A stretch of DNA of 64,000 nt. Source: an uncultured Acidobacteriota bacterium (GTDB taxonomy: Bacteria; Actinomycetota; Acidimicrobiia; Spongiisociales; ZC4RG35). The notes under the pieces were generated by a model. The model made no database searches. It saw only the letters and a list, made by a program, of their open reading frames with translations, and was not told the origin of the DNA. Each line of letters opens with the position of its first letter. The stretch's first letter is position 1. The position numbers were made by a program, and so were the translations under genes. Location: positions 323,492 through 387,491 of the forward strand of contig CAWHEU010000018.1 of NCBI GenBank assembly GCA_963828465.1. Reading direction: 5' to 3'. This document shows, one piece after another, positions 1 through 64,000 of this stretch.

Positions 1-249
1 ATCGCAGTCGTGGACCACGGGCCTGGCATCCCTGACGACGAGAGGGAGCGGGTCTTCGAGCGGTTCACTCAGATCGACCAGTCCGACACCCGGTCGAAGG
101 GAGGGACCGGTCTCGGTCTCTCCATCGTCAAGAGCCTGGCCGAGGTGATGTACGGGGCGGTGCGGGTGGAAGCCACTGAAGGCGGCGGAGCCACCTTCGT
201 CGTCGAGTTGCCCTTGGCGCGTGCTCTGCAGAAGGTCGAGAGCCGCTAG
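1..249 (+). CDS. Sensor histidine kinase, C-terminal HATPase_c fragment (5' end outside window)
   Basis: DHGPGI, F-box FERF and G2 box GGTGLGLSI motifs. Confidence 0.9.
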   Translation: MAVVDHGPGIPDDERERVFERFTQIDQSDTRSKGGTGLGLSIVKSLAEVMYGAVRVEATEGGGATFVVELPLARALQKVESR

Positions 250-1028
250 TCGGAGCGCTCGCCCCCGGAGGCGATGGCGTGAAACCCCCCGTCCACGTGA
301 ACCACTTCACCTGAGGTCATCGGCGCCCAATCACTGAGGAGCACACACACCATCCGGGCCACCGGGTCCGGGTTCGATCCGTCCCAGGAGAGCGGCGCCC
401 GCTCCTTCCAAACCCGGTCGAATGCATCGAAGCCGGGGATCGACTTGGCGGCAACGGTGCTCAGTGGCCCTGCCGACACCGCATTGACCCTGACACCGTG
501 TGGCCCGAGGTCACGGGCCAGATACCGGGTCACGCTCTGTAGGGCGGATTTGGCCACACCCATCCAGTCGTAAGCCGGCCAGGCCTGCGAATTGTCGAAG
601 TCGAGAGTGACCAATGCCCCACCCTCCGTCATCAGGGGAAGAACTGCGACGGCCAGGGTCTTGTAGGAGAAGGCCGAAGTCATGAAGGCGGTCTGCGCCG
701 ATTCGGGCGGGGTGTTGAGGAAGTTGCCTCCGAGGGCGTCTTCGGGAGCAAAGGCGATGGCATGGAGGGCCCCGTCTATCCGCCCCCACCGCTCCCCCAG
801 GTCCAACATCAGTGACGAGACTTGATCGACGTCGTTGATGTCGAGCTCCAACACGGGACACGGCTCGGGCAGCCGCTGTACCGATCGCTCAGTCAAGCGG
901 AGACCTCGTCCGAAACCGGTGACGACTATCTCAGCGCCCTCCTCCTGGGCAATCCTGGCAACGTGCCAGGCGATCGAGTCATCGGTGAGGACCCCGGTGA
1001 TGAGGAGTTTCTTGTTCTCGAGCAGCAT
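246..1028 (-). CDS. fabI: Enoyl-ACP reductase (InhA/FabI type)
   Basis: LITGVLTDDSIAWHVA N-terminus, YDWMGVAK catalytic YX6K, VHVDGG end. Confidence 0.95.
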   Translation of the reverse strand: MLLENKKLLITGVLTDDSIAWHVARIAQEEGAEIVVTGFGRGLRLTERSVQRLPEPCPVLELDINDVDQVSSLMLDLGERWGRIDGALHAIAFAPEDALGGNFLNTPPESAQTAFMTSAFSYKTLAVAVLPLMTEGGALVTLDFDNSQAWPAYDWMGVAKSALQSVTRYLARDLGPHGVRVNAVSAGPLSTVAAKSIPGFDAFDRVWKERAPLSWDGSNPDPVARMVCVLLSDWAPMTSGEVVHVDGGFHAIASGGERSD

Positions 1029-1037
1029 CGCGACCTC

Positions 1038-1409
1038 CTAGAAGTTGCCGCCAAAGGTGAGGATCCCCCTGATGGCGAGCCCCATTGTGAACAGAAGTAG
1101 TAGGCCGTAATACATCGCCGGCCTTCTGCGGAACTGGGACCGATAGATGTAGGCGAACGAGAAGGTCACCGCGATTACGACGCCGTAGAAGACGTGCTGG
1201 TTACCCGGATCGACACCGCCATTGGCCACGATCACCCCGATGACGATCTGGAGGAGGAGGGCCGAGATCGCCAGCCCGACGCCGTAATAGAAGGCCCACG
1301 GCGGGGGCTCGCGACGTCTGATCAATATCCCCCAGAGTCCCACGATCCCGCTGATCCCGGCCGCGATATACCCCCAGTTGGTGTGGAAATCGCTCAACAA
1401 AATGAGCAT
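1038..1409 (-). CDS. Hypothetical membrane protein (4 TM)
   Basis: 123 aa hydrophobic ORF 9 nt upstream of fabI, same strand. Confidence 0.75.
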   Translation of the reverse strand: MLILLSDFHTNWGYIAAGISGIVGLWGILIRRREPPPWAFYYGVGLAISALLLQIVIGVIVANGGVDPGNQHVFYGVVIAVTFSFAYIYRSQFRRRPAMYYGLLLLFTMGLAIRGILTFGGNF

Positions 1410-1466
1410 AGGGACCCCTGCAAATGACTCGTCGTCACCTGTACAATTGATTCAGGAGGCTTGGGA

Positions 1467-1727
1467 ATGTTCGAAGCGGTGGAGTTCACAGAGGTCCGCG
1501 GAAGTGACGAGCCCGATCAGCGGGTGATCGGCACCTTTCCGGACGAGATCGGTGCGGTAGAGGCAGTCCGGTCGGCCAAGACAGAGTTCGTCGAGTCCGG
1601 TTCGGAGGATTTCGCCTGGTGGGTGGTCCGTCAACCCGGAGCCACTCTGGCGCAGTTCATCTCCGATTCGAAGAGCGACAAGGAATTCATCGTCGATCTG
1701 ACGACGGGTCAGCTGATCGAGGTCTGA
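1467..1727 (+). CDS. Small acidic hypothetical protein
   Basis: TACAAT -10 and GGAGG RBS before ATG 1467; typical codon usage. Confidence 0.7.
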   Translation: MFEAVEFTEVRGSDEPDQRVIGTFPDEIGAVEAVRSAKTEFVESGSEDFAWWVVRQPGATLAQFISDSKSDKEFIVDLTTGQLIEV

Positions 1728-1770
1728 TCGTCCAGGGCCGGCGTCATTCGCCGTCCCTAGGCTTGACTTT

Positions 1771-3354
1771 GTGGCTGAACCTCCGGTCCCGGACACGGAG
1801 CGGGTGCGCACCGCGGAGGTGATCGCCGCCGCCTGTCTGGCCACCGATCTGGGAATGGGCTTCCCGTTCGAGCACGGGCTTCAGGCGACTTTGGTGACGT
1901 GTCGGCTGGCGGAGCGTCTTGCCGTCGGCCCCGACACAACAGCTGAGGCGTTCTACGTGAGCCTTCTGATGTATTCGGGCTGCACCACCGATTCCGACGT
2001 CAACGCCGCCATCTTCGGGGGGAGCTTGAGCAGGAACATGACGGCCCGACAGTTCGGGTCGACTCTAGAGGCGTTGGGAGGCGTCATTCGTGCGTTACCT
2101 GACCCCGACTCGGGGATCTTGAAGAGCGGTATCGAGATCGCCTCCGGCTTTCCCAAGGCAGCCAGGTTCCGCCGCAGCCATTTCACCGCCTTGTGTGAGG
2201 TCGCGATGATGTTGTCGGAGCGGCTCGGCCTCCCCGATGAGATCAACGGGCTCTTCCTCTACCTCACTGAGCGCTGGGATGGCAGTGGCGTCCTGGGCAG
2301 AAAGGCCGGTGACGAGATCCCGATGGCCCTGAGAATCGTGACCGTGGCCAGGGATGCTGCTTATCAAGCCTTGATCGCCGGGAACGAGCACGCCGCCCGC
2401 GTGATCAGGGCGCGGGCCGGGCATGCCTTCGACCCCGATGTGGCGACAGTGCTCGCGGACAACGCCTCGGAGATACTCGGGACAGCCGATGACCCCCCCA
2501 CGGTGTGGGACTCGGTCCTCGATGCGGAGCCAGGGCCTCACCTCACACTGGACTCGGAAGGCGTCGACCGCGCCCTCGGCGCCCTTGGCGATTTCGCCGA
2601 TCTGGTCTCCCCGTCTTTGGTGGGCCACTCGTCGGGCGTTGCCCAATTGGCCGGTGACGCGGCCACCGAGCTCGGCCTTGCACCGGCACAAGTCACCCGC
2701 GTCCGCAGGGCGGGCCTCATCCACGACATCGGCCGGGTGGCGATCGATCCCCGAACGTGGCAGAAGGGCAGCTCGCTCAATGCCGATGAGTGGGAGCAGG
2801 TGCGTCTGCATGCCTATCACACGGAGCGGGTCTTCAACCGATCACCGCTTCTGGCCCCCGTGGCGGCCGTCGCCTGTCGACACCATGAGAGGATGGACGG
2901 GTCCGGGTATCACCGCGGTCTGAACGCCACATCCCTGGAGCCGGCGTCTCGCCTGCTCGCCGCTGCCGACGCCTTCCACGCCATGACCGAACCCCGGGAC
3001 CATCGGCCCTCGATGCCGCTGGCTGAAGCCGCCACATTTCTTCGTGAGGAATCGGCGGCCGGTCGTCATGACGGTGAGATGGTCGCCGCCGTTTTGCGCG
3101 CCGCCGGTCAACAGACATCCCCGGTAGACCGCCCGGCGGGTCTCACCGAGCGCGAAGTACAGGTGATTCGGCTACTCGCCCGCGGCATGCAGACCAAGCA
3201 GGTAGCTCGCGCACTGGACATCTCGACCAAGACCGCGGACCGTCACATCCAAAACGTGTACCGAAAAATCGGTGTTTCCACCCGCGCCGCTGCCACGCTC
3301 TACGCCAGCGAACACGGGCTGGTGCAATGGGGAGAACTCCCGATTTCGCCCTGA
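1771..3354 (+). CDS. HD-GYP/HD-domain protein with C-terminal LuxR HTH (transcriptional regulator)
   Basis: HDIG and HHERMDGSGY HD-GYP motifs; LTEREVQVIRLLARG...HIQNVYRKIGV LuxR HTH; leaderless TAGGCT-N7-GTG. Confidence 0.92.
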   Translation: MAEPPVPDTERVRTAEVIAAACLATDLGMGFPFEHGLQATLVTCRLAERLAVGPDTTAEAFYVSLLMYSGCTTDSDVNAAIFGGSLSRNMTARQFGSTLEALGGVIRALPDPDSGILKSGIEIASGFPKAARFRRSHFTALCEVAMMLSERLGLPDEINGLFLYLTERWDGSGVLGRKAGDEIPMALRIVTVARDAAYQALIAGNEHAARVIRARAGHAFDPDVATVLADNASEILGTADDPPTVWDSVLDAEPGPHLTLDSEGVDRALGALGDFADLVSPSLVGHSSGVAQLAGDAATELGLAPAQVTRVRRAGLIHDIGRVAIDPRTWQKGSSLNADEWEQVRLHAYHTERVFNRSPLLAPVAAVACRHHERMDGSGYHRGLNATSLEPASRLLAAADAFHAMTEPRDHRPSMPLAEAATFLREESAAGRHDGEMVAAVLRAAGQQTSPVDRPAGLTEREVQVIRLLARGMQTKQVARALDISTKTADRHIQNVYRKIGVSTRAAATLYASEHGLVQWGELPISP

Positions 3355-3372
3355 CCGCCCTTGCCGTACGGT
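3327..3372 (+). promoter_or_regulatory. Inverted repeat ATGGGGAG-AA-CTCCCGAT (candidate operator) plus -10 TACGGT of the downstream operon
   Basis: 7/8 palindrome at 3327-3344, TACGGT at 3367-3372, ATG 7 nt later at 3380. Confidence 0.5.
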
Positions 3373-3379
3373 CGATTCC

Positions 3380-3910
3380 ATGTCGCGGGTGCATGGTGAT
3401 CGAGGTCGAGGAGCCCGCAAACAGCTGATCACAGCCGGTGCGCTCAGCTTGGGGCTGTCGATCGGACTGGTCGCAACTTCGACAGCGGGCACGACGACTT
3501 TGGGGGCACCGGCCTGGTGGCCCTGGCTCCTGACCGGTCTGCAGGTACTCGCCCTCTGGTCGGCAGGACGGAGCCGGTGGTGGGGATGGCTCCTGGGAGG
3601 AGCCGTGCAGCCGGTGTGGATCGCCTATGCCCTGGTCACCGGTCAGCTCGGTTTCGTCCCGGGATGCCTGGTTTCCGCCTGGGTGCAGACCGCCAGTTTC
3701 AAGCGACAGAGGACCGAAGGAGAAGATCATGCAAGTAAGTCGGCGAATATCGACCATCGTCATCGGAGGTGGTCAGGCCGGGTTGTCGGTCGGATATCAC
3801 CTGCAACGGCTCGGGGTGCCGTTCGTCATCCTCGACGCAGAGGAGCGAGTCGGTGGGGCCTGGCGGAGCCGGTGGGACTCGCTCCGCCTGTTCACTCCGG
3901 CCCGGTATGA
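3380..3910 (+). CDS. Hypothetical membrane protein (PnuC-like Trp-rich TM segments); 3' end uncertain, overlaps next gene
   Basis: WWGWLLGGAVQPVWIAYALVTGQLGF TM pattern; leaderless start at 3380. Confidence 0.5.
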   Translation: MSRVHGDRGRGARKQLITAGALSLGLSIGLVATSTAGTTTLGAPAWWPWLLTGLQVLALWSAGRSRWWGWLLGGAVQPVWIAYALVTGQLGFVPGCLVSAWVQTASFKRQRTEGEDHASKSANIDHRHRRWSGRVVGRISPATARGAVRHPRRRGASRWGLAEPVGLAPPVHSGPV

Positions 3911-4838
3911 CGGGCTGGACGGAAAGCCGTTCCCCTCTACCGGCCACACCTTCCCCACCAAGGACGAGATGGCCGACTATCTGGAGACGTACTCGGCCGA
4001 GTTCGCCCTCCCGGTCCGAAGCGGCCAGCGAGTGACGAGCCTTTCAAAGCGGGACGCAGCGTTCATAGTGGAGACGGACGACACCCGGTTCGAGGCGGAC
4101 AACGTGGTGGTTGCCATGTCCAGCTGGCAGAAGCCGAAGGTGCCCGGATTCGCTACGGAGCTCAGATCCGAGATCACCCAGATCCACAGCTTGGACTACC
4201 GCAACCCATCCCAACTTCGAGACGGACCCGTCCTGATTGTTGGCGCAGGCAATTCGGGGGCGGAGATAGCGATGGAAGCGGCGCGCAGCCATCAGACACT
4301 GCTATCCGGCCCAGACACCGGTCACGTCCCGTTTCGCATAGAGGGCAGACTCGGGCGGTTGTTGGTCCGCGTGGTGCTCAGGTTCCTCTTTCATCGTGTT
4401 CTCACCATGAGCACCCCGATCGGGCGGCGAGCACTGCCCAAGATGATGGCCAAGGGGCAACCATTGGTGAGGACGAAGCCCGGGGACCTCGTCGATGCAG
4501 GGGTCGAGCGAACGCCGCGGGTTATCGGAGTCGAGGATGGCAGGCCGGTGCTCGAGGATGGTCGTGTGCTCCATGTGGCCAACATCATCTGGTGCACCGG
4601 GTTCGATCCCGGCTTCTCCTGGATCGATCTTCCTGTCTTCGAATCTGGGCATGTCAAACACGATCGAGGTGTGGTCGCGGAGGTCCCCGGTCTCTTCTTC
4701 GTGGGCCTAAAGGGCCTGTACTCGGTGTCTTCGGCCGAGGTGCATGGTGTCGGGCGCGACGCAGCGCGCGTGGCGAAGCAGATCGCGGCATCTGTCTCGA
4801 CCCAGGATCTGCCCGCCCCCGCGACGGCGCGCCCGTGA
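3729..4838 (+). CDS. Flavin-dependent NAD(P)/FAD oxidoreductase (FMO-like, CzcO/ArsO family)
   Basis: GGGQAG FAD motif, WDSLRLFTP, HSLDYRNP, GAGNSG NADPH motif, WCTGF; GAAGGAG RBS. Confidence 0.9.
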   Translation: MQVSRRISTIVIGGGQAGLSVGYHLQRLGVPFVILDAEERVGGAWRSRWDSLRLFTPARYDGLDGKPFPSTGHTFPTKDEMADYLETYSAEFALPVRSGQRVTSLSKRDAAFIVETDDTRFEADNVVVAMSSWQKPKVPGFATELRSEITQIHSLDYRNPSQLRDGPVLIVGAGNSGAEIAMEAARSHQTLLSGPDTGHVPFRIEGRLGRLLVRVVLRFLFHRVLTMSTPIGRRALPKMMAKGQPLVRTKPGDLVDAGVERTPRVIGVEDGRPVLEDGRVLHVANIIWCTGFDPGFSWIDLPVFESGHVKHDRGVVAEVPGLFFVGLKGLYSVSSAEVHGVGRDAARVAKQIAASVSTQDLPAPATARP

Positions 4839-5950
4839 TCGCGGAGCGGGTCCTTGTTGTCGGCGGCGGGCTGGCAGGCCTGAGCGTGGGTATCGCGTTG
4901 ACCCGCGTCGGCTCTCAGGTGAAGGTCGTCGAGAAGGCCGACCAGTGGGCCGAGGTCGGCGCCGGCATGTACCTGCCGGGCAACGCACATCGGGCGATGC
5001 AGGCTTTGGGTATCGGCCACGTCGTTCGAGATCGCAGCTTCCAGATCAAGCGCCAGGTCTTTAGGGATCACACCGGGCGGATCTTGGCCGACGTCGACCT
5101 GGAGGAGGTTTGGGGAAACACTGGTCCGTGCTTGGCGATTACCCGGGCCGACCTGCACCACACGCTCCGGGAGGCGGCATCCGACGTCGACCTGTATCTG
5201 GGTGTCGAGGTCACGGCGATCGACCAGGATGGCGACTCCGTGAGGGTCGACTTCACCGACGGCAGCAATGGCGAATTCGACTTCTTGGTGGGGGCTGATG
5301 GCCTCCACTCTTCTATCCGCCGACACGTGTCAGGGACTGAACCGAGTCCGGTGGGCCAGGTCAGCTGGCGGTTCATCGTCAACCGTGACTTCGGTCTGAG
5401 CAATTGGACCGTCATGCTCGGTGGCGCACGGACATTCCTGGCAATCCCCCTCGGCGGTAGCCGCATCTACTGCTATCTCGACCTGTCGAGCCAGGATGGC
5501 ACGGACCCCACCCATGGGGACCCTGGCCGTCTCGAAGACCTGTTCGGCGATTTCGACGGCCCGGCCATTGACCTGATTCGGGCAGCCGCGAAAAGCCCTG
5601 TCCACTTCGGCCCCATCGAAGAGGTAGTCACGGACGATTGGGTGAACGGCCGGGTTGTCCTAGTGGGTGACGCGGCACATGCCACCTCACCCAACATGGC
5701 GCAGGGTGCTGCCATGGCTTTCGAAGACGCCGCCGTACTCGCAGAATGCCTCGCCGATCAGGTGTCGGTAACGCGAGCGTTGGGAGCGTATGTCGCACGG
5801 CGAATGCCTCGCATCCGGTGGGTTCGAGAACAGTCCCACCGGAGGGACAGAATCAGGTCTCTCCCCGCGCCCGTTCGCAATCTCTCCCTCCAACTAGCGG
5901 GCAAGCGGATCTATCGGTCCAACTACGGACCGCTCATGGCTGACCTTTGA
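4835..5950 (+). CDS. FAD-dependent monooxygenase (salicylate hydroxylase/UbiH-like)
   Basis: GGGLAG, GADG and GDAAHATSPNMAQGAAMAFED motifs; GTGA overlap with upstream gene. Confidence 0.9.
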   Translation: MIAERVLVVGGGLAGLSVGIALTRVGSQVKVVEKADQWAEVGAGMYLPGNAHRAMQALGIGHVVRDRSFQIKRQVFRDHTGRILADVDLEEVWGNTGPCLAITRADLHHTLREAASDVDLYLGVEVTAIDQDGDSVRVDFTDGSNGEFDFLVGADGLHSSIRRHVSGTEPSPVGQVSWRFIVNRDFGLSNWTVMLGGARTFLAIPLGGSRIYCYLDLSSQDGTDPTHGDPGRLEDLFGDFDGPAIDLIRAAAKSPVHFGPIEEVVTDDWVNGRVVLVGDAAHATSPNMAQGAAMAFEDAAVLAECLADQVSVTRALGAYVARRMPRIRWVREQSHRRDRIRSLPAPVRNLSLQLAGKRIYRSNYGPLMADL

Positions 5951-5969
5951 GTCAAAGCCTCACTTCAGG

Positions 5970-6389
5970 TCAGCTCATCGAGGTCTGAGGTCGCGTCACC
6001 CTCGAGTTCGATATCGCGACGCCAGCCGCGATGACCAACGCGATCAACCAGGTCAAGACTCCCTGGCTAGTTGCCAGGTACATCGCGAGCACGAGCGCCG
6101 CTGTGTTGCCGATCAGGCGCACCCACACCGGCGCCTCGCGGGCGGGCCGAAAAGTGACGCCAGCCAACACGAGCAGAACACCCGGCATCAACATAAGGGG
6201 TCCGAGGAGGTTCCCCCCAGACATGAGAGCCGCTCCGGTCACGAACATTGCGCCACCCAACGCGAGGACATATTCCGGCGCCAGCAGAGTGGCGACCGGA
6301 GGGGCCGCGAACACGGCCAGCAAGACGAGCCCTTGAAATACCGAAGTGGTGGTCGGACCGCCGTCGGGCGCGTTGAGCCCGAACAGCAC
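5970..6389 (-). CDS. Hypothetical membrane protein (start uncertain)
   Basis: Multiple hydrophobic segments filling the gap downstream of the acyl-CoA ligase. Confidence 0.55.
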   Translation of the reverse strand: MLFGLNAPDGGPTTTSVFQGLVLLAVFAAPPVATLLAPEYVLALGGAMFVTGAALMSGGNLLGPLMLMPGVLLVLAGVTFRPAREAPVWVRLIGNTAALVLAMYLATSQGVLTWLIALVIAAGVAISNSRVTRPQTSMS

Positions 6390-6456
6390 AAAGGCGACGA
6401 CGGCGATGGTTAGGGCGAATATCGAGGCGAGTCGAACTGGCGACCACCGATTGATA

Positions 6457-8070
6457 TCAGCCCTCTTCCATGAGGAGGTCGGCGTATTCGTTCCTCACGA
6501 CCTTCTTGTCGAACTTGCCAGTGCCTGTCTTGGGAATCTGGTCGATGAACAGGATCTTGTCGGGCAGCCACCACTTGGCGACCCGCTCCTCGAGGAAGGA
6601 ATGCAAATCCTCCTCCGACACCTCGACGCCTTCACGGAGAACGACGAAGGCCACCGGGCGCTCCTGCCATTTGACGTGCTTCAGGCCAACGACGGTTGCC
6701 TCGCTCACGTCGGGGTGGGCCATGAGCGCATTCTCCAGATCGATCGATGAGATCCACTCCCCACCCGACTTGATCACGTCCTTGGCGCGGTCGGTGATCT
6801 TGATGTAGCCCTCGGGCGTGATCTTGCAGACGTCGCCGGTGCGGAGCCACCCGTCCTCGAACGACTGGGCGGAGCGGCTGTCCTGGTAGTACTCGGCGGC
6901 GATCCAGGGGCCGCGGATCAACAGCTCACCGAACGCCTCTCCATCGTGGGGCAGCTCCTCACCGATCTCGTCCACGATCTTGACCTGGAGCCCGGCCACC
7001 GGGATGCCTGCCGTCTCGAGGAAGTCGAGTTGCCGGTCGAGGTCCCACTCCTCCATCTCGGGCTTGAGGAGGCTGGTCGAGGCGACCGGGTTGGTCTCGG
7101 TCATGCCCCAGCCCTGCACGACCCGGATTCCCTGGACCTTCCAGTACCACTCGATCATCGCCCTTGGAACTGCCGATCCCCCGCACAGGAAAGCGCGGAT
7201 CGAAGAGAGGTCGACATCCGGGTTCGCTTCGAGATACTGCTTGATCCCCAACCAAACCGTGGGCACACCGGCGCTGAATGTCACCTTCTCCTGCTCGAGC
7301 AGGGGGACGAGACCCTGTGGGGTCAAGTCGGGACCGGGATAGGTGAGTTTGGCCCCCTGAGTGACGGCCATGAAGGGGTACCCCCAGGCGGCAGCATGGA
7401 ACATCGGCACAACCGGCAGGACGTTGTCGCTCGGGAGCATGTTGAAGTTGGCCAAGTTGGAGATCGTGTGCAGGTATGTGGATCGCTGCGTGTAGGCGAC
7501 CCCTTTCGGGTTGCCCGTCGTTCCCGACGAGTAACAGAACATCATCGGGGACCGCTCGTCGAGCTGGGGCCAGGGTCCGTGAGGCTCGGCGTCCCCGATC
7601 AGGTCCTCGTAGGCGATCGATCCCGGGATCGCATCCGAGGCCGACTCCCCCATGACGACGAAGGTCTCCACCGTCTTCAGCTCCGGTGTGATCGGTCCCA
7701 GGAGCGGAGCTAGATCGGGGTCGACGAACAGCACCTTGTCCCCGGCGTGGTTGATGATGTAGGCGATCTGATCGGCGAAGAGCCTGATGTTGACGGTGTG
7801 GCAGACGAGCCCGGTATTGGCGGTGGCCCAATAGAGCTCGTGATGGCGGCGGTTGTTCCAGGCAAAGGTGCCCACCGGGTCGCCCTGCGAGAGACCCAGG
7901 GCCTCGAAGGCGGTGGCGAGTCGTCTCACCCTGGTGTCGGTCTCGCCGTAGGTGGTGCGGGTCACCGACCGATCGGCCTCGACGGAGACGATCTCCTGGT
8001 CCGGGTAGAGCCAGACCGCCCGGTCGTAGAGGGTGGAGAGGTTCAGCGGGAAGTCCTGCATGTGTGGCAT
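6457..8070 (-). CDS. Fatty-acid--CoA ligase (AlkK/DmdB-like)
   Basis: YSSGTTGNPKG, VVPMFH, GWGMTET, DRAKDVIKSGGEWISS. Confidence 0.93.
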   Translation of the reverse strand: MPHMQDFPLNLSTLYDRAVWLYPDQEIVSVEADRSVTRTTYGETDTRVRRLATAFEALGLSQGDPVGTFAWNNRRHHELYWATANTGLVCHTVNIRLFADQIAYIINHAGDKVLFVDPDLAPLLGPITPELKTVETFVVMGESASDAIPGSIAYEDLIGDAEPHGPWPQLDERSPMMFCYSSGTTGNPKGVAYTQRSTYLHTISNLANFNMLPSDNVLPVVPMFHAAAWGYPFMAVTQGAKLTYPGPDLTPQGLVPLLEQEKVTFSAGVPTVWLGIKQYLEANPDVDLSSIRAFLCGGSAVPRAMIEWYWKVQGIRVVQGWGMTETNPVASTSLLKPEMEEWDLDRQLDFLETAGIPVAGLQVKIVDEIGEELPHDGEAFGELLIRGPWIAAEYYQDSRSAQSFEDGWLRTGDVCKITPEGYIKITDRAKDVIKSGGEWISSIDLENALMAHPDVSEATVVGLKHVKWQERPVAFVVLREGVEVSEEDLHSFLEERVAKWWLPDKILFIDQIPKTGTGKFDKKVVRNEYADLLMEEG

Positions 8071-8681
8071 CAGGCGCCTCCGATCAGCTTCTGCTTCTCT
8101 GCCTCGAACTCGACATCGCTCAGCTTGCCTTCGTCGTGGAGCCGAGACAGTGTGGCGAGCTGGGAAGCGGAGCTTTCTGCCGCCGCCGCCCGTCCCCCTG
8201 ATTGCAAGGAGTGCTGGCGATCCTCCCTCGCCTGATAGATCAGCGACTGGATCGCCTCTGGATCGGGAATATCGGTGTAGTGGGTTTGCCCGTGGGTCCC
8301 GGCCGACTCGATGAGGAGATCACCGGTCCCGAAAATCCGCTCCCATGCCGATTGCTGAAACGCCACGTCGTTGATCACCTCGAGCGGGAGCTCTTTGCCC
8401 TGTTTGGAAAGGAGGCCCACGCGGTGGATCAGGCGCTCAGTCGTAATGACGTGCAGCGTGGTGAACCAGCGGATGAACCCTCTCGCCGTCAGCACGAGCC
8501 ACAGGATGATGAGGGCGCCGATCACCCACAGAGCCCAATCGAATCCCTGGAACGCGAGGAACACGATGACTGCGAGGGCGAGGATGGAGAGAATGGCTTC
8601 CTTGAGGATCCCGGACCAGTGAGGTCTGAATTCGGCCTTGATCTCCTCGCCCGGGCTGAGCAGTTTCTCTGGATACGCCAT
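8070..8681 (-). CDS. Membrane protein with bacterial PH domain and C-terminal SHOCT
   Basis: 2 TM; ITTERLIHRVGLL...GTGDLLIESAG; LSRLHDEGKLSDVEFEAEKQKL; leaderless TAGCCT-N6-ATG. Confidence 0.85.
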   Translation of the reverse strand: MAYPEKLLSPGEEIKAEFRPHWSGILKEAILSILALAVIVFLAFQGFDWALWVIGALIILWLVLTARGFIRWFTTLHVITTERLIHRVGLLSKQGKELPLEVINDVAFQQSAWERIFGTGDLLIESAGTHGQTHYTDIPDPEAIQSLIYQAREDRQHSLQSGGRAAAAESSASQLATLSRLHDEGKLSDVEFEAEKQKLIGGA

Positions 8682-8721
8682 GGCGGCAGGCTACCGATCA
8701 GGCCGTTTGGATGAGTCCCCA

Positions 8722-9081
8722 CACAACGAGAAAGTCCCGAGGGAGCCTTGGCCGAAGCCTCAACCCTCTCGGGACTCTCGCCCATCCGGTGTCAGGCCGG
8801 GGACCCAACTCCGAATGGAGTTCTTGCCGATGGCCGAAGCCGCCGGCAGGTGTGCGATCCGAAGATCGCGACCTCCCCGTCTCCGGGAAGACCTTGCGAG
8901 TCGTGAGACCCGCCGTTCGGTGACCGCTCGACGATCCCGAAGGATCCCCGTCCGGTCGTCCGACCGTCCCTGGGGCCCTCAGTTTCCCGGTGACTCCAGG
9001 TTCCCGCACCACGGCCTCGGAGCGGCTCTCACCACTCCGAACCTCTTGATTCGGGCCGCCGCCGGGTTTCCCCTTCGGCGT
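8722..9081 (-). ncRNA. Candidate structured non-coding RNA 1 (~360 nt)
   Basis: Non-coding gap with four cUUCGg tetraloop stems, GAAA/GAGA loops, its own promoter and a terminator-like 3' hairpin. Confidence 0.7.
8728..8779 (-). terminator. 3' hairpin / intrinsic terminator of RNA 1
   Basis: GAGAGTCCCGAGAGGG...GGC-TTCG-GCC...CCCTCGGGACTTTCTC followed by GTTGTGT. Confidence 0.6.
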
Positions 9082-9088
9082 GGGTGGA

Positions 9089-9117
9089 AACGTAGACCGG
9101 CACCATGGTGCTGGCAA
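9089..9117 (-). promoter_or_regulatory. Sigma-70-type promoter TTGCCA-N17-TACGTT for RNA 1
   Basis: -35 at 9117-9112, -10 at 9094-9089, A at 9081 as likely +1. Confidence 0.7.
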
Positions 9118-9191
9118 CTCCAGGCACTGATTCTTTTTCGCGAGGTGATCAATAGTTTCCGCGGTGTCTGTCGGGGCTGGGGAAGACGCAC

Positions 9192-10280
9192 CTATCGGGG
9201 TCGTTTCAGTCTGACTCTGGAGACACCGAGGCGGATGATCTGAAGACCTTCACGGTGTACGGAGACATGATGGTGAAACCAGCACAGGGTGATCAGATTG
9301 TCCGCATCGGTCTTTCCACCGTGTGACCAGGGGATGACATGGTGGACTTGGAGCCGATAACTGAACGGGCAGCCTTCCACGGTGCATCCGCCGTCACGGT
9401 GGAGGACATGACGTCTGAGTTTCCGGTCCACAGTCCTGGATCGGCGTCCCAAATCGAGCGGTTTGTGTTCGGCTCGACCGATCAGGTCCACATTCCCGTT
9501 ACAGAGGACCTCTGCGAGGGTGCCCGGTCCCAGTCTCGGACCGGCAAGGACGGAAACGCCCCGTTCGCCGCTGGTTTCCGCCGCTGTCGGGGCGTCGACG
9601 ATCACTGCCAAATCGACCGGCGGGGACTCTTCGCCCGAAACGCTCTGATAGGGGGATTCTTCGCCCGAAACGCTCTGATAGAGGGAGTCCTGACAGATGG
9701 CGACCAGGGCCAAAGCCCGCCGTTCCGCCACTGCCAGACGTTGATCTCCCGGGACGATCTCATCGGCCCTCTGGTCGACCGCCTTCTCCATGATCCGGGC
9801 ATCCAAACCGGGGAGCTCACCCCAAAACGATGTGGCCAGCTCATCGGAATGGCCGAAATGGACAAAACCATTCCCGGTTCTCCGTTCACGATTCCGGGTC
9901 AACCGCTTGTGATCAGCCACCAGACGACGCAACCCCGAAATGTCGTAACCCTCATGACCGGCACGGGATTCAGAGGGAAGCCGAGACAGCTGTTCCGCCC
10001 GATCAAAGGAGACCTCACCAGCCGCTAGCTGCTCGACCACATCGGGAGCCTCCGCCAGACGAGTTGCCGTCCAACACAGACTCCGGGCCGTCTCATGAGA
10101 CACATCAGCACGAGCCGCCATCCAATCAATGATCGACCGGCAACCATCAGCCAAATGAGACTTCCGGCGACGTTTCTCCGCCACCGCCGCCATCTGCAAC
10201 AACCGGATCGTGGCGATCTCCCGCTCACCATCAGCAATCAACTGATCCAGTTGATCCTCGGAGTAACTCCCCAACTCCAT
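9192..10280 (-). CDS. DUF222 (13E12-like) HNH endonuclease, copy 1
   Basis: RDGGCTVEGC...VHHVIPWSHGGKTDADNLITLCWFHH HNH motif; GEVSFDRA DUF222-like core; ATG at 10280 after leaderless promoter. Confidence 0.9.
   Translation of the reverse strand: MELGSYSEDQLDQLIADGEREIATIRLLQMAAVAEKRRRKSHLADGCRSIIDWMAARADVSHETARSLCWTATRLAEAPDVVEQLAAGEVSFDRAEQLSRLPSESRAGHEGYDISGLRRLVADHKRLTRNRERRTGNGFVHFGHSDELATSFWGELPGLDARIMEKAVDQRADEIVPGDQRLAVAERRALALVAICQDSLYQSVSGEESPYQSVSGEESPPVDLAVIVDAPTAAETSGERGVSVLAGPRLGPGTLAEVLCNGNVDLIGRAEHKPLDLGRRSRTVDRKLRRHVLHRDGGCTVEGCPFSYRLQVHHVIPWSHGGKTDADNLITLCWFHHHVSVHREGLQIIRLGVSRVRLKRPR
9622..9681. repeat. In-frame 30-bp tandem duplication (YQSVSGEESP x2) in HNH gene
   Basis: TCTTCGCCCGAAACGCTCTGATAG at 9628 and 9658. 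Confidence 0.9.
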
Positions 10281-10287
10281 ACCCGAC

Positions 10288-10310
10288 AACGTACGAGGAG
10301 GGCGTGACAA
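10288..10310 (-). promoter_or_regulatory. PafBC/RecA-NDp-like promoter TTGTCAC-N10-TACGTT
   Basis: Motif then 7 nt to ATG of HNH copy 1. Confidence 0.7.
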
Positions 10311-10454
10311 ATTTGCCCTTGGAAGAAGAAGATCTGAGTGAATTTCTCTAGAGAATTGCCCCCGCGATCAGTTGCGCCACGTAGCCCAGGTTGAAGTTCT
10401 TGGAGACTCAAGCCGGACCTTGCCCAGACCACTGAAATACCGGCCGAGGGTAAG

Positions 10455-10604
10455 ACGCGAGAAACCCCGAGAAAGCTTTGGCCGAAGCCGAAGCCCTCTC
10501 GGGGCTCTCAGTGCCACTCGACCGGGAAAGCGGGCCCCCAGTCAGGTGGCGATCCGGAGGGGCCGAAGCCTCTCCTTCCCCGACCCGGGCGAACCCGTGT
10601 CGGT
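10455..10604 (-). ncRNA. Candidate structured non-coding RNA 2 (~150 nt)
   Basis: Four consecutive hairpins, three UUCG-capped; own promoter; 3' hairpin homologous to that of RNA 1. Confidence 0.65.
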
Positions 10605-10611
10605 AAGCGGC

Positions 10612-10641
10612 AAAGTACGAGAACCCGACCTCACCCGTCAA
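10612..10641 (-). promoter_or_regulatory. Sigma-70-type promoter TTGACG-N18-TACTTT for RNA 2
   Basis: -35 at 10641-10636, -10 at 10617-10612, A at 10604 as likely +1. Confidence 0.7.
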
Positions 10642-10700
10642 GCCATACCGGAGCCTTGTTTTCGCGGCCTAGCCGATCTTTTCGCGTTTAGCCTTCGCCC

Positions 10701-11336
10701 ATGGCAACGGCCCGAAAGAGCGTGCCGACAGCATGGGTCGTGGTCTTCTTTCTCATCGCAGTCGTACTCGTCTTCGCCGTGATCCGGGTGACCATCGACA
10801 GCCAGAACATCGCCAACGGAGTGATCCCGAACGAGGGCGAGTTCGATCGCCGTTATGCCCAGTATCCGATCCTGGCCTACGCCCACATCCTCCCCGGAGT
10901 CGTCTACCTGGTCCTTGCTCCATTCCAGGTCTCCCGCCGATTCCGCAATCGCCACCTCGACCTGCACCGAAAGATGGGCCGCTTCCTGGTGCCGATCGGA
11001 ATCCTTTCTGGAGTGCTCGGAGTCATATTCGGCTTCTTCTTCTCCTTCGGCGGGTTCGCAGAGGCCAGTGCCGCTGTGGTGTTCGGCACCTGGTTCGTCA
11101 TCGCCCTTGCCCTGGCCTACAGCTACATCCGAGCCGGCGACACCGTCCGCCACCGCCGATGGATGATCCGGGCCTTCGCCATCGGGCTCGGCGTCGGGAC
11201 GATCAGGATCTGGGTCGGGCTGTTCCAGGGATTCGGCCTATTCGACGAAGTCACTTCCTTCGGCGTGGCCTTCTGGTTGTCGTGGACCCTGCACGTGATC
11301 GCGGCCGAGATCTGGCTGTGGCGACGGCCCACCTGA
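10701..11336 (+). CDS. DUF2306 family membrane protein
   Basis: HILPG...LAPFQ...LHRKMGR and HRRWMIRAF motifs. Confidence 0.85.
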   Translation: MATARKSVPTAWVVVFFLIAVVLVFAVIRVTIDSQNIANGVIPNEGEFDRRYAQYPILAYAHILPGVVYLVLAPFQVSRRFRNRHLDLHRKMGRFLVPIGILSGVLGVIFGFFFSFGGFAEASAAVVFGTWFVIALALAYSYIRAGDTVRHRRWMIRAFAIGLGVGTIRIWVGLFQGFGLFDEVTSFGVAFWLSWTLHVIAAEIWLWRRPT

Positions 11337-11352
11337 CCGATCTCCCCATTCC

Positions 11353-11374
11353 TGTCACAGGCCGGTCTTACACT
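11353..11374 (+). promoter_or_regulatory. PafBC/RecA-NDp-like promoter TGTCAC-N10-TACACT
   Basis: Motif then 7 nt to GTG 11382. Confidence 0.7.
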
Positions 11375-11381
11375 CGGCATC

Positions 11382-12182
11382 GTGACTGTAGAACTGGAAT
11401 TGGCCCCCCTGGAGACCCTCTCCCCGAGCCGTGCCGGGGACTTCAAGGCGTGCCCCCAGCTCTTCAAGTTCCGGGCCATCGACCGTCTCAGCGAGCCCGC
11501 ATCGGTGTATCAGGCCCGGGGTACCACGGCCCATCTCGCACTGCAGCGACTCTTCGACCACCCCTCCATCGATCGTTCGCCCGAGCTCCTGTATGACCTG
11601 TTCCGCGACGCCTGGACCGAGCTCCGAGGGAGCGAGGAGTTCGAAGACCTCTTCGGCGACACCGACGAGGAGCGGCAATGGGGCGTGGAGTCCCTCGCCC
11701 TTCTCACCAACTACTTCAGCATCGAGGACCCGACCGGGTTCGACCCGGTGGACCGCGAGCTGGACATGCTCGAAGACCTCGACGGGATCACGATCAGGGG
11801 GATCCTCGACCGGATTGACCGCGACGACGACGGTCGACTCGTCATCACCGACTACAAGACGGGCAAGGCCCCACCGGAGAGGTACGCCCTCCCCGCCTTC
11901 TTCGCCCTGAAGATCTACGCCCTTCTCATTCGACGCCGCACCGGGGAGACCCCGAAGGAGCTTCGCCTCCTCTATCTGAGCGGGCCGACCCTTTACAGGC
12001 TCGACATCGACGACCGCCAACTCGATGCCATGGACTCGCAGCTGCGGGCGCTGTGGAACGCGATCGACCGGGCCCTGGCCACTCGAAACTTCCCCACCCG
12101 TCCCGGCACATTGTGCAACTGGTGCTCGTTCAAGGAGATCTGCCCGGCGTTCGCCGAGGCCCCGATGGAGAAAGCCTCCTAG
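11382..12182 (+). CDS. RecB-family PD-(D/E)XK exonuclease (Cas4-like, Fe-S staple)
   Basis: LSPSRAGDFKACP, GILDRID, ITDYKTG, CNWCSFKEICP. Confidence 0.92.
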   Translation: MTVELELAPLETLSPSRAGDFKACPQLFKFRAIDRLSEPASVYQARGTTAHLALQRLFDHPSIDRSPELLYDLFRDAWTELRGSEEFEDLFGDTDEERQWGVESLALLTNYFSIEDPTGFDPVDRELDMLEDLDGITIRGILDRIDRDDDGRLVITDYKTGKAPPERYALPAFFALKIYALLIRRRTGETPKELRLLYLSGPTLYRLDIDDRQLDAMDSQLRALWNAIDRALATRNFPTRPGTLCNWCSFKEICPAFAEAPMEKAS

Positions 12183-13450
12183 GGGAAGATCCCCCGCACC
12201 AGCTTGGCGTCGGCCACCTTGCGGATCCCCTTGATGAGGGCGGCAGTCCTCAGGTCGACGTCTTCGTTGATGGCGATGTTGTGCACATCGCTGAAGGCCC
12301 GGGTCATGATCTCCCGCAGCCGTGCCACCACTTCGTTTTCGGTCCAGAAGTATTTCTGGACGTCCTGGACCCACTCGAAATAGGAGACCGTCACACCGCC
12401 GGCGTTCGCCAGGATGTCGGGGATGATCAGTACATCCCTCTCGCGGAGAATGTCGTCGGCTTCGATCGTGGTCGGCCCGTTGGCGCCCTCGATGATGATC
12501 TTCGCCTGAATCTCGCTGGCGTTGTCGCCACGGATGACGTTCTGAACGGCGGCCGGCACGAGGACGTCGACCGGCAACGAGAAGATCTTGTCACCGTCGA
12601 TGAAATCGGCGTCCGGAAAGCCCTCGAGGAAGCGGTTCTCATCGACCCATTTCGCCAAGGCGTCGACGTCCAACCCCTCCGGGTCGTAAAGCGCACCGGA
12701 GATGTCTGACACAGCCGCGATCTTCACTCCCATCTGATGACCGGCGATGGCCGCATACCGGCCCACGTTGCCGAAACCGTGGATCGCAACCGATACATTG
12801 TTGGGGTCGATGCCCCGGACCCCAGCCGCCTGTGGCAGGAGGAACATCAGCCCACGGCCGGTCGCCTCACGCCGGGCCACGCTTCCCCCAAGGGCCGGAG
12901 GCTTCCCGGTGACCACCGCGGGGACGGAGTGCCCGACATGCTGGGAGTACGTGTCCATGAGCCAGGCCATCACCTGCTCGTTGGTGCCGAGGTCGGGCGC
13001 GGGGATGTCGGTCTCCGGCCCGATCACGTTGATGATCTCCATCGTGAAGCGCCTGGTCACCCGTTGCAGCTCGGCGCGGGAGAGCTGCATCGGGTCGACC
13101 CGCACCCCACCCTTTGCCCCGCCGAAAGGAAGACCGACGATCGAGCATTTCCAGGTCATCAACATGGCGAGGGCGGCGACCTCGCCCAGATCGACGTCGG
13201 GTGCGAACCGGATCCCGCCTTTGGTCGGGCCCATGGTCGTGAGGTGCTGGATCCGATAACCGAAGAGGGTCTCCACCTCCGAATAGGTGTCACGACGGAA
13301 CGGGAAGCTGACCATGGTCGACTTCTGCGGGACACGGAGTCGGTCGGCAACGTTGTCGTCCAGGCCCATGAGGCGGGCTACCCGGTCGAACTGGCCGGCG
13401 GCCTCCTTGTACATCGGTGAGTCGAATTCGTTGCCAACCGCAGTGGTCAC
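12179..13450 (-). CDS. gdhA: Glu/Leu/Phe/Val dehydrogenase (glutamate dehydrogenase)
   Basis: GPTKGGIRF, PFGGAKGG, DIPAPD, GFGNVG, NAGGVTVSYFEW. Confidence 0.93.
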   Translation of the reverse strand: MTTAVGNEFDSPMYKEAAGQFDRVARLMGLDDNVADRLRVPQKSTMVSFPFRRDTYSEVETLFGYRIQHLTTMGPTKGGIRFAPDVDLGEVAALAMLMTWKCSIVGLPFGGAKGGVRVDPMQLSRAELQRVTRRFTMEIINVIGPETDIPAPDLGTNEQVMAWLMDTYSQHVGHSVPAVVTGKPPALGGSVARREATGRGLMFLLPQAAGVRGIDPNNVSVAIHGFGNVGRYAAIAGHQMGVKIAAVSDISGALYDPEGLDVDALAKWVDENRFLEGFPDADFIDGDKIFSLPVDVLVPAAVQNVIRGDNASEIQAKIIIEGANGPTTIEADDILRERDVLIIPDILANAGGVTVSYFEWVQDVQKYFWTENEVVARLREIMTRAFSDVHNIAINEDVDLRTAALIKGIRKVADAKLVRGIFP

Positions 13451-13513
13451 GCCGACCTCCGTTCATTCACCGCCACGCCGCCCATCCTATGCGCTGGGAT
13501 TCTTCGGGAAATG

Positions 13514-13535
13514 TGTCATACCCGACCGATAGCTT
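13514..13535 (+). promoter_or_regulatory. PafBC/RecA-NDp-like promoter TGTCAT-N10-TAGCTT
   Basis: Motif then 7 nt to ATG 13543. Confidence 0.7.
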
Positions 13536-13542
13536 CCCCGAT

Positions 13543-13680
13543 ATGAGCTACTTCGAGACATTCCAACCGATCACCGAGCCCGACTTCGACCCGTTTGCCG
13601 ACCCTGTCCGCTACCTGGCCGAATACGGGATCCAGGCGGAGCTAGTTGCGGAGATCGCCCGGCTTCCCGAGGCGGCCTGA
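13543..13680 (+). CDS. 45-aa hypothetical microprotein
   Basis: MSYFETFQ...DPFADPVRYLAEYGIQAELVAEIARLPEAA; leaderless promoter spacing; host-like codon usage. Confidence 0.65.
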   Translation: MSYFETFQPITEPDFDPFADPVRYLAEYGIQAELVAEIARLPEAA

Positions 13681-13696
13681 CCCTACGATCAGCCCT

Positions 13697-16648
13697 GTGC
13701 CGTTGACCGAGATCCGGCTCGAGCCGGAAGACTGGGGCCCTGTGCTCGCCGACGCCGACGGCCCCCAAATCGTGGTGGCCGGGCCCGGCACCGGGAAGAC
13801 AGAGTTTCTGGTGCGCCGGGTCTCTTCCCTCATCGAATCCGGACAGGCGCGGAGAGACCAGGTCGCCCTGCTGACTTTCTCCCGCCGAGCTGCCGGCGAT
13901 ATCCGACGGCGGGTCGATGCCGCCCTCAGTGGCGGTGGGATGCCCATCGGTGCCTCCACATTCCATTCGCTGGCCCTCCGGCTCTTGGAGGCTGCCCCCA
14001 CATCCGACCGCCCCATCCCCCTCACCACACCGGAACAGATTGGCCTGGTTGGTGAGCTTCTCCAGACGGAGGACCCGGAGCAATGGCCGATCCTCTACCG
14101 CGGCATCCTGGGCACGAGTGCCTTCGCCGGTGAGGTCGCCGACTTCCTCATGCGCTGCTCCGAGAGGATGCTCTCGCCCGAGGACCTGGAGGCGAGGGCT
14201 GCCGAGCGCGCAGACTGGAGGGGCATCCCGGGTCTGTTCCGACGATACCGGGAGACACTGGCGGACCGTGGCCGCACCGACTACGCCACGCTCCTCGTCT
14301 CGGCTGTCGATCTACTCGGGCGCCCGGAGGGGCAGGACCTGGCAGCCCAGTTCACTCACGTGCTCGTCGACGAGTATCAGGACACTTCGACCGTCCAGGC
14401 CGAGATCGCCCGTCTCATGGCGCTGCCCCACGGCAATCTCACCGCGGCAGGAGACCCCTACCAGTCGATCTACTCGTTCCGGGGCGCAGAGGTCAGGAAC
14501 ATTGCTGCGTTTACCGAACAGCACCCCGACGCGCGGCGCATCGTGCTGGGCCGGAGCTTGAGGGTCCCGGCACAGATCCTCGACTCGGCACTTCGCATCG
14601 TCTCCGCCGGCGAACTTCCCGGGGCCGCCGGCCCGGTGGCCCCGGCTGCCCACACCGGGCGGGTCGAGACGTATGTGTTCGACCAGGAGACCGCCGAGGC
14701 GGATTGGATCGCACGGGACATAGAGCACCAAATCAGGGTCGAAGGGCGCAAGCCGTCCGCCATCGCGGTGCTGGTCCGATCGAAACGGGAGATGCTCAAC
14801 GAGCTGAGCCGGGCGCTGGACCGAAGAAATGTGCCTCACGACTCCCCGGAGGCCCGCCTGACAGAGAACCCGGCGGTGCGGATGATCCAGGATCTCGTGA
14901 TCGTGGCCAAGAGCGGCGGGGCAACCCCCCTGGTCGCGCCGGGAGAAGCGGTCGACGCCGACCGAGCGATGAGAAGGCTTTTGCTAGGCCCGCTGATCGG
15001 AGCAGGACTGGGCAAAGAGCGCGAGATCCTGCGTTCCCGTCTCCGCACCTGGGATCCATGGCCCGCCGTCCTCGCCCGCGAGCTTCCCGAGCATGCCGGG
15101 CTAGCCGCTCTGCTCGACCAGCCCGACTGGGCCGTCGAGATGCCCGCGATCGAGGGCTTCTGGAAGCTCTGGACCAGCATCGACGAATTGGAACGGGTGG
15201 TGCTCGACCCGGAGCGGAAGGGGTGGCGTCTCGCCTTCACCTCGTTCTCCCAGGTGTTGGAGCGCCAGGCGGAACGGGACACCACGGTGACTCTGGACGC
15301 CGTGTTCAGTCTGACGGAGGAGGACGGCATCGAGTCGACCCCGCTTCTCCCCTACCGGTCCATAGAGCAGCAGGTCACGCTCACCACTTTGCACCAGGCC
15401 AAGGGCCTCGAATTCGAAGTCGTTTACATCGCCAACGCCGTCGAGGGGGTCTTCCCCGACCTTCGACGTGGGCGGAGGATGTTGAGGCCCGAGTTGCTCT
15501 CCCCGGAACGGACCACCAACCCCGAGGCTCAGCACTTGTTTCAGATCCAGGAGGAGATGCGTCTCGCCTATACCGCGATGACCCGGGCCAGATCCAAGGT
15601 GGTCTGGACCGCCACTTCGGCCGGCGTCGACCAGGGTGAGCACAGGCCATCTCGTTTTCTCATGGCGGCCGCCGAACCCGGGATGGGCCCCGGCCTGCCC
15701 GAGGAGCAGGACGGCCCACCGGTCTCGCTGAGCGAGGCCGAGGTCTCCCTGAGACGAACTCTGCTCGACCCCGGCGCCGCCGCCTTCGATCGTCTCGCCG
15801 CCGCACAGCTGCTGGCCCGGCCACCGGCTCCCTGGTGGAACCCGATGACGTTTGCCGGAGTCCCCGCGCCCGGGCCCGATCAGCCGATCCTCGAGGGAAG
15901 TCTTCGGCTCTCCCCCAGCCAAGCAGGCGCCTACATCACCTGCCCCCGGCAATATGCCCTGGAGCGTCGCCTCCGCCTGAGTGACACCTTCTCCCCGTAT
16001 GCCGAGCTGGGGACCCTCGTCCATGCGGCCTTAGAGGCCGCCGAGAAGGAGGTCATCGGTTCGGGGAAGACCCATGCCGATCTCGCCGACGCCATGAGGC
16101 ACCTGGAGAGCGTGTGGGCGAAGGCGGACTTCGGCACGCCTCAGCTCGACCAGGCATGGCTTCGACACGCCCGTGAAGCCGTTCTCCGGCTCTACGAGAA
16201 ATGGCCGAGCGACGGGGCCCCGGTCGAGTTGGAGAAGAAGGTCGAGACCGAGATCGGCGGCGTCCAATGGGTCGGATACATCGACCGGCTGGAGAGAGGC
16301 TCGGACGGGCTGCGGGTCGTCGACTACAAGACCTCGAAGAACCCTCCCAGCGTCCCTGACGGGAAGGGGTCGGTTCAACTCGGCTTCTATGCGTCGGCCG
16401 TGACCAGGGAAACCGGGGAACCCGTCGTCGCAGCCGAAATGTGGTTCCCTCGCAAGGAGGCCGTATCCGTGACCAAGAGATCGTTCGACATGGACCTTCT
16501 GCCAGAGGTCATCGAGACCATGGAGGAAGTGACCGACTCGATCCTGGCTGAGCGATGGGAACCGAAGGTCAACAGCCGGTGCAACAAATGCGCCTTTCGG
16601 TTGTCCTGCCCGGCCTGGGCAGAAGGAAAAGGCGCCTACCTGCCATGA
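13697..16648 (+). CDS. adnA: UvrD-like helicase-nuclease, AdnA-like
   Basis: GPGTGKT, VDEYQD, GDPYQSIYSFRGA, HQAKGLEF, C-terminal DYKT nuclease with CP...CNKC...CP. Confidence 0.85.
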   Translation: MPLTEIRLEPEDWGPVLADADGPQIVVAGPGTGKTEFLVRRVSSLIESGQARRDQVALLTFSRRAAGDIRRRVDAALSGGGMPIGASTFHSLALRLLEAAPTSDRPIPLTTPEQIGLVGELLQTEDPEQWPILYRGILGTSAFAGEVADFLMRCSERMLSPEDLEARAAERADWRGIPGLFRRYRETLADRGRTDYATLLVSAVDLLGRPEGQDLAAQFTHVLVDEYQDTSTVQAEIARLMALPHGNLTAAGDPYQSIYSFRGAEVRNIAAFTEQHPDARRIVLGRSLRVPAQILDSALRIVSAGELPGAAGPVAPAAHTGRVETYVFDQETAEADWIARDIEHQIRVEGRKPSAIAVLVRSKREMLNELSRALDRRNVPHDSPEARLTENPAVRMIQDLVIVAKSGGATPLVAPGEAVDADRAMRRLLLGPLIGAGLGKEREILRSRLRTWDPWPAVLARELPEHAGLAALLDQPDWAVEMPAIEGFWKLWTSIDELERVVLDPERKGWRLAFTSFSQVLERQAERDTTVTLDAVFSLTEEDGIESTPLLPYRSIEQQVTLTTLHQAKGLEFEVVYIANAVEGVFPDLRRGRRMLRPELLSPERTTNPEAQHLFQIQEEMRLAYTAMTRARSKVVWTATSAGVDQGEHRPSRFLMAAAEPGMGPGLPEEQDGPPVSLSEAEVSLRRTLLDPGAAAFDRLAAAQLLARPPAPWWNPMTFAGVPAPGPDQPILEGSLRLSPSQAGAYITCPRQYALERRLRLSDTFSPYAELGTLVHAALEAAEKEVIGSGKTHADLADAMRHLESVWAKADFGTPQLDQAWLRHAREAVLRLYEKWPSDGAPVELEKKVETEIGGVQWVGYIDRLERGSDGLRVVDYKTSKNPPSVPDGKGSVQLGFYASAVTRETGEPVVAAEMWFPRKEAVSVTKRSFDMDLLPEVIETMEEVTDSILAERWEPKVNSRCNKCAFRLSCPAWAEGKGAYLP

Positions 16649-19600
16649 GCTCGTTGCAGCCGTCGCCAGAGCAGAAGGCGGTCCTCGACATGGGTCTCGA
16701 CACGATCCGGATACGGGCCGGGGCAGGCACCGGCAAGACGACGACCGTCGCCCTCGTCATCGCCAACCTCGTGGAGAACCACGGTGTCGACCCGGAACGG
16801 ATCCTTGGAATCACCTTCACCAACAAGGCGGCATCCGAGCTGGCCGACAAGGTGAAGGCATTTCTCGGGTCCGCCGTGGAGGAAGGCCGTCAGGCAGAGG
16901 TCCATACGTACCACGGCTTCGCCGCGCAGATCCTGGCGGAGTTCGGAGCCCTCGTCGGGGTCGACACCAGGGTCAGGGTGATCACCCCGACCTTCTCCCG
17001 ACAGATCCTCTCCGAGACCTATCACCACACGACGTATGAGCACATCGACATCACCAACCCACATGGGTTGGACAAGATCCGGACGCTGGGCGACCGAATG
17101 GGGGACCACCTCGTCACACATGACGACCTGATCGCCCACGTCGATCCGGCAAACGAGGTGTGGGCGATGCGCGCCGAGATGCTGAAAACCCTCCAGCGTT
17201 ATGACGCTGACAAGAGACGGCTCAAAGTTGTCGACTACTCCGACCTGGTCACGTTGTCCACCCGTCTCCTGACCGATCACCCCGAGCTGGTGGCAGAGAT
17301 CCGGGGCCGCTACCAGGTCGTGATCCTGGACGAATACCAGGACACCAACCCGGCGCAGCGAGTGTTGCTCACCAGGGCGTTTGGCCCGTCCGACGGGCAG
17401 GCGGCGATCCCGATGATCGCGGTGGGTGACGAGGACCAGACGATCTACGAATGGCGGGGGGCATCAGCCGAGAACTTCGAGCTCTTCCCCACCCACTTCC
17501 CGGCGCCGGACGGAGGGCCCGCCAAACACGGCACCCTCACCCTCAACCGGCGCTCGGCTCCGGAGATACTCCAGGTTGCCAACGAGATCCGGCGGCGTGC
17601 CAACCCGACTGCGGAAGACCTGGTCTCCCACGATCCCGACTCGAAGGGCGAGGTGGTGACCTACTGGGCAGAAGACGCCGTTGCAGAAGCCGATTGGATC
17701 GCTCGCAGATTCGATGCGTTGCACCAGGCGGGCACACCCTGGTCGGAGATGGCCGTTCTTTTCAGGAAGAACCGGGACTTCTCAGTAGTCGTCGACTCCT
17801 TCGCCCGGCATGACATACCGGTCGAGGTGGCCAACCTCGGTGGACTGCTCTCGGTGCCCGAGGTGGCCGACCTCCGAGCGTGGCTCACGGTGCTCGACCG
17901 GCCCGGACACTCGCCCTCGCTGGTCCAGATCCTCTTCGGAAGCCGATATCGCCTCGGCTACGCCGACATCGCCCCACTGTCGCACTGGCTGGGCAGCAAT
18001 CGGCGAGAGGACATAGATCGCGATGCGGTGCCGGGCGTGACACTGCTCGAGGCGGTCGAACAGGTCGACGGGATCGAGGGCCTCCGCCCCGAGGCCCGCG
18101 CCGCCTACGAGCACTTCCTGGAAATCTACCGAGACGTGCTTGCCGAGAGCCAGGGCGCCAGCCTGGTAGAGGTCTGCCGACTCGTCCTTGACCGGACCCG
18201 CGCATGGCAGGACGTCGAATCCCTCCCCACCAATCAAAGGACGACGGCCCGGCTCAATCTGTATCGCCTCCTCGACCTGGCCGAGGACTGGAGCCCACTC
18301 AAGGGACGTCCTTCCCTTTCGGCCTTCCTCGACTACCTGGAGGCGATGGAGGACGAGCCGGCCGAGGAGCTCGACTCCGCGCATCTCTCGGGTGAGGAGG
18401 CGGTCACACTGGTGACCGTGCACCGGGCAAAAGGTCTGGAGTGGGATGTGGTCGCAATCCCGGCCGTCACCGATAAGAGCTTCCCGGTGAAGACCGGGAC
18501 TTTCCCCGATCCCGTCCGGTTCGCCCAGTTCCTTCCTCCGGAGCATCGAATCGACAACGCACTGGCCGACATGCCTGACGACGAGAAAGAGCGAATGGAT
18601 TACTTCCGGGATCAGAACGCTCTACAGGAATGGCGGGTGGCCTATGTGGCGGCGACCCGGGCCCGGTCGATGCTGATCATGACCGGTTCTTACTGGTATG
18701 GGCTCCCCGAGCCCACGATCAATGCCAAGAAGCCTTCTGAGCTCTTCGATCTCGTCGAACAGCATCCGGTTACGCGGCAAGAGGGTCATGTCGACGAACC
18801 GGAGCGGCCGGCGCTGCTCCGATTCGCGGCTACGGGCGCCACGCCGGACCCGTTGTTCGACGACGGCTGGGACGGCGCATTGCGAGCCGCGGTAGCGGAC
18901 GAGGAAGCCCTTCTCCAGATGGCCGGGACGATGGGCGTCGCCGAGGCGTACCAGCAGAAGGTCGAGGAGATGCGTCAGACTCTGTTCGATCTCGACGCAC
19001 TCGGGGACATCGTGGCCGAGCCGGAGAAGACACGGGTCGTCTCCGTGACGGGGCTCGTCACCTACGCCCAGTGCCCGAAGCGTTTCTTCTGGTCCGAGGT
19101 CGACCCCTTGCCCCGTCGTCGCAACATGGCCGCCATCGCAGGCACGGCGTTGCATCGCCGGATCGAGCTTCATCAAAGGGGTCAGGTCCCCTTCGAAGAT
19201 CTCGAGCCCGGGCTCTACGACGCCATGGACGAATCGACCGGCGAGGGCGGTTTCAAGGCTTTTCTCGGGTCCCGGTACGGGACCGAGGATGCGTTGTTGG
19301 TGGAAGCGCCGTTCAGCCTGCACACAGAGAGCGGATACCAGATCAAGGGCCGGGTCGACGCGATCTACGAGAGCGACGGAAACTGGGAGATCGTCGATTT
19401 CAAGAGTGGGAGATGGAGGGACGACCCCGCTCGCCTCGTCCAGCTCCAGGCGTACGCGGTGGCCGCCACCAAAGTGGATTTCGGCGTGGACAAGCCGCAC
19501 GAGATCGACGTCACCTTCGCCTATCTCGGAGGTGGGCTCGATGTCCACACGGAGCATGCCGATGAGGGGTGGCGGCAGGATGCGGCCGGGAACCTCGAAG

Positions 19601-19713
19601 TGCTGACCTCCGCCATCGAAGATGAGCGCTTCGAGGCGGTGCCGGGAGACTGGTGTCACAACTGTGACTTTCTCCGCTTCTGCCCGGAGGGCAAGAGCGA
19701 GGTCGGGGAATGA
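16645..19713 (+). CDS. adnB: UvrD-like helicase-nuclease, AdnB-like
   Basis: AGAGTGKT, DEYQDTN, HRAKGLEW, YVAATRAR, DFKSG nuclease; ATGA overlap with adnA. Confidence 0.85.
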   Translation: MSSLQPSPEQKAVLDMGLDTIRIRAGAGTGKTTTVALVIANLVENHGVDPERILGITFTNKAASELADKVKAFLGSAVEEGRQAEVHTYHGFAAQILAEFGALVGVDTRVRVITPTFSRQILSETYHHTTYEHIDITNPHGLDKIRTLGDRMGDHLVTHDDLIAHVDPANEVWAMRAEMLKTLQRYDADKRRLKVVDYSDLVTLSTRLLTDHPELVAEIRGRYQVVILDEYQDTNPAQRVLLTRAFGPSDGQAAIPMIAVGDEDQTIYEWRGASAENFELFPTHFPAPDGGPAKHGTLTLNRRSAPEILQVANEIRRRANPTAEDLVSHDPDSKGEVVTYWAEDAVAEADWIARRFDALHQAGTPWSEMAVLFRKNRDFSVVVDSFARHDIPVEVANLGGLLSVPEVADLRAWLTVLDRPGHSPSLVQILFGSRYRLGYADIAPLSHWLGSNRREDIDRDAVPGVTLLEAVEQVDGIEGLRPEARAAYEHFLEIYRDVLAESQGASLVEVCRLVLDRTRAWQDVESLPTNQRTTARLNLYRLLDLAEDWSPLKGRPSLSAFLDYLEAMEDEPAEELDSAHLSGEEAVTLVTVHRAKGLEWDVVAIPAVTDKSFPVKTGTFPDPVRFAQFLPPEHRIDNALADMPDDEKERMDYFRDQNALQEWRVAYVAATRARSMLIMTGSYWYGLPEPTINAKKPSELFDLVEQHPVTRQEGHVDEPERPALLRFAATGATPDPLFDDGWDGALRAAVADEEALLQMAGTMGVAEAYQQKVEEMRQTLFDLDALGDIVAEPEKTRVVSVTGLVTYAQCPKRFFWSEVDPLPRRRNMAAIAGTALHRRIELHQRGQVPFEDLEPGLYDAMDESTGEGGFKAFLGSRYGTEDALLVEAPFSLHTESGYQIKGRVDAIYESDGNWEIVDFKSGRWRDDPARLVQLQAYAVAATKVDFGVDKPHEIDVTFAYLGGGLDVHTEHADEGWRQDAAGNLEVLTSAIEDERFEAVPGDWCHNCDFLRFCPEGKSEVGE

Positions 19714-20312
19714 CGATTCTCCTGGCGGCCCTGGCCGGGTACGTCATCGGTTCCTTGCCCACCGCCGTCTGGCTGGGCCGGCTCTGGGGGGTCGAGCTCC
19801 TGCGGGACGGGTCGGGCAACCCCGGTTCGAACAATGCCCGGAGCCTTGGCGGGCACACACTCGCCACGCTGGTTCTGATCATCGAAGTCGCCAAGGGTCT
19901 GACGGCTGTGGCAGTCGGCCTGGCCATCGGTGGCGAAGCCGCGGGACTCGCCGCGGGATTGGGCGCGGTGGCGGGGAACGTCTACAACGTCTGGCACCAA
20001 TTCAAGGGTGGGAAAGGCCTCGGCATCAGCGGTGGCGTGGTCCTGGGTCTCTGGCCTGCCGCCTTTCCGTTCGTGGTTCTGACACTCGTCTTCGCTTGTG
20101 TTCTGACGAGGTCGACGGGGATCGGGACCCTCGTGACACTTGGGGCGGTCCTCGTCGGCGCCTTCGCCTGGGAAAGCACCGGGCTCGACAACCTCTGGGG
20201 TCTCGCCGACCCTGTGCTGCTCGTCTTGCTGGTGATTGGCATCGGGCTGATCATCGGCCCGAGGCATTGGCGGGATGCCCGCAACCGTCTCAGGTCACCC
20301 GTCCGTCCCTGA
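19710..20312 (+). CDS. plsY: Acyl-phosphate:glycerol-3-phosphate acyltransferase
   Basis: GYVIGSLP, GSGNPGSNN, FKGGKG motifs. Confidence 0.88.
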   Translation: MTILLAALAGYVIGSLPTAVWLGRLWGVELLRDGSGNPGSNNARSLGGHTLATLVLIIEVAKGLTAVAVGLAIGGEAAGLAAGLGAVAGNVYNVWHQFKGGKGLGISGGVVLGLWPAAFPFVVLTLVFACVLTRSTGIGTLVTLGAVLVGAFAWESTGLDNLWGLADPVLLVLLVIGIGLIIGPRHWRDARNRLRSPVRP

Positions 20313-20745
20313 CCTCCAACACGATCGTGACCGGGCCAGAGTTCACCAACTCGACGTTCATCGACGCCCCGAACACACCGGTCTCGACGTGCACGCCCGA
20401 ATTGCGGAGTCCGTCCACGAAACGATCGACCAACGTCTCCGCCTGTTGTGGTGGGGCCGCCCCGACGAATGAAGGTCGTCGTCCCTTGCGGAGATCGCCA
20501 AGAAGTGTGAACTGGCTCACCACGAGAGCCGAACCTCCGGTTTCGAGGAGCGATCGGTTCATCTGCCCTGCCGCGTCAGGGAAGACTCTGAGATGGCCAA
20601 CCTTCTCCACAGCACGAGCAATGTCGTCCTCCATGTCCAAAGGCTCGATGCCGACGAGGAGGAGGAACCCGGAATCGATCGAGCCCACGACGACACCATC
20701 TACCTCGACGGAGGCTCGTGTCACGCGTTGCACCACGATCCGCAC
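20290..20745 (-). CDS. dtd: D-aminoacyl-tRNA deacylase
   Basis: MRIVVQRV, VSQFTL, KGRRPSF, NSGPVT. Confidence 0.96.
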   Translation of the reverse strand: MRIVVQRVTRASVEVDGVVVGSIDSGFLLLVGIEPLDMEDDIARAVEKVGHLRVFPDAAGQMNRSLLETGGSALVVSQFTLLGDLRKGRRPSFVGAAPPQQAETLVDRFVDGLRNSGVHVETGVFGASMNVELVNSGPVTIVLEVRDGRVT

Positions 20746-20780
20746 GGGTGGCGATTGTGGCAGCCCAATAGAGTGGTGTC

Positions 20781-23054
20781 GTGGCTAGGAAATCGGCCGA
20801 ACCCCCAGAATTGCTGACCGGGCCGGCCGACTCGCGGGTCGTCTACCTCCTGGACGCCGCCTCCGACTACGAAGCCTCCCTCCTCACCCGATGGGCCGGG
20901 GACGAGATCGGTCGCGAGCTCGAGACGGTCAGGATCACGTCGTCGCGGCGGGGCAAGGGCGGTGACATCGATGCCCTGACCGATACGTTGGTCGCTGCCG
21001 ACGACCCCTTCCTCATACCGCTTCGAGTCCTCTGGCTGGCTCCGATCAAGAAGGGTCGAAGGGCTGTCAGCTGGTGGGACATGATGCGACCAGGAGACGC
21101 CAGGGACCCGAGAGGGCTACGGGCGAGATGGATCAGAATGGCCCGGCCGGGGCGGATTCGATTCACCGCCGCCGCCGGGGCTCATGCCGCTGACCTCGCC
21201 GATGACTATCAGGCCTCGGGCCAGGTGGACCCCTTGTCCAACTACGTGACCAGAAGGGCGTGGCTAATTCTCGACCGGGCCGAGCGGAGGCTGGTGGGCA
21301 ACCGATACAAGATCCCCCGGTTCGTGCCCGAGGCCATCCTCTCCAGGCGAGAGTTCCTCGAGGCGGTGGACGCCGTCGCCGCCGAGACCGATATGACCCC
21401 CGCCCTGGCACGCGAGAAGGCGGAGCGTTATCTCCGCGAGATCGCCGCCACTCACTCGCCGTATGTGATCGATCTGATCGCCAACGCCATCCACAAGCTG
21501 TACAGCCAGGGCTACGGCGACATCAAGTATTCGGAGGACGACGTCCGACGTCTCGCCGCTCTGGGCGATGGCGACCCGATCATCTTCCTACCCGCCCACC
21601 GCTCGAATCTCGACCGTCTGAGCCTCCAGTTCATGCTCTGGGAGAACGACTTCCCCCCCAACCACACGGCAGGGGGCATCAATCTGAACTTCTTCCCGGT
21701 GGGGCCACTCGTCCGACGCACCGGTGTGTTCTTCATCCGCCGCTCCTTCAAGGACAACCCTCTCTACAAGATGGTCCTGCGCTCGTATCTGGACTATCTG
21801 GTCGAGAAGCGGTTCCCCCTCGAGTGGTACATGGAGGGAGGACGGTCGCGCTCGGGGAAGCTGATGCCTCCTCGTCTCGGGCTTCTTAGCTACGTGACGG
21901 ATTCCATGCATCGGGGCAAGGCGGAGGATCTCCAGTTGGTCCCGGTGTCGATTGCCTACGACCAGATTCAGGACGTCCCCGACTACGCCCGTGAGGCGCA
22001 GGGAAAGGACAAGGAGAAGGAATCTCTCGGGTGGATGCTGAAGGCGGTGCGGTCCCTACGCCGGCGATACGGGGACATCCATATCCGGTTTGGGGAGCCT
22101 GTTTCGGCGCGGAGCATGGTCGGACCTACGGACCTCGGCGAAGAGACGTCCATCGGGTTGCAGAAACTGGCCTTCGAGGTGATGTATCGGATCGCACATG
22201 TCACCCCGATCACCCCGACTGCCGTGATCAGTGTTGCCCTTCTCGCCGCGAGGGGTACGGCCCGGACGTCAGACCAATTGGCCGAGGGGGCCGCCCAGCT
22301 CGTGGAGTTCGCCCGGGCCCGCGACCTCCCCACCACCGAGGATTCAGATCTGCGCGACCCGTCGCGGGTGGCCACCATCCTCGATTGGCTCGCCGAGCAC
22401 GACAACGTGAGCAGTCACGAGGCCCTCGGGCGACGGGTCTTCTGGCTCGACGAGGATCAGATGATTCGAATCTCGTACTACCGCAACATGATCGTGCATT
22501 TCTTCGTCAATCGCGCCCTGGCCGAGATGGCGATCGGCTCGGTCGCCGAGACCGGCGAGGAGCACCCGGAACAGGTGAGGGATGCCCTTCTCGCTTACCG
22601 CGACCTGCTCAAGTTCGAGTTCTTCTTCCCGGAAAAGGACCAGTTCCTCGCCGACGTCGAGTCCGACATCGCCATCGACGTCCCCGGATGGGAGCATGTT
22701 CTGACCACGACCGGGTCGGCCGAGGTGCAGGCCAAGCTCGGGTCGCCTCTGGCCTACTGGGCGGTGCTGCCGATCCTCGACGCCTATCAAGTGGTAGGTG
22801 ACGAGCTAGAAAGCCTCAAGCGCCGATACGAAGAGAAGTCCTTCCTCAAGGCGTGCTTGGCCCGGGCCCGCATGTACCGGATCGAGGAGCGGCTCATCTC
22901 GGGCGAGAGCGCCAGCCAGGTCCTCTTCAAGTCGGCGCTTGCCCTCGCCGCCAACAGAGGTCTGATCGATGACGCCGAGGGTGTCGCCGCCCGCCGCGCC
23001 GCATTCGCCGCCGAAGTCCGCAACGCCCGTACCCTCGCCGCCGCCGGGCTGTAG
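20781..23054 (+). CDS. plsB: Glycerol-3-phosphate 1-O-acyltransferase (PlsB type)
   Basis: HRSNLD (HX4D), FFIRRSF, EGGRSRSGK, PVSIAYD. Confidence 0.9.
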   Translation: MARKSAEPPELLTGPADSRVVYLLDAASDYEASLLTRWAGDEIGRELETVRITSSRRGKGGDIDALTDTLVAADDPFLIPLRVLWLAPIKKGRRAVSWWDMMRPGDARDPRGLRARWIRMARPGRIRFTAAAGAHAADLADDYQASGQVDPLSNYVTRRAWLILDRAERRLVGNRYKIPRFVPEAILSRREFLEAVDAVAAETDMTPALAREKAERYLREIAATHSPYVIDLIANAIHKLYSQGYGDIKYSEDDVRRLAALGDGDPIIFLPAHRSNLDRLSLQFMLWENDFPPNHTAGGINLNFFPVGPLVRRTGVFFIRRSFKDNPLYKMVLRSYLDYLVEKRFPLEWYMEGGRSRSGKLMPPRLGLLSYVTDSMHRGKAEDLQLVPVSIAYDQIQDVPDYAREAQGKDKEKESLGWMLKAVRSLRRRYGDIHIRFGEPVSARSMVGPTDLGEETSIGLQKLAFEVMYRIAHVTPITPTAVISVALLAARGTARTSDQLAEGAAQLVEFARARDLPTTEDSDLRDPSRVATILDWLAEHDNVSSHEALGRRVFWLDEDQMIRISYYRNMIVHFFVNRALAEMAIGSVAETGEEHPEQVRDALLAYRDLLKFEFFFPEKDQFLADVESDIAIDVPGWEHVLTTTGSAEVQAKLGSPLAYWAVLPILDAYQVVGDELESLKRRYEEKSFLKACLARARMYRIEERLISGESASQVLFKSALALAANRGLIDDAEGVAARRAAFAAEVRNARTLAAAGL

Positions 23055-23061
23055 CGCTCGT

Positions 23062-23556
23062 TCAACCTGGTCTCCCCCATTTCTTGCGCGCCTCGTCGAT
23101 CAGCTGGCGCGATGTCTTCGGCTCGGGAGGTACCAGCGGTGGGGGGAGGTCGACGGGTTCCACGGCTGAAGTCTCCGTCGGTGACGAGGCCGGCTTTGGC
23201 GCCGGCTTGGTGATTATGGGCGGTGCCGGGCTTGGCGCTGGCGGCGTTTCCGTGTGCATCGATTCGATCCGAATGGTTGGCACCCGCTTATCGGTTGGGC
23301 CGGGCACCGGTGCCGGCGTGGCCGGCTCGATTTGCGTCTCCATGGTGCGGGCCCGGCGGCGAAGGGCGCGACCGGCCCACAGGAGCAGGACACCGGGGAT
23401 GGCGCTCCCAAAAGCACCGGCAAAGAAACCCTCGCTGATTCCCACGTCGGACAGCACGCCGATCCCGCCCAACACGAGGAAGCCGAGCCAGAGTGTCCCG
23501 AGGATGGTGAGGACCCGCCCCAAACAGCCGACAGGATTGACGTTCTGATCAGCCAC
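23062..23556 (-). CDS. Hypothetical 2-TM protein with Pro-rich tail
   Basis: Two hydrophobic helices followed by Pro/Thr-rich region. Confidence 0.65.
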   Translation of the reverse strand: MADQNVNPVGCLGRVLTILGTLWLGFLVLGGIGVLSDVGISEGFFAGAFGSAIPGVLLLWAGRALRRRARTMETQIEPATPAPVPGPTDKRVPTIRIESMHTETPPAPSPAPPIITKPAPKPASSPTETSAVEPVDLPPPLVPPEPKTSRQLIDEARKKWGRPG

Positions 23557-23573
23557 TGACGCTCATTCAAACA

Positions 23574-24740
23574 TCAGGGCCGTGTCAGCACCGCCCGAAG
23601 CCGCCAGCTGGCAAGCAGGAGCAGGACGGTGGCGTATACGACCAGGACGCCCAGCTCGGGGAGGATGTCGGCCACAGTTCCATCCCGGCGGACGAGATCG
23701 GCGAACCCGTCGAGCGCCCATGCGTGCGGCGTGAGATGTGCAACCCGGGTCATAGCCGGGGAGAACAACTCGATCGGGAGCATGCACCCGCCCAAGGCCG
23801 CCAGCCCGAGGCTGAGGACGACACCGATTCCGCCGGCCTGTTGGTCGTTCTTGAAGGTCGCCCCCATCAGCATCCCGGCTCCGGCCCCCACCGCCGAGAA
23901 GGCGACCAGGATGAGAAGGGCACCCCATGGATCACCCCAATCGACCCGGAACAGGAGATAAGTCACGATCACGATGTAGAGCCCCTGGACCATCGCCACC
24001 GCCCAGCGCCCGGCGCCCTCGCCACCGACGATGGTCCCCGTGGAGGTTGGCGTTGAGAGCATGCGGCGCGAAATGCCGAGCTTCCTGCTGAGTATCAGAG
24101 CAGCCGACCCGGCAAGGGCGGTCAGGAAGGTGAACAGGACGAGTTGCTGCGCGGCCCCCAGGTCGAACCTGCCCAGCGTCGTTGGGAAAAGCGCCTCACC
24201 GACCGCGGTGGTCTCGACATCGAGCCCGGGGGCGGCATCGGTCTGTGACCGTGCCACCTCCAGAGCCTCGTCGAAGCTCGCTTCCGCTTTTTCGGCCCCG
24301 AACTGGGCCGCCCCCACCGGCGTCATCACCCGGGCGACGCCGGCGCTGACGACCGACTGCAATTGGGGGCCGGCACCATCGGGTCTTGCCACGAATCCCA
24401 TCTCGACCTGCTCTCCGGCTTCGGCTCTACCACTGGCCCCGGCCGGGATGAACAGGCCCGCCTGGACCGTGCCTCGCTCGACGGCGTCGAGCAATCCGTC
24501 CCGTGTCTCGAAGATCGTCACCGCCAACGAATCGTCACTCTGGATCTCCTCGGTGATGGCGGTCGCCAGCGGGTCCTCGTCCTCCTGGTGAATCCCGACC
24601 CCGGGATCGAAGTCCCCGCCGAACTGAGCCCCGATGAGGAGGATCAGGGCGATCGGGAAGATGAAGACGAAGAAGATGTTGGAGCGCTCGCGCAACATGC
24701 GGCGCACGTTGGAACCGGCGATGGCGAGGATTTTCCTCAT
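23574..24740 (-). CDS. ABC-2 type exporter permease
   Basis: MRKILAIAGSNVRRMLRER start, LTPHAWALDG C-terminal motif. Confidence 0.9.
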   Translation of the reverse strand: MRKILAIAGSNVRRMLRERSNIFFVFIFPIALILLIGAQFGGDFDPGVGIHQEDEDPLATAITEEIQSDDSLAVTIFETRDGLLDAVERGTVQAGLFIPAGASGRAEAGEQVEMGFVARPDGAGPQLQSVVSAGVARVMTPVGAAQFGAEKAEASFDEALEVARSQTDAAPGLDVETTAVGEALFPTTLGRFDLGAAQQLVLFTFLTALAGSAALILSRKLGISRRMLSTPTSTGTIVGGEGAGRWAVAMVQGLYIVIVTYLLFRVDWGDPWGALLILVAFSAVGAGAGMLMGATFKNDQQAGGIGVVLSLGLAALGGCMLPIELFSPAMTRVAHLTPHAWALDGFADLVRRDGTVADILPELGVLVVYATVLLLLASWRLRAVLTRP

Positions 24741-25918
24741 CGCGTCAGCTTTCGCTGGAGGAGCACCCACGCCACGGTTCCGAAGACGAGCGTGAACAGG
24801 AGCAGGGCACCGACCGCTGGCAGAACCTCGGTCCACTCCGCTCCACCGGAGATGTTGGCGAGACCACGCAAGAACCAGGCGTGGGGGGTCAGATAGGAGA
24901 GCCTGGCGAGAAAGTCGTTGCCCTGGCCGATCGGAAAGAAGGTCCCGCCCAGCATCCCCAGAATCACCGCGATGATCGCCCCCAGGTTGGCGGCGCCGTC
25001 GGCACTGGTGGCGGTGGCGGCGACTACCCCCATGATGGAGGTCGCGGCAAGGACGCCGGCGATGACCAGCAGCGCCACCCCCAGAGGGGGGCCCCACTCC
25101 GCATCCATCAGGTAGTGAGTGGCAACGATCAACACGGTCATCGAGATGACACCGAGCGCGAACGAGAGGATCGCCTTGCCCGCCACCACGCTGCTATGGC
25201 TGATCGGCGCCGCCAGCAGCCGTGCCAGGGTTCCGCCCTGTTTCTCCTCGAGGATGCCGACGACACCGAACTGAACGGTGAAGAAGAGGAAGAACACAGC
25301 CATACCCGCCGCAAAGAACGTGTTGGCGTCGAGTTGCCGGGTGTCGGCGGAGACATCCACGAAGGTGAAGGCCGGCGGACGAAGGGCTGCCTCCTGGCCC
25401 CAGGTGGCAAGCTCATCCGGAGGCGGTGGCTGGCCGAGAGCGATCGCCGTGGTGACCGAGAGCTGTGACCGCGCGATGGCCGATCCGAATTCGGAGGCGA
25501 TCGCGGACGTCACTTGGGTCGTCGTCTGGCTGTCGACATCGCCGACCACCTCGATCGTGAATGGCTGGCCCTGGATGGCAGCGTCGCCGAGACCCTGGTT
25601 GAGAAGGATGTAGGCGCCGATCTCGCCATCCTCGACCGAGGTCTCGGCCGCAGCCGCGTCTTCGAACTCGGTCACGACCAGAACTCCCTCGGCTTCCAGC
25701 CCGGAGAGCGCATCGCCCAGAGACTGCGACACCTGGGTGTCGTCCAGGTCGACCCATCCGACCTCGAGGTCCAATGCCTCCTCGCTAAATGTGCCGCCGA
25801 AGACGAGGTGGAAGATGTAAGCCAGCGCCAGCGGGGTGACGATCCCCATGATGAACGCCGAACGATCACGTACACGGAGCTTGAGGTCCTTCCCCGCGAT
25901 CCGGGTCGCCGCCCCCAT
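24737..25918 (-). CDS. ABC-2 type exporter permease
   Basis: KDLKLRVRDR, EEKQGGTLARLLAAP, LTPHAW. Confidence 0.9.
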   Translation of the reverse strand: MGAATRIAGKDLKLRVRDRSAFIMGIVTPLALAYIFHLVFGGTFSEEALDLEVGWVDLDDTQVSQSLGDALSGLEAEGVLVVTEFEDAAAAETSVEDGEIGAYILLNQGLGDAAIQGQPFTIEVVGDVDSQTTTQVTSAIASEFGSAIARSQLSVTTAIALGQPPPPDELATWGQEAALRPPAFTFVDVSADTRQLDANTFFAAGMAVFFLFFTVQFGVVGILEEKQGGTLARLLAAPISHSSVVAGKAILSFALGVISMTVLIVATHYLMDAEWGPPLGVALLVIAGVLAATSIMGVVAATATSADGAANLGAIIAVILGMLGGTFFPIGQGNDFLARLSYLTPHAWFLRGLANISGGAEWTEVLPAVGALLLFTLVFGTVAWVLLQRKLTR

Positions 25919-25920
25919 GA

Positions 25921-26859
25921 TCAGTCGCGCAGGGCCTTGCCGGTCAGATGCAGGAAAACCGCCTCGAGATTGGGCTCCGACACGGCCACTCCGGTGACGT
26001 TGGCGCCGGTCGCAGCCACCCGGGACAGCAACTCGGGAAGAACTGACGAAGCGTCGTCCGCCAGGACGTCCACACCTGAGTCGGCAGGGCTGGCCTCGTG
26101 GACCGCCGGCAACTCGGAAGCGACGCGGGCGACTTCGACCAGGTCCCCGGTCACCGTCACACTGATCCGGTCCTTCTCCCCCACTAGTGACACCAGCTCG
26201 CGTCTGGTGCCCTCGGCCTTGATCACCCCTTCGTCGATGATGGCCACACGGTCGCAGAGCCGCTCGGCCTCCTCCATGTAGTGGGTCGTGTAGAGAACTG
26301 CTATCCCCTCGCCTGATAGGTCTTCGACCGATTCGAGGATGGCGTTCCGGGACTGGGGATCCACCCCGACTGTGGGCTCGTCCAGTATGAGCAGGCGCGG
26401 GCGGTGGAGCAGCCCGATGCCGATGTTCAGTCTCCGTTGCATACCGCCGGAGAACTCGCTGACCAGGTCGTCCTTACGCTCGGAGAGGCCGATCACCTCG
26501 AGCACCTCCTCTACACGTTTGTCCAACGTCTCGCCGGGCATGTCGTAGAGACGCCCGAAAAACCTCAGGTTCTCCGTCGCAGTCAGGTCGGGGTAGATGG
26601 CGATTTCCTGAGGCACCAGACCGATGTCCGCCCTTCCGTCGGTCGAATTGGTCCGGATCTGGGTTCCGGCAACGTGGACGGTGCCGTTGTCCGGCTCCAG
26701 TAGACCGGCGACCATCGAAATCGACGTGGTCTTGCCCGCCCCGTTAGGCCCGAGGAGGCCAAAAGTCTCCCCCTCCACGATCTCGAAGCTGACCCCGTTC
26801 ACCGCGATCAGATCCCCGAAGCTCTTGATGAGCCCTTGAGCTGCCAGGACCGTCGTCAT
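25921..26859 (-). CDS. ABC transporter ATP-binding protein
   Basis: GPNGAGKT, FSGGMQRR, LDEPTVGVD. Confidence 0.95.
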   Translation of the reverse strand: MTTVLAAQGLIKSFGDLIAVNGVSFEIVEGETFGLLGPNGAGKTTSISMVAGLLEPDNGTVHVAGTQIRTNSTDGRADIGLVPQEIAIYPDLTATENLRFFGRLYDMPGETLDKRVEEVLEVIGLSERKDDLVSEFSGGMQRRLNIGIGLLHRPRLLILDEPTVGVDPQSRNAILESVEDLSGEGIAVLYTTHYMEEAERLCDRVAIIDEGVIKAEGTRRELVSLVGEKDRISVTVTGDLVEVARVASELPAVHEASPADSGVDVLADDASSVLPELLSRVAATGANVTGVAVSEPNLEAVFLHLTGKALRD

Positions 26860-26867
26860 CTCCTCCT

Positions 26868-28274
26868 CTATGCCGATGCGAGCGGCACCCTACCGATGGT
26901 GAGCCCGACCGCCGCCGCCTGACCGGCGGTGGGCTCGGCACAACAGAACCAGCTCTCGGTAAGGCGCGGCGCCGGTGGCGACGAAGGCATGACCGCCATT
27001 TGAACACCTGTCATCTCCCCGATCCTCTCCCGCATCAGGAGCAGGGTGTCGCCGGCTTCCGCCCCGCAATCGGAGGCCTCGGCAGCGATGGAGTCGAGAG
27101 ATCTATGCAGCCGCTCTGTGGTGTGGTCTGCGAACCGCCACGACCAGGTCAACGATTCTGGTTGATAGGCGGTCAGGTAGGGGACGACGGCGGGGTGTCT
27201 CTCCAGGAGCGACCCCTCGGGGATGAGGAGCTTGATCGCCAGTTGCACGGGGTCGGTCGCCGACCACAGCCGATGATCGTCGATGAAGCCCACGATGCCG
27301 GCCAGATCCCTCGGCGTGGTCCACGGGAAGAAAGGGAGCCAGGTCGGCCTCACATGGATGCCGGAGGAGCGAAGTAATGCCACCGCCTCGGACATGTCAG
27401 CCGCCGTGTGGTTCTTGTCGAGCACGTCGAGAGTGCGATCGTCGGTGCTCTCGAAGGCGCTGACCACGAAGAGAACGCCGAGCTCCGCCATCTCGGGCCA
27501 CAGTGACCGATGCACCAGGATGTGCTCGACCTTGACGGTCAGGTCGAAGGTCAGCTCAGGATGAGTGGTGTGGGCCTCCCTCAACAGGTCCATCGAATAC
27601 CGGGGCGCGTTGAGAAAGTCCGGATCGCCGAATGTCACGTGCTGGATCCCGTCGGAAGCGAGCTGGTCGATGTCCGCCAGCACGGAATCCGCCCCGACCA
27701 CCCGCATCCTCCCGTCGTAGACAACGGGGATGGGGCAATGACGACAGCGGTGCCGGCATCCGTGCGAAGCCTCGACTGCGGCTGCGAGACGCGCCTCGCC
27801 CATCCACTCGAGACGGGCGTAGTTGTCGTGTGATGGCAGCGCGGATCGCTCGGGCTGGTGAAACCTCGTCCGCCCCCGACTCCGGCTCACGCCGTCCCCT
27901 CCAGTTACCGAGCCCACGGTCGTTGCCCATTCAACGAGAGCCGGCTCGTACTCGCCGACAAACACCGAGTCGGCAACATCGCCTACTACCCGGTCCTGAC
28001 CTACGCCGGCGTACAGACCGTAAAAGGCGATCGGAAGCCGGGGCTGCTGGCGGCGCAACTCCCTCGCCATCGGGATGGCGAGACGCATGGCGGTGTGCAT
28101 CGGCACCGAGAAGGCGACGGCGTCGGCGCCGTCCAGACGGGAGCTGTCCCAGTCCTCCACGGCGAGATCGACAGTGACGACGTCGACGCCGGCCGCGGCG
28201 AGGGCCGCCGCCGGAGAGGCGATGTGGACCGGCTGACGCCCCAGCTCGTACGTGGAGACGAGGAGCAAGCGCAT
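26868..28274 (-). CDS. CUAEP/CCAEP-tail radical SAM protein (B12-binding-like N-terminus)
   Basis: LVSTYELGRQP start, CRHRCRHC radical SAM motif, RLTESWFCCAEP tail; leaderless TACACT-N6-ATG. Confidence 0.85.
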   Translation of the reverse strand: MRLLLVSTYELGRQPVHIASPAAALAAAGVDVVTVDLAVEDWDSSRLDGADAVAFSVPMHTAMRLAIPMARELRRQQPRLPIAFYGLYAGVGQDRVVGDVADSVFVGEYEPALVEWATTVGSVTGGDGVSRSRGRTRFHQPERSALPSHDNYARLEWMGEARLAAAVEASHGCRHRCRHCPIPVVYDGRMRVVGADSVLADIDQLASDGIQHVTFGDPDFLNAPRYSMDLLREAHTTHPELTFDLTVKVEHILVHRSLWPEMAELGVLFVVSAFESTDDRTLDVLDKNHTAADMSEAVALLRSSGIHVRPTWLPFFPWTTPRDLAGIVGFIDDHRLWSATDPVQLAIKLLIPEGSLLERHPAVVPYLTAYQPESLTWSWRFADHTTERLHRSLDSIAAEASDCGAEAGDTLLLMRERIGEMTGVQMAVMPSSPPAPRLTESWFCCAEPTAGQAAAVGLTIGRVPLASA

Positions 28275-28313
28275 CGAGCCAGTGTATGACCCGCCCCCGG
28301 TACCCTTTCGACG

Positions 28314-29198
28314 ATGGGCAACTACGTGAGCACCCCCCAGGGACCGATGCACGAAATCGACTTCGGGGGGACCGGGCCGAGCCTGATCCTCATCCACGGC
28401 CTGGGCGGATCGACGACCAACTGGAACGCGGTGGCGCCGGCGCTGACCGCCCTCGGTCGGGTGCGGGCCGTCGATCTCCCCGGGTTCGGCCTCACCCCGC
28501 CGCGGTCAGACTTCCGGCTGGGGACACACCGCGACTCGGTGATCGCATATCTCGAGACGATGGACGGGCCTTTCACCCTCATCGGGAACTCGACCGGTGG
28601 GCTCCTCGCCGAGTTGATCGCGTCGGCCCGGCCCGACCTCGTTGATCGGCTCATCCTGGTGTCGCCGGCCACGCCCCCGGTGGTACCCGACCCGCGGCTC
28701 GACTGGCCGACGGCAGCCCGGCTCGCCATTCAGGCCACGCCCGGCATCGGGGCGGCATATGGCCGCCGGTTCATCCGGACCAACACCCCCGAACAGTTGG
28801 TGCGGAAGAGCATGAACATGATCACCCACAAGCCAGGGCGTGTCCCCATGTCACTCATCGAGGAGTCACGGGAGATGGCCCGGATCCGAAAGCAACTCCC
28901 CTGGGCCGAATACGCCACGGCCCGGACGGCGACTTCGATCGCAAGGCTCTATTCGCGACGGCCCGTGTACGTGGCCATGGTCCTCGCCATCGAGGCACCC
29001 ACCCTCGTGGTGCAGGGGGTATCCGACCACATCGTGTCGCCCACAGCAGTCGAGTGGCTCTGCGCCCTCCGCCCCGATTGGGAGCTGGTCCACCTCGACG
29101 ACACAGGGCATACCCCGCAGATGGACGCCCCTCATCGTTTCGTCGATGTCGTTCGCAGATGGTTGACGCGAGCCGAGGATCAGGCGGTGGGAGCCTGA
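28314..29198 (+). CDS. Alpha/beta hydrolase
   Basis: HGLGGS, DLPGFG, GNSTGG nucleophile elbow, GHTPQ. Confidence 0.92.
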   Translation: MGNYVSTPQGPMHEIDFGGTGPSLILIHGLGGSTTNWNAVAPALTALGRVRAVDLPGFGLTPPRSDFRLGTHRDSVIAYLETMDGPFTLIGNSTGGLLAELIASARPDLVDRLILVSPATPPVVPDPRLDWPTAARLAIQATPGIGAAYGRRFIRTNTPEQLVRKSMNMITHKPGRVPMSLIEESREMARIRKQLPWAEYATARTATSIARLYSRRPVYVAMVLAIEAPTLVVQGVSDHIVSPTAVEWLCALRPDWELVHLDDTGHTPQMDAPHRFVDVVRRWLTRAEDQAVGA

Positions 29199-29202
29199 AA
29201 AC

Positions 29203-29274
29203 CTCCTAGGGGGAGAACCCCCCTCGCCCCTGCGGGGCACTCCCCCCAACGTCGCTTCGCTCCTGGGGGGAGAA
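29203..29274. repeat. REP/CIR-like palindromic intergenic element
   Basis: GCCCC-TGC-GGGGC and CTCCCCCCA/TGGGGGGAG stems; 15-bp direct repeat CTCCTRGGGGGAGAA at 29203 and 29260. Confidence 0.6.
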
Positions 29275-29301
29275 ATACCTCCGCTAACTAGGCTTGGTCT
29301 C

Positions 29302-32022
29302 ATGACAGGCGATCTGAGCCGCACCCTCGGCGACGAATACGTCCATCAGATGCCGGACTCGGATCCGGTGGAGACTCAGGAGTGGATCGACTCCCTGGAT
29401 GCGGTCGTCAACGAGCAGGGGCCGGACCGTGCCAAGTATCTCGTGGCCAAGCTCCTCGAGAGGGCCCACGAGAACAACGTCGGTATCGCTGGCGCCATCA
29501 CCACCCCATACATCAACACGATTCCTCCCGAGGAGGAAGCCGAGTTCCCCGGTGACGCGGACATCGAGAGGCGGATCCGGCGGTTCATCCGGTGGAACGC
29601 GGCCGTGATGGTGATCAAGGCCAATCACCGCTCCAAGGGGATCGGGGGGCACCTGTCCACCTTCGCCTCGTCGGCCACCCTCTACGAAGTCGGCTTCAAC
29701 CATTTCTTCAAGGGGAAGGGCGCCGACGGCAAGGGCGACCACGTCTACATGCAGGGGCATGCCGCACCCGGGATCTATGCCCGGGCCTATCTCGAGGGGA
29801 GATTCGACGAGAAGCATCTCGACAATTTTCGCTTCGAGATCGATGGTCACGGCCTCTCCTCCTATCCCCACCCCCGTCTCATGCCCGACTTCTGGGAGTT
29901 CCCCACCGTGTCGATGGGTCTGGGGCCGATCAACTCGATCTACCACGCCCGCTTCAACAAGTACCTCCACAACCGTGGTCTCGACGACACCTCCAAGTCC
30001 AGGGTCTGGTGCTTCATCGGCGATGGCGAAGTCGACGAGCCCGAGACCCTGGGTGCCATCTCCCTGGCCACCCGGGAGGGGTTGGACAACCTGACTTGGG
30101 TGGTCAATTGCAACCTGCAGCGCCTCGACGGGCCCGTGCGCGGCAACGGCCAGATCATCACCGAGCTCGAATCGGCCTTCCGCGGCGCCGGTTGGAACGT
30201 GATCAAGGTGATCTGGGGCTCCGGCTGGGACGCACTCCTGGCCCGCGACCACGAGGGCGCCCTCATCAACGTGATGAACACCACCGTCGACGGGGAGTAC
30301 CAGCGGTACAAGGCGGAGAATGGCGCCTATGTCCGGGAGCATTTCTTCGGCAAGGACCCCCGCACCAAGGAGATGGTCGCCGAGATGAGCGACGACGAGG
30401 TCTGGGCGCTGCGGAGGGGTGGACTCGACTACAAGAAGGTCTACGCCGCATACAAGGTCGCAACCGAGCTCGACAACGGCAAGCCGACGGTGATCCTGGC
30501 CAAGACGATCAAGGGCTGGACCCTCGGCCCCGACGTCGAGGGAAGGAATGCGACCCACCAGATCAAAGAGCTGACCAACAAGCAGCTCATGGGCCTGCGA
30601 GAGAGGCTCAGCCTGCAGAACGAGATCCCCGAGGAGGCACTCGCCGGTGAGAATGTGCCGCCGTATTTCCGGCCGGAGCCGGGCACTCCCGAGCACGAGT
30701 ATCTCCATGCCAGACGTCAGGGGCTGGGTGGTTTCCTACCCAGCCGAGTCGTGCCCGAAAACACACTCCAGCTCCCCTCGCCCGAGACCTTCTCCGAGGT
30801 ATATGCCGGCTCGGGCAAAGCCGAAGCCTCGACGACTACCGCCTTCACACGTCTTCTTCGCGGTCTGGCCCGGTCCGAGGGATTCGGCAAATATGTGGTG
30901 CCGATCGTCCCCGACGAGGCACGCACGTTCGGCATGGATTCGCTCTTCCGCGAGCTCAAGATCTACGCCTCGAAGGGCCAGCTCTACGAGCCGGTGGACG
31001 CGTCGATGATCCTCTCCTATTCGGAGAGCCAGAGCGGCCAGATCCTCGAGGAGGGGATCACCGAGGCCGGCTCGACGGCGTCCTGGATCGCGGCCGGGAC
31101 CTCGTATGCAACGCGAGGGGTTCCGATGGTCCCGTTCTTCATCTTCTACTCGATGTTCGGCTTTCAACGGGTCGGAGACTTGATCTGGTCGGCGGCCGAC
31201 TCCCGCGTCCGCGGCTTCCTCCTGGGAGCGACCGCCGGTCGAACGACTCTGGAGGGCGAAGGCCTGCAGCACCAGGACGGACACAGCCTCGTGCTGGCGA
31301 CCTCGGTACCCGTTTGCGAGGCGTATGACCCCGCATTCGCCTATGAGGTCGGGACAATCGTCGAGCATGGCCTCGGGCGCATGTACGGGGCGGAGCCCGA
31401 GGACGTCTTCTATTACCTGACCCTCTACAACGAGAACCATCCGCAGCCGCCTCGCCCGGAAGGTGCCGAGCAGGGCATCGTCGATGGGCTCTACAAATGG
31501 GCCGATGGCCCACCGGCTTCGGGCCCGAAGGCGGCAATCCTCTTCTCAGGATCCGCCAACCTCGCCGCCCGTAAGGCCGCAGAGGATCTGGCGGAGCACT
31601 ACGACGTCAGCGCCGAGTTGTGGTCGGCTACCTCGTACAAGCGACTCCGGGAAGAGGCACTCGCGGTCACCCGGTGGAACCTCCTTCATCCGACCGCGGA
31701 GCGTCGCATCCCGATGGTCACCCGTCTCCTCTCCGACGTCGACGGGCCTGTTATCGCGGTCACCGATTACATGAGGTTGGTGCCGGACCAGGTGTCACGA
31801 TGGGTCCCGAAACCCTTCACCACCCTCGGCACCGACGGATTCGGCCGTTCCGACGCCCGCAAGGCACTGCGCCGGCACTTCGAGGTGGACACGGGCCATA
31901 TCGTCGCCGCCACGCTTTCCACCCTGGCCGGTGAGGGAGCCGTGCCGGATACGGTGGTCAGAGACGCCTTCGACCGCTACGAAATAGACCCCGAGGCCCC
32001 GGACCCCGCCATCTCCCGCTGA
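29302..32022 (+). CDS. aceE: Pyruvate dehydrogenase E1, homodimeric type
   Basis: DPVETQEWIDSL, GGHLSTFAS, EFPTVSMGLG, GDGEVDEPE, LGTDGFGRSD. Confidence 0.96.
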   Translation: MTGDLSRTLGDEYVHQMPDSDPVETQEWIDSLDAVVNEQGPDRAKYLVAKLLERAHENNVGIAGAITTPYINTIPPEEEAEFPGDADIERRIRRFIRWNAAVMVIKANHRSKGIGGHLSTFASSATLYEVGFNHFFKGKGADGKGDHVYMQGHAAPGIYARAYLEGRFDEKHLDNFRFEIDGHGLSSYPHPRLMPDFWEFPTVSMGLGPINSIYHARFNKYLHNRGLDDTSKSRVWCFIGDGEVDEPETLGAISLATREGLDNLTWVVNCNLQRLDGPVRGNGQIITELESAFRGAGWNVIKVIWGSGWDALLARDHEGALINVMNTTVDGEYQRYKAENGAYVREHFFGKDPRTKEMVAEMSDDEVWALRRGGLDYKKVYAAYKVATELDNGKPTVILAKTIKGWTLGPDVEGRNATHQIKELTNKQLMGLRERLSLQNEIPEEALAGENVPPYFRPEPGTPEHEYLHARRQGLGGFLPSRVVPENTLQLPSPETFSEVYAGSGKAEASTTTAFTRLLRGLARSEGFGKYVVPIVPDEARTFGMDSLFRELKIYASKGQLYEPVDASMILSYSESQSGQILEEGITEAGSTASWIAAGTSYATRGVPMVPFFIFYSMFGFQRVGDLIWSAADSRVRGFLLGATAGRTTLEGEGLQHQDGHSLVLATSVPVCEAYDPAFAYEVGTIVEHGLGRMYGAEPEDVFYYLTLYNENHPQPPRPEGAEQGIVDGLYKWADGPPASGPKAAILFSGSANLAARKAAEDLAEHYDVSAELWSATSYKRLREEALAVTRWNLLHPTAERRIPMVTRLLSDVDGPVIAVTDYMRLVPDQVSRWVPKPFTTLGTDGFGRSDARKALRRHFEVDTGHIVAATLSTLAGEGAVPDTVVRDAFDRYEIDPEAPDPAISR

Positions 32023-33200
32023 TGGCCTCCTATCGCGACCTCGTCAGCCGGGCCCGAGAGCAGATCGACGAGCTGACGCCTGAGGCACTGGAGCCGAAGC
32101 TGGACGACGTCCTCCTCATCGACGTCCGGGAGACCGGGGAGCACGAGCAGGGCACGATCCGTGGCGCCCGCCTACTTCCCCGCGGGTTGCTCGAGCGGGA
32201 CATCGCCGGTGTGGCCCCGGACCGATCGGGACCTGTCGTCCTCTACTGCGCCAGCGGCGGGCGCTCGGCGTTGGCCGCCGCAAGCCTGAAGGAGATGGGG
32301 TATGAGGAGGTCTACTCACTCGCCGGAGGATTCGATCGCTGGAAGTCCGAGGGGCGGGCATGGGGTGCCGGCGAAGGGCTCACAGCCGAGCAACGGGACC
32401 GATATTCGCGACATGTCATCCTCGAAGAGGTCGGCGAGGCCGGTCAGGCTCGCCTGCTCGACTCCAGCGTCCTGTTGATCGGCGCTGGGGGGTTGGGCTC
32501 CCCGGCGGCGCTGTACCTCGCGGCCGCAGGCGTGGGCACCATCGGCATCGTCGATTACGACGTGGTGGACAGGACAAACCTGCAGCGTCAGGTGCTGCAC
32601 AACCTCGACCGGGTGGGGATGCCGAAGACGGAGTCCGCCCGCGAGGCGATATCGGCACTCAATCCGGACGTCAAGGTGGTCACCCACAACGAGCGTCTCG
32701 ACGCCGGCAATGCCATCGACATCATGACGGGATACGACGTGGTCCTGGATGGGGGCGACAACTTCCCCACCCGATACCTCGTCAACGACGCCTCGCTGCA
32801 CGTCCGGGTCCCGGTGGTCCATGGCTCCATCTTCCGATTCGAGGGCCAGGTCTCGGTGTTCGACCCCTACGTCGGGCCGTGCTACCGATGTCTCTTCCCC
32901 GAGCCACCCCCTCCCGAGCTCGCCCCTTCCTGCGCCGAGGCCGGAGTCCTCGGCGTGCTGCCGGGGATCATCGGGTCGATCGAGGCCATGGAGGCGATCA
33001 AGCTCCTGCTCGGTCTCGGCGAGCCGCTGACCGGGAGACTCCTCATCTACGACGCCCTCGAGGAGGACTTCAGCTCGGTGAGCATCGACCGGGACCCGAA
33101 TTGCCCGGCTTGCGCCGACCCCGACCGGCCACCAAAGATCGTCGAATACGACCAGACCTGTCGCCCGGCGGGCAACGTCGCCCGTGCTGCGTCTTCCTGA
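32022..33200 (+). CDS. moeB: Rhodanese-ThiF/MoeB adenylyltransferase-sulfurtransferase (MoeZ-like)
   Basis: N-terminal rhodanese (YCASGGRS), RYSRH, GAGGLG, NLQRQ, CYRC, CPAC. Confidence 0.9.
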   Translation: MASYRDLVSRAREQIDELTPEALEPKLDDVLLIDVRETGEHEQGTIRGARLLPRGLLERDIAGVAPDRSGPVVLYCASGGRSALAAASLKEMGYEEVYSLAGGFDRWKSEGRAWGAGEGLTAEQRDRYSRHVILEEVGEAGQARLLDSSVLLIGAGGLGSPAALYLAAAGVGTIGIVDYDVVDRTNLQRQVLHNLDRVGMPKTESAREAISALNPDVKVVTHNERLDAGNAIDIMTGYDVVLDGGDNFPTRYLVNDASLHVRVPVVHGSIFRFEGQVSVFDPYVGPCYRCLFPEPPPPELAPSCAEAGVLGVLPGIIGSIEAMEAIKLLLGLGEPLTGRLLIYDALEEDFSSVSIDRDPNCPACADPDRPPKIVEYDQTCRPAGNVARAASS

Positions 33201-33567
33201 GCAGATCCGGTGGGCCATCCTGGCGCACGCCGAGAACTGCGCGCCAGATGAGTGTTGTGGCCTCGTCGCCATGGACGGTGACGGGCGAATCCGCTTTGCA
33301 TATCCCCTCACCAACTCGGACCCCTCTCCGGTTTCCTACACGATCGACCCCGAAGAGCACTTCCAGGCGATGCGTCACGCCGAGTCGAGGGGCTGGGAGA
33401 TCGCCGGGGTCTTCCACTCTCACCCTGGTGGCTCCGCCATGCCGTCGATGATCGACGTGCAGAGCGCGCTGGAGCCGGACTGGCTCTATTTGGTCGCAGC
33501 CCCGGGAGGCGAGATCCGGGGTTTCTACATCAGAGAGGGTGCGATCGAGGAGCTCGAACTGAGCTGA
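33184..33567 (+). CDS. mec: M67/JAMM metallopeptidase (Mec-like)
   Basis: PDECCG and FHSHP...PSMID JAMM motif. Confidence 0.85.
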   Translation: MLRLPEQIRWAILAHAENCAPDECCGLVAMDGDGRIRFAYPLTNSDPSPVSYTIDPEEHFQAMRHAESRGWEIAGVFHSHPGGSAMPSMIDVQSALEPDWLYLVAAPGGEIRGFYIREGAIEELELS

Positions 33568-33570
33568 GGT

Positions 33571-33987
33571 TCACACCCAGAGGGTGACTATCACCGCCAC
33601 GATTATGTAGGCGATCACCGCGTTGAGACCGTTGAGCAGCCAGTACGAAGACCCTTTCTGCTCGTAGATCTGGGTGACCAGGGCGCTCACCACACCGAAG
33701 CCAACTCCCAGGGCGGCGCCCAGCGCAACCCCGTCCACCACCTCGATTGCGCCAATGCCACGGGCAATGAGCGCGATCACGATCGTGGTCACGAAGTAAC
33801 CGACGAGGGTCGGGCCGAAAAGAGATGCCAGCGGCGGGCCCTCCGCGGTCATGTCGACCTTCGAAGCCTTCTGCCAGGCCTTGCTCAGAGGCGGGACGGA
33901 GTACCAGATGGCGCTGAATGCGAACCAGGCGATCGTCGCCACCACGATCGCCAACCAGTTCAACTCGCCGAAGAAATCGAAGATCAT
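33571..33987 (-). CDS. DUF1761 family membrane protein
   Basis: LNWLAIVVATIAWFAFSAIWYS pattern. Confidence 0.8.
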   Translation of the reverse strand: MIFDFFGELNWLAIVVATIAWFAFSAIWYSVPPLSKAWQKASKVDMTAEGPPLASLFGPTLVGYFVTTIVIALIARGIGAIEVVDGVALGAALGVGFGVVSALVTQIYEQKGSSYWLLNGLNAVIAYIIVAVIVTLWV

Positions 33988-34058
33988 CTCGTCCTCCTGG
34001 TCGGGGCCGATCGGCGATCAAAGTACCGGGCGGACAGACGGCGGCCAAGCACCGCTGC

Positions 34059-34960
34059 TCAGAGATCGATCGCCCGGTTCACCCACACCGAGGTGACCTC
34101 CATCCCGACCTTTTCGTAAAGGCCGAGGGCGCCGGTGCGGGAGTCGGTGGAGAGCTCGGAACGGCTGGCTCCATGAGCCCGCGCCTCGGAGAAGGCATCG
34201 GCGAGGAGGCCTGGCCCAGACCGAGTCCCCGCAGGTCCTTTCGCACGGCCAGTTTCTCTATGAACCCGGTGCTGTCGGCGATGAGGACCAACGCCGCCCC
34301 GACGACCTCGCCTGATTGGTCCGTCACCACTCGCAGGTTCCACGGCTCGAAGCCGGGCCGCTGCAACACCTGCGCCGAGAAGTCCTCGAAGCTCTGTCGG
34401 TCGCGCACCGACCATTCCAGGAACGCGTCTTCGATCACGGACCAAGTGGCCCGATGATCTGAATCAGTCGCGGTGCGGATGGCGTAGCCCGGAGGTAAGG
34501 CCCTGTCTTCGATGTTGCGGCCCTCGGGGAGAGCCAGCACCCAGCTCGTCCAGCGGACTCGATAGCCGAGGCCTTCGAGCAACCGGTCCCCGGGTGATCC
34601 TTTCGGCACCGGCATCCCTATCGTCTTCAGGCCTCGGCCTCGGGCTTGTTCCTGCATCCAGGCAGCGAGGTGGGTGCCGATCCCACGCCCCCGATAGTCG
34701 GGATGGACGGCGGCGTCGCCGCGGTCGCCACCCGAGAGCTCGGCGTACGCGACCAGCAGGTCGCCGTCGAAGACCCCGATCGTGCTGGCGCCGACGTCAT
34801 AGCTAGGACGTTGCCAATCGCTGACGATGTCGGCCTCCTCGATGACGACTTCGCCGATGTCAGCCAGCTGTCCGGCAGCCATGACGGCCGCAACCGCAGA
34901 CTCATCACCACGCGCCAGGGCGCGATGTGTCAGGCCCGGTGGGAGCTTCACAGAGGGCAT
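34059..34960 (-). CDS. Tandem GNAT acetyltransferase (MshD-like), frameshifted near 34210
   Basis: VHPDYRGRGIG and LAVRKDLRGLGLGQA then second frame LLADAF...TGALGLYEKVGM. Confidence 0.8.
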
Positions 34961-35051
34961 TGAAGCCGAGCAGTCGGTTTCGCACGGCCGAATTTGGCCG
35001 TGGGACCTCACTCGGAGAGGTGGAAGAAATCTTGGACGAACCCCTTGTTTC

Positions 35052-35075
35052 TGTCCCACCACGAACGTATGTTCG
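35052..35075 (+). promoter_or_regulatory. PafBC-like promoter TGTCCC-N10-TATGTT overlapped by LexA SOS box CGAAC-GTAT-GTTCG
   Basis: Perfect CGAAC-N4-GTTCG at 35062-35075; ATG at 35080. Confidence 0.8.
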
Positions 35076-35079
35076 GGGT

Positions 35080-36151
35080 ATGGATTTAGATCTGCTGTCC
35101 CAGGATCAGAAGGAACGGATCCTCGTCGGGGCCGAAGCCGAGATCGCCCGGCTTCGTGGTGTTCAGCTCGATGTGCTCGAGGATCTGGACCGGTGTCAGG
35201 TCGCCACCGCAGATGGGTGCCGGTCCCTGTCCGAATGGGCGACGGCACGGTTGGATCTTCATCCCGACACTGCGAAATCCCTGGTGCGGACCATGCGTCG
35301 CACCGTGGAACGTCCCGACCTGCGGGAAGCACTGGCGAGTGGTGAGATCACCTTCGACCGGGCGGAGGCACTGTCCCGGATTCCCGACGAGGTGGGGCTT
35401 CTCGAACATTTGGATGTGGCCGGAGTGCGGCGGGAAGCAGCCAACCGAGTCCGGATCAGCGCCGAAGACGAATATCGGACCGCTTCTGACCAGTTCCTCG
35501 TGATGCAACCCTCACTGGACGAATCGTGGTGGAAACTGTGGGGTGGCCTCGACGGAGCCACCGGCGCTCTCGTCGACAAGACAATCTCCGAAAAGGCTGA
35601 TGATCTACCCCTCCTCCCCGACGGGAGCAGAGGCGACAGTTCATGGCGGAAAGCAATGGCCCTGGCCGAACTCTGCATCAGCGACGATCCCCCACCCGCC
35701 CAGCTCACCGTATTCGTCGACACCACCCAAGCCACCCCATCCAACGGGCAGGCCGGTGTCATCTTGGAAGCCGGACCCCGGATCGGCCGGGACGCCCTCG
35801 AAGCCATCCTCTGCGATGCGGTCACCGAAATCACCGCCCGAGGCAGACGACGGCACACCAATGGTCTACGGACGGAAAACCAGGACCATCCCACCCGCCC
35901 TTAGACGGGCCATCATCCACCGCGACGGAAACACCTGCACCGGCGACGGCTGTCCCAGCACCAACCGCCTCCAAGTCCACCACATCATCCCCTGGTCACA
36001 AGGCGGAACCACCAACCCCGACAATCTGATCACCCTCTGCTGGTTCCACCATCAGATCGTCGTCCACCAACAAGGCTTCCAGCCCTACCACCACCCAGAA
36101 CACGGGCGGATCCGATTCCGCAAGCCCGCCCTCCGCGGGCCACCGGGTTAA
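35080..36151 (+). CDS. DUF222 HNH endonuclease, copy 2, frameshifted near 35842
   Basis: GEITFDRA core in one frame; RDGNTCTGDGC...VHHIIPWSQGG...LCWFHH in next frame. Confidence 0.85.
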
Positions 36152-36420
36152 CCCGCCGCCGTGGTCTCCGTTGGAGCCTCGGTCTCGGTCGGAGCCTCGG
36201 TTGGCGCGACCTCGGGGCTGGTCGTCCCGCTGTCCTCGGTAGTGACTGTCGTCACCGTGGTGTCATCCGTCTCACCGTCGCCGAGATAGACGACCGCGAG
36301 GATCACCACCAGCACTATCACCGCGCCGAGGATGACCCACCATCCGGGCCAGGTGGCTGGCTGTTGCGGGGGCGGCTGTTGCTCCGGGGTCGGCTGAATT
36401 GGATCTTGGGGAGTGGTCAT
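36148..36420 (-). CDS. Small single-TM protein with Thr/Glu-rich tail
   Basis: GGAGG RBS, WWVILGAVIVLVVILAVVYL TM. Confidence 0.65.
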   Translation of the reverse strand: MTTPQDPIQPTPEQQPPPQQPATWPGWWVILGAVIVLVVILAVVYLGDGETDDTTVTTVTTEDSGTTSPEVAPTEAPTETEAPTETTAAG

Positions 36421-36514
36421 CGTCGGTACCTCCAGATGCTGGGGCGTTCGCACCCATGCCTGGACAGCCTATGAGCCACCATCGCACCTATTCGGGCAAT
36501 GAATCTGGCGGTTA

Positions 36515-37369
36515 TCAGCCCGCGTCGCCGACCAGGCCCAACTCGTGGCGGAACAGATACCTGTCGGCCAGGTAGTTGAGGATGCGCCGGGCCTCGGTGA
36601 ACCGGTCGGCGACTGTTCGCAAGAAAGTCGGGCCGGTCGAGATCGTCCCATTGCACTCGTCGACCGAGCGCCGGTACCAACCGGCACCAGCCACCTCCAT
36701 GAAATGCAGGGCCTGCTCTTCGACGAGTGCCTCGGTGGGGCCGAGTACCGCCGATTGGGCCAGCCACTCCCGTTGAGACGGCGTGTACGGATGCCTGGCG
36801 GTGTGGTCGGGCATCACCCCACTCAGGAAAAGGGCGACATCCCCAAGTCGTCGGTATCCACCCGGTCTCTCGGCCGGCGGCAAGAGCTCCACCATCTCAG
36901 CGAGGGCGACCGGATCGAGCTCGCTGAATCGCCGACGCCGTGGGCCATCGTGGGTCTGCACCACGAAGCTTCCGCTCGCGACCGTTGTGAATGAGTTGAG
37001 GATTTCGATCAGGAAGTACCGACGAGCACCGTCATCGAGGAAATGGCGCAGTGGCTCGACGTCGAAGACGGGAAGGCGCTTTCCGGGAGCTGCCCACTCC
37101 GGGACGTAACTGGCGTCATGCAGGTCGCTCGCCGATCGGTTCACCAGAGCGGCAAAGGCGAGGAATGAAGACGCCCCCGGTTCGGCCAGATCGCTGGAGC
37201 GATCGAAGATCGTGTCGAAGAGCCGGCGAGACGCCAGAAGCTCGTCGATCACCTCTGGGCGCTCCAGCATGCGCTGCTTCAAGGCCTCGTCACCGGTCCC
37301 GGCAGTCGCTGCCAGCAGCTCGAAGTCCCGTTGGCTGAGATGCTCCAGATAGAGCAGTGGATAGTTCAT
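36515..37369 (-). CDS. Conserved-looking hypothetical protein
   Basis: 284 aa globular ORF with RRLGDVALFLSG motif. Confidence 0.75.
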   Translation of the reverse strand: MNYPLLYLEHLSQRDFELLAATAGTGDEALKQRMLERPEVIDELLASRRLFDTIFDRSSDLAEPGASSFLAFAALVNRSASDLHDASYVPEWAAPGKRLPVFDVEPLRHFLDDGARRYFLIEILNSFTTVASGSFVVQTHDGPRRRRFSELDPVALAEMVELLPPAERPGGYRRLGDVALFLSGVMPDHTARHPYTPSQREWLAQSAVLGPTEALVEEQALHFMEVAGAGWYRRSVDECNGTISTGPTFLRTVADRFTEARRILNYLADRYLFRHELGLVGDAG

Positions 37370-37486
37370 ATCGCACCCTGCCGACCTTCCGGTCCGGGCT
37401 TTTGGCCCGGCCCCTGCTGGTTCAGTTCACTCTAAGAATCGGCATGGAGAACGAGTGGGATCAACGGGTCGATCGGCTCATCTTCC

Positions 37487-38527
37487 TCAGACGGCGGCGA
37501 ACCACCCCATGGCCCCGCGTTCCGCCAGCCAATGCTGGTGCGGATGGAACATGTATCGCCCGACGGTGGGCAGCGTGAACTCGAGCATCGCCCGCTGGGC
37601 CATACCGAGGACGATGGTGTCCTCCCGGGAGGAGGGTTGCTTTCCCATGCCCGCCGGATAGACGTCGAAGGTCTCTGCGTGGAGATGGAACGACGCCAGG
37701 GGCTCGTGCTCCAGCATGTTGACCAGATAGAGCCGGACCGGCTCACCCACCGGGACCTTGATCGGATGGTGGTGGTAGAAGCCGGCCACCCCGTTCCAGG
37801 CCACGATGCCGTTCCGGCCGATTCGGTCGTCGGAGAACCCGGAGAGGACCAGGGCAACCTCGGTGGCCGGTGGCCGCCCGCCTGGCGGATCGACGATCAG
37901 CATGCCATAGAGACCGCGGGCAATGTGCTCGGCCAGTGGGGCGGTGTGACAGTGATAGGGATGCAGCCCGGCCGGTCCTGCGGTGATCTCGTATGTTGTC
38001 TCGCCCCCGGGTGGCACCGGTTCCCAGCCGTCCTGCTCGGGCCGATGCGACCCGTGGAAGTGGATGTTGTGCGGGTTGCCGGTGTGGTTCTCGAAATGGA
38101 TCCGGAGGACGTCGCCCTCTTTAGCCCGCAGGATCGGGGCCGGCACGGTCCCGTTATAGGTCCACGCCTCGACATGGGCACCGGAGCCCACCTCGATGAG
38201 GCGCTCTTCGACCGCGATCTTGATGTCACGCACCGAGCCTGGTGGCATGCTGTGGGGTGGCGCGGGGAAGGTGAGCCCATCGAGGGCATCGGGACCCAGC
38301 CCGGCAGGTGGCGAATAGATGTCGCCGTACAGATCCGGGGCGCCCTGCTCGTGCATGGTGGAGTGCCCCACCAGACCTGGGTTGGCGTAGTCGGTCTCGG
38401 CCGCCTGAGCCTGATGCTGGACGGTGTGACCGAGAACCGAGCCACCCAGGAAGACCGCCCCGCCGAGGCCGGCCTTCTTCAGCAGCTCACGACGGGACAG
38501 ACCGTCCTTCGATTCAGACGATGCCAC
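37487..38527 (-). CDS. Tat-exported two-domain multicopper oxidase
   Basis: SRRELLK Tat signal; HNIHFH, HCH...HIARGL, FHLH, FHPH copper motifs; start approximate. Confidence 0.88.
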   Translation of the reverse strand: MASSESKDGLSRRELLKKAGLGGAVFLGGSVLGHTVQHQAQAAETDYANPGLVGHSTMHEQGAPDLYGDIYSPPAGLGPDALDGLTFPAPPHSMPPGSVRDIKIAVEERLIEVGSGAHVEAWTYNGTVPAPILRAKEGDVLRIHFENHTGNPHNIHFHGSHRPEQDGWEPVPPGGETTYEITAGPAGLHPYHCHTAPLAEHIARGLYGMLIVDPPGGRPPATEVALVLSGFSDDRIGRNGIVAWNGVAGFYHHHPIKVPVGEPVRLYLVNMLEHEPLASFHLHAETFDVYPAGMGKQPSSREDTIVLGMAQRAMLEFTLPTVGRYMFHPHQHWLAERGAMGWFAAV

Positions 38528-40163
38528 CGATGACCATCCCGAGACCGAGAAACAGCAGGTACACGGCCAGGCCACCGGCCATGAAGACCCATCGCTGCCA
38601 GGCGGGGATCGTGCTCTTGCCGAATATGAAATAGGCCACCACGCCCAGGAAGGGGATGACCAGGATCCCGGCCATCCAAGCGATCGTCTTTGCCCGGCTG
38701 AGGTCTTCCCGACGGGAGAGGTCCAAAAGGGCAAGGACCACCCAGGAGGTATAGAGGACCAGGGGCAGGACATAGGCATAGAGCCCGAAGAACACCCCGG
38801 CGGCCGAGGCGAAACTCACACCCATGACGTTGATTCCTTTCTGCTGGGTGACTTCCAAATCCGACGGCATCTCCGGGACACCGATGCTCTCGATGTCGGG
38901 CTGGGACCCGGCGAACACGTCGACCGCCGGGCTAACTGGCGCCTCGGCGCCCTCCGGCATGTTCTCCTGCGGCCCGGGATGGGCAAGCGAGGCGATGTCG
39001 ACCTGGGGCTGGAGGTCGAGCCCGCTCTCGAAGAGACGACCCAGTTGTGCGGTGGTCGACCCGATCTCGAACAACGCGGGGAGGCGAAGACCCTCACAGG
39101 GTTGCTTGATCTCCAGGGCTGCGGGAAGCGTCGTTGAGAACTCGTTGTCCTCGAAGCAGTTGCCCGATGACGCCGGGCCACCCAGGGTCAGATCGGCGAG
39201 ACCCGACCCCTCGACGACGTTCTCCACGACCTGGTGGTCGTATGACATGTAGAAGTTGTCGTCGAGCATGGGGAAGATGGCGATGCCGCTCAATGGGTGG
39301 TTGAACACGCGGTTCCTCGCCACGTACGAGTCCCCGCCGCCGGCGAGGAGGATGCCGTTGCCCTGCGCCGCCCACTCGAAGGCCAGAGCGGGGGCGTCGA
39401 CGTTCCCGTTGTCGTGCACCAGATTGCCCACCACCGTCACGTTGTGGAACGGTGGCAGCAACTCCCCGTCGAGGGTGTTGGGTGCGACCCCGGCGACGTT
39501 GTGTCGGAAGATCGAATTGACGATGTAGAGGTCGGATGAGGCATTGGTGCCGGAGTAGCCCAGACCGTTCCATTCCGAGATCGAGTCGGTGATCGTGGCC
39601 TGGCACGGGTCGCATTGCCCGATATAGAAACCTGCGTCGGGTGACCCCGATGCGTAGGAATGATCGAAGAGCCCATCGCCGGAGTCGAACGCGTAGATCC
39701 CGTAGACGGCGTTGTTGACCGCGGTCAGATACGACCCCCGGTAGCCGCGGACACCGCTCCAGAAGAAGCCATTGGAGGTGTTGTTGATGGCGGTCATGTT
39801 CTCCACCGCTACCCCGTCGGCAAAGAGGACGCTCACGCCATTGGGCCGCTGAAACTCGCCATCGATCACCACCTCGTTCCGATCGACCCCGCGCAGAGTA
39901 AGCCCGGGTGTCGTCACCTCGACCTGCTCGCGATAGGTCCCGCGGTCGATCAAGATCAGGTCTCCGGGGGCAGCGGCGTCGACCGCCGCCTGGATCGTCG
40001 GATAATCCTGGGGTACGAGTCTCGTCTCCCCCGACCACTCGGAAGGTGACTCGGTCGCGGGGTCACCCACGGCGGCGGGCGATGGCTCGCCTTCCGGTGG
40101 CCCGGCGCAGGCTGCCAGAGTGAGGGCGGTTCCCGCTATCAGCAGGAGCCGGCCCTTCGTCAT
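38514..40163 (-). CDS. Right-handed parallel beta-helix lipoprotein (NosD-like) with C-terminal PLDc_N-like membrane domain
   Basis: LAAC lipobox, VPQDYPTIQAAVDAA, Asn-ladder repeats, WMAGILVIPFLGVVAYFIFG. Confidence 0.82.
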   Translation of the reverse strand: MTKGRLLLIAGTALTLAACAGPPEGEPSPAAVGDPATESPSEWSGETRLVPQDYPTIQAAVDAAAPGDLILIDRGTYREQVEVTTPGLTLRGVDRNEVVIDGEFQRPNGVSVLFADGVAVENMTAINNTSNGFFWSGVRGYRGSYLTAVNNAVYGIYAFDSGDGLFDHSYASGSPDAGFYIGQCDPCQATITDSISEWNGLGYSGTNASSDLYIVNSIFRHNVAGVAPNTLDGELLPPFHNVTVVGNLVHDNGNVDAPALAFEWAAQGNGILLAGGGDSYVARNRVFNHPLSGIAIFPMLDDNFYMSYDHQVVENVVEGSGLADLTLGGPASSGNCFEDNEFSTTLPAALEIKQPCEGLRLPALFEIGSTTAQLGRLFESGLDLQPQVDIASLAHPGPQENMPEGAEAPVSPAVDVFAGSQPDIESIGVPEMPSDLEVTQQKGINVMGVSFASAAGVFFGLYAYVLPLVLYTSWVVLALLDLSRREDLSRAKTIAWMAGILVIPFLGVVAYFIFGKSTIPAWQRWVFMAGGLAVYLLFLGLGMVIGGIV

Positions 40164-40540
40164 TCGGCGGCTGGCCCCACGACGAGCGTGCCAGCCATCC
40201 CGTCTCCATCGGCATTGCCGTGGAACGTGCAGAAGAAGGGGTACTCGCCTGGCTCGTCGAAGGTGAGAACCGCCTCATCGCCCTCGAGTTGCTCGAGACT
40301 GCCGAACACATCCTCCGTAGACCAGGAGCTGTCGGCGGCAACCGCGTTGTGAGGGTTGCGGCCCGCGCCGACGAAGGTGACTGTCCCGCCCACGGTGACA
40401 TTGACCTCTGTGAACTCATATCTGTTGTCGAACATATCCACCACGACGGCGTCGCCGGAAATGGACTCGCCTCCATCTTCCCCGCCGCCACAGGCGAAGA
40501 CGGCGAGCAGCCCGAGGAGCCCGATCAGAGAGCGGCGCAT
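40160..40540 (-). CDS. Plastocyanin/azurin-family blue copper lipoprotein
   Basis: VFAC lipobox, PHN, FFCTFH...GMAG type-1 Cu ligands. Confidence 0.9.
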   Translation of the reverse strand: MRRSLIGLLGLLAVFACGGGEDGGESISGDAVVVDMFDNRYEFTEVNVTVGGTVTFVGAGRNPHNAVAADSSWSTEDVFGSLEQLEGDEAVLTFDEPGEYPFFCTFHGNADGDGMAGTLVVGPAAE

Positions 40541-40541
40541 C

Positions 40542-41099
40542 TTATTTCTCCCGTCGTCCGAACAAACCGGTGAACCAGCTCCAAAATGAGGCGAAAAACA
40601 GGGAGACCCCCTGCACCTCGCCCGCTTCTATCGATGACGCCTCTGCCACTGTCTCAGCGCTGAGTTTGCCCTCGAGACACTGGACGAACTCACCGATCAG
40701 GCGCTTCGACATCTCGTTGATGAGACCGGTGCGGCCGAACTGGGCAACGGGCCCGGAAAGCGTCACGTCGGCGTCGATCCCGACCTTGGACCCGGTGCCC
40801 TCGGGTGCGATCTGGTACGACACCCTGACCTGGCCCCGGGAGCCGCCGCTGCGGTCGACGCCCTTTCCCTCGATCAGGGCGCCCTTGGACCCGGGATCGG
40901 GGGTGACCGTCGCCTTGCCCTCGAAAGATGCGGCCATCGGCCCCAGCTTCACCGACAGCTTCCCGTCGTAGGAGCCATCGTCGGCCTTGCCCAGCAGCTC
41001 CGCCCCGGGCAGGCACTGTGCCACCGAGGGGATGTCCTGGAAGAACTCCCAAACCCGGTCGGGAGCGCGGCCCACCGTGAACTCGTGCTCGATCTTCAT
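40542..41099 (-). CDS. SRPBCC/CoxG family protein
   Basis: VAQCLPGAEL, VKLGP, SGPVAQFGR. Confidence 0.85.
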   Translation of the reverse strand: MKIEHEFTVGRAPDRVWEFFQDIPSVAQCLPGAELLGKADDGSYDGKLSVKLGPMAASFEGKATVTPDPGSKGALIEGKGVDRSGGSRGQVRVSYQIAPEGTGSKVGIDADVTLSGPVAQFGRTGLINEMSKRLIGEFVQCLEGKLSAETVAEASSIEAGEVQGVSLFFASFWSWFTGLFGRREK

Positions 41100-41155
41100 C
41101 GTCCTCCTGCAGCCTGAAGCGGGGACGAACGGTAGTGATCGGCGGGGCCGTATCC

Positions 41156-41635
41156 CTAACGGTGCTCGGTATCGCCGGCGAGGAGATCGAGGGCGTGCGG
41201 CACGAGGTCCAGGATGGCCTCCAATCCCTCCACCGACCCCTTGGTGGACCCGGGCAGGTTGACGACGAGCGTCGATCCGATCGACCCGGCCTTGGCCCTG
41301 GAGAGCGCCGCCATCGGGGTCGATTCGAGACCCTTCGACATCATCACATGCGTCAATCCGGGCGACTCGCGCTCCAACACCAGGGCGGTGGCCTCGGGAG
41401 TCACGTCCCGCGGGCCGAAGCCTGTTCCACCTGTGGTGAGGACCAGTCTCGCTACCGACGCAGCGTCGTGTATGGCCGAGACGATCGCTTTCTCCTCGTC
41501 GGGCACGACTGAGCGCCCGACGGTGTAGCCGGCATCAGACAGGATCCGGGTCAGAGCCTCACCGGACAGGTCGTCACGGACTCCGGCGGCGACACCGTCG
41601 CTCACCGTGATCACGTGGGCGGTGGTCGCCGTCAA
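41156..41635 (-). CDS. MogA/MoaB molybdenum cofactor biosynthesis protein
   Basis: VITVSD, TTGGTGFGPRDVTPEAT, VNLPGS; TTG start overlapping upstream stop. Confidence 0.9.
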   Translation of the reverse strand: MTATTAHVITVSDGVAAGVRDDLSGEALTRILSDAGYTVGRSVVPDEEKAIVSAIHDAASVARLVLTTGGTGFGPRDVTPEATALVLERESPGLTHVMMSKGLESTPMAALSRAKAGSIGSTLVVNLPGSTKGSVEGLEAILDLVPHALDLLAGDTEHR

Positions 41636-42478
41636 CCCCACAGGACGGGGTTGACCGACACTCCGCCACGGAGCACGAGTTGCTCGAAGAGGAGGATTAC
41701 GACCAGGGTTACGCCCAGTCCCCAGGGCCATGGCGTCTCTCGAAGCTCTTCAGGCCCGTGGACGGTCGTGGTCCCGTGTGCCGCAGCGAGCGTCGCCAGG
41801 AAGATCACTGCCGTCAGGGGAAGGGCTGGCACCACGCCACTCCCGGCGTCGGGCACGAAAAACGGGATGGACAGGAAAACCGCCGCAATCGCCGGTACGA
41901 GTGCAATCCAGAAGGCGAAGGTGATGCGCTTTCTCCCGGTGGAGATCAACTTGTCGTGTGGCGTGAACGCCAGGAAGGCGGCTGCCGCTGAAAGCGCCAC
42001 GAGAAGCAGGCCGACCGCACCCCCGGCGGACAGCACGTACTCGAGCCCGGCCGGCGCTTCGAGAGTCTGATACGCCAGAGCGAGGGGGCTATCGGCATCG
42101 AACGGGACCATGACCGCCTGCACGAAGGCCTGCCTGAGCAGATGGAGGACCATCCACAGGAGGGTCAGGCGTGCCACTCCATGGTCGCCGCGCCGTTGGA
42201 TAGGAAAAGAGTGCGAAGAAACCGACGATCAGGCAGAGGAGGAAGCCACCGGCCCAGACGAGGTCTGAGGAGACGCCGGTGATCTCGACCCGGTTGTTGT
42301 AGATGACAGCGTTGCCACCCAGGATCAGGGCCAGGATGCCGTCACCGAGGTCATCGACGAACTGCGCGACGACGATCCCCAGGGTCGACCCCAGGGCCGA
42401 TGCCACAACGAGGGAAGGGCCGATTCTCTTGATGGTCTCGGTTGTCAGAGGCCCCGAGACGGTTGCTTCAGCAGTCAC
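41632..42478 (-). CDS. Hypothetical multi-TM protein, split by a frameshift near 42190
   Basis: Two overlapping hydrophobic ORFs (42089-42478, 41632-42177) that join into one protein. Confidence 0.65.
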
Positions 42479-42544
42479 AGACGGTCATCCTAAATGAGGG
42501 TCATATGCACGATCAGATAGGTGATCGGCAGGTAATCGAGGGTT

Positions 42545-42799
42545 CTAAATGGCGACGATGAGAGTTCCGATCATCCAGATCACCAGCAATCCGATCGAGA
42601 CGAGGAGGACCGGCGTGGTCCTTCGCCAATTGAGGCCAGACCAGATCGCTATGAGCAGCAAACCTACTGCCATCACGATGCTCCACCACGGCGGTACCAG
42701 GCCGGCGACGGCCCCGCCGACTACCAGAATCGCCACTAACGCCAGGCACCCGGCGGCCACCAGGGCGTAGAGGACCTGTCTCGGGCTCGGCTCACTCAC
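42545..42799 (-). CDS. Small membrane protein
   Basis: GTG overlaps mug stop; three hydrophobic segments. Confidence 0.65.
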   Translation of the reverse strand: MSEPSPRQVLYALVAAGCLALVAILVVGGAVAGLVPPWWSIVMAVGLLLIAIWSGLNWRRTTPVLLVSIGLLVIWMIGTLIVAI

Positions 42800-43359
42800 A
42801 ACAGTCCTGCCGCTTCTCCAACCCGGCGATACCACTGGCCCAGAGACTCGATCGTCTCATGGGCGTTCAGGCCACTCGGGTTGGGCACCACCCACAGTCG
42901 AGCATCACCTATCGCCTCTGGTTGCTCTCCGAGGACTGCCCGGGGTCGGTCGAATGCGGTGCGGTACGCGGTGAGCCCCGCAACGGCAGCTACAACCGGC
43001 TTCACCTCGGCCACAACGGCCGCCAGACGTCCCGCCCCCTCACGCAGCTCGGTTCGGCCCAACTCCGACGCCCGAACCGTCGCTCTGCGGACGAGGTTTG
43101 TGATTCCGATCCCCCTCCGCTCCAGTAGCTCCTTCTCTTCCGGGCTCATCCCCGTAGATGTGTCAATCGACCAGTCGATTAGGCCAGCCTCGCGCAGCGC
43201 CGGATAGAAGCGGTTGGAGGGATGGCAGAAATGTGTGTTCGTCGCCGCGGTCCACAACCCCGGGTTGATCCCGACGAAGAGCAGCCGGACATGAGGGCCG
43301 AGTAGATCGTCAACTGTCTTGCCCTGGAAAGCCTCGAGTTGCTCCCTGGTGAAACCCAT
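42796..43359 (-). CDS. mug: Mismatch-specific uracil/thymine DNA glycosylase
   Basis: FVGINPG, HPSNRFY, VPNPSGLN. Confidence 0.92.
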   Translation of the reverse strand: MGFTREQLEAFQGKTVDDLLGPHVRLLFVGINPGLWTAATNTHFCHPSNRFYPALREAGLIDWSIDTSTGMSPEEKELLERRGIGITNLVRRATVRASELGRTELREGAGRLAAVVAEVKPVVAAVAGLTAYRTAFDRPRAVLGEQPEAIGDARLWVVPNPSGLNAHETIESLGQWYRRVGEAAGLL

Positions 43360-43375
43360 CGATCGGATCGACCCG

Positions 43376-44299
43376 TCAGTCCGTCGGGAGCCAGGGAGGT
43401 GGGGGCGCGTCGATTCGAGACAGCTTGGAGGAAACCGGGCCGAAGCGGTCGAGGTCGTGGTCCTGCCACGCCTTCCAGGCATGGGTGATCTCCTCCTTGC
43501 TCCGCGCAACGAAGTTCCACCACATCTCGATCGGCTCGCCCAAGGGCTCACCTCCGAGGACCAGGAAGCGGGTCTCGTCTCCGGCCCCCTCGATCGGGAG
43601 GGTCTCGGCGCCAGGAGGCACCAGGGCGAGCCAACCCGGCTCGACGATGGCGTCCTCCACCTTCAACTTGTGGTTGATCGGGATCACGGCGTACTCGAAA
43701 CCAGCATCGGCAGGGATCTCGATCCGCCGCCCGAGGAGGGTGACATCGAGGCCGACCGTCGCCCAGTCGACCTCGGCGGGCGACCGATTTCCGTCGAGCT
43801 CGCCGATCATCACCTTCGCCTCCGCAGCAGGGAGGTACGCCACCGGCAAATCCGGGATGTGCTCGAACCTCGAACTGCCATGTCTTGTCTCTTCGGGCTG
43901 GGCCAGCCACATCTGCACTCCGTGAATCCCTTCCGAGGTCCCCAATTCGGCATGTGCGATGCCGTTGCCTGCCGACATCAGATTCAGCTGCCCGGGTCTG
44001 ATCGCCTGTTCGCTGCCCAGTGAATCGGTGTGCAGCGCTTCGCCCTCGAGCAACCAGGTAACGGTCGACAGACCGGTGTGGGGATGTGGGCCGACCTCCA
44101 GGGGATGAGGATCATCGAAGTCGGGGGGCAAGATCAGGTCTACGAAGCACCACGGGCCTACGGTCCTCCGCCCCTTGGTGGGCAGGACCCTGCTGATCGG
44201 CACACCGCCGACCGTGGTCGACCGACCCTCACGGACCTCGATGCGTGCGAGGGGTCCCTGTTGGACTGAGGCGTCGACGGGTTGGACGGGTCCGCTCAA
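43376..44299 (-). CDS. Pirin family protein
   Basis: GPHPHTGL, MSAGNGIAHAE, MWWNFV. Confidence 0.93.
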   Translation of the reverse strand: MSGPVQPVDASVQQGPLARIEVREGRSTTVGGVPISRVLPTKGRRTVGPWCFVDLILPPDFDDPHPLEVGPHPHTGLSTVTWLLEGEALHTDSLGSEQAIRPGQLNLMSAGNGIAHAELGTSEGIHGVQMWLAQPEETRHGSSRFEHIPDLPVAYLPAAEAKVMIGELDGNRSPAEVDWATVGLDVTLLGRRIEIPADAGFEYAVIPINHKLKVEDAIVEPGWLALVPPGAETLPIEGAGDETRFLVLGGEPLGEPIEMWWNFVARSKEEITHAWKAWQDHDLDRFGPVSSKLSRIDAPPPPWLPTD

Positions 44300-44326
44300 G
44301 TGCGCTCCCCGGATCTTGGAGTCGAT

Positions 44327-44941
44327 CTACTTCTTTTGACTCTGGTAGTACGGGTCTTCGCCGGAGGCATGATCGGTGACATCCACGACCTGGGACAATG
44401 CGGGGATGGACTCGAGAAGAATCCGCTCGATTCCCTGCTTCAGGGTGACCTGGGCGAGACCGCAACCCTGGCAACCGCCGAATAGACGCAGATAGGCAAT
44501 GGTGCCGTCGACAGAGACCAACTCGGCGCCACCCCCGTGGGCTGCGATAGCCGGGTTCACCTGCTCTTTGATGACCTGCTGCACCTGATCGACGAGTGGG
44601 CCTGAAAGGTCTCCTCCCGGAGCCGACATCGGTGGGGGCGCCGGGCTGTTCGGGTTGTTCATCGATAGACCCTGATCGGTCAGCTCGAGTGCTGCGCCAT
44701 CCAGCTTCTCCGTGTCGTCCTCTGGGAAGATCAGGGCCAGTCCGTCATGTCTCTCCGTGACCCAGCCCTCCTTCTTGTCGTCGAGGGCGACGAAGGCGAG
44801 CTCATAGGTGAACTGAGGGCCACGGAACCCCGTCACCTCGATGGACAGGGCGAACTCCCCGTCCCCAGGCTCCTGATCCCTCAATTGAAGGATCATGTCC
44901 AGGGCATCGGGAGCGACGCTGAGAACGGTGTCGTCTGACAT
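44327..44941 (-). CDS. nfuA: NfuA/NifU-family Fe-S carrier
   Basis: VNPAIAAHGG, GGCQGC, VTDHASGEDPYY. Confidence 0.9.
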   Translation of the reverse strand: MSDDTVLSVAPDALDMILQLRDQEPGDGEFALSIEVTGFRGPQFTYELAFVALDDKKEGWVTERHDGLALIFPEDDTEKLDGAALELTDQGLSMNNPNSPAPPPMSAPGGDLSGPLVDQVQQVIKEQVNPAIAAHGGGAELVSVDGTIAYLRLFGGCQGCGLAQVTLKQGIERILLESIPALSQVVDVTDHASGEDPYYQSQKK

Positions 44942-44991
44942 CTGTCAAGATGGTACTTGGTCGCTCGATTCAATCCAGCGCCCACCGCCCC

Positions 44992-46191
44992 ATGCCCACT
45001 GTGATCGTCCTCCTTCCCAGTACCACCTATCGCGCTGCCGACTTCGTGCGCGCCGCCGAAGGGCTCGGCGTCGACCTGATAGTCGCCTCGGAGAACCCGC
45101 CGCCTTTCGACATGGGTGATCGCTATCTCCAGGTGGATTGCTCGGATCCGGACCTCGCTGCCGAGGCGATCGTCCGCATCGGTGATGACGCCCCGATCGA
45201 CGGCGTCGTGGCCGCCGACGATGCCGGAGTGGTGGCCGCCGCCATAGCGGGCAGAAAGCTGGGCGTCCGTGCCAACGATCCCGAGGCTGCCGCCGCCACG
45301 CGTGACAAAGGCCGGCAACGCGCTCTGCTTCGGGCAGCCGAGGTGCCCCAGCCGAGGTTCGAGGCGATTTCACCCGGCGACGACGGAGTGCAGGCCGCAG
45401 CAAGCGTTGGATACCCCCTCGTGATAAAGCCAGTGGACCGGGCTGCCGGCCAAGGGGTGATGCGGGTTGACCAAGCCTCTGATCTGTCGACGGCGGTATC
45501 GCGAGTGCGCTCTATCGCCGGCGAAGGAGCGCCCCTCCTCGTCGAGGAGTTCATGCCAGGGGTCGAGGTAGCGCTGGAGGGTCTGGTGCGCGACGGGGAA
45601 TTGACCACTCTCGCCATTTTCGACAAGCCCGACGCGGTAGAGGGCCCCTTCTTCCCGGAGACGATCCTCGTGACGCCGAGTCGCCTCGACGAGAAGACCC
45701 AGGCCGAGTGCCGCCGGGTATCAGCGGCGGCATTGGCCGCCATCGGCATCAGCCACGGTCCGGTCCACGTCGAGATGAAGGTCGATGGCACCTTGGTCCG
45801 CGTCATCGAAGTCGCAGCCAGATCGATCGGCGGCCTTTGTTCACGTAGCTTGAACTTCGGCTTGCTCGGCACCACTTTGGAGACGCTGATCCTCCGCAAT
45901 GCCATCGGCATGGAGAAGCCGGAGCTACGTCGGGAGCCGATAGCCAGCGGAGTGCTCATGATCCCGATCCCGCGACCGGGGACCTTCACCGGCATCGAGG
46001 GCCTTGAGCAAGTGCGCGAGCTCGAGATGATCTCCGCCATCGACATCACGGCCACTCCGGGTAGCCAGGTGCAACCCCCGCCGGAGGGCGACCGGTACCT
46101 CGGCTTCGTCTTCGCCAAGGGACCGGATCGGGAGACGGTCGAGGCCTCGCTGCGTCAGGCGCGGGACCTCATCGAGGTAACAGTCGCATGA
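44992..46191 (+). CDS. ATP-grasp domain protein
   Basis: GYPLVIKP, VEEFMPGVEVALEG, IEVAARSIGG, PPPEGDRYLGF. Confidence 0.88.
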   Translation: MPTVIVLLPSTTYRAADFVRAAEGLGVDLIVASENPPPFDMGDRYLQVDCSDPDLAAEAIVRIGDDAPIDGVVAADDAGVVAAAIAGRKLGVRANDPEAAAATRDKGRQRALLRAAEVPQPRFEAISPGDDGVQAAASVGYPLVIKPVDRAAGQGVMRVDQASDLSTAVSRVRSIAGEGAPLLVEEFMPGVEVALEGLVRDGELTTLAIFDKPDAVEGPFFPETILVTPSRLDEKTQAECRRVSAAALAAIGISHGPVHVEMKVDGTLVRVIEVAARSIGGLCSRSLNFGLLGTTLETLILRNAIGMEKPELRREPIASGVLMIPIPRPGTFTGIEGLEQVRELEMISAIDITATPGSQVQPPPEGDRYLGFVFAKGPDRETVEASLRQARDLIEVTVA

Positions 46192-46316
46192 CCGGCCCAA
46201 TGTCCGTCACCGCCGGCGCAGCAGTTTGTCCAGTATCCACACGCCGAGAGGGTCTCAACCTCTACTTGACGGTTAGTGCTTACCCGCGAAAGCGCGCGTA
46301 AGACGATTTTGTCATT

Positions 46317-46940
46317 ATGGACACCATCCTGATCTTCGCCGGTGGTGACCTCCCTGATGCAGGAATCGCCGACGAGCTCCCCTCCGCCGACCTGGTGGTG
46401 GCCGCCGACAGTGGCTACGACGCCGCCGAGCACCTCGGGTTCCGGGTCGATGTGTTGGTTGGCGACCTCGACTCTGTCGAGACCTCGCCCATCCCCCGGC
46501 ATGTGATCGTGGAGCGCCATCCCGTCGACAAAGATCAGACCGACCTCGACCTTGCCCTCGAGCTGGCAGTGCGGGAGGACCCGTCACGTGTAGTGGTCAT
46601 AGGGGGGACCGGAGGCCGGTTCGACCATGAGACGTCAACAGTTGGGCTCCTCTGCTCTGATCGCTGGTCGGCCGTCGACGAGCTCGACTGGGTCTCGTCA
46701 CGAAGTCGGGCGTATGTGCTGCACCGACGACGGATCCTGCACGGCGATGTGGGGGCGTTGGTCAGCCTGATTCCGGTGGGTGGGCCGGTCACCGGGCTCA
46801 CTACGAACGGGCTCCAATGGGAGCTCGACGGGGACACCTTCGAGGCCGGCACAACCAGAGGAGTGAGCAATGTGATGCGAGCCCCGGTGGCCGACATCAG
46901 GATCGACTCGGGTTGTCTACTCGTCGTCTTCCCGACCTAG
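46317..46940 (+). CDS. thiN: Thiamine diphosphokinase
   Basis: AADSG, GDLDS, KDQTD, GGRFDH, GVSN. Confidence 0.92.
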   Translation: MDTILIFAGGDLPDAGIADELPSADLVVAADSGYDAAEHLGFRVDVLVGDLDSVETSPIPRHVIVERHPVDKDQTDLDLALELAVREDPSRVVVIGGTGGRFDHETSTVGLLCSDRWSAVDELDWVSSRSRAYVLHRRRILHGDVGALVSLIPVGGPVTGLTTNGLQWELDGDTFEAGTTRGVSNVMRAPVADIRIDSGCLLVVFPT

Positions 46941-46954
46941 GGTTTTGCGGCTGA

Positions 46955-48483
46955 TCAGAGACCGGCTGCCACCGACGGGTCGAGCCGCGTATATCCGGCC
47001 AGATAGTCCGACCGCTCCTTGCCAAGTCTTGCCACCATCTCCTCGTACTCGGCCTCCCTGCCCAGTCTCTGATAGAGCCGCACCGGTTGGAGCAATTCGA
47101 CGTCGTCGACTCCGGGCACCCTCGAGGCGATCTCGTAGCCGAAGTCGGGATCGGTGGCCCATTCGATCGTGCCTTCCACGATCCCCTGAACAATGGCCGA
47201 CGAGTCCTGAATCCTGACCTTCTTCGAGTCATCGCCTTCCCCCCCGACCCGGCCGGTATTGAGCACGAACGCCTCGAGATCGGGGATCGTCTCGAGCAGC
47301 TCCAGCAGGCGATTGCCCTGCAGCAGCGTCGTCGTCGAAGAAGAACGGATTGGTGCCGGGCACCCGAAGGCTCTTGCCCGCCTCGGCAGCACCCCCGGCT
47401 GACGTTCCCTTCGTCTCCCCCAGCATGAAGAACGCCGGGATCTGATCGCGCCTCGAGCCTGGCGACAGCAGGGATGACGTGGTCGGAACGATTCAGCATG
47501 AGGAGGTATCGGGCCGGAGGGACGTCTCTCGGGTCGCGGTGCCGGATGTTGGCCAGCGGGAAAGTGCTTCGGCCGTTGGCTGTGTAGTCGGTGTCGAAGA
47601 AGTCGACCGTGCCGTCAGCGGTCACCGAGACGTTCTCCAGCCACGCGTCCGGCCGGGTTGTCCCACCGTAGATCGTCGGCTCGTCATCGGGGTCGAGGCC
47701 CCAGGTCTTGGCGAAGCATCCGTTCTCGGTCGTGCGGATCGCCCCACCGGGCATGAGGGCCACGAAATCGTCCTGCACCGGTAGCGAGCCCACTTGCTGA
47801 CGGAAAGTCGTAGTCGTCTTGCCGGTCCCGGAGAGACCGATGATCAGCATCGACTCCTCGTCGTCTGATCGGGTCGACCCGGCGGGAAAGGTCTTGAGCC
47901 CGGCGTGGAGGGCCAGACCGCCCCAGTCGTGCGCCAGCCTGCCCCACATCCGGAGGCTTCCCATTTTCGACTCCCCGAAGTAGTCGGAGCCGAGGACCCG
48001 GGTCACCCAGTTCTCGAGGTCGACGATGATGAGACGGTCATCCGGCTTCCCCGGCGCTGGAAGCGATGGGGTGTAGATGACAGTGAACTGTGGCTCTCCG
48101 CCTGGCGCAGGAGGGAAGAAGAGCTGGGCCTGCATTCCGGCGATGTTGGCCCCACCAGCCTCGATCATCAGCCGACTCGGCGTGCTGAAGGACGGATCGG
48201 GACCAACCCGACCCTCGATCAGCAGCATGTCCTGTGACGCGATGTGCTCGTCCTGGAGGCGGGCCCACTCCTCTGCCTCGGCTCTGGATATCCGGTTCTT
48301 GTGGATCTCATGCTCGGCGATGAAGAAGGTCGAATTGCTGAGACGGGAGGTGACTTCGGCCTGATAGTTGAGGTTTCCGAACTCGGTGACCGTGACCCGA
48401 GGCATTCGCTCCAGCGTCAGCTCACGGAGGCGCTCCTGAGTCGGGTTGACCTCGGTCGACCTGGCTTGGGGCAATTCGAGCAT
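46955..48483 (-). CDS. pckA: Phosphoenolpyruvate carboxykinase (ATP), frameshifted near 47450 and 47325
   Basis: YFGESK, GLSGTGKT, QDD, ENGCFAK, NGR; C-terminus continues in two other frames (MLGETKGT, LNTGRVGG). Confidence 0.8.
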
Positions 48484-48486
48484 GAG

Positions 48487-49497
48487 TCAGCTATCAGTCG
48501 ATTCAGAGGGGGAACCCGGAGCAGAGTAGTCGCCGAGTGGCTGCACGGCGCTACCCGGGAGCCATGCAGGCATGGGCTCCTGACGGATATAGGCGATGAG
48601 ATTCGCCACGGCAAGGGCGGCCATCGCTCTCCGCGCCGGGACGGTCGCACTACCGATGTGAGGCACCACCAGACAGTTGGGGAACTGGAGCAAGGGATGA
48701 TCGGAAGGCAATGGCTCCGGGTCGGTGACGTCGAGCGCGGCCCCCCCGATAATTCCGTCCGCCAACGCCTCCACCAGGGCGTCGGTGTCGACGATCGGGC
48801 CGCGGGCCACGTTCACCAGCATCGCCGAGTCCTTCATCAGCCGCAGTTCGGCGCGGCCGATCATCCCGCGCGTCTCATCGGAGAGGGGTACTGCGATCAC
48901 CACGATGTCCGACCTCGCGAGCAGCGCGGCGAGATCGAGTCGCTCCGCGCCCGGGACGTCCTTTGTCGTCCGCGCCGTGTACAACACGCGCATGTCGAAA
49001 CCACGGGCTCGCCGTGCAATCGCCTGGCCGATCCGTCCCATCCCCACGATCCCGAGTGTGGCGCCATGCAGGTCGCCGCTGAGGAAGTGCCATGGATCCC
49101 ACGGACCCCACGCCCCCGACTTGACGATGGCTTCTCCCTCGGGGAGACGTCTGACTGCGGCGCCGATGAGGGCGAAAGCGGTGTCCGCCGAAGTCTCTGT
49201 CAGCACGTCCGGGGTATGGCCAACCGCCACCCCGTGACCCCGGCAGGCCTCGACGTCGATGTTGTCGACTCCCACCGACATCTGGGAGATCACCTTCAGC
49301 TTCGGCACAGAATCGAGCAATTCGACATCGATCCTGTCCGACAGCATCGACAGCCACGCGTCACAATCGACCAGACGCTCGAGGAGGGTCTCCCTGGGCA
49401 CCCGCTCTTTCTCACCCCAGACCTCGACCTCGGCGAGGGTCTCCAGGGGCTCGAGGATGTCCCCCGGGATGAAGTCGCTGACGAACACCCTCGGCAT
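48487..49497 (-). CDS. D-2-hydroxyacid dehydrogenase (glyoxylate reductase/D-glycerate dehydrogenase)
   Basis: GMGRIG, NVARG, LDVTDPEP, PHIGS. Confidence 0.92.
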   Translation of the reverse strand: MPRVFVSDFIPGDILEPLETLAEVEVWGEKERVPRETLLERLVDCDAWLSMLSDRIDVELLDSVPKLKVISQMSVGVDNIDVEACRGHGVAVGHTPDVLTETSADTAFALIGAAVRRLPEGEAIVKSGAWGPWDPWHFLSGDLHGATLGIVGMGRIGQAIARRARGFDMRVLYTARTTKDVPGAERLDLAALLARSDIVVIAVPLSDETRGMIGRAELRLMKDSAMLVNVARGPIVDTDALVEALADGIIGGAALDVTDPEPLPSDHPLLQFPNCLVVPHIGSATVPARRAMAALAVANLIAYIRQEPMPAWLPGSAVQPLGDYSAPGSPSESTDS

Positions 49498-49564
49498 CGG
49501 GGTCGCAGGCTAACCCGGCAACACAGAACAGTTCCCTTCCAAGGTGCCGATACCATTCCTCGAG

Positions 49565-50362
49565 ATGCGACGCATCGCCCTGACCGCCCTCCTCAGCCTG
49601 GCAGTGGCCGGCTGTGCCAGCGCCGATGCGACTGAGCCTGCCCCGACCGTCGCACCTACGAACAGCGTGGCTCCGACGACGACCACACCACCCACAACGA
49701 CCACTTCGATCGCCACCACCACGACGGTTGAAGAGGCCCTCGATGTCGAGTCCCTTCCGGAGGGTTCCTCTCTCGTCCTCGGTGCGCGCGGGGCGGTGGA
49801 GGTCTTCGCTGGGCCGAAAGAAACCGAGCCGACACGCACCCTGGAACCAACCACCATCCTGGGGACCACAACTGTGCTCATGGTCCTGGAGGGACCGAAT
49901 GACGGATGGGCCCGGGTCCTTCTCCCCGGTCGTCCTAATGGCGCCGAGGGATGGGTCCGCGCCGACGAGATGGTCGCGTTCGTCGTCGATGGCAAAGTGC
50001 TTATCGACCTCTCCGACCGGACGCTCAGCTATGTCGTGGGAGACCACGAGGTGATCGCAACCCCGGTCGGAGTCGGCAGTGGAGCCAATCCAACCCCGAC
50101 GGGGACGTTCTTCGTCACCGACAGCGTTGCCCTGGCCGATCCCAACAGCCCCTGGGGCCCCCATGCCCTCGGTCTGTCCGCTCGATCCGACACCGTCACT
50201 GAATACAACGGGGGCGACGGGATCATCGGCATCCACGGAACCAACAACCCGTCGTCGATCGGTCGTGCGGTGTCACTTGGATGCGTCCGGGTTGCCAACG
50301 ACGTCGTCACACGTCTCCACGACGTGGTCGCCGTCGGGACGCCGGTAGAGATCAGGGCGTAA
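49565..50362 (+). CDS. L,D-transpeptidase lipoprotein (YkuD)
   Basis: VAGC lipobox, TPTGTF, GIHGT...SLGCVR. Confidence 0.92.
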   Translation: MRRIALTALLSLAVAGCASADATEPAPTVAPTNSVAPTTTTPPTTTTSIATTTTVEEALDVESLPEGSSLVLGARGAVEVFAGPKETEPTRTLEPTTILGTTTVLMVLEGPNDGWARVLLPGRPNGAEGWVRADEMVAFVVDGKVLIDLSDRTLSYVVGDHEVIATPVGVGSGANPTPTGTFFVTDSVALADPNSPWGPHALGLSARSDTVTEYNGGDGIIGIHGTNNPSSIGRAVSLGCVRVANDVVTRLHDVVAVGTPVEIRA

Positions 50363-50385
50363 CGCCCTGATCTCGGTTGTAGGTC

Positions 50386-51246
50386 TTAGGTTCCACGTTT
50401 TACGACGCCGTTCGAGAGCACGACGACTGCTCGTTCTTTCACCGAGGTCGACACCACGAGCTTTTCGCCGTCGTCCCAAACCGAGCTGACCAGCGTCTCC
50501 CCCGGGTAGACGACGCCCGAGAAGCGGGCCCGAAACGAGGCCACCGCATCGGGGCGTCCGTCGAGGGCATGGTCGACGACCGCCTTGCAGACCATCCCGT
50601 AGGTGCACAACCCGTGCAGGATCGGTCGATCGAACCCCGCGAAGGCGGCGAACCCCGGGTCGGCGTGGAGGGGGTTCTTGTCCCTCGATGCCATCCGGTA
50701 GAGCAGCGCCTGCTGAGGAAGGGTGACCGACTCGACGACGTGGTCGGGGTCCCGCGATGGCCTGAGATCTGTCGTCGATGGGCCGCTGTCCCCGCCGAAG
50801 CCACCCTCCCCCCTGATGAATATCGACGCACGATTGGTGAACAGCGGCTTGCCCGTCTTCTCCAGTACTGAAACGATCTCGACGACCACCAGTGCGCCTT
50901 TGCCCTTGTCCAGGATCTCGGTCACGCTGCCGGTCTGGATCACCGTCCCGGTGGTCGGGATCGGCTCGTGGACGACGATCTCATGCTCCCCGTGGAGGAT
51001 CATTGCCGGGTTGATATCGAAGCCAGGGGCGTATCCCATGCTCATCATCACCGGGAACTGGGGGATGGTTGCGTAGGTGGGGAGCACTCGTAGGTCGCCC
51101 TCGTAGGCGTAGCGCAACTCACCCGGGTCGGTGGGCGGGACACCGGCGCCAACGCCCAGGTGGTACAGGATGATGTCGTCCTCATCCCATACGGCGGTCC
51201 CTCCGGCGAGCTCCGCCCCGATCGCTTTCTCGAGATCGATCGGCAT
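50386..51246 (-). CDS. MaoC-type (R)-enoyl-CoA hydratase, double hot-dog fold
   Basis: LHGEH and DKNPLHADP...PILHGLCTYG hydratase-2 motif. Confidence 0.9.
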   Translation of the reverse strand: MPIDLEKAIGAELAGGTAVWDEDDIILYHLGVGAGVPPTDPGELRYAYEGDLRVLPTYATIPQFPVMMSMGYAPGFDINPAMILHGEHEIVVHEPIPTTGTVIQTGSVTEILDKGKGALVVVEIVSVLEKTGKPLFTNRASIFIRGEGGFGGDSGPSTTDLRPSRDPDHVVESVTLPQQALLYRMASRDKNPLHADPGFAAFAGFDRPILHGLCTYGMVCKAVVDHALDGRPDAVASFRARFSGVVYPGETLVSSVWDDGEKLVVSTSVKERAVVVLSNGVVKRGT

Positions 51247-52154
51247 CAGCCGCCTGCCAGACGGGCGAGGATCATGAGCTCTTCGTTGATGTCCCCCGGG
51301 ATCACATACGCAGAGACATCCCGGATCTCATCGAGGTGCTCCACTAGGTCCTCGACCGTGGGCACCACTCCCTGGCCCGCGAACCACCCGGTGTTGGTGC
51401 CGACGAAGACACGGCCGTACCTGCCCCCGCCGACCGTGAAGATCTCGTGGGTGTGCTCGTTCTGCTCAGAGCAGAGATAGACCACCATCGGCATCACCTG
51501 CTGTGGGTCGAGCATCTCGACGAACGGACCGAGGATGTCCTCGGTCATCCGGGTGCGGGCAGTGGGTGCCACCGCATTCGACTTGATGTTGTACTTGGCC
51601 CCCTCGATGGCGAGCACGTTGGACAGGCCGACCAGCCCGGCCTTGGCTGCGCCGTAGTTGGCCTGGCCGAAGTTGCCGAAGAGACCGGATGCAGAGCTGG
51701 TGTGGACGAAACGGCCGTACCCCCGTTCCTTCATCAGTTTGAAGGCCGGATGCGACACGTGGAAGGCGCCTCTGAGGTGCACGTCGAGGACTGCGTCGAC
51801 CTCGTCGAGCGTCATATTGGCGAACGACTTGTCCCTGAGGATCCCCGCGTTGTTGATCACGATGTCGACCGACCCGAAGGCATCCAGGGCGGTCTGGACG
51901 ATGCCCTCGCCGCCCTCGCGAGTGGCAACCGAGTCGTAGCTGGCCACCGCTTCACCTCCGGCGCCTTTGACCTGATCCACCACCACATCGGCCGCGGAAT
52001 GCGAAGCGCCGCTTCCATCAACCGCGCCGCCCAGGTCGTTGACTACGACCATGGCGCCCCGTCTCCCCAATTCGAGGGCGTACTCCCTACCGAGTCCCCC
52101 ACCGGCCCCGGTGACTACAGCCACCCGCCCGTCGAACGTGATTGGCTCACCCAT
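51246..52154 (-). CDS. SDR 3-hydroxyacyl-CoA dehydrogenase (MFE-2-like)
   Basis: TGAGGGLG, VVNDLG, NNAGILRD, NFGQANYGAAK. Confidence 0.92.
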   Translation of the reverse strand: MGEPITFDGRVAVVTGAGGGLGREYALELGRRGAMVVVNDLGGAVDGSGASHSAADVVVDQVKGAGGEAVASYDSVATREGGEGIVQTALDAFGSVDIVINNAGILRDKSFANMTLDEVDAVLDVHLRGAFHVSHPAFKLMKERGYGRFVHTSSASGLFGNFGQANYGAAKAGLVGLSNVLAIEGAKYNIKSNAVAPTARTRMTEDILGPFVEMLDPQQVMPMVVYLCSEQNEHTHEIFTVGGGRYGRVFVGTNTGWFAGQGVVPTVEDLVEHLDEIRDVSAYVIPGDINEELMILARLAGG

Positions 52155-52184
52155 TTACTGACTCCCTCCGATCGATGTCCTGGC

Positions 52185-53333
52185 TCAGAGACCGAGAGAC
52201 CGCCCGATGATCTCCTTCATGATCTCGGTCGTCCCCCCATAGATCGTCTGGACCCGTGCGTCCCGGAATGCCCTGGCGATGGGGTATTCCTCCATGTAGC
52301 CCCACCCGCCAAAGAGCTGGAGACAGCGGTCTATCACCTTTTTCTCCATCTCCGTTACCCACCATTTGGCTTTGGCAGCATCCTCGGCACTCAGCTCGCC
52401 CCGGTTCAGCGCCATCACCTGGCGGTCGACGTAGGTCTGCGCGATGTCGAGCTCGGTCCTCATCTCGGCCATCACATGCTTCACGGTCTGGAAGCTCCCT
52501 ATGGGCTGATCGAAAGCGTGACGCTCCTTGACGTAGTCAAGCGTCCAATCGAATGCGGCCTGAGCGTGGGCAACAGAGCCAGTGGCGAGGCTGAGCCGCT
52601 CCTGGGGCAGATTCTCCATCAGGTAGACGAAGCCCATCCCCTCCTCCCCCAGCCGGTTCGACACCGGCACCCTGACATCGTCGAAGAAGAGCTCGGCGGT
52701 GTCCTGGGCGTGGAGGCCGATCTTCTCCAGGTTTCGCCCCCGGCTGAAGCCCTCCGAGCCGTCCTCGATGACGACGAGGCTCATCCCGCTGTGCCTCTCC
52801 TGAGGGTCCGTCTTGACCGCGGTGATCACGAGATCGGAGTTGATCCCGTTGGTGATGAATGTCTTGGACCCGTTGACGACATAGACGTCGCCATCGCGGC
52901 TGGCCGTGGTCTTGATCCCGGCCAGATCCGACCCAGCGCCGGGCTCGGTCATGGCAATCGCCGACATCAGGTCCCCCGACACGAGACCGGGCATCCACCG
53001 TCTGGCCTGCTCGTCGTTGCAGAGGTGCGTGAAATAGGGGAGACACACATCGTTGTGAAGGGTGATGCACATCCCCGAAGCCATGGCGTCGGCGCGCATC
53101 AGCTCCTCACCGACCACCATGTTGAAACGGAAGTCGGTTATCCCGCCCCCACCATGCTCCTCCGGGACGGCCATACCGAGAAGCCCGGCCTTGCCCGCTT
53201 TGCGGAACATGTCTTTGTCGACCTTCCCCTGGGCCTCCCACTTGGCGACGTTGGGAGCCACCTCCCGCTCGACGAATTCACGGGCGGTGGAGCGGAACAG
53301 CTCATGGTCCGCTTCGAAAAGGTCTCGTTGCAT
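52185..53333 (-). CDS. Acyl-CoA dehydrogenase (LCAD-like)
   Basis: AMTEPGAGSDL, GSKTFITNG, QLFGGWGY, IYGGTTEIM. Confidence 0.95.
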   Translation of the reverse strand: MQRDLFEADHELFRSTAREFVEREVAPNVAKWEAQGKVDKDMFRKAGKAGLLGMAVPEEHGGGGITDFRFNMVVGEELMRADAMASGMCITLHNDVCLPYFTHLCNDEQARRWMPGLVSGDLMSAIAMTEPGAGSDLAGIKTTASRDGDVYVVNGSKTFITNGINSDLVITAVKTDPQERHSGMSLVVIEDGSEGFSRGRNLEKIGLHAQDTAELFFDDVRVPVSNRLGEEGMGFVYLMENLPQERLSLATGSVAHAQAAFDWTLDYVKERHAFDQPIGSFQTVKHVMAEMRTELDIAQTYVDRQVMALNRGELSAEDAAKAKWWVTEMEKKVIDRCLQLFGGWGYMEEYPIARAFRDARVQTIYGGTTEIMKEIIGRSLGL

Positions 53334-53352
53334 ATCCGCCCGGGTCCGGGTC

Positions 53353-55191
53353 TCAGACTCCTACGTAAAGACTCTCGATCTCGCTCGCGTACTTGTCGAG
53401 CACGACCTTTCGCTTGAGCTTCAGCGACGGTGTCACCTCGCCCGAGTCGGGGGTCCACTCGTCGGGCACGATGATCCATTTCTTCACCTGTTCGACCGAT
53501 GAGACGGTCCCGTTGGCCTCGTCGATCGCCCGCTCGATCTCGGCATTGACCTCGGCGAGCTTGGAGAAGGTCGCCAGGTCCTCATAGACCAGACCGTTGG
53601 CCTCGGCCCACGCCGGTGCCTCCTCATGGTCGAGGGCAACGATCATCGTCAGGAACTTGCGACCGTCGCCGACCATGCACGCCTTGGAGATGAGAGCGTG
53701 GTTGCCGAGGAGAGTCTCCAACTTGGCCGGGGCGATGTTCTTTCCCCCAGCTGTGATGATGATTTCCTTCTTTCGGCCAACGATCCACACGAAGCCGTCG
53801 TCGTCGATCCGGGCCAGGTCGCCCGAATGGAGCCAGCCCTGGGAGTCGAAGGCCTCGGTGGTGTCATCGGGGAGCTTGTAATAGCCATCGGTGATGACCC
53901 CTCCCCTCATCAACAGCTCATCGTCTTCGGCAAGCTCCACCTCCACCCCGGGGAGAGCCTTCCCCACCGAGCCGAGTCGGAACGCTCCGGGGAGATTTGT
54001 CGTCGCCGGGCCGGTGGTCTCCGACATCCCGTACAACTCGAAGAGGGGGATCCCGAGAGTTTGGAAGAACAGGATGAGGTCCGGGTTGATCGGTGCAGCG
54101 GCGGTGATCGCGAGCTCCACCTGGTCCATGCCCAGTTGCTCGCGCACCTTGGACAGGACGAGCGAGTCGAGCGTCCCCGCCATCATCGGGCCCGATGTCC
54201 CTTCCTGCTCCGCCAGAACACGTTTCCGATTGGCGTCCAACGCCCGATCGAGCAGAGTCTTCTTTATCCCGTGAGTCTCGGCGAAACGTGCCGCGAGCCG
54301 GGAGTGGAACTTCTCGAAGACACGGGGAACCCCGACGAACAAAGTCGGCCGAGCCTCTTGTATGTACTCGAGGACACCGGCGAGATTCGGGCAGAACCAC
54401 ACTTGGCCGGCGAGGTAGGTGGCCAGATAGTGGGTTGCGAGCCGCTCGGCGATGTGCGCGAGTGGAAGATAAGAGACCATGCGGGGCCCGAGGTCGATGT
54501 TGGCCGCCCGTCGCAGGCATTCGGCAGTCCAGACGACATTGCGGTGGCTGATCATCACGCCTTTGGGGGTGCCGGTGGTGCCTGAGGTGTAGATCAGGGT
54601 GGCCAGCGTGTCCGGGGTGATCGTGCCGGCGGTTCGACTCACTGCGTCGGGGTCGTCAGCAAGGCGCTTCTTACCCCTGACCAGAAGCTCGTCCCAACTC
54701 AACACCCAATCGGCGGTGTCGTAGTTCTCGGCGCCCGACATCAGGACCACGTACCGCAGGTTGGGTAGCTCGGAGCGGATCTCCTCCCAGCGCTTCATGA
54801 ACTCGAGGTCTTCCAGCACCGCCACGGTGGCCTTGCAGTTGTCGGCGATGTATTGGACCTGGGGCGCGGTGAGCGTGGAGTAGATGGTCACCGCGGTCGC
54901 CCCGGAATGGATGGCGGCGTAGTCGGCGATGACGTGCTCCGGGCGGTTCCCGGCCATGATGGCGACGAATTCCCCCTCGCCGACACCCAGGGCCTGGAAA
55001 CCCGCGGCCGCCTCGTGCACTGCCTGGCGGTACTCACCCCAGGTCAGCGTCTTCCAGTCCCCATCCTTGTAATGGATCGCGGGCTGGGCACCGTGACGCT
55101 CAGCATTCCGATCGAGGTAATCGACGATCGTCTTGCCCTCTATCTCGGCGTCGATCGCCGCTCGCTCCGCCAACACGGCTTCCTGGGACAT
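53353..55191 (-). CDS. Long-chain fatty-acid--CoA ligase
   Basis: YTSGTTGTPKG, YLPLAHIAER, YGMSE, GRKKEIIITAGGKN. Confidence 0.95.
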   Translation of the reverse strand: MSQEAVLAERAAIDAEIEGKTIVDYLDRNAERHGAQPAIHYKDGDWKTLTWGEYRQAVHEAAAGFQALGVGEGEFVAIMAGNRPEHVIADYAAIHSGATAVTIYSTLTAPQVQYIADNCKATVAVLEDLEFMKRWEEIRSELPNLRYVVLMSGAENYDTADWVLSWDELLVRGKKRLADDPDAVSRTAGTITPDTLATLIYTSGTTGTPKGVMISHRNVVWTAECLRRAANIDLGPRMVSYLPLAHIAERLATHYLATYLAGQVWFCPNLAGVLEYIQEARPTLFVGVPRVFEKFHSRLAARFAETHGIKKTLLDRALDANRKRVLAEQEGTSGPMMAGTLDSLVLSKVREQLGMDQVELAITAAAPINPDLILFFQTLGIPLFELYGMSETTGPATTNLPGAFRLGSVGKALPGVEVELAEDDELLMRGGVITDGYYKLPDDTTEAFDSQGWLHSGDLARIDDDGFVWIVGRKKEIIITAGGKNIAPAKLETLLGNHALISKACMVGDGRKFLTMIVALDHEEAPAWAEANGLVYEDLATFSKLAEVNAEIERAIDEANGTVSSVEQVKKWIIVPDEWTPDSGEVTPSLKLKRKVVLDKYASEIESLYVGV

Positions 55192-55204
55192 TTCTCCTCC
55201 GCGA

Positions 55205-56350
55205 TCAGGCCACTGCTCCGACCCGGCGGAGCATACTTGTCTCGGTTTCGCTATAGCCGAGCGTCTTCAGCACGAGATCTGTGTCCCTTCCCGGATAGCC
55301 AGGGCCCGACGGGACGGGTGCAGGAGTAACCGAGAATCTGGGGCCGGGAGCGGGCTGGGTGACCCCGTCGACCTCGATGAACACCTCGCGGGCGATGTTG
55401 TGGGGATGGCCGGGCGCCTCGGTGGCGTCGAGGACCGGGGCCACGCAAGCGTCGATCTGCGCGAATTGCTTTGCCCACTCGTCACGACTCCGTGAGGCGA
55501 ATCTGGCCGCCAGGACGGCCTTGATCTTTGGCCACCCCTCCCTGTCTCCTTGTGCAGGCAGAGACTCCTGGTCGAGATCGAGACCTTCGAGGAGTGCAGC
55601 AAAGAACTGCGGCTCCAGAGCGCCGACCGCGATGTATCCGCCATCGGCTGTCTCGTATACCGCATAGAACGGTGCCCCACCATCGAGGAGATTGGCCTCG
55701 CGCCGCCCGGCTGCCCACCAGCCCTCCGCGATATGACCGTGCATGGCCGCGGTGAGCAGTGCCGACCCGTCGACCATGGCGGCATCGACAACCTGGCCCT
55801 CCCCGGTCTCACGGGCGTGCAGCACGGCGGCGAGGAGGCCGACTGCGAGGAACATGCCGCCTCCTCCGAAGTCACCGACGAGATTCAATGGAGGCAAGGG
55901 TGTTTCGGCGGGGCCGATCGCGTCCAGGGCACCAGAGAGAGCGATGTAGTTGATGTCGTGTCCTGCCCGCCCCGATAGCAAACCATGCTGACCCCAGCCG
56001 GTCATCCGGCCGTACACGAGGGCAGCGTTCCGGGCGAGACACTGAGCGGGGCCGATGCCGAGACGCTCGGTGACCCCGGGTCTGAACCCTTCGATCAGAG
56101 CGTCGGCCCCTTCTACCAGCCGAAGCACGACACTCACTCCTTCTTCGTGCTTGAGGTCCACCCCGATTGACTTCTTTCCACGACACATGAGGTCACTTCG
56201 CGTCGAGCTCGTGTGCCCGCCGGTGACCGCATCGGCTCGATCCACCCTCACCACATCGGCGCCGAGGTCGGCAAGGATCATCCCGCAGAAGGGCGCCGGC
56301 CCCACGGCGGCGATCTCGACAACCCTCATTCCCTGCAAGGGGCCGGTCAT
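55205..56350 (-). CDS. Alpha-methylacyl-CoA racemase (CaiB/BaiF family)
   Basis: GPAPFCGMILADLGA, EGFRPGV, GHDINY, VDAAMVDG, GALEPQF. Confidence 0.9.
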   Translation of the reverse strand: MTGPLQGMRVVEIAAVGPAPFCGMILADLGADVVRVDRADAVTGGHTSSTRSDLMCRGKKSIGVDLKHEEGVSVVLRLVEGADALIEGFRPGVTERLGIGPAQCLARNAALVYGRMTGWGQHGLLSGRAGHDINYIALSGALDAIGPAETPLPPLNLVGDFGGGGMFLAVGLLAAVLHARETGEGQVVDAAMVDGSALLTAAMHGHIAEGWWAAGRREANLLDGGAPFYAVYETADGGYIAVGALEPQFFAALLEGLDLDQESLPAQGDREGWPKIKAVLAARFASRSRDEWAKQFAQIDACVAPVLDATEAPGHPHNIAREVFIEVDGVTQPAPGPRFSVTPAPVPSGPGYPGRDTDLVLKTLGYSETETSMLRRVGAVA

Positions 56351-56381
56351 GGTCCGGCGCAACCTAGTGGTCTGTGACCGT

Positions 56382-58088
56382 TCAGCCCTCGGGAATTATC
56401 GGCTCTGCGCTCTCGACGAGACGGGGGGCGTACTCGAATTCAGGGGTGATGGTGAACGCACCCTCCAGGATGGCGCTGGCGATGTAGAAGCTCTCGGTCT
56501 GGTTGCCATCCGACTCGATGATGTTCATCGAGCCGGGTTGCATGTTGGCCCCGAAGTTGACCTCTTCCTGTCCGCTCCAGTCACCGATGTTCCAGAAAGG
56601 CCCGATCTCGGACGGGTTGTCGCCGGGGCCCTGGATGACCGAATCCCAGGCGAGGAGTGTCGGTCTCTGATACATCGGGATCATCGGGACCCCGGCGAGC
56701 CATAGCTCGTCGGCTTGGTTGTAGGTCGCGGCCCGCTCGTCCGGGTCGACGATCGTGTCCGTTTGCCTGATCAGCGCGTCCACCTCTTCGTCGCAATAGC
56801 GAAAGAAGTTCAGATCGCCGAAGCCGTTCGATGCGTTGCCCTGGCAGTAATAGCGGCTGTTGCCCCAGGACGGGTCCGGGGAGGCGACCCAGGCCAGGTT
56901 CGTCACCTGCCAGACGTCGGCCCCTCCCTGCAGATTGGCGGTCTGCAACAACTCGGAGGTAGGCCCGAAACTCGGAGTTATCTCTATGCCGATGGCAGCG
57001 AGATCGGCCTGCGCGAGTTCGAAATGCATGTCCCGGGCGTCGCTGCCCGATGTGGTCGCCCAACTGAATGAGAGACGCTGGTCGCCGCAAACGTAGATGT
57101 CGTCTTCACCCCGGACACAACCGTTGCCCGACAGCAGCGCTTCGGCGGCCGCAGGGTCGTAGGGGAACTGGCCGTTGAAGTGGTCCACGTAGTGATCACT
57201 GCTGTTCAACCAGACCGAGTTCCCGAGGAGCTGGCCGCCCGGAGTGATTGGCCGGACAACCGCTTCCATCATCATGTCGCGGTTGATGCCCTGGGCGATG
57301 GCCTGGCGGACGAAGAGGTTCCGCAGCCTGGGGTCATCCTGGTTGAAGCCGAAGTACTCCCACACGGGGCCCAGGCCTGTCACCGAGTCGACCTCGCCGA
57401 TGCCCGCCACCTCTTCCAACAGGGATACATCGGGCTGCGGGTAGATCATGTCGACCTCGCCATCCCCGAGCGCGTCCACCTGGACCTCCTCGTCGCCGAG
57501 AAACAGGACGTTGAGGGTCTGCACGTCACCGGTTGCCTCACCCCAGTAGTTGGGATTCCGCGCCAGCGTGATCCGCTCCTCAGGCACCCATTCGACGAAT
57601 GTGAACGGCCCCGTGCCCATCGTGATGGCATCGTCCCAGACGGTGTTGAAGGGCTCGCCCTCGAGGATGTGCGCCGGCAGGATCGAGCTGAACAGTGTCT
57701 GCCACGGCGCATAGATCTCGTCGAAGGCGAAGACGACCGTCTTGTCATCGACGACCTCGTACCCGGTGATCAGGTGGTAACCCTCCCGACTGGTGATGTC
57801 CTGCGCGGGGTCAGCGATGGTCTCGTAGGTAAAGACGAAGTCGGCGGCGGTCACATGCGTTCCATCGGCCCAGGCCGCCTCCTGACGGATGTTGTACCTG
57901 ACGCAGAATGTGTCACGGCACTCGCCCACCACCGTGGTTGTGGGAGCGACCGTTGTCGTGGTCACTGGCGCCGCCCTAGTGGTGACCACCGCCACCGTGG
58001 TCGTTGGCTCGGCCTCACCGGTGCAAGCCACCGTCGACATCACCAGGGCGACGAGAAGGGCCGAACGTATCGGAACCGTCCTTCTCAT
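56382..58088 (-). CDS. Family-5 (peptide/nickel) ABC substrate-binding lipoprotein, apparently circularly permuted
   Basis: TVAC lipobox, WADGTHVTAADFVFT, GTGPF, RNPNYW, VRQAIAQGINR. Confidence 0.88.
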   Translation of the reverse strand: MRRTVPIRSALLVALVMSTVACTGEAEPTTTVAVVTTRAAPVTTTTVAPTTTVVGECRDTFCVRYNIRQEAAWADGTHVTAADFVFTYETIADPAQDITSREGYHLITGYEVVDDKTVVFAFDEIYAPWQTLFSSILPAHILEGEPFNTVWDDAITMGTGPFTFVEWVPEERITLARNPNYWGEATGDVQTLNVLFLGDEEVQVDALGDGEVDMIYPQPDVSLLEEVAGIGEVDSVTGLGPVWEYFGFNQDDPRLRNLFVRQAIAQGINRDMMMEAVVRPITPGGQLLGNSVWLNSSDHYVDHFNGQFPYDPAAAEALLSGNGCVRGEDDIYVCGDQRLSFSWATTSGSDARDMHFELAQADLAAIGIEITPSFGPTSELLQTANLQGGADVWQVTNLAWVASPDPSWGNSRYYCQGNASNGFGDLNFFRYCDEEVDALIRQTDTIVDPDERAATYNQADELWLAGVPMIPMYQRPTLLAWDSVIQGPGDNPSEIGPFWNIGDWSGQEEVNFGANMQPGSMNIIESDGNQTESFYIASAILEGAFTITPEFEYAPRLVESAEPIIPEG

Positions 58089-59176
58089 ATCACAGTTTCG
58101 GAGTCGTGCCCATGGTCCAGGATCACAGCGTGTTCATTTCGGGTCTCGGAGATGAGCGCCTGGATGATCCCGGTCATCGGCAGGGCGAGGATCACACCGA
58201 TCGGCCCCAACAGGGCGGACCCGATGATGATGGCTCCGATCGAGACGGCGGGATGGATCTCCATGGTCTTCTGGGTTATCCGGGGTGCGATCAGGTAGTT
58301 CTCGATCTGTTGATAGGCCAGGAAGTACACGATCACCCAGAGCATGGTGCCCAAGCCGCCCGAAGAAAGGGCAACGACGGCGGGGAGGATGGCGGCAAGA
58401 TAGGTGCCTACCACCGGGATGAATTGGCTGAGCACACCGACCCAGATCCCCAGCGACACCGCGAAGGGGACTCCAAGGAGGGTAAGAAAGCCTGCGGTGA
58501 GTAGGCCACTGAGTAGGGCGAGGATCAGCCTGGAGTAGATGTACAAACCCATCTTCTCCACCGCCACGTCCCAGATGTGCAGAGCGTCACGCTGGCGCTC
58601 CTGGTTCATCGTGGAGAGGACGGTCCGCTGCAGCTTGGGCAGTTCGGCGATCATGTAGAACGAGAAGAGGGCGACCGTGGTGGCGAAGAAGAGGAAGCTG
58701 AAGATGCCCGTCGTGACGCTGACCACCCCTCCCAGGATGGTCCCCCCGGAACCGGCGATGAGGTCGGGCAGTCTGGCCGCCTCCTGCTGGAGAGATTCCG
58801 TGGACAAGTCGAGGTTGAACCAGTCGTTCAATTGCTGGGCGACGGATTCGATGTACCCGGGTAGCTGGTCGATCAGCTCGTTGAACTGGTTGACGAACAG
58901 TGGGACGAGGAGCGCGACAAACGCCACGATCAAAAGGAAGACCACCAGGAATACGACGCCGGTGGCAAGGCCTCGCTTCCAGCCCCGCTTCTCGAGAAAG
59001 TGGACCGGAGGCTCTAGGGCGACGGCGATGAACAGCGCGACGAACACCATGAAGATAAGAGTCCTGAGGCGGAAAAGCAGGTAGAGCGCCAGCGCAGTGA
59101 GCAAGAGCACCCCGGCTACGACCAGCGTCCGTCGCCGGAAGACGCGGTTATCCGTTCGCTCCTCGATCTTGTTCAT
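58085..59176 (-). CDS. AI-2E family transporter
   Basis: FIPVVG, YQQIENYLIAPRI, GPIGVILALP. Confidence 0.92.
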   Translation of the reverse strand: MNKIEERTDNRVFRRRTLVVAGVLLLTALALYLLFRLRTLIFMVFVALFIAVALEPPVHFLEKRGWKRGLATGVVFLVVFLLIVAFVALLVPLFVNQFNELIDQLPGYIESVAQQLNDWFNLDLSTESLQQEAARLPDLIAGSGGTILGGVVSVTTGIFSFLFFATTVALFSFYMIAELPKLQRTVLSTMNQERQRDALHIWDVAVEKMGLYIYSRLILALLSGLLTAGFLTLLGVPFAVSLGIWVGVLSQFIPVVGTYLAAILPAVVALSSGGLGTMLWVIVYFLAYQQIENYLIAPRITQKTMEIHPAVSIGAIIIGSALLGPIGVILALPMTGIIQALISETRNEHAVILDHGHDSETVI

Positions 59177-59252
59177 CGACGAGGAGGTTAGGACCGGTAA
59201 GGCGGCTGTATTGGCAGCGATCTAGCCTCCGACACCACCTACGAGGAGGGCA

Positions 59253-61178
59253 ATGGAAGGTTCAGATGTGGTGTGGAGGCCCACTCCGGAGAGGACGGCG
59301 GCTTCCAACACGGCCGCCTTCATGCGCGCACATCAGATCGCAACAGTGGATGAGCTGCGTCAGAGGTCGGCATCCGACCCCGAATGGTTCTGGGAGGCGG
59401 TCGTCGATTTTCTCGACCTTCCCTTCGAAAGGCCATGGAGGGCCGTTCGGGACACATCCAGAGGGCATCAGTGGGCCACCTGGTTCGTCGGCGGTGGCTT
59501 CAACCTGAGCCAGGCGTGCGTCGACAGGTGGGCCGACGACGACGCGGACCGGATCGCGCTGCGCAGCGAGAAAGAGACGGGTGAGATCCGGGAGCTGTCG
59601 TTTGGCCAGCTGAGGGACGTCGTTGGCCGTCTGGGCGCTGCATTGACCGGGCTCGGCGTCTCCAAGGGGGATGCGGTTGCCGTGTTTCTGCCCATGGGCG
59701 TAGAGGCAGTGGTGTCGCTCCTCGCCGTGGCCCGAATCGGAGCGATCTTCATCCCGGTCTTCTCGGGGTACGGAGCCGAGGCAGTGGCGACCCGCCTCGG
59801 TGATCCGCGGCCCAAGTTGATGATCTGCGCCGACGGCTTCCAGCGCCGGGGCACGCTGATCGAGATGAAGGAGGTCGCAGACGAGGCGATCGACACCGCC
59901 GGTGGTGTGGACCGTGTCCTCGTCGTCGACTACTCCGGCCGGTCCGACACCCCGATGATCGAAGGGCGGGACGTGTGGTGGGACGATGTGGTCCCGGACG
60001 CCGAGCCGGTCCCCCCAGTCGCCACCAGCACCGAGGCTCCCGTGCTGATCGCCTACACCTCGGGCACCACCGGCAGGCCAAAGGGAGCCGTCCACGTCCA
60101 CGCCGGCCTCACGGTGAAGGTCGCAGCCGAGGGTGCCTTCCACGCCGAGATCGGCCGGGACGACGTCGTGATGTGGGCCACGGACATGGGTTGGATCATG
60201 GGCCCATGGATGGTCCTCGCCGGTCTGGCCAACGGGGCGGCCCTGGCCACGTACGACGGGGCGCCCGACCATCCAGGCCCGGATCGGCTCTGGGCGGTGG
60301 CGGCCAATCTCGGCGTGACATTCCTAGGGATCTCACCCACGCTCATCCGTGCCTTGCGGCCCCACGGCGCCCAACAGGCCCGCCGTCACGACCTCTCCCG
60401 GCTCCACACTTTTGGATCCACCGGTGAGCCGTGGAACCCCGATCCGTGGTGGTGGCTGTTCGACGAAGTCGGAGAGAGGAAACGGCCGATCATCAACATC
60501 ACCGGAGGGACCGAGATCGGCGCGGTCATCGTCGGGGTCAACATCCTGCAAGGGCTCAAGCCGACGTCGGTGGGATTCCCATCGTTCGGGATCGACGCCG
60601 ACATCTACGACGCCGACGGAAATCCGGTGCGTGGAGAGGTAGGCGAGCTGGTGATCAGAGGCTCATGGCCGGGGATGACCCGCGGCTTCTGGGGCGAGCC
60701 CGAGCGATACCTCGAGACCTACTGGTCCCGTTTCCCCGACGTCTGGGTGCATGGCGACTGGGCCTCGACCGACGACGACGGATTCTGGTTTCTACACGGC
60801 AGGTCGGACGACACCCTCAATATCGCCGGCAAGCGCGTTGGCCCGGCCGAGATCGAGTCGGCGGTGGTGGCCCTTCCCGAGGTCACCATGGCCGCGGCGA
60901 TCGGAATCCCCGACGATGTGAAGGGGGAGTCGATCGCGCTCTACGTCGTGCCCTCGCCCGATGTGGAGCCCGACGACAACCTCACCGCAGCGGTTGTTGC
61001 CGCTGTGACCGCGACGATGGGCAAGGCGTTCCGCCCGAAAGATGTCCGTTGGGTGGCTGACCTGCCCCGAACCAGGTCGGCGAAGATCATGCGCCGGGTG
61101 ATCAAGGCAGTGGCCCTTGGGGAGGAGCCGGGCGACCTGTCCGGTCTGGAGAACCCGGAGAGCCTGAAAGGGCTTTGA
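59253..61178 (+). CDS. Acetate/acyl--CoA ligase (AMP-forming)
   Basis: [42 protein letters not shown]. Confidence 0.93.
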
Positions 61179-61179
61179 C

Positions 61180-62184
61180 CTACTCGGCCTCTGCGAAGAT
61201 CTCGCGTGGGGCAGCGAAATGACAGGCGGCCAGCGTGTCGAAATGCTGCTCCAACTGTGGCTCGACCTCGGCACAGATGTCCTGGGCCTTCCAACACCGG
61301 GTGCGGAAGTGGCACCCGGAAGGAGGATTGGCCGCCGAAGGCACGTCACCCTGGAGGAGGATGCGCGTCTGTCGGCGTGGAATTCGGGTCGGGCACCGGC
61401 ACCGCCGACATGAAGTGCCTGGGTATAGGGGTGCGAAGGATTCCCGTAGAGATCCGACTCGACCCCCTCCTCGACGATCTTGCCCAGGTACATCACGGCA
61501 ACACGGTCGGAGATGTGACGAACAATCGAGAGGTCGTGGGCGATGAAGATGTAGGAGAGGTTGAACTCGTCCTGGATGTCCTCGAGCAGATTCACCACCT
61601 GGGCCTGCACCGAAACATCGAGGGCAGAGACCGGCTCGTCACAGATGATGATGCTCGGGTTGAGGGCCAAGCGCCCGGGCCACCCCGATCCGCTGGCGCT
61701 GCCCACCGGAGAACTGGTGCGGATACCTGTTGATGTGATTGGGGTTGAGCCCGACCAGCTCCAGGAGCTGGCGAACCCGATCCCTGACCTTGTCCTTGGG
61801 GAGCAGATCGGTGTGGATCGCCCACGGCTCGGCGATGATGTCCCCGACCGTCATCCTCGGGTTGAGCGAGGCGTACGGGTCCTGGAAGATGATCTGGATG
61901 TGCCGGCGCAGCTCACGCATGTCGCCTTTGTCCAGCGAGAAGATGTCGGTGCCCTTGTAAGAGGCGGCTGCCCGATGTCGGCTCGATCAGACGGAGCAGG
62001 GTGCGGGCCACGGTCGACTTGCCGCAGCCCGATTCGCCGACGACAGCCCCAGTGTCTCCCCGGGCATCAGGTCGAAGCTGACCCCGTCGACGGCCTTGAT
62101 CGAGCCGACCTGGCGACGGAAGACGCCCTGCCGGATCGGGTAATGCTTGACCAGGTCCTGAACGGAGAGGATCGGCTCAGTCAT
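61180..62184 (-). CDS. Oligopeptide ABC ATP-binding protein (OppF-like), multiply frameshifted
   Basis: Fragments [37 protein letters not shown] across several frames. Confidence 0.8.
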
Positions 62185-63211
62185 TTGAGAACACCTCGGC
62201 AAAATGACAGGCCGAGGTCCGGCCCTCCATGATCTCGCGCAAGCGGCGGATCGTCGGTCCGACAGATGTCCTGGACGTAGTCACAACGGGGATGGAAGGG
62301 GCACCCGGCAGGGATGTGGAGCAGGTCGGGTGGCGATCCCTTGATCGGGGAGAGACGACCGCCCTTGTGGTCGGGCCGGACGAGCGAGCGCATCAGGCCC
62401 TCGGTGTAGGGGTGATAGGGATGTTGATAGAGGTCACGGATGTCGGCGGTCTCCACGATCTCGGCGGCATACATGACCGAGACCCTGTCGGCCACCTCGG
62501 CAACCACCCCGAGGTCGTGGGTGATCAGGATCAGCCCCATCCCGGTCTGCTGCTGCAGATCGGCGAGGAGCCCCATGATCTGCGCCTGCACCGTGACGTC
62601 GAGGGCGGTCGTCGGCTCGTCGGCGATGAGTACGTCGGGATCGAGGGCGAGGGCCATAGCGATCATCACCCGTTGGCGCATGCCGCCGGAGAACTCATGT
62701 GGATAGGCGTTGACCCGCTCAGCGGCCGAGGGGATCTTCACCATGTTCATCAACTCGACGGCCCGCTTGTAGCCCTCTGACTTGGACATGCCCCGATGCT
62801 TCTGAAACATCTCAGCGATCTGCCAGCCCACCGTGAACACCGGGTTGAGCGCGGTGAGGGCGTCCTGGAAGATCATCGAGATCCGATCGCCCCTGATCTG
62901 ACGTCGCTCCTTCTCCTCCATCTTGAGAAGGTCCTTGCCCCGGAAGAGGATCTCGCCGCCGGTGACGAACCCGGGCGGAGAGTCGATGATCCCCATGATC
63001 GCCTGCGCACTCACGGTTTTCCCCGAGCCCGACTCTCCTACGATGGCCAGCGTCTCGCCTTTGTCGACCTGGTAGCTCACCTTGTTCGACGCCTTCACCG
63101 TGCCGGCACGCATCCGGAACTCGACCTCGAGGTCACGCACCTCGAGCAGGACCGCCCAGAAACAGGGTCGAGGGCGCCGACCGCAGTGTCCAGCGGAGTG
63201 ACGTTGGTCAT
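62177..63211 (-). CDS. Oligopeptide ABC ATP-binding protein (OppD-like), frameshifts near 63155 and 62241
   Basis: [32 protein letters not shown]; alternate frames restore the N-terminus and SACHFAE C-terminus. Confidence 0.85.
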
Positions 63212-64000
63212 CGCAGCTTGGGATCCAAGGCGTCGCGGAGGGCGTCACCCATCAGGATGAAGGCGAACACGGTCAAACTGAGGAATAGCCCGGGGAAGAG
63301 GAGGAGGTGGGGTGCTGCGAGGATCCGCTGCTGGGCCGCATAGATCATCAGCCCCCAGGAGATGGCGGGAAGCTGCAGTCCGACGTTGAGGAACGACAGG
63401 GAGGCCTCGACGAGATGATGACCACGCCGACGGTGATAGTGGCATACACGATGACCGGGGTGATCCCGTTGGGGAGGACATGCCTTGTGATGATCCTCCA
63501 ATCGCTGGCGCCCATGGCACGGGCGGCGTCGACGTAGTCGAGTTCGTTGACCGAGAGCACCGACGATCGCATCAGTCGAAGCATGGTGGTCCACCCGAAC
63601 ACGATGAGCACCAACGCCACGGTCCAGAACCCCTTGCTGCCCAGGGCATTGAGGAAGACGAGGGCGGCGAGGATGAGCGGGATGGCGAGACAAGATGTCG
63701 GTGACCCGGGAGAGCAACGAATCGATCCATCCCCCCTTGTACCCGGCCAGGGAGCCGAGCGTGACCGCGATGAGAGTGGCGAAGAAAGTGACGAGGAGGC
63801 CGATCGAGACCGAGGTTCGTGCCCCGTGAATGGTGCGGGCGTAGTAGTCACAACCCTGCAGGTCGGTTCCGAACCAATGCTCCGAGCTGGGTGGTTGGAG
63901 GGAATCGATGAGGCTGCACTCCCGGGGGTCGATCGAGGTGAACAGAGTGGGGACGGCGGCCATGACCACCATGAAGATGATGAGGAGAGCGGAGACGATG
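63208..64000 (-). CDS. Oligopeptide ABC permease (OppC-like), 5' end outside window, frameshifted
   Basis: HWFGTD, YVDAARAMGAS EAA loop, EASLSFL, GDALRDALDP in alternating frames. Confidence 0.85.
   Translation of the reverse strand, partial: IVSALLIIFMVVMAAVPTLFTSIDPRECSLIDSLQPPSSEHWFGTDLQGCDYYARTIHGARTSVSIGLLVTFFATLIAVTLGSLAGYKGGWIDSLLSRVTDILSRHPAHPRRPRLPQCPGQQGVLDRGVGAHRVRVDHHASTDAIVGALGQRTRLRRRRPCHGRQRLEDHHKACPPQRDHPGHRVCHYHRRRGHHLVEASLSFLNVGLQLPAISWGLMIYAAQQRILAAPHLLLFPGLFLSLTVFAFILMGDALRDALDPKLR

Follow-up and report, generated by a model that had tools for sequence, protein, structure and literature searches.

A tandem pair of structured small-RNA genes in Acidimicrobiia with a DUF222-HNH nuclease gene in its variable gap

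Genes and elements of the locus

The window, the whole 64,000-nt stretch of DNA that was analyzed, carries on its minus strand a small-RNA gene (RNA2), then a damage-type promoter with its DUF222-HNH nuclease gene, and then a second small-RNA gene (RNA1). A sequence-only reading had proposed this order, together with a 3' hairpin common to both RNAs. The order is borne out by Pfam domains, the promoter motif, folds and contig extents, with all elements found in their places, and the common hairpin by an identity of 84% over 44 nt between its two copies (8736-8779 and 10466-10509). The features, following the minus strand after the two divergent neighbors, are:

11382-12182, plus strand: Cas4/AddB-like PD-(D/E)XK nuclease gene, divergent neighbor (Pfam, NCBIfam, PADLOC)
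10701-11336, plus strand: DUF2306 gene, divergent neighbor (Pfam, NCBIfam, PADLOC)
10659..10686, minus strand: upstream box pair of RNA2, two CGCGAAAA, 20 nt start to start (sequence, comparative alignment)
10612..10641, minus strand: RNA2 promoter, -35 TTGACG (10636-10641), 18-nt spacer, -10 TACTTT (10612-10617) (hexamers conserved)
10457..10604, minus strand: RNA2, structured small RNA of about 148 nt (BLAST, consensus fold, RNA-library contigs; 5' end placed from the -10 element)
10458..10510, minus strand: RNA2 terminal hairpin with UUCG loop and TTTCTCGCG tail (helix 5 of the RNA2 alignment; repeat D1)
10311..10456, minus strand: variable spacer DNA from the RNA2 end to the HNH promoter (comparison of relatives)
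10288..10310, minus strand: HNH gene promoter, TTGTCA-N11-TACGTT (sequence motif)
9192..10280, minus strand: DUF222-HNH nuclease gene, 362 aa (Pfam PF02720 and PF01844)
9169..9191, minus strand: short 3' tail of the HNH unit (limit of nucleotide similarity to a paralogue)
9135..9163, minus strand: box pair 5' of RNA1, a degenerate CGCGGAAA (9156-9163) and CGCGAAAA (9135-9142) (sequence, alignment)
9089..9117, minus strand: RNA1 promoter, -35 TTGCCA (9112-9117), 17-nt spacer, -10 TACGTT (9089-9094) (hexamers conserved)
8726..9081, minus strand: RNA1, multi-hairpin small RNA of about 356 nt with many UUCG and GNRA loops (BLAST, consensus fold, RNA-library contigs)
8730..8779, minus strand: RNA1 terminal hairpin, sibling of the RNA2 hairpin (helix 14 of the RNA1 alignment; repeat D1)
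8070..8681, minus strand: membrane protein with bPH_2 and SHOCT domains, downstream neighbor outside the RNAs (Pfam)

The surroundings of the RNA array are partly conserved in relatives, of which 36 loci were compared (25 of the same genus and 11 of other genera or families). Throughout the order, the bPH_2 gene keeps its synteny with the array. The PD-(D/E)XK gene adjoins it in 34 of the 36 loci; it is present in L056 and L071 and absent in L079, and since L079 and L084 are short contigs, its presence or absence there has to be read with care.

The open reading frame at 9192..10310 matches Pfam HNH (E 1e-09, 38.8 bits against a cut-off of 21.4) and DUF222 (E 1.4e-07, 31.6 bits against 24.4). 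Translation probably begins at the ATG at 10280, which gives the 362-aa protein. This copy contains an in-frame 30-nt tandem duplication. Homologues number 334 at E<=1e-10, and the best 120 of these 334 are mostly 351-356 aa long and are named by their sources as HNH endonucleases or DUF222 proteins of Acidimicrobiia. In a 29-sequence alignment, the HNH motif residues C299, H313, H314, C333, H336, H337 and H342 are invariant, with the catalytic histidines and the zinc-binding cysteines and histidines kept.

A PDB sequence search with the protein returned no matches at E<=0.01. An AlphaFold2 model from the 29 sequences has a mean pLDDT of 66.3 and a pTM of 0.37, with residues 126-162 and 199-282 below 50, and comparison of this model with the PDB by Foldseek gave nothing at E<=0.001. 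The best fold match of the C-terminal HNH domain, a weak one obtained with a mediocre model, is of the McrA type (6ghc, E 0.019, probability 0.98), and the PADLOC match of the protein to mREase_IV is also weak (E 7e-4). Foldseek additionally lists weak ParB/Noc rows for the helical part of the protein.

The motif TTGTCA-N11-TACGTT sits immediately 5' of the ATG at 10280. TGTCAC-N11-TAYGTT precedes five of the seven HNH loci in this genome, and the strict motif TTGTCR-N11-TAnnnT occurs eight times genome-wide. The element presumably resembles the actinobacterial RecA-independent (PafBC-type) damage promoter. With its ATG 7 nt 3' of the -10 element, the gene is probably leaderless, and it may be induced by DNA damage, a reading based on the consensus of that promoter type.

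The sibling small RNAs and their transcription

RNA2 and RNA1 are structured small-RNA genes that lie in tandem, each behind its own promoter, and are siblings in one Acidimicrobiia family of RNAs. This family is recognized by a pair of CGCGAAAA boxes upstream of an actinobacterial-type promoter, followed by a hairpin-rich body that varies and a 3' hairpin that hardly does. One additional copy of the hairpin is present in the same genome, on contig C22, for three hairpins in total. When both flanks are aligned pairwise, the likeness is confined to the hairpin; a three-way alignment of the siblings (RNA1, RNA2 and the C22 copy) extends it to the box and promoter region. A separate promoter for each RNA and homologous modules among the copies, the marks of sibling small-RNA genes, are both found here.

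Because a generic sigma-70 and terminator scan calls no promoters and no terminators in 8600-10750, the RNA promoter calls rest on comparative conservation. Among 21 genus sequences, the RNA2 box pair is invariant while adjacent bases vary, and the -35 and -10 hexamers are kept around a variable spacer. For RNA1, the proximal CGCGAAAA box is invariant in 22 genus sequences, and the genus alignment shows the same pattern of kept hexamers and variable spacer. The CGCGAAAA box pair also precedes units in other families of the order, and a tandem CGCGAAAA element lies upstream of dnaB and dnaA as well, where it is conserved in the genus. A box pair that marks every family member and is also conserved before these two genes provides a handle on regulation. 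At the 3' ends, each RNA has the terminal stem, and contig pieces stop at 10457 and 8728; the tail is short (TTTCTCG), with only four T in eight, at a site where the generic scan calls no terminator.

Both RNAs are predicted to be highly structured, RNA1 more markedly so. The RNA1 region folds at -255.8 kcal/mol (z -5.3), and no shuffle among 100 equals it; for the RNA2 region the excess is smaller (z -2.46), one shuffle in 100 doing as well. The RNA1 consensus fold has 94 pairs, in which 98.8% of cells pair as against 34-56% with slid partners, and the RNA2 fold, made up of four helical elements (five helices by another count), has 51 pairs, with 99.3% of cells pairing as against 37-64%. Compensatory changes occur at 10 pairs in RNA1 (37 cells), a number of pairs reached by 23 of 500 shuffles, and at four pairs in RNA2, reached by 5 of 500. 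Covariation is modest in both RNAs because the sequences compared are close. In Rfam 15 there are no matches at the gathering score across the whole window and none at E<=10 in 8400-11000, HEARO included, and a literature search found no description of these RNAs, nor of an RNA partner for DUF222-HNH proteins.

The family is confined to one order of Acidimicrobiia. BLAST matches to the RNA1 region and to the RNA2 region are each present in 30 of 30 sampled genus genomes (three of them, G018, G027 and G028, unpublished), with the match close to full length in 27 genomes for each. Other families of the order also have the hairpin, box pair and promoter, there arranged as two to three tandem units next to the PD-(D/E)XK gene. 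Among 401 phylum genomes, the exact IUPAC hairpin pattern occurs in this order only.

Transcription was assessed in four RNA runs from four studies of soil or rhizosphere metatranscriptomes, as assembled, unstranded contigs that do not resolve true ends. Both RNAs are present in these libraries as discrete, high-depth contigs, and RNA1 is heavily transcribed, RNA2 less so, relative to the HNH and flanking genes. With depths summed over several organisms, RNA1 bins reach 87 to 682,793 across the four runs and RNA2 bins 16-714 in three runs and 0 in run X15, against 0-5.4 for HNH bins and at most 19 for flanking genes. Each RNA is covered by its own contigs, with none on the intervening DNA in runs X17 and X18. 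Contig pieces for RNA2 cover 10457-10596 and then stop, and those for RNA1 cover 8728-9072 and then stop, with adapter-like loose ends on RNA1 contigs at 9070 and 9072; these extents fit the lengths of about 150 and 360 nt that had been proposed from sequence.

The gap between the RNAs and its occupants

The array's spacers form a hot spot for the gain and loss of genes, with the result that unrelated genes, nucleases included, appear sandwiched between RNAs. The RNAs themselves are conserved with and without the HNH gene. Sequence diverges completely directly after the RNA2 tail in every relative, and the RNA2-RNA1 gap is 49-160 nt long and without a gene in 7 of 20 relatives' loci (19 genomes). 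Gaps in other relatives hold a methyltransferase, DsrE plus a flavoprotein oxidoreductase, or a bPH_1 open reading frame. By tblastn (E<=1e-5), HNH sequence lies in the gap of 8 of the 25 genus loci and in none of the 11 loci of other genera or families. Two of the eight are full length (G015 and G019) and one (G023) has an intact distant DUF222 open reading frame; the remainder are broken, reduced to a remnant (86 aa) or cut by a contig end. Occupancy is limited to those relatives whose RNA1 is most similar to that of this genome (91-95% identity).

The HNH gene is equally independent of the RNAs elsewhere. Of the seven HNH loci in this genome, six have no such RNA nearby and only the present one adjoins the RNAs; the hairpin locus on C22 has no HNH gene. 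At E<=1e-15, DUF222 is found in 9 of 39 phylum genomes outside the family (one of the nine, G078, is unpublished), and all nine lack the hairpin pattern. The limits of the repeated unit are sharp, since nucleotide similarity to the closest paralogue, C18:220741 (79% over 1141 nt), spans 10294-9169 only and ends 23 nt beyond the stop codon.

These observations are very probably explained by a selfish-looking HNH cassette in the gap of a conserved tandem small-RNA pair, with an HNH protein that does not use the RNAs. As the HNH gene would merely occupy the gap between them, this is not an RNA-guided nuclease locus. The gap would be a variable spot at which different genes are gained and lost, and in the closest relatives by RNA1 identity the occupant would be a DUF222-HNH cassette, about 1.13 kb long and self-contained, consisting of its own damage-type promoter, a leaderless open reading frame and a short tail. 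Such a cassette would belong to a multicopy, often decaying, selfish-looking family comparable to the mycobacterial REP13E12 genes, and could have spread by recombination or gene conversion. The following runs counter to this explanation: two widely divergent HNH lineages (72-100% versus 30-37% amino acid identity to the one here) share one slot with flanks that are 91-94% identical, and in G012, 10311-10440 is 94% identical though the HNH protein is only 37% identical. It could be that the site attracts such genes.

That idea leads to the most durable of the rival explanations, in which the HNH cassette homes into the DNA between small-RNA genes, perhaps via conserved hairpin or box DNA, again without using the RNAs. 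Divergent alleles in an identical slot, together with the broken copies and the remnant, resemble an invasion-decay cycle, and the variable DNA starts exactly after the RNA2 tail in all loci. However, neither the six other HNH loci, which are not beside a hairpin copy, nor the vacant C22 hairpin locus fits such a preference, unrelated cargo also enters the same gap, and the restriction of HNH to the relatives closest in RNA1 would need only one old insertion plus gene conversion among paralogues. Targeted homing is therefore regarded as improbable.

It is very unlikely that RNA1 instead acts in cis, as a long leader or riboswitch for the bPH_2 and AMP-ligase genes that follow it. In this genome it does end 45 nt 5' of the bPH_2 start codon in the same orientation, but another gene intervenes in nine relatives (G003, G005, G007, G008, G010, G017, G024, G026 and G029); the ones checked are an alpha/beta hydrolase-cyclase or an M24 peptidase. 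In addition, summed contig depth falls across the hairpin, at 8684, from 1e2-1e5 to at most 2.6, and RNA2 and the C22 copy have different downstream neighbors.

The sequence-only reading had suggested that the RNAs could serve the HNH protein as guide, scaffold or antitoxin, and had named both RNAs lying adjacent without HNH in relatives as telling against this, which is the state of the 7 loci with gene-free gaps. Despite physical adjacency and a weak similarity of the HNH domain to that of IscB, partnership is the least credible of the explanations, given gaps that are empty or filled with other cargo, RNAs that are order-wide while HNH is found only in the closest relatives, six of seven HNH paralogues without the RNAs, other phylum members with DUF222 but not the hairpin, a protein in which Pfam and NCBIfam find no RuvC or IscB architecture, and a predicted promoter and terminator for each RNA, with RNA1 contig depth (several organisms summed) up to about 1e5 times that of HNH or neighboring genes. 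The other possibility raised by that reading, a tandem noncoding-RNA family into which an HNH element inserted, is what the evidence shows. Type I and type III toxin-antitoxin systems were considered as separate candidates and rejected: both RNAs lie on the gene's own strand, outside its limits, and persist where the gene is missing.

With the HNH gene read as an occupant of the gap, a tempting false lead is removed, and DUF222-HNH proteins gain no RNA partner at this locus. The best guess for the RNAs themselves, at about even confidence, is that they act as abundant, stable protein-binding or sequestering RNAs; base pairing is a lesser possibility, and other roles take up the rest. A more specific and rather doubtful proposal is that RNA1 and its siblings (RNA2 and the C22 copy) are the Acidimicrobiia counterpart of 6S/Ms1-type global regulators, that is, very abundant protein-sequestering RNAs with genes driven via the tandem CGCGAAAA, HNH cassettes using the locus as a safe harbor. 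If so, the CGCGAAAA elements upstream of dnaB and dnaA would tie RNA synthesis, through some regulatory factor, to replication or growth control. An uncatalogued RNA of such abundance in a widespread uncultured soil lineage merits targeted study.

Comparison with known systems

Sibling small RNAs in tandem or multiple copies under one promoter motif include OmrA/OmrB, PrrF1/PrrF2, Qrr1-5 and LhrC1-5. Like these, the genes here are adjacent, each with its own promoter and predicted terminator, have a common upstream cis element and 3' module, and are accompanied by an extra copy elsewhere in the genome. Unlike them, RNA1 is far longer (about 356 nt) and almost wholly base-paired, with UUCG and GNRA loops, and the family is restricted to one Acidimicrobiia order.

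Ms1 RNA and 6S RNA are abundant RNA-polymerase-binding RNAs. RNA1 resembles them in its roughly 300-nt class, its high degree of structure, its great abundance and its actinomycetotal lineage, and no canonical 6S RNA (RF00013) is detectable in this genome at E<=1. It differs in that the RNAs here have no Rfam match at all and in that the RNA1 consensus consists of many short hairpins rather than a rod with a central bubble. In the passages on Ms1 in PMC9130861, which do not mention Acidimicrobiia, Ms1 is syntenic with a gene for a HAD-IB hydrolase or for "inhibition of morphological differentiation", paired with an oxidoreductase. Identity of RNA1 with Ms1 was rejected against the synteny given in those passages, as the neighbors here are PDDEXK_1, DUF2306 and bPH_2 and not a HAD-IB hydrolase and oxidoreductase.

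As with IscB and omega RNA (HEARO), an HNH nuclease gene adjoins a structured RNA. However, the HNH protein here lacks RuvC and PLMP parts, HEARO has no match at the locus, and the RNAs persist without the nuclease gene. IscB itself was rejected as a candidate, since the protein reaches 29.9 bits with the NCBIfam guided_IscB model (cut-off 175), in an alignment limited to the HNH residues 281-343, and Pfam finds no RuvC. By fold, the C-terminal HNH domain matches the McrA-type HNH restriction enzymes (EcoKMcrA, TagI and ScoMcrA) best, if weakly, but these have no counterpart of the N-terminal DUF222 helical domain.

REP13E12-type DUF222-HNH genes occur in mycobacteria. The gene analyzed here resembles these and other free-standing selfish HNH genes in its DUF222 and HNH architecture, in its several copies per genome, many of them broken, and in what its sequence suggests is a damage-type promoter. 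PMC8151990 reports that mitomycin C raises five putative HNH endonucleases in Mycobacterium tuberculosis and that this induction is RecA-dependent; the motif here, by contrast, resembles the RecA-independent kind.

The RNA array and its neighbours

The minus-strand order across 8722-10641 is RNA2, HNH gene, RNA1, as the sequence-only reading had stated. The features of this stretch and its borders are as follows:

8070-8681, bPH_2/SHOCT membrane-protein gene, bounding the non-coding DNA downstream of the HNH ORF
8726-9081, minus strand, RNA1
9192..10310, minus strand, HNH/DUF222 ORF (Pfam HNH, E 1e-09; DUF222, E 1.4e-07)
10457-10604, minus strand, RNA2
10701-11336, divergent DUF2306 gene, bounding the non-coding DNA upstream of the HNH ORF
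11382-12182, plus strand, Cas4/AddB-like PD-(D/E)XK nuclease gene with a C-terminal Cys cluster, divergent to the RNA array

Across 36 fetched loci, the same divergent PD-(D/E)XK gene is found beside the array, and in most cases the same bPH_2 gene follows downstream. Counterparts of the PD-(D/E)XK gene occur next to the array across the order (L055-L090), in some genomes with a DUF2306 or oxidoreductase gene in between. A second variable spot, empty in the source genome (G000), lies directly after the RNA1 hairpin and before bPH_2 (noted in L057, L075, L059, L064, L074, L061, L062, L073, L076, L077 and L079); in several relatives an alpha/beta-hydrolase plus cyclase gene occupies it, or else a gene for an M24 peptidase. 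In G001 (L055) and G002 (L056), RNA2 is inverted with respect to RNA1, about 1.8 kb away, and a methyltransferase-like ORF occupies the intervening stretch in G001. In G029, the whole locus is present twice on two contigs (L076 and L077, with RNA2-RNA1 spacers of 961 and 317 nt), which may reflect either mixed strains in the bin (contamination 5) or genuine duplication.

Both RNAs carry the common hairpin noticed in the sequence-only reading, a 44-nt repeat (8736-8779 and 10466-10509, 84% identical) whose predicted fold is a long stem capped by a UUCG loop; pairwise alignment of the two flanks yields nothing outside it. The RNA1 flank folds at -255.8 kcal/mol (z -5.3; 0 of 100 shuffles equally good), and the contrast with shuffles is smaller for the RNA2 flank (z -2.46; 1 of 100). 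No Rfam family reaches its gathering score anywhere in the window, nor E<=10 within 8400-11000. The RNAalifold consensus of RNA1 (22 genus sequences) has 94 pairs, 10 with compensatory changes, a number also reached in 23 of 500 shuffles. Its partners can pair in 98.8% of cells, compared with 34-56% when slid by 1-3 columns, and 37 cells are changed on both sides, which none of 500 shuffles reach. For RNA2 (21 sequences; 51 pairs), the figures are 99.3% versus 37-64%, and 5 of 500 shuffles reach its 4 compensatory pairs. Covariation support for both folds is moderate rather than strong because the aligned sequences are close relatives. Entire hairpins are gained or lost in the RNA1 alignment, several relatives having additional ones, and this turnover argues against coding. 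An 89-nt internal deletion is present in G015 (L068) and G019 (L069), and two metatranscriptome contigs skip 108-109 nt (8812 joined to 8921, and 8814 to 8924). Judging by these deletions and skips, RNA1 tolerates the loss of whole hairpin modules.

Conservation marks both RNAs as genes of their own. Among 61 genomes (G000 and 60 relatives), BLAST matches to the RNA1 flank occur in 49 and to the RNA2 flank in 52; each finds a match in all 30 genomes of the genus, 27 of these near full length (the unpublished G018, G027 and G028 are included in these counts alone). For the order's other families, BLAST matches are limited to the hairpin, which occurs there in two or three tandem copies, approximately 0.4-0.9 kb apart. 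The exact hairpin pattern is found in at least 136 stretches of a species-representative genome collection; the titles of the 80 matches listed all name MAGs of Acidimicrobiia or lower ranks, Actinomycetota, Actinomycetes, "uncultured bacterium" or "Acidobacteriota". Of 401 genomes sampled over the whole phylum, 3 carry it, all from the order to which G000 belongs. A third sibling is present in G000:

C22:129286-129530 (L003:1320-1560), plus strand, sRNA gene with box pair, promoter (TTGCTC, 17 nt, TATGGT) and terminal hairpin

It is flanked by a small ORF on one side and a TetR-like gene on the other, and there is no HNH gene close by. The RNA family is real and uncatalogued, and it deserves experiment.

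Promoters and transcripts

In the alignments, every RNA unit is preceded by two CGCGAAAA boxes at a distance of about 20-21 nt from each other, with a -35 hexamer (TTGACG, TTGCCA) 17 nt beyond the pair, a freely varying spacer of 17-18 nt and a -10 hexamer of the TAnnnT type. The units in other families and the C22 copy have this architecture upstream as well. A generic sigma-70 and terminator scan called none of the RNA promoters or terminators, so the promoter reading rests on the conservation pattern and the transcript evidence. Genome-wide in G000, the box pair is confined to five places: the three sRNA genes, the rplI-dnaB intergenic region (C20:187515, plus strand) and the region upstream of dnaA (C20:158243, minus strand; counterparts of the latter two are in L240-L287). 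At dnaB, the full architecture of boxes, -35, variable spacer and -10 is found in 16 of the 22 loci fetched from the genus, G000 included, or 15 of 20 with two loci from unpublished genomes removed. At dnaA, the pair is present in all 23 loci (22 genomes, including G000 and leaving aside unpublished ones); the bases around it vary, and no obvious -35 lies at the matching distance. This distribution suggests a putative DNA-binding factor common to the sRNA genes and replication genes.

Six metatranscriptome runs contained a small share of the words of the stretch, and contigs from four of them, from four studies, were placed on 8000-11400 at a likeness of at least 88%.

Contig depth by region in runs X15, X17, X18 and X20, summed over all matching organisms, from contigs without strand or exact ends
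RNA1, 8798-8911: 87; 434,160; 439,402; 11,657
RNA1, 8912-9025: 504; 682,793; 89,868; 87,682
HNH gene, 9140-10279: up to 3.0; 0; 0; up to 5.4
RNA2, 10394-10621: 0; 35-714; 131-145; 16-28
bPH_2: up to 2.6; 0; 0; up to 2.1
DUF2306 and PD-(D/E)XK: up to 19; 0; 0; up to 3.6

With the flanking genes as a "silent" comparison, DNA carry-over cannot explain a depth gap of three to five orders of magnitude. It had been allowed that neither RNA might be transcribed; the contigs cover both. From the -10 elements, we infer starts near 10604 (RNA2) and 9081 (RNA1). The contig pieces span 10457-10596 and 8728-9072, extents that fit those starts, if a few 5' bases are lost in libraries, and ends just past the hairpins. 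Loose ends at 9070 and 9072 of the RNA1 pieces are presumably sequencing adapters.

The HNH gene as a lodger

The proposal that the locus is an RNA-associated nuclease is not supported. Spacers were measured from the RNA2 tail to the RNA1 box in 20 relatives' loci (19 genomes) where a single contig carries both RNAs in the same orientation. Seven loci keep both RNAs with no gene between them (49, 63, 69, 71, 82, 82 and 160 nt), two have spacers of 317-376 nt, one with an HNH remnant, and 11 have spacers of 961-2302 nt; sequences diverge completely immediately past the conserved RNA2 tail. Long spacers are filled by DUF222-HNH genes, an HTH-domain methyltransferase (G009, G011), or a DsrE-like protein and a flavoprotein oxidoreductase (G004, G008, G024); a bPH_1 ORF is found in the spacers of G012 and G019. 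Using the G000 protein as a tblastn query (E<=1e-5), HNH sequence is found in the gap of 8 of 25 genus loci versus 0 of 11 from other genera or families. In three genomes, identity is only 30-37%: the copy is broken in G012, partial in G017 and an intact DUF222 ORF in G023. Full-length copies, 72-75% identical, are found in G015 and G019; the remaining ones are cut by a contig end (G030), frameshift-split (G006) or an 86-aa remnant (G020). All eight genomes are among those most similar to G000 in RNA1 (91-95% identity).

G000 itself has seven DUF222-HNH loci, several broken, and only three copies of the hairpin; six of the seven have no such RNA nearby. The other six, several of which are broken up over two or three reading frames, are:

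about 35050-36127 of the window, plus strand
C18:220741-221804
C5:36500-37433
C13:38022-39065
C21:82758-83726
C4:128006-128314

The first of these is the second copy that the sequence-only reading had described as lacking comparable flanks, and no hairpin copy is near it. At the nucleotide level, the nearest paralogue resembles this copy (79% over 1141 nt) only within 10294-9169, from the -10 element to 23 nt beyond the HNH stop codon; the repeated unit is thus promoter, ORF and short tail, with both RNAs outside. DUF222 occurs in 9 of 39 sampled phylum genomes outside the family (E<=1e-15; one, G078, is unpublished), and the hairpin pattern is absent from all nine. The HNH gene is a lodger in the gap between the RNAs, and the more cautious alternative, a tandem ncRNA family into which an HNH element inserted, was right. 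A preference of the gene for this site, which the presence of two divergent alleles in the same slot between near-identical flanks might indicate, is improbable; gene conversion among paralogues can explain that pattern. Regarded as a nuclease-RNA system, this is an ordinary finding.

The lodger itself is read as a multicopy, decaying, selfish-looking and putatively damage-induced gene for a predicted nuclease, which we would liken to the REP13E12 kind. The TTG that opens its 372-aa ORF is part of the TTGTCA of a TTGTCA-N11-TACGTT motif ending 7 nt before an ATG at 10280. Among the best 120 of 334 homologues (E<=1e-10), most have 351-356 aa; an in-frame 30-nt tandem duplication (9622-9681 of the window, 97% identical) adds 10 residues (YQSVSGEESP twice) and accounts for the difference. 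A 362-aa protein starting at that ATG is therefore consistent with the homologues, and its mRNA probably has no leader. The motif, which we take to resemble the RecA-independent damage promoter of Actinobacteria, precedes five of the seven G000 loci (four of the six other copies), and its strict form occurs only eight times in the genome. The His and Cys residues of its HNH motif are invariant in a 29-sequence alignment. The AlphaFold2 model is confident only at residues 1-125 and 285-362 (mean pLDDT 66.3), and its best fold matches are McrA-type HNH enzymes, weak and none at E<=0.001; a PDB sequence search gave no match. IscB was rejected, as guided_IscB (NCBIfam) matches the HNH domain only, at 29.9 bits against a cut-off of 175. 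In M. tuberculosis, one study describes five putative HNH endonucleases induced by mitomycin C in a RecA-dependent manner (PMC8151990).

Possible modes of action of the RNAs

RNA1 is long, almost wholly paired, capped by stable tetraloops and apparently very abundant, which are traits of protein-binding RNAs and not of seed-pairing sRNAs. By this analogy, there is an even chance that the RNAs would work via protein binding or sequestration. Base pairing is possible and distinctly less probable, and other roles take what is left. No canonical 6S RNA is detectable in G000, the fold of RNA1 is not 6S-like, and the synteny of Ms1 does not fit its locus; in its general traits, however, RNA1 is like the 6S, Ms1, CsrB-like and OLE RNAs.

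Follow-up and report, generated by a model that had tools for sequence, protein, structure and literature searches.

The RNA gene described here is best introduced through the described RNAs that it most resembles. Ms1 is reported to form a long hairpin, with a central bubble that is needed for good binding, and two short terminal hairpins (PMC4191392). The synteny phrases tabulated for Ms1 include 'PH' (PMC9130861, Table 3), and the string "Acidimicrobi" is absent from the main text of that paper. CoRP is described from Corynebacterium only, with tRNA-Gln/Glu genes at its flanks (PMC11077062), and raiA has been reported in Acidimicrobiia (PMC10861870).

The window, by which we mean the whole stretch of 64,000 nucleotides that was analysed, contains a 355-nt non-coding RNA gene, RNA-B, at 8727..9081 on the minus strand. 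RNA-B is a member of an uncatalogued family of Acidimicrobiia RNAs, in which 3–15 independent UUCG- or GNRA-capped hairpins are followed by one shared helix; we found no description of such a hairpin-chain family in the open-access literature. The Acidimicrobiia are common in soils and sediments, and as they have no recognisable 6S RNA, an apparently very abundant RNA would fill a visible gap. With this family, it becomes possible to test directly whether, as proposed, each bacterium has a single abundant RNA that binds RNA polymerase. The promoters point in addition to an undescribed replication regulon, marked by a paired CGCGAAAA box, and to a regulatory rewiring around the same RNA, with DnaA in one case and another factor in the other.

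Searches for known RNAs

Rfam gave no match in the window at the gathering threshold, and only chance matches between 8300 and 9500; four distant homologs and 20 bPH_2 loci were likewise without a match. The best match of the Ms1 model (RF02566) in the window genome scored 11.8 bits and lay elsewhere, and the profiles of RNA-B and of its sister RNA-A, together with our terminal-helix model R1, gave no significant match on three real Ms1 loci. Nor is the synteny that of Ms1: the HAD-IB hydrolase orthologue is at C22:585686, away from RNA-B, where it abuts a convergent gene, and neither Ms1 nor a hairpin RNA was found within 1.5 kb of the 20 best Actinomycetia bPH_2 loci. The doubt about Ms1 voiced in a preliminary description of this DNA is therefore borne out, since the tests of sequence, fold and synteny all fail. 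The same description had seen no hallmarks of tmRNA or RNase P RNA; these are encoded elsewhere (C22:340949 and C22:512165, respectively). The 6S covariance model (RF00013) found nothing at the locus and matched 0/40 class genomes, and the raiA model had no match in the window genome.

A conserved non-coding RNA gene

The promoter, 5′ stem, GAGA stem, tetraloop stems and 3′ helix that had been cited earlier are all present on the minus strand. The −35 box, TTGCCA (9112..9117), is separated by a 17-nt spacer from the −10 box, TACGTT (9089..9094). The RNA is a chain of ∼10–12 hairpins, including the 5′ stem (9080–9057) and the CGGAGTGGT-GAGA-GCCGCTCCG stem (9039–9018), and ends in a 3′ terminal helix (8728..8779) that is common to all family members and is likely to be both a terminator and a binding module. 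The strand was inferred from the promoter and the loops, the RNA contigs carrying no strand information. The plus strand reads CCGAAG at 8752, 8834, 8859 and 8937, and the observation that the tetraloops read correctly on the minus strand is matched by the predicted folds: −209.3 kcal/mol for the minus strand (z=−5.28, with 0/100 shuffles as good) and −169.7 kcal/mol for the plus strand (z=−3.09). When all 355-nt windows of the genome were scanned for tetraloop-capped stems, RNA-B ranked first with nine, compared with seven for a paralog and six for the RNase P RNA.

A consensus scan of the locus detected neither a promoter nor a terminator, so that both calls rest on conservation. Of the earlier claim that the RNA has its own promoter and terminator, the conserved −35 and −10 boxes stand, but the consensus scan lends no support to either element and the U-rich tail that follows the long 3′ helix is short.

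Near full-length homologs are present in 27/30 genomes of the same genus, the three misses being genomes that are 61–93% complete. In an alignment of RNA-B with 26 homologs (one contig-truncated homolog was left out), both sides have changed in 14 of the 98 pairs, and pairing is kept in 98.6% of cells; 0/500 shuffles reach these values, and slid controls pair at 35–57%. Because kinship inflates covariation tests, these statistics are supporting rather than formal. The consensus fold is a chain of local hairpins in which G-U pairs are kept, and whole hairpins have been gained in 5/27 and lost in 2/27 of the genus homologs, the loss amounting to ∼90 nt of hairpins. An open frame of some kind occurs in 23/27 homologs, but the reading frame is broken by 100/105 internal indels, and variability does not differ between the three codon positions. 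The homologs with covarying pairs, the absence of an Rfam match, the lack of a coding signal and the RNA contigs described below support the preliminary description of an unannotated, independently transcribed structured RNA of ∼360 nt. RNA-B is thereby confirmed as a gene for a non-coding RNA that is conserved, shows covariation and has its own promoter. In one genome with 5% contamination (G029), RNA-B is present twice, on C22 and on C26, both copies being 94% identical to the window.

Two further blocks stand out on the minus strand: a near-invariant block, CGGGGAUCC (8942..8950), and an invariant C-rich loop block, GGGUCCCCG, in the second-last hairpin (8798..8806). They are complementary, and co-occur in long family members. 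A conserved two-state switch between them was considered and rejected, as the long-range helix is disfavoured by a median of 6.6 kcal/mol and comes within 5 kcal/mol in only 13/39 cases. Judged from their complementarity, a short 5-bp pseudoknot between the blocks is possible.

The conserved 3′ neighbour is a bPH_2 gene (8070..8693, minus strand) with a SHOCT match slightly below the cut-off. It had been said to have its own leaderless promoter; indeed, it has a leaderless −10 box at 8693–8688, and a TAnnnT box is found in 13 of the 14 homologs with a located start. The conserved divergent 5′ neighbour is a PD-(D/E)XK nuclease gene (11382..12182, plus strand). From synteny alone, both would be classed as positional neighbours of RNA-B. 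No tRNA is found at the locus. A DUF222-HNH gene (9192–10310, minus strand) is a variable insertion that separates RNA-A from RNA-B; it has a leaderless-type TACGTT box at 10293–10288 and an internal direct repeat of ∼20 nt near 9680–9630.

Evidence for transcription

Eight studies (soil, rhizosphere, plant, mine drainage and unspecified) provided 14 RNA runs that contain the RNA-B sequence. Four of these runs were aligned to the locus, each in the form of contigs, and the cover is concentrated in bins 8728–9115. The HNH and bPH_2 genes lacked contig cover, which we do not read as a sign that they are silent. One 355-nt RNA contig corresponds exactly to 8727–9081, with seven differences, and contigs of another study end at 8727–8728. 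The contigs are thus confined to the predicted ends, in keeping with the transcription start near 9081 that had been expected, and provide fair evidence for the presence and ends of the transcript. RNA-A is covered in two runs (contigs at 10457–10570).

The summed contig depth of RNA-B in the four runs was 4e3–1e4, 3–5e5, 4e4–4e5 and ∼10, against 3.9e3, 2.5e4, 3e2 and 1e4, respectively, for the tmRNA locus. The depth of RNA-B is therefore at least, or of the order of, that of tmRNA in 3/4 runs, all of them chosen for holding RNA-B. High abundance is only a hint, as contig depth measures it poorly, the reads belong to relatives and the runs were preselected.

A family of hairpin-chain RNAs

The earlier picture of a single RNA is correct in that the non-coding RNA is real; however, RNA-B is one member of a multi-copy family in which the number of hairpins varies, and both the sister genes and an upstream paired box had been missed. 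RNA-A lies 1.4 kb upstream of RNA-B (10456..10605, minus strand, with a predicted start), is ∼150 nt long and has four hairpins and the same 3′ helix. Its promoter (10612..10641, minus strand) consists of TTGACG (10641–10636) and TACTTT (10617–10612), and paired CGCGAAAA boxes are at 10686–10679 and 10666–10659 (10659..10686, minus strand). Three of the 50 pairs of RNA-A covary, and C-rich loops are invariant in both RNA-A and RNA-B. A third copy, RNA-C, is at C22:129.3–129.5 kb.

For 52 dereplicated RNAs of the 88 collected, UUCG or GNRA is found in 281/393 hairpin loops, compared with 36/845 in shuffles, one loop per RNA being fixed by the collection procedure; a symmetric internal loop lies beneath 237/393 hairpins. 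Family RNAs of the window's own order range from 119 to ∼540 nt in length, and the longest homolog found (L314, in G151) is ∼770 nt with tandemly repeated hairpin units. CGCG occurs within the last 14 nt extracted of 54/94 family RNAs, so that the DNA just beyond the terminal helix looks like the box in inverted form. Own-order loci mostly lie between the divergent PD-(D/E)XK gene and the bPH_2 gene, with unrelated genes inserted around them. These insertions are not one IS element; assorted enzymes were found instead.

Model R1 was built on the terminal helix (53 sequences, 14/20 pairs covarying). It matches 27/28 same-order genomes, several of which had contributed to the training set, and 4/63 other class members. 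There are 1–5 copies in each of 26 of the 27 own-order genomes with a match, and at least three strong ones in the window genome. Each of the four matches in other class members is a structured RNA that is preceded by a TTGAC promoter of its own and ends in the family's terminal helix. Among 40 genomes from the order to which G151 belongs, 15 match at E<=0.05; by inspection, seven of these are homologs and eight are ordinary terminators or chance. In a 40-genome sample of the phylum, matches came from this family and from two genomes of one other family only, the latter having the 210-nt RNA described below. A promoter-pattern search returned names of Acidimicrobiia or of Actinomycetota type for 38/80 among the matches listed.

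Several loci are less typical. L325 and L326 (family f28, outside the class) encode a 210-nt RNA that has its own promoter and the same terminal helix, with different internal hairpins and no tetraloop chain. L346 has the helix, without a tetraloop chain or box array. R1 matches L316–L323, and R2 matches L343, L345, L334, L336 and L329, resemble ordinary terminators or chance and were excluded from the promoter counts. At L034 (G000:C22:431192–431305 and 431696–431809), two tandem units of a promoter and a single hairpin, ∼55 nt each, lie 504 bp apart, with a CGCGAAAA box before the first and R1 scores of 37–40 bits. These are possibly minimal family members, or else ordinary terminators, and are weaker candidates than RNA-A and RNA-C.

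A paired box shared with replication genes

Upstream of RNA-B, a proximal CGCGAAAA box (9135..9142, minus strand) ends 17 nt before the −35 box, at ∼−61 to −54, and a distal copy with one mismatch, CGCGGAAA (9156..9163, minus strand), lies at ∼−82 to −75. CGCGAAAA is found 16–18 nt before the −35 box at 28/28 RNA-B promoters and at the 15 RNA-A promoters found within those loci, often with a second copy 20–21 nt upstream of the first. With at most one mismatch allowed, the box pair occurs at five sites in the window genome, namely RNA-A, RNA-B, RNA-C, dnaB and dnaA, whereas four control octamers gave zero sites each. The pair is present in 36/37 own-order genomes (35/36 without the unpublished G050), compared with one match overall for a reversed control, and the exact pair followed by TTG in 4/7 own-order genomes and 0/394 others.

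The 86 pair sites in 34 other own-order genomes comprise 43 at hairpin RNAs, 14 at dnaA, four at dnaB and one at nrdJ. The remaining 24, left unassigned in that count, include five RNA genes, one whiB gene, one HTH_17 gene and one site at an integrase gene, the rest being mixed. A scan of the collection added six nrdJ-like leaders (one Pfam-confirmed), three dnaB-like leaders (two confirmed) and one rel. The nrdJ gene of the window genome has an inverted single box only, and there are no boxes within the dnaA–dnaN interval. At dnaA, 0/14 sites have −35 and −10 boxes at a fixed spacing after the box, which therefore need not be an activator site there.

The box resembles the SCB/E2F sites of yeast. 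A KilA-N protein was sought as box binder and not found, and for the small HTH_17 protein encoded behind one of the boxes (L189) no homolog exists in the window genome.

Boxes were also seen in other settings. A whiB-family gene has an upstream box (G000:C9:53525 and L231) that is paired in G056 and single in the window genome. Six repeats at G000:C25:109478–115393 and C26:98034–100486 carry a single CGCGAAAA ∼75 nt before an apparent tRNA 3′ half, and are likely to be a tandem array of integrated-element attachment sites. On C1 of G461 (L192 and L227–L230) there are six perfect paired boxes, five of them with a common upstream motif and with no promoter or RNA after them, which suggests a repeated element in family f10. 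At G000:C2:187591–187640 (L176), outside oriC, a single CGCGAAAA box is directly followed by four DnaA-box-like 9-mers; L189 is similar.

DnaA-box-like arrays in the neighbouring order

Homologous promoters outside the window's own order have DnaA-box-like 9-mers and no box pair. The scan used what we take to be the DnaA-box consensus 9-mer, which also marks the upstream region of dnaA in the window genome. Nine promoters of the neighbouring order, chosen for having a TTGAC −35 box, carry 29 such 9-mers in the sense orientation, where 3.2 would be expected and the highest count among 200 shuffles was 10; the opposite strand has four. Their offsets from the −35 box recur, at −32 in 6/9 promoters, at ∼−74 in 6/9 and at −85 in 5/9. 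One locus, L306, has no 9-mers of this kind. Three held-out loci, one of which (L344) adjoins a bPH_2 gene, have 18 over both strands against 1.4 expected, with the −35 box placed by eye. The own-order RNA promoters show no DnaA-box excess (17 against 20 expected). At the level of sequence motifs, then, DnaA boxes appear to stand in fixed phase ahead of the −35 box in the neighbouring-order promoters. The RNA family is thus linked to the control of replication through two distinct promoter codes.

Possible functions of RNA-B

We put the probability that RNA-B is a replication-coupled multivalent protein sponge at roughly 40%. As a stand-alone, stably folded chain of interchangeable hairpins, it would titrate a structure-recognising RNA-binding protein; the hairpins would be the protein-binding units and their number would set the capacity. 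A factor binding the paired box would activate transcription from ∼−60/−80, with DnaA taking the activator role in the neighbouring order. The output of RNA-B would then be set by the replication-initiation circuit, and its dose would follow replication status. Such a sponge agrees with the exchangeable loops, the freely varying number of hairpins, the sister genes and the single dedicated box, the logic being that presented for RsmZ (PMC13287468). As the loops share no GGA-type motif, specificity would have to come from shape. Among the candidates searched in the 92%-complete window genome, a KhpA/B KH protein is the sole RNA-binder detected; CsrA/RsmA (PF02599) was not found, nor were Hfq, ProQ and Ro60/TROVE detected. 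A specific tertiary core, as suggested by the invariant blocks, would be superfluous in a simple sponge, and levels comparable to those of tmRNA would be explained at least equally well by binding to RNA polymerase.

It is possible, if rather doubtful, that RNA-B is this lineage's abundant RNA-polymerase-binding RNA, an analogue of Ms1, CoRP and 6S that stores or modulates the enzyme in step with replication. One such RNA per species has been proposed, with some escaping homology searches (PMC11077062). The size of RNA-B lies between those of Ms1 and CoRP, and the contig depths, although weak evidence, point the same way. Neither 6S in the class genomes nor Ms1 in the window genome was found, which leaves room for such an RNA; however, class genomes without a detected family member are without 6S too, and the lack of 6S is therefore not diagnostic. 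RNA-B lacks the long central-bubble hairpin that Ms1 needs (PMC4191392), and hairpins that come and go so freely are hard to reconcile with a fixed mimic of a promoter.

It is unlikely that RNA-B is a cell-cycle sRNA that acts by base-pairing, as EcpR1 and CcnA do, with the C-rich loop directed at mRNAs of replication genes. EcpR1 is reported to repress dnaA through a conserved loop (PMC4414408), and the invariance of the C-rich loops of RNA-B and RNA-A would suit such a role, but the loop seeds pair with 11 dnaA and four dnaB leaders no better than with random DNA. Many members in the order lack C-rich loops, RNA-B is almost wholly locked in stems, and two candidate partners, Hfq and ProQ, were among the proteins not detected.

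We rate just as low the idea that RNA-B is a bulk structural RNA, either an HU-bound nucleoid scaffold or a nucleotide store, made in proportion to DNA synthesis. The tolerance of changes in size and sequence, the box held in common with replication genes and the report that naRNA4 depends on two hairpins and not on sequence (PMC4550694) are in its favour, yet both the terminal helix and the invariant blocks point to specific recognition.

A function at the level of the DNA, as a site of DnaA titration, a DARS/datA-like site or a REP-like palindrome array with the RNA as a by-product, is very unlikely. Whilst the DnaA-like arrays at homologous promoters and the single box beside a DnaA-box-like cluster at G000:C2:187591 would agree with it, the tetraloops are correct on one strand only, G-U pairs are kept, the hairpins are neither alike in sequence nor scattered over the genome, and own-order promoters are without DnaA boxes. 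Finally, the readings of RNA-B as a leader or attenuator of bPH_2, as a small protein-coding gene or as a guide for the adjacent HNH nuclease are largely refuted. RNA-B does share its strand with the bPH_2 and HNH genes, and most homologs have some open frame, but the indels and codon positions argue against coding, bPH_2 has its own leaderless box and is separated from the RNA by unrelated genes in at least eight genomes, and an HNH homolog lies within 1.5 kb upstream at only 8/28 loci.

The sponge reading can be placed beside a wider one, which we offer tentatively as a possibility. A class-wide, size-elastic RNA (∼55–770 nt) may be the main transcriptional output of the Acidimicrobiia replication-initiation circuit, with DnaA as its driver in one order and a factor recognising paired CGCGAAAA boxes at dnaA, dnaB and nrdJ in another; it would be a tunable multivalent scaffold through which RNA polymerase, or some other core machine, is coupled to chromosome replication. 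If true, this would be a new kind of bacterial cell-cycle RNA.

Comparison with known systems

RNA-B resembles Ms1 (MTS2823, scr3559), CoRP and 6S in being a stand-alone, stable RNA in the range of 300–500 nt, with its own promoter, from an actinobacterium and at apparently high levels. The family differs from them in having several copies per genome, a variable number of hairpins and different promoter elements, and from CoRP also in synteny, the RNA-B locus being without a tRNA. Like raiA, RNA-B is a structured and apparently abundant RNA; however, its hairpins are arranged as beads on a string, in contrast to the fixed multi-junction fold of raiA.

The likeness to CsrB/CsrC and RsmX/Y/Z lies in hairpins repeated in variable number, in sister genes and in a shared upstream box that stands mostly before RNA genes. 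The family loops are UUCG and GNRA, not GGA, and the box is also found at dnaA, dnaB and nrdJ. With EcpR1 and CcnA of the Alphaproteobacteria, RNA-B has in common a connection to replication and cell-cycle regulators and a conserved G/C-rich loop, but these are base-pairing RNAs, whereas RNA-B is a long hairpin chain without seed pairing to the dnaA and dnaB leaders. The run of intergenic hairpins recalls REP/BIME arrays and naRNA4; in contrast to these, the family has a dedicated promoter, strand-specific loops and non-identical units, and occupies three to five loci rather than hundreds.
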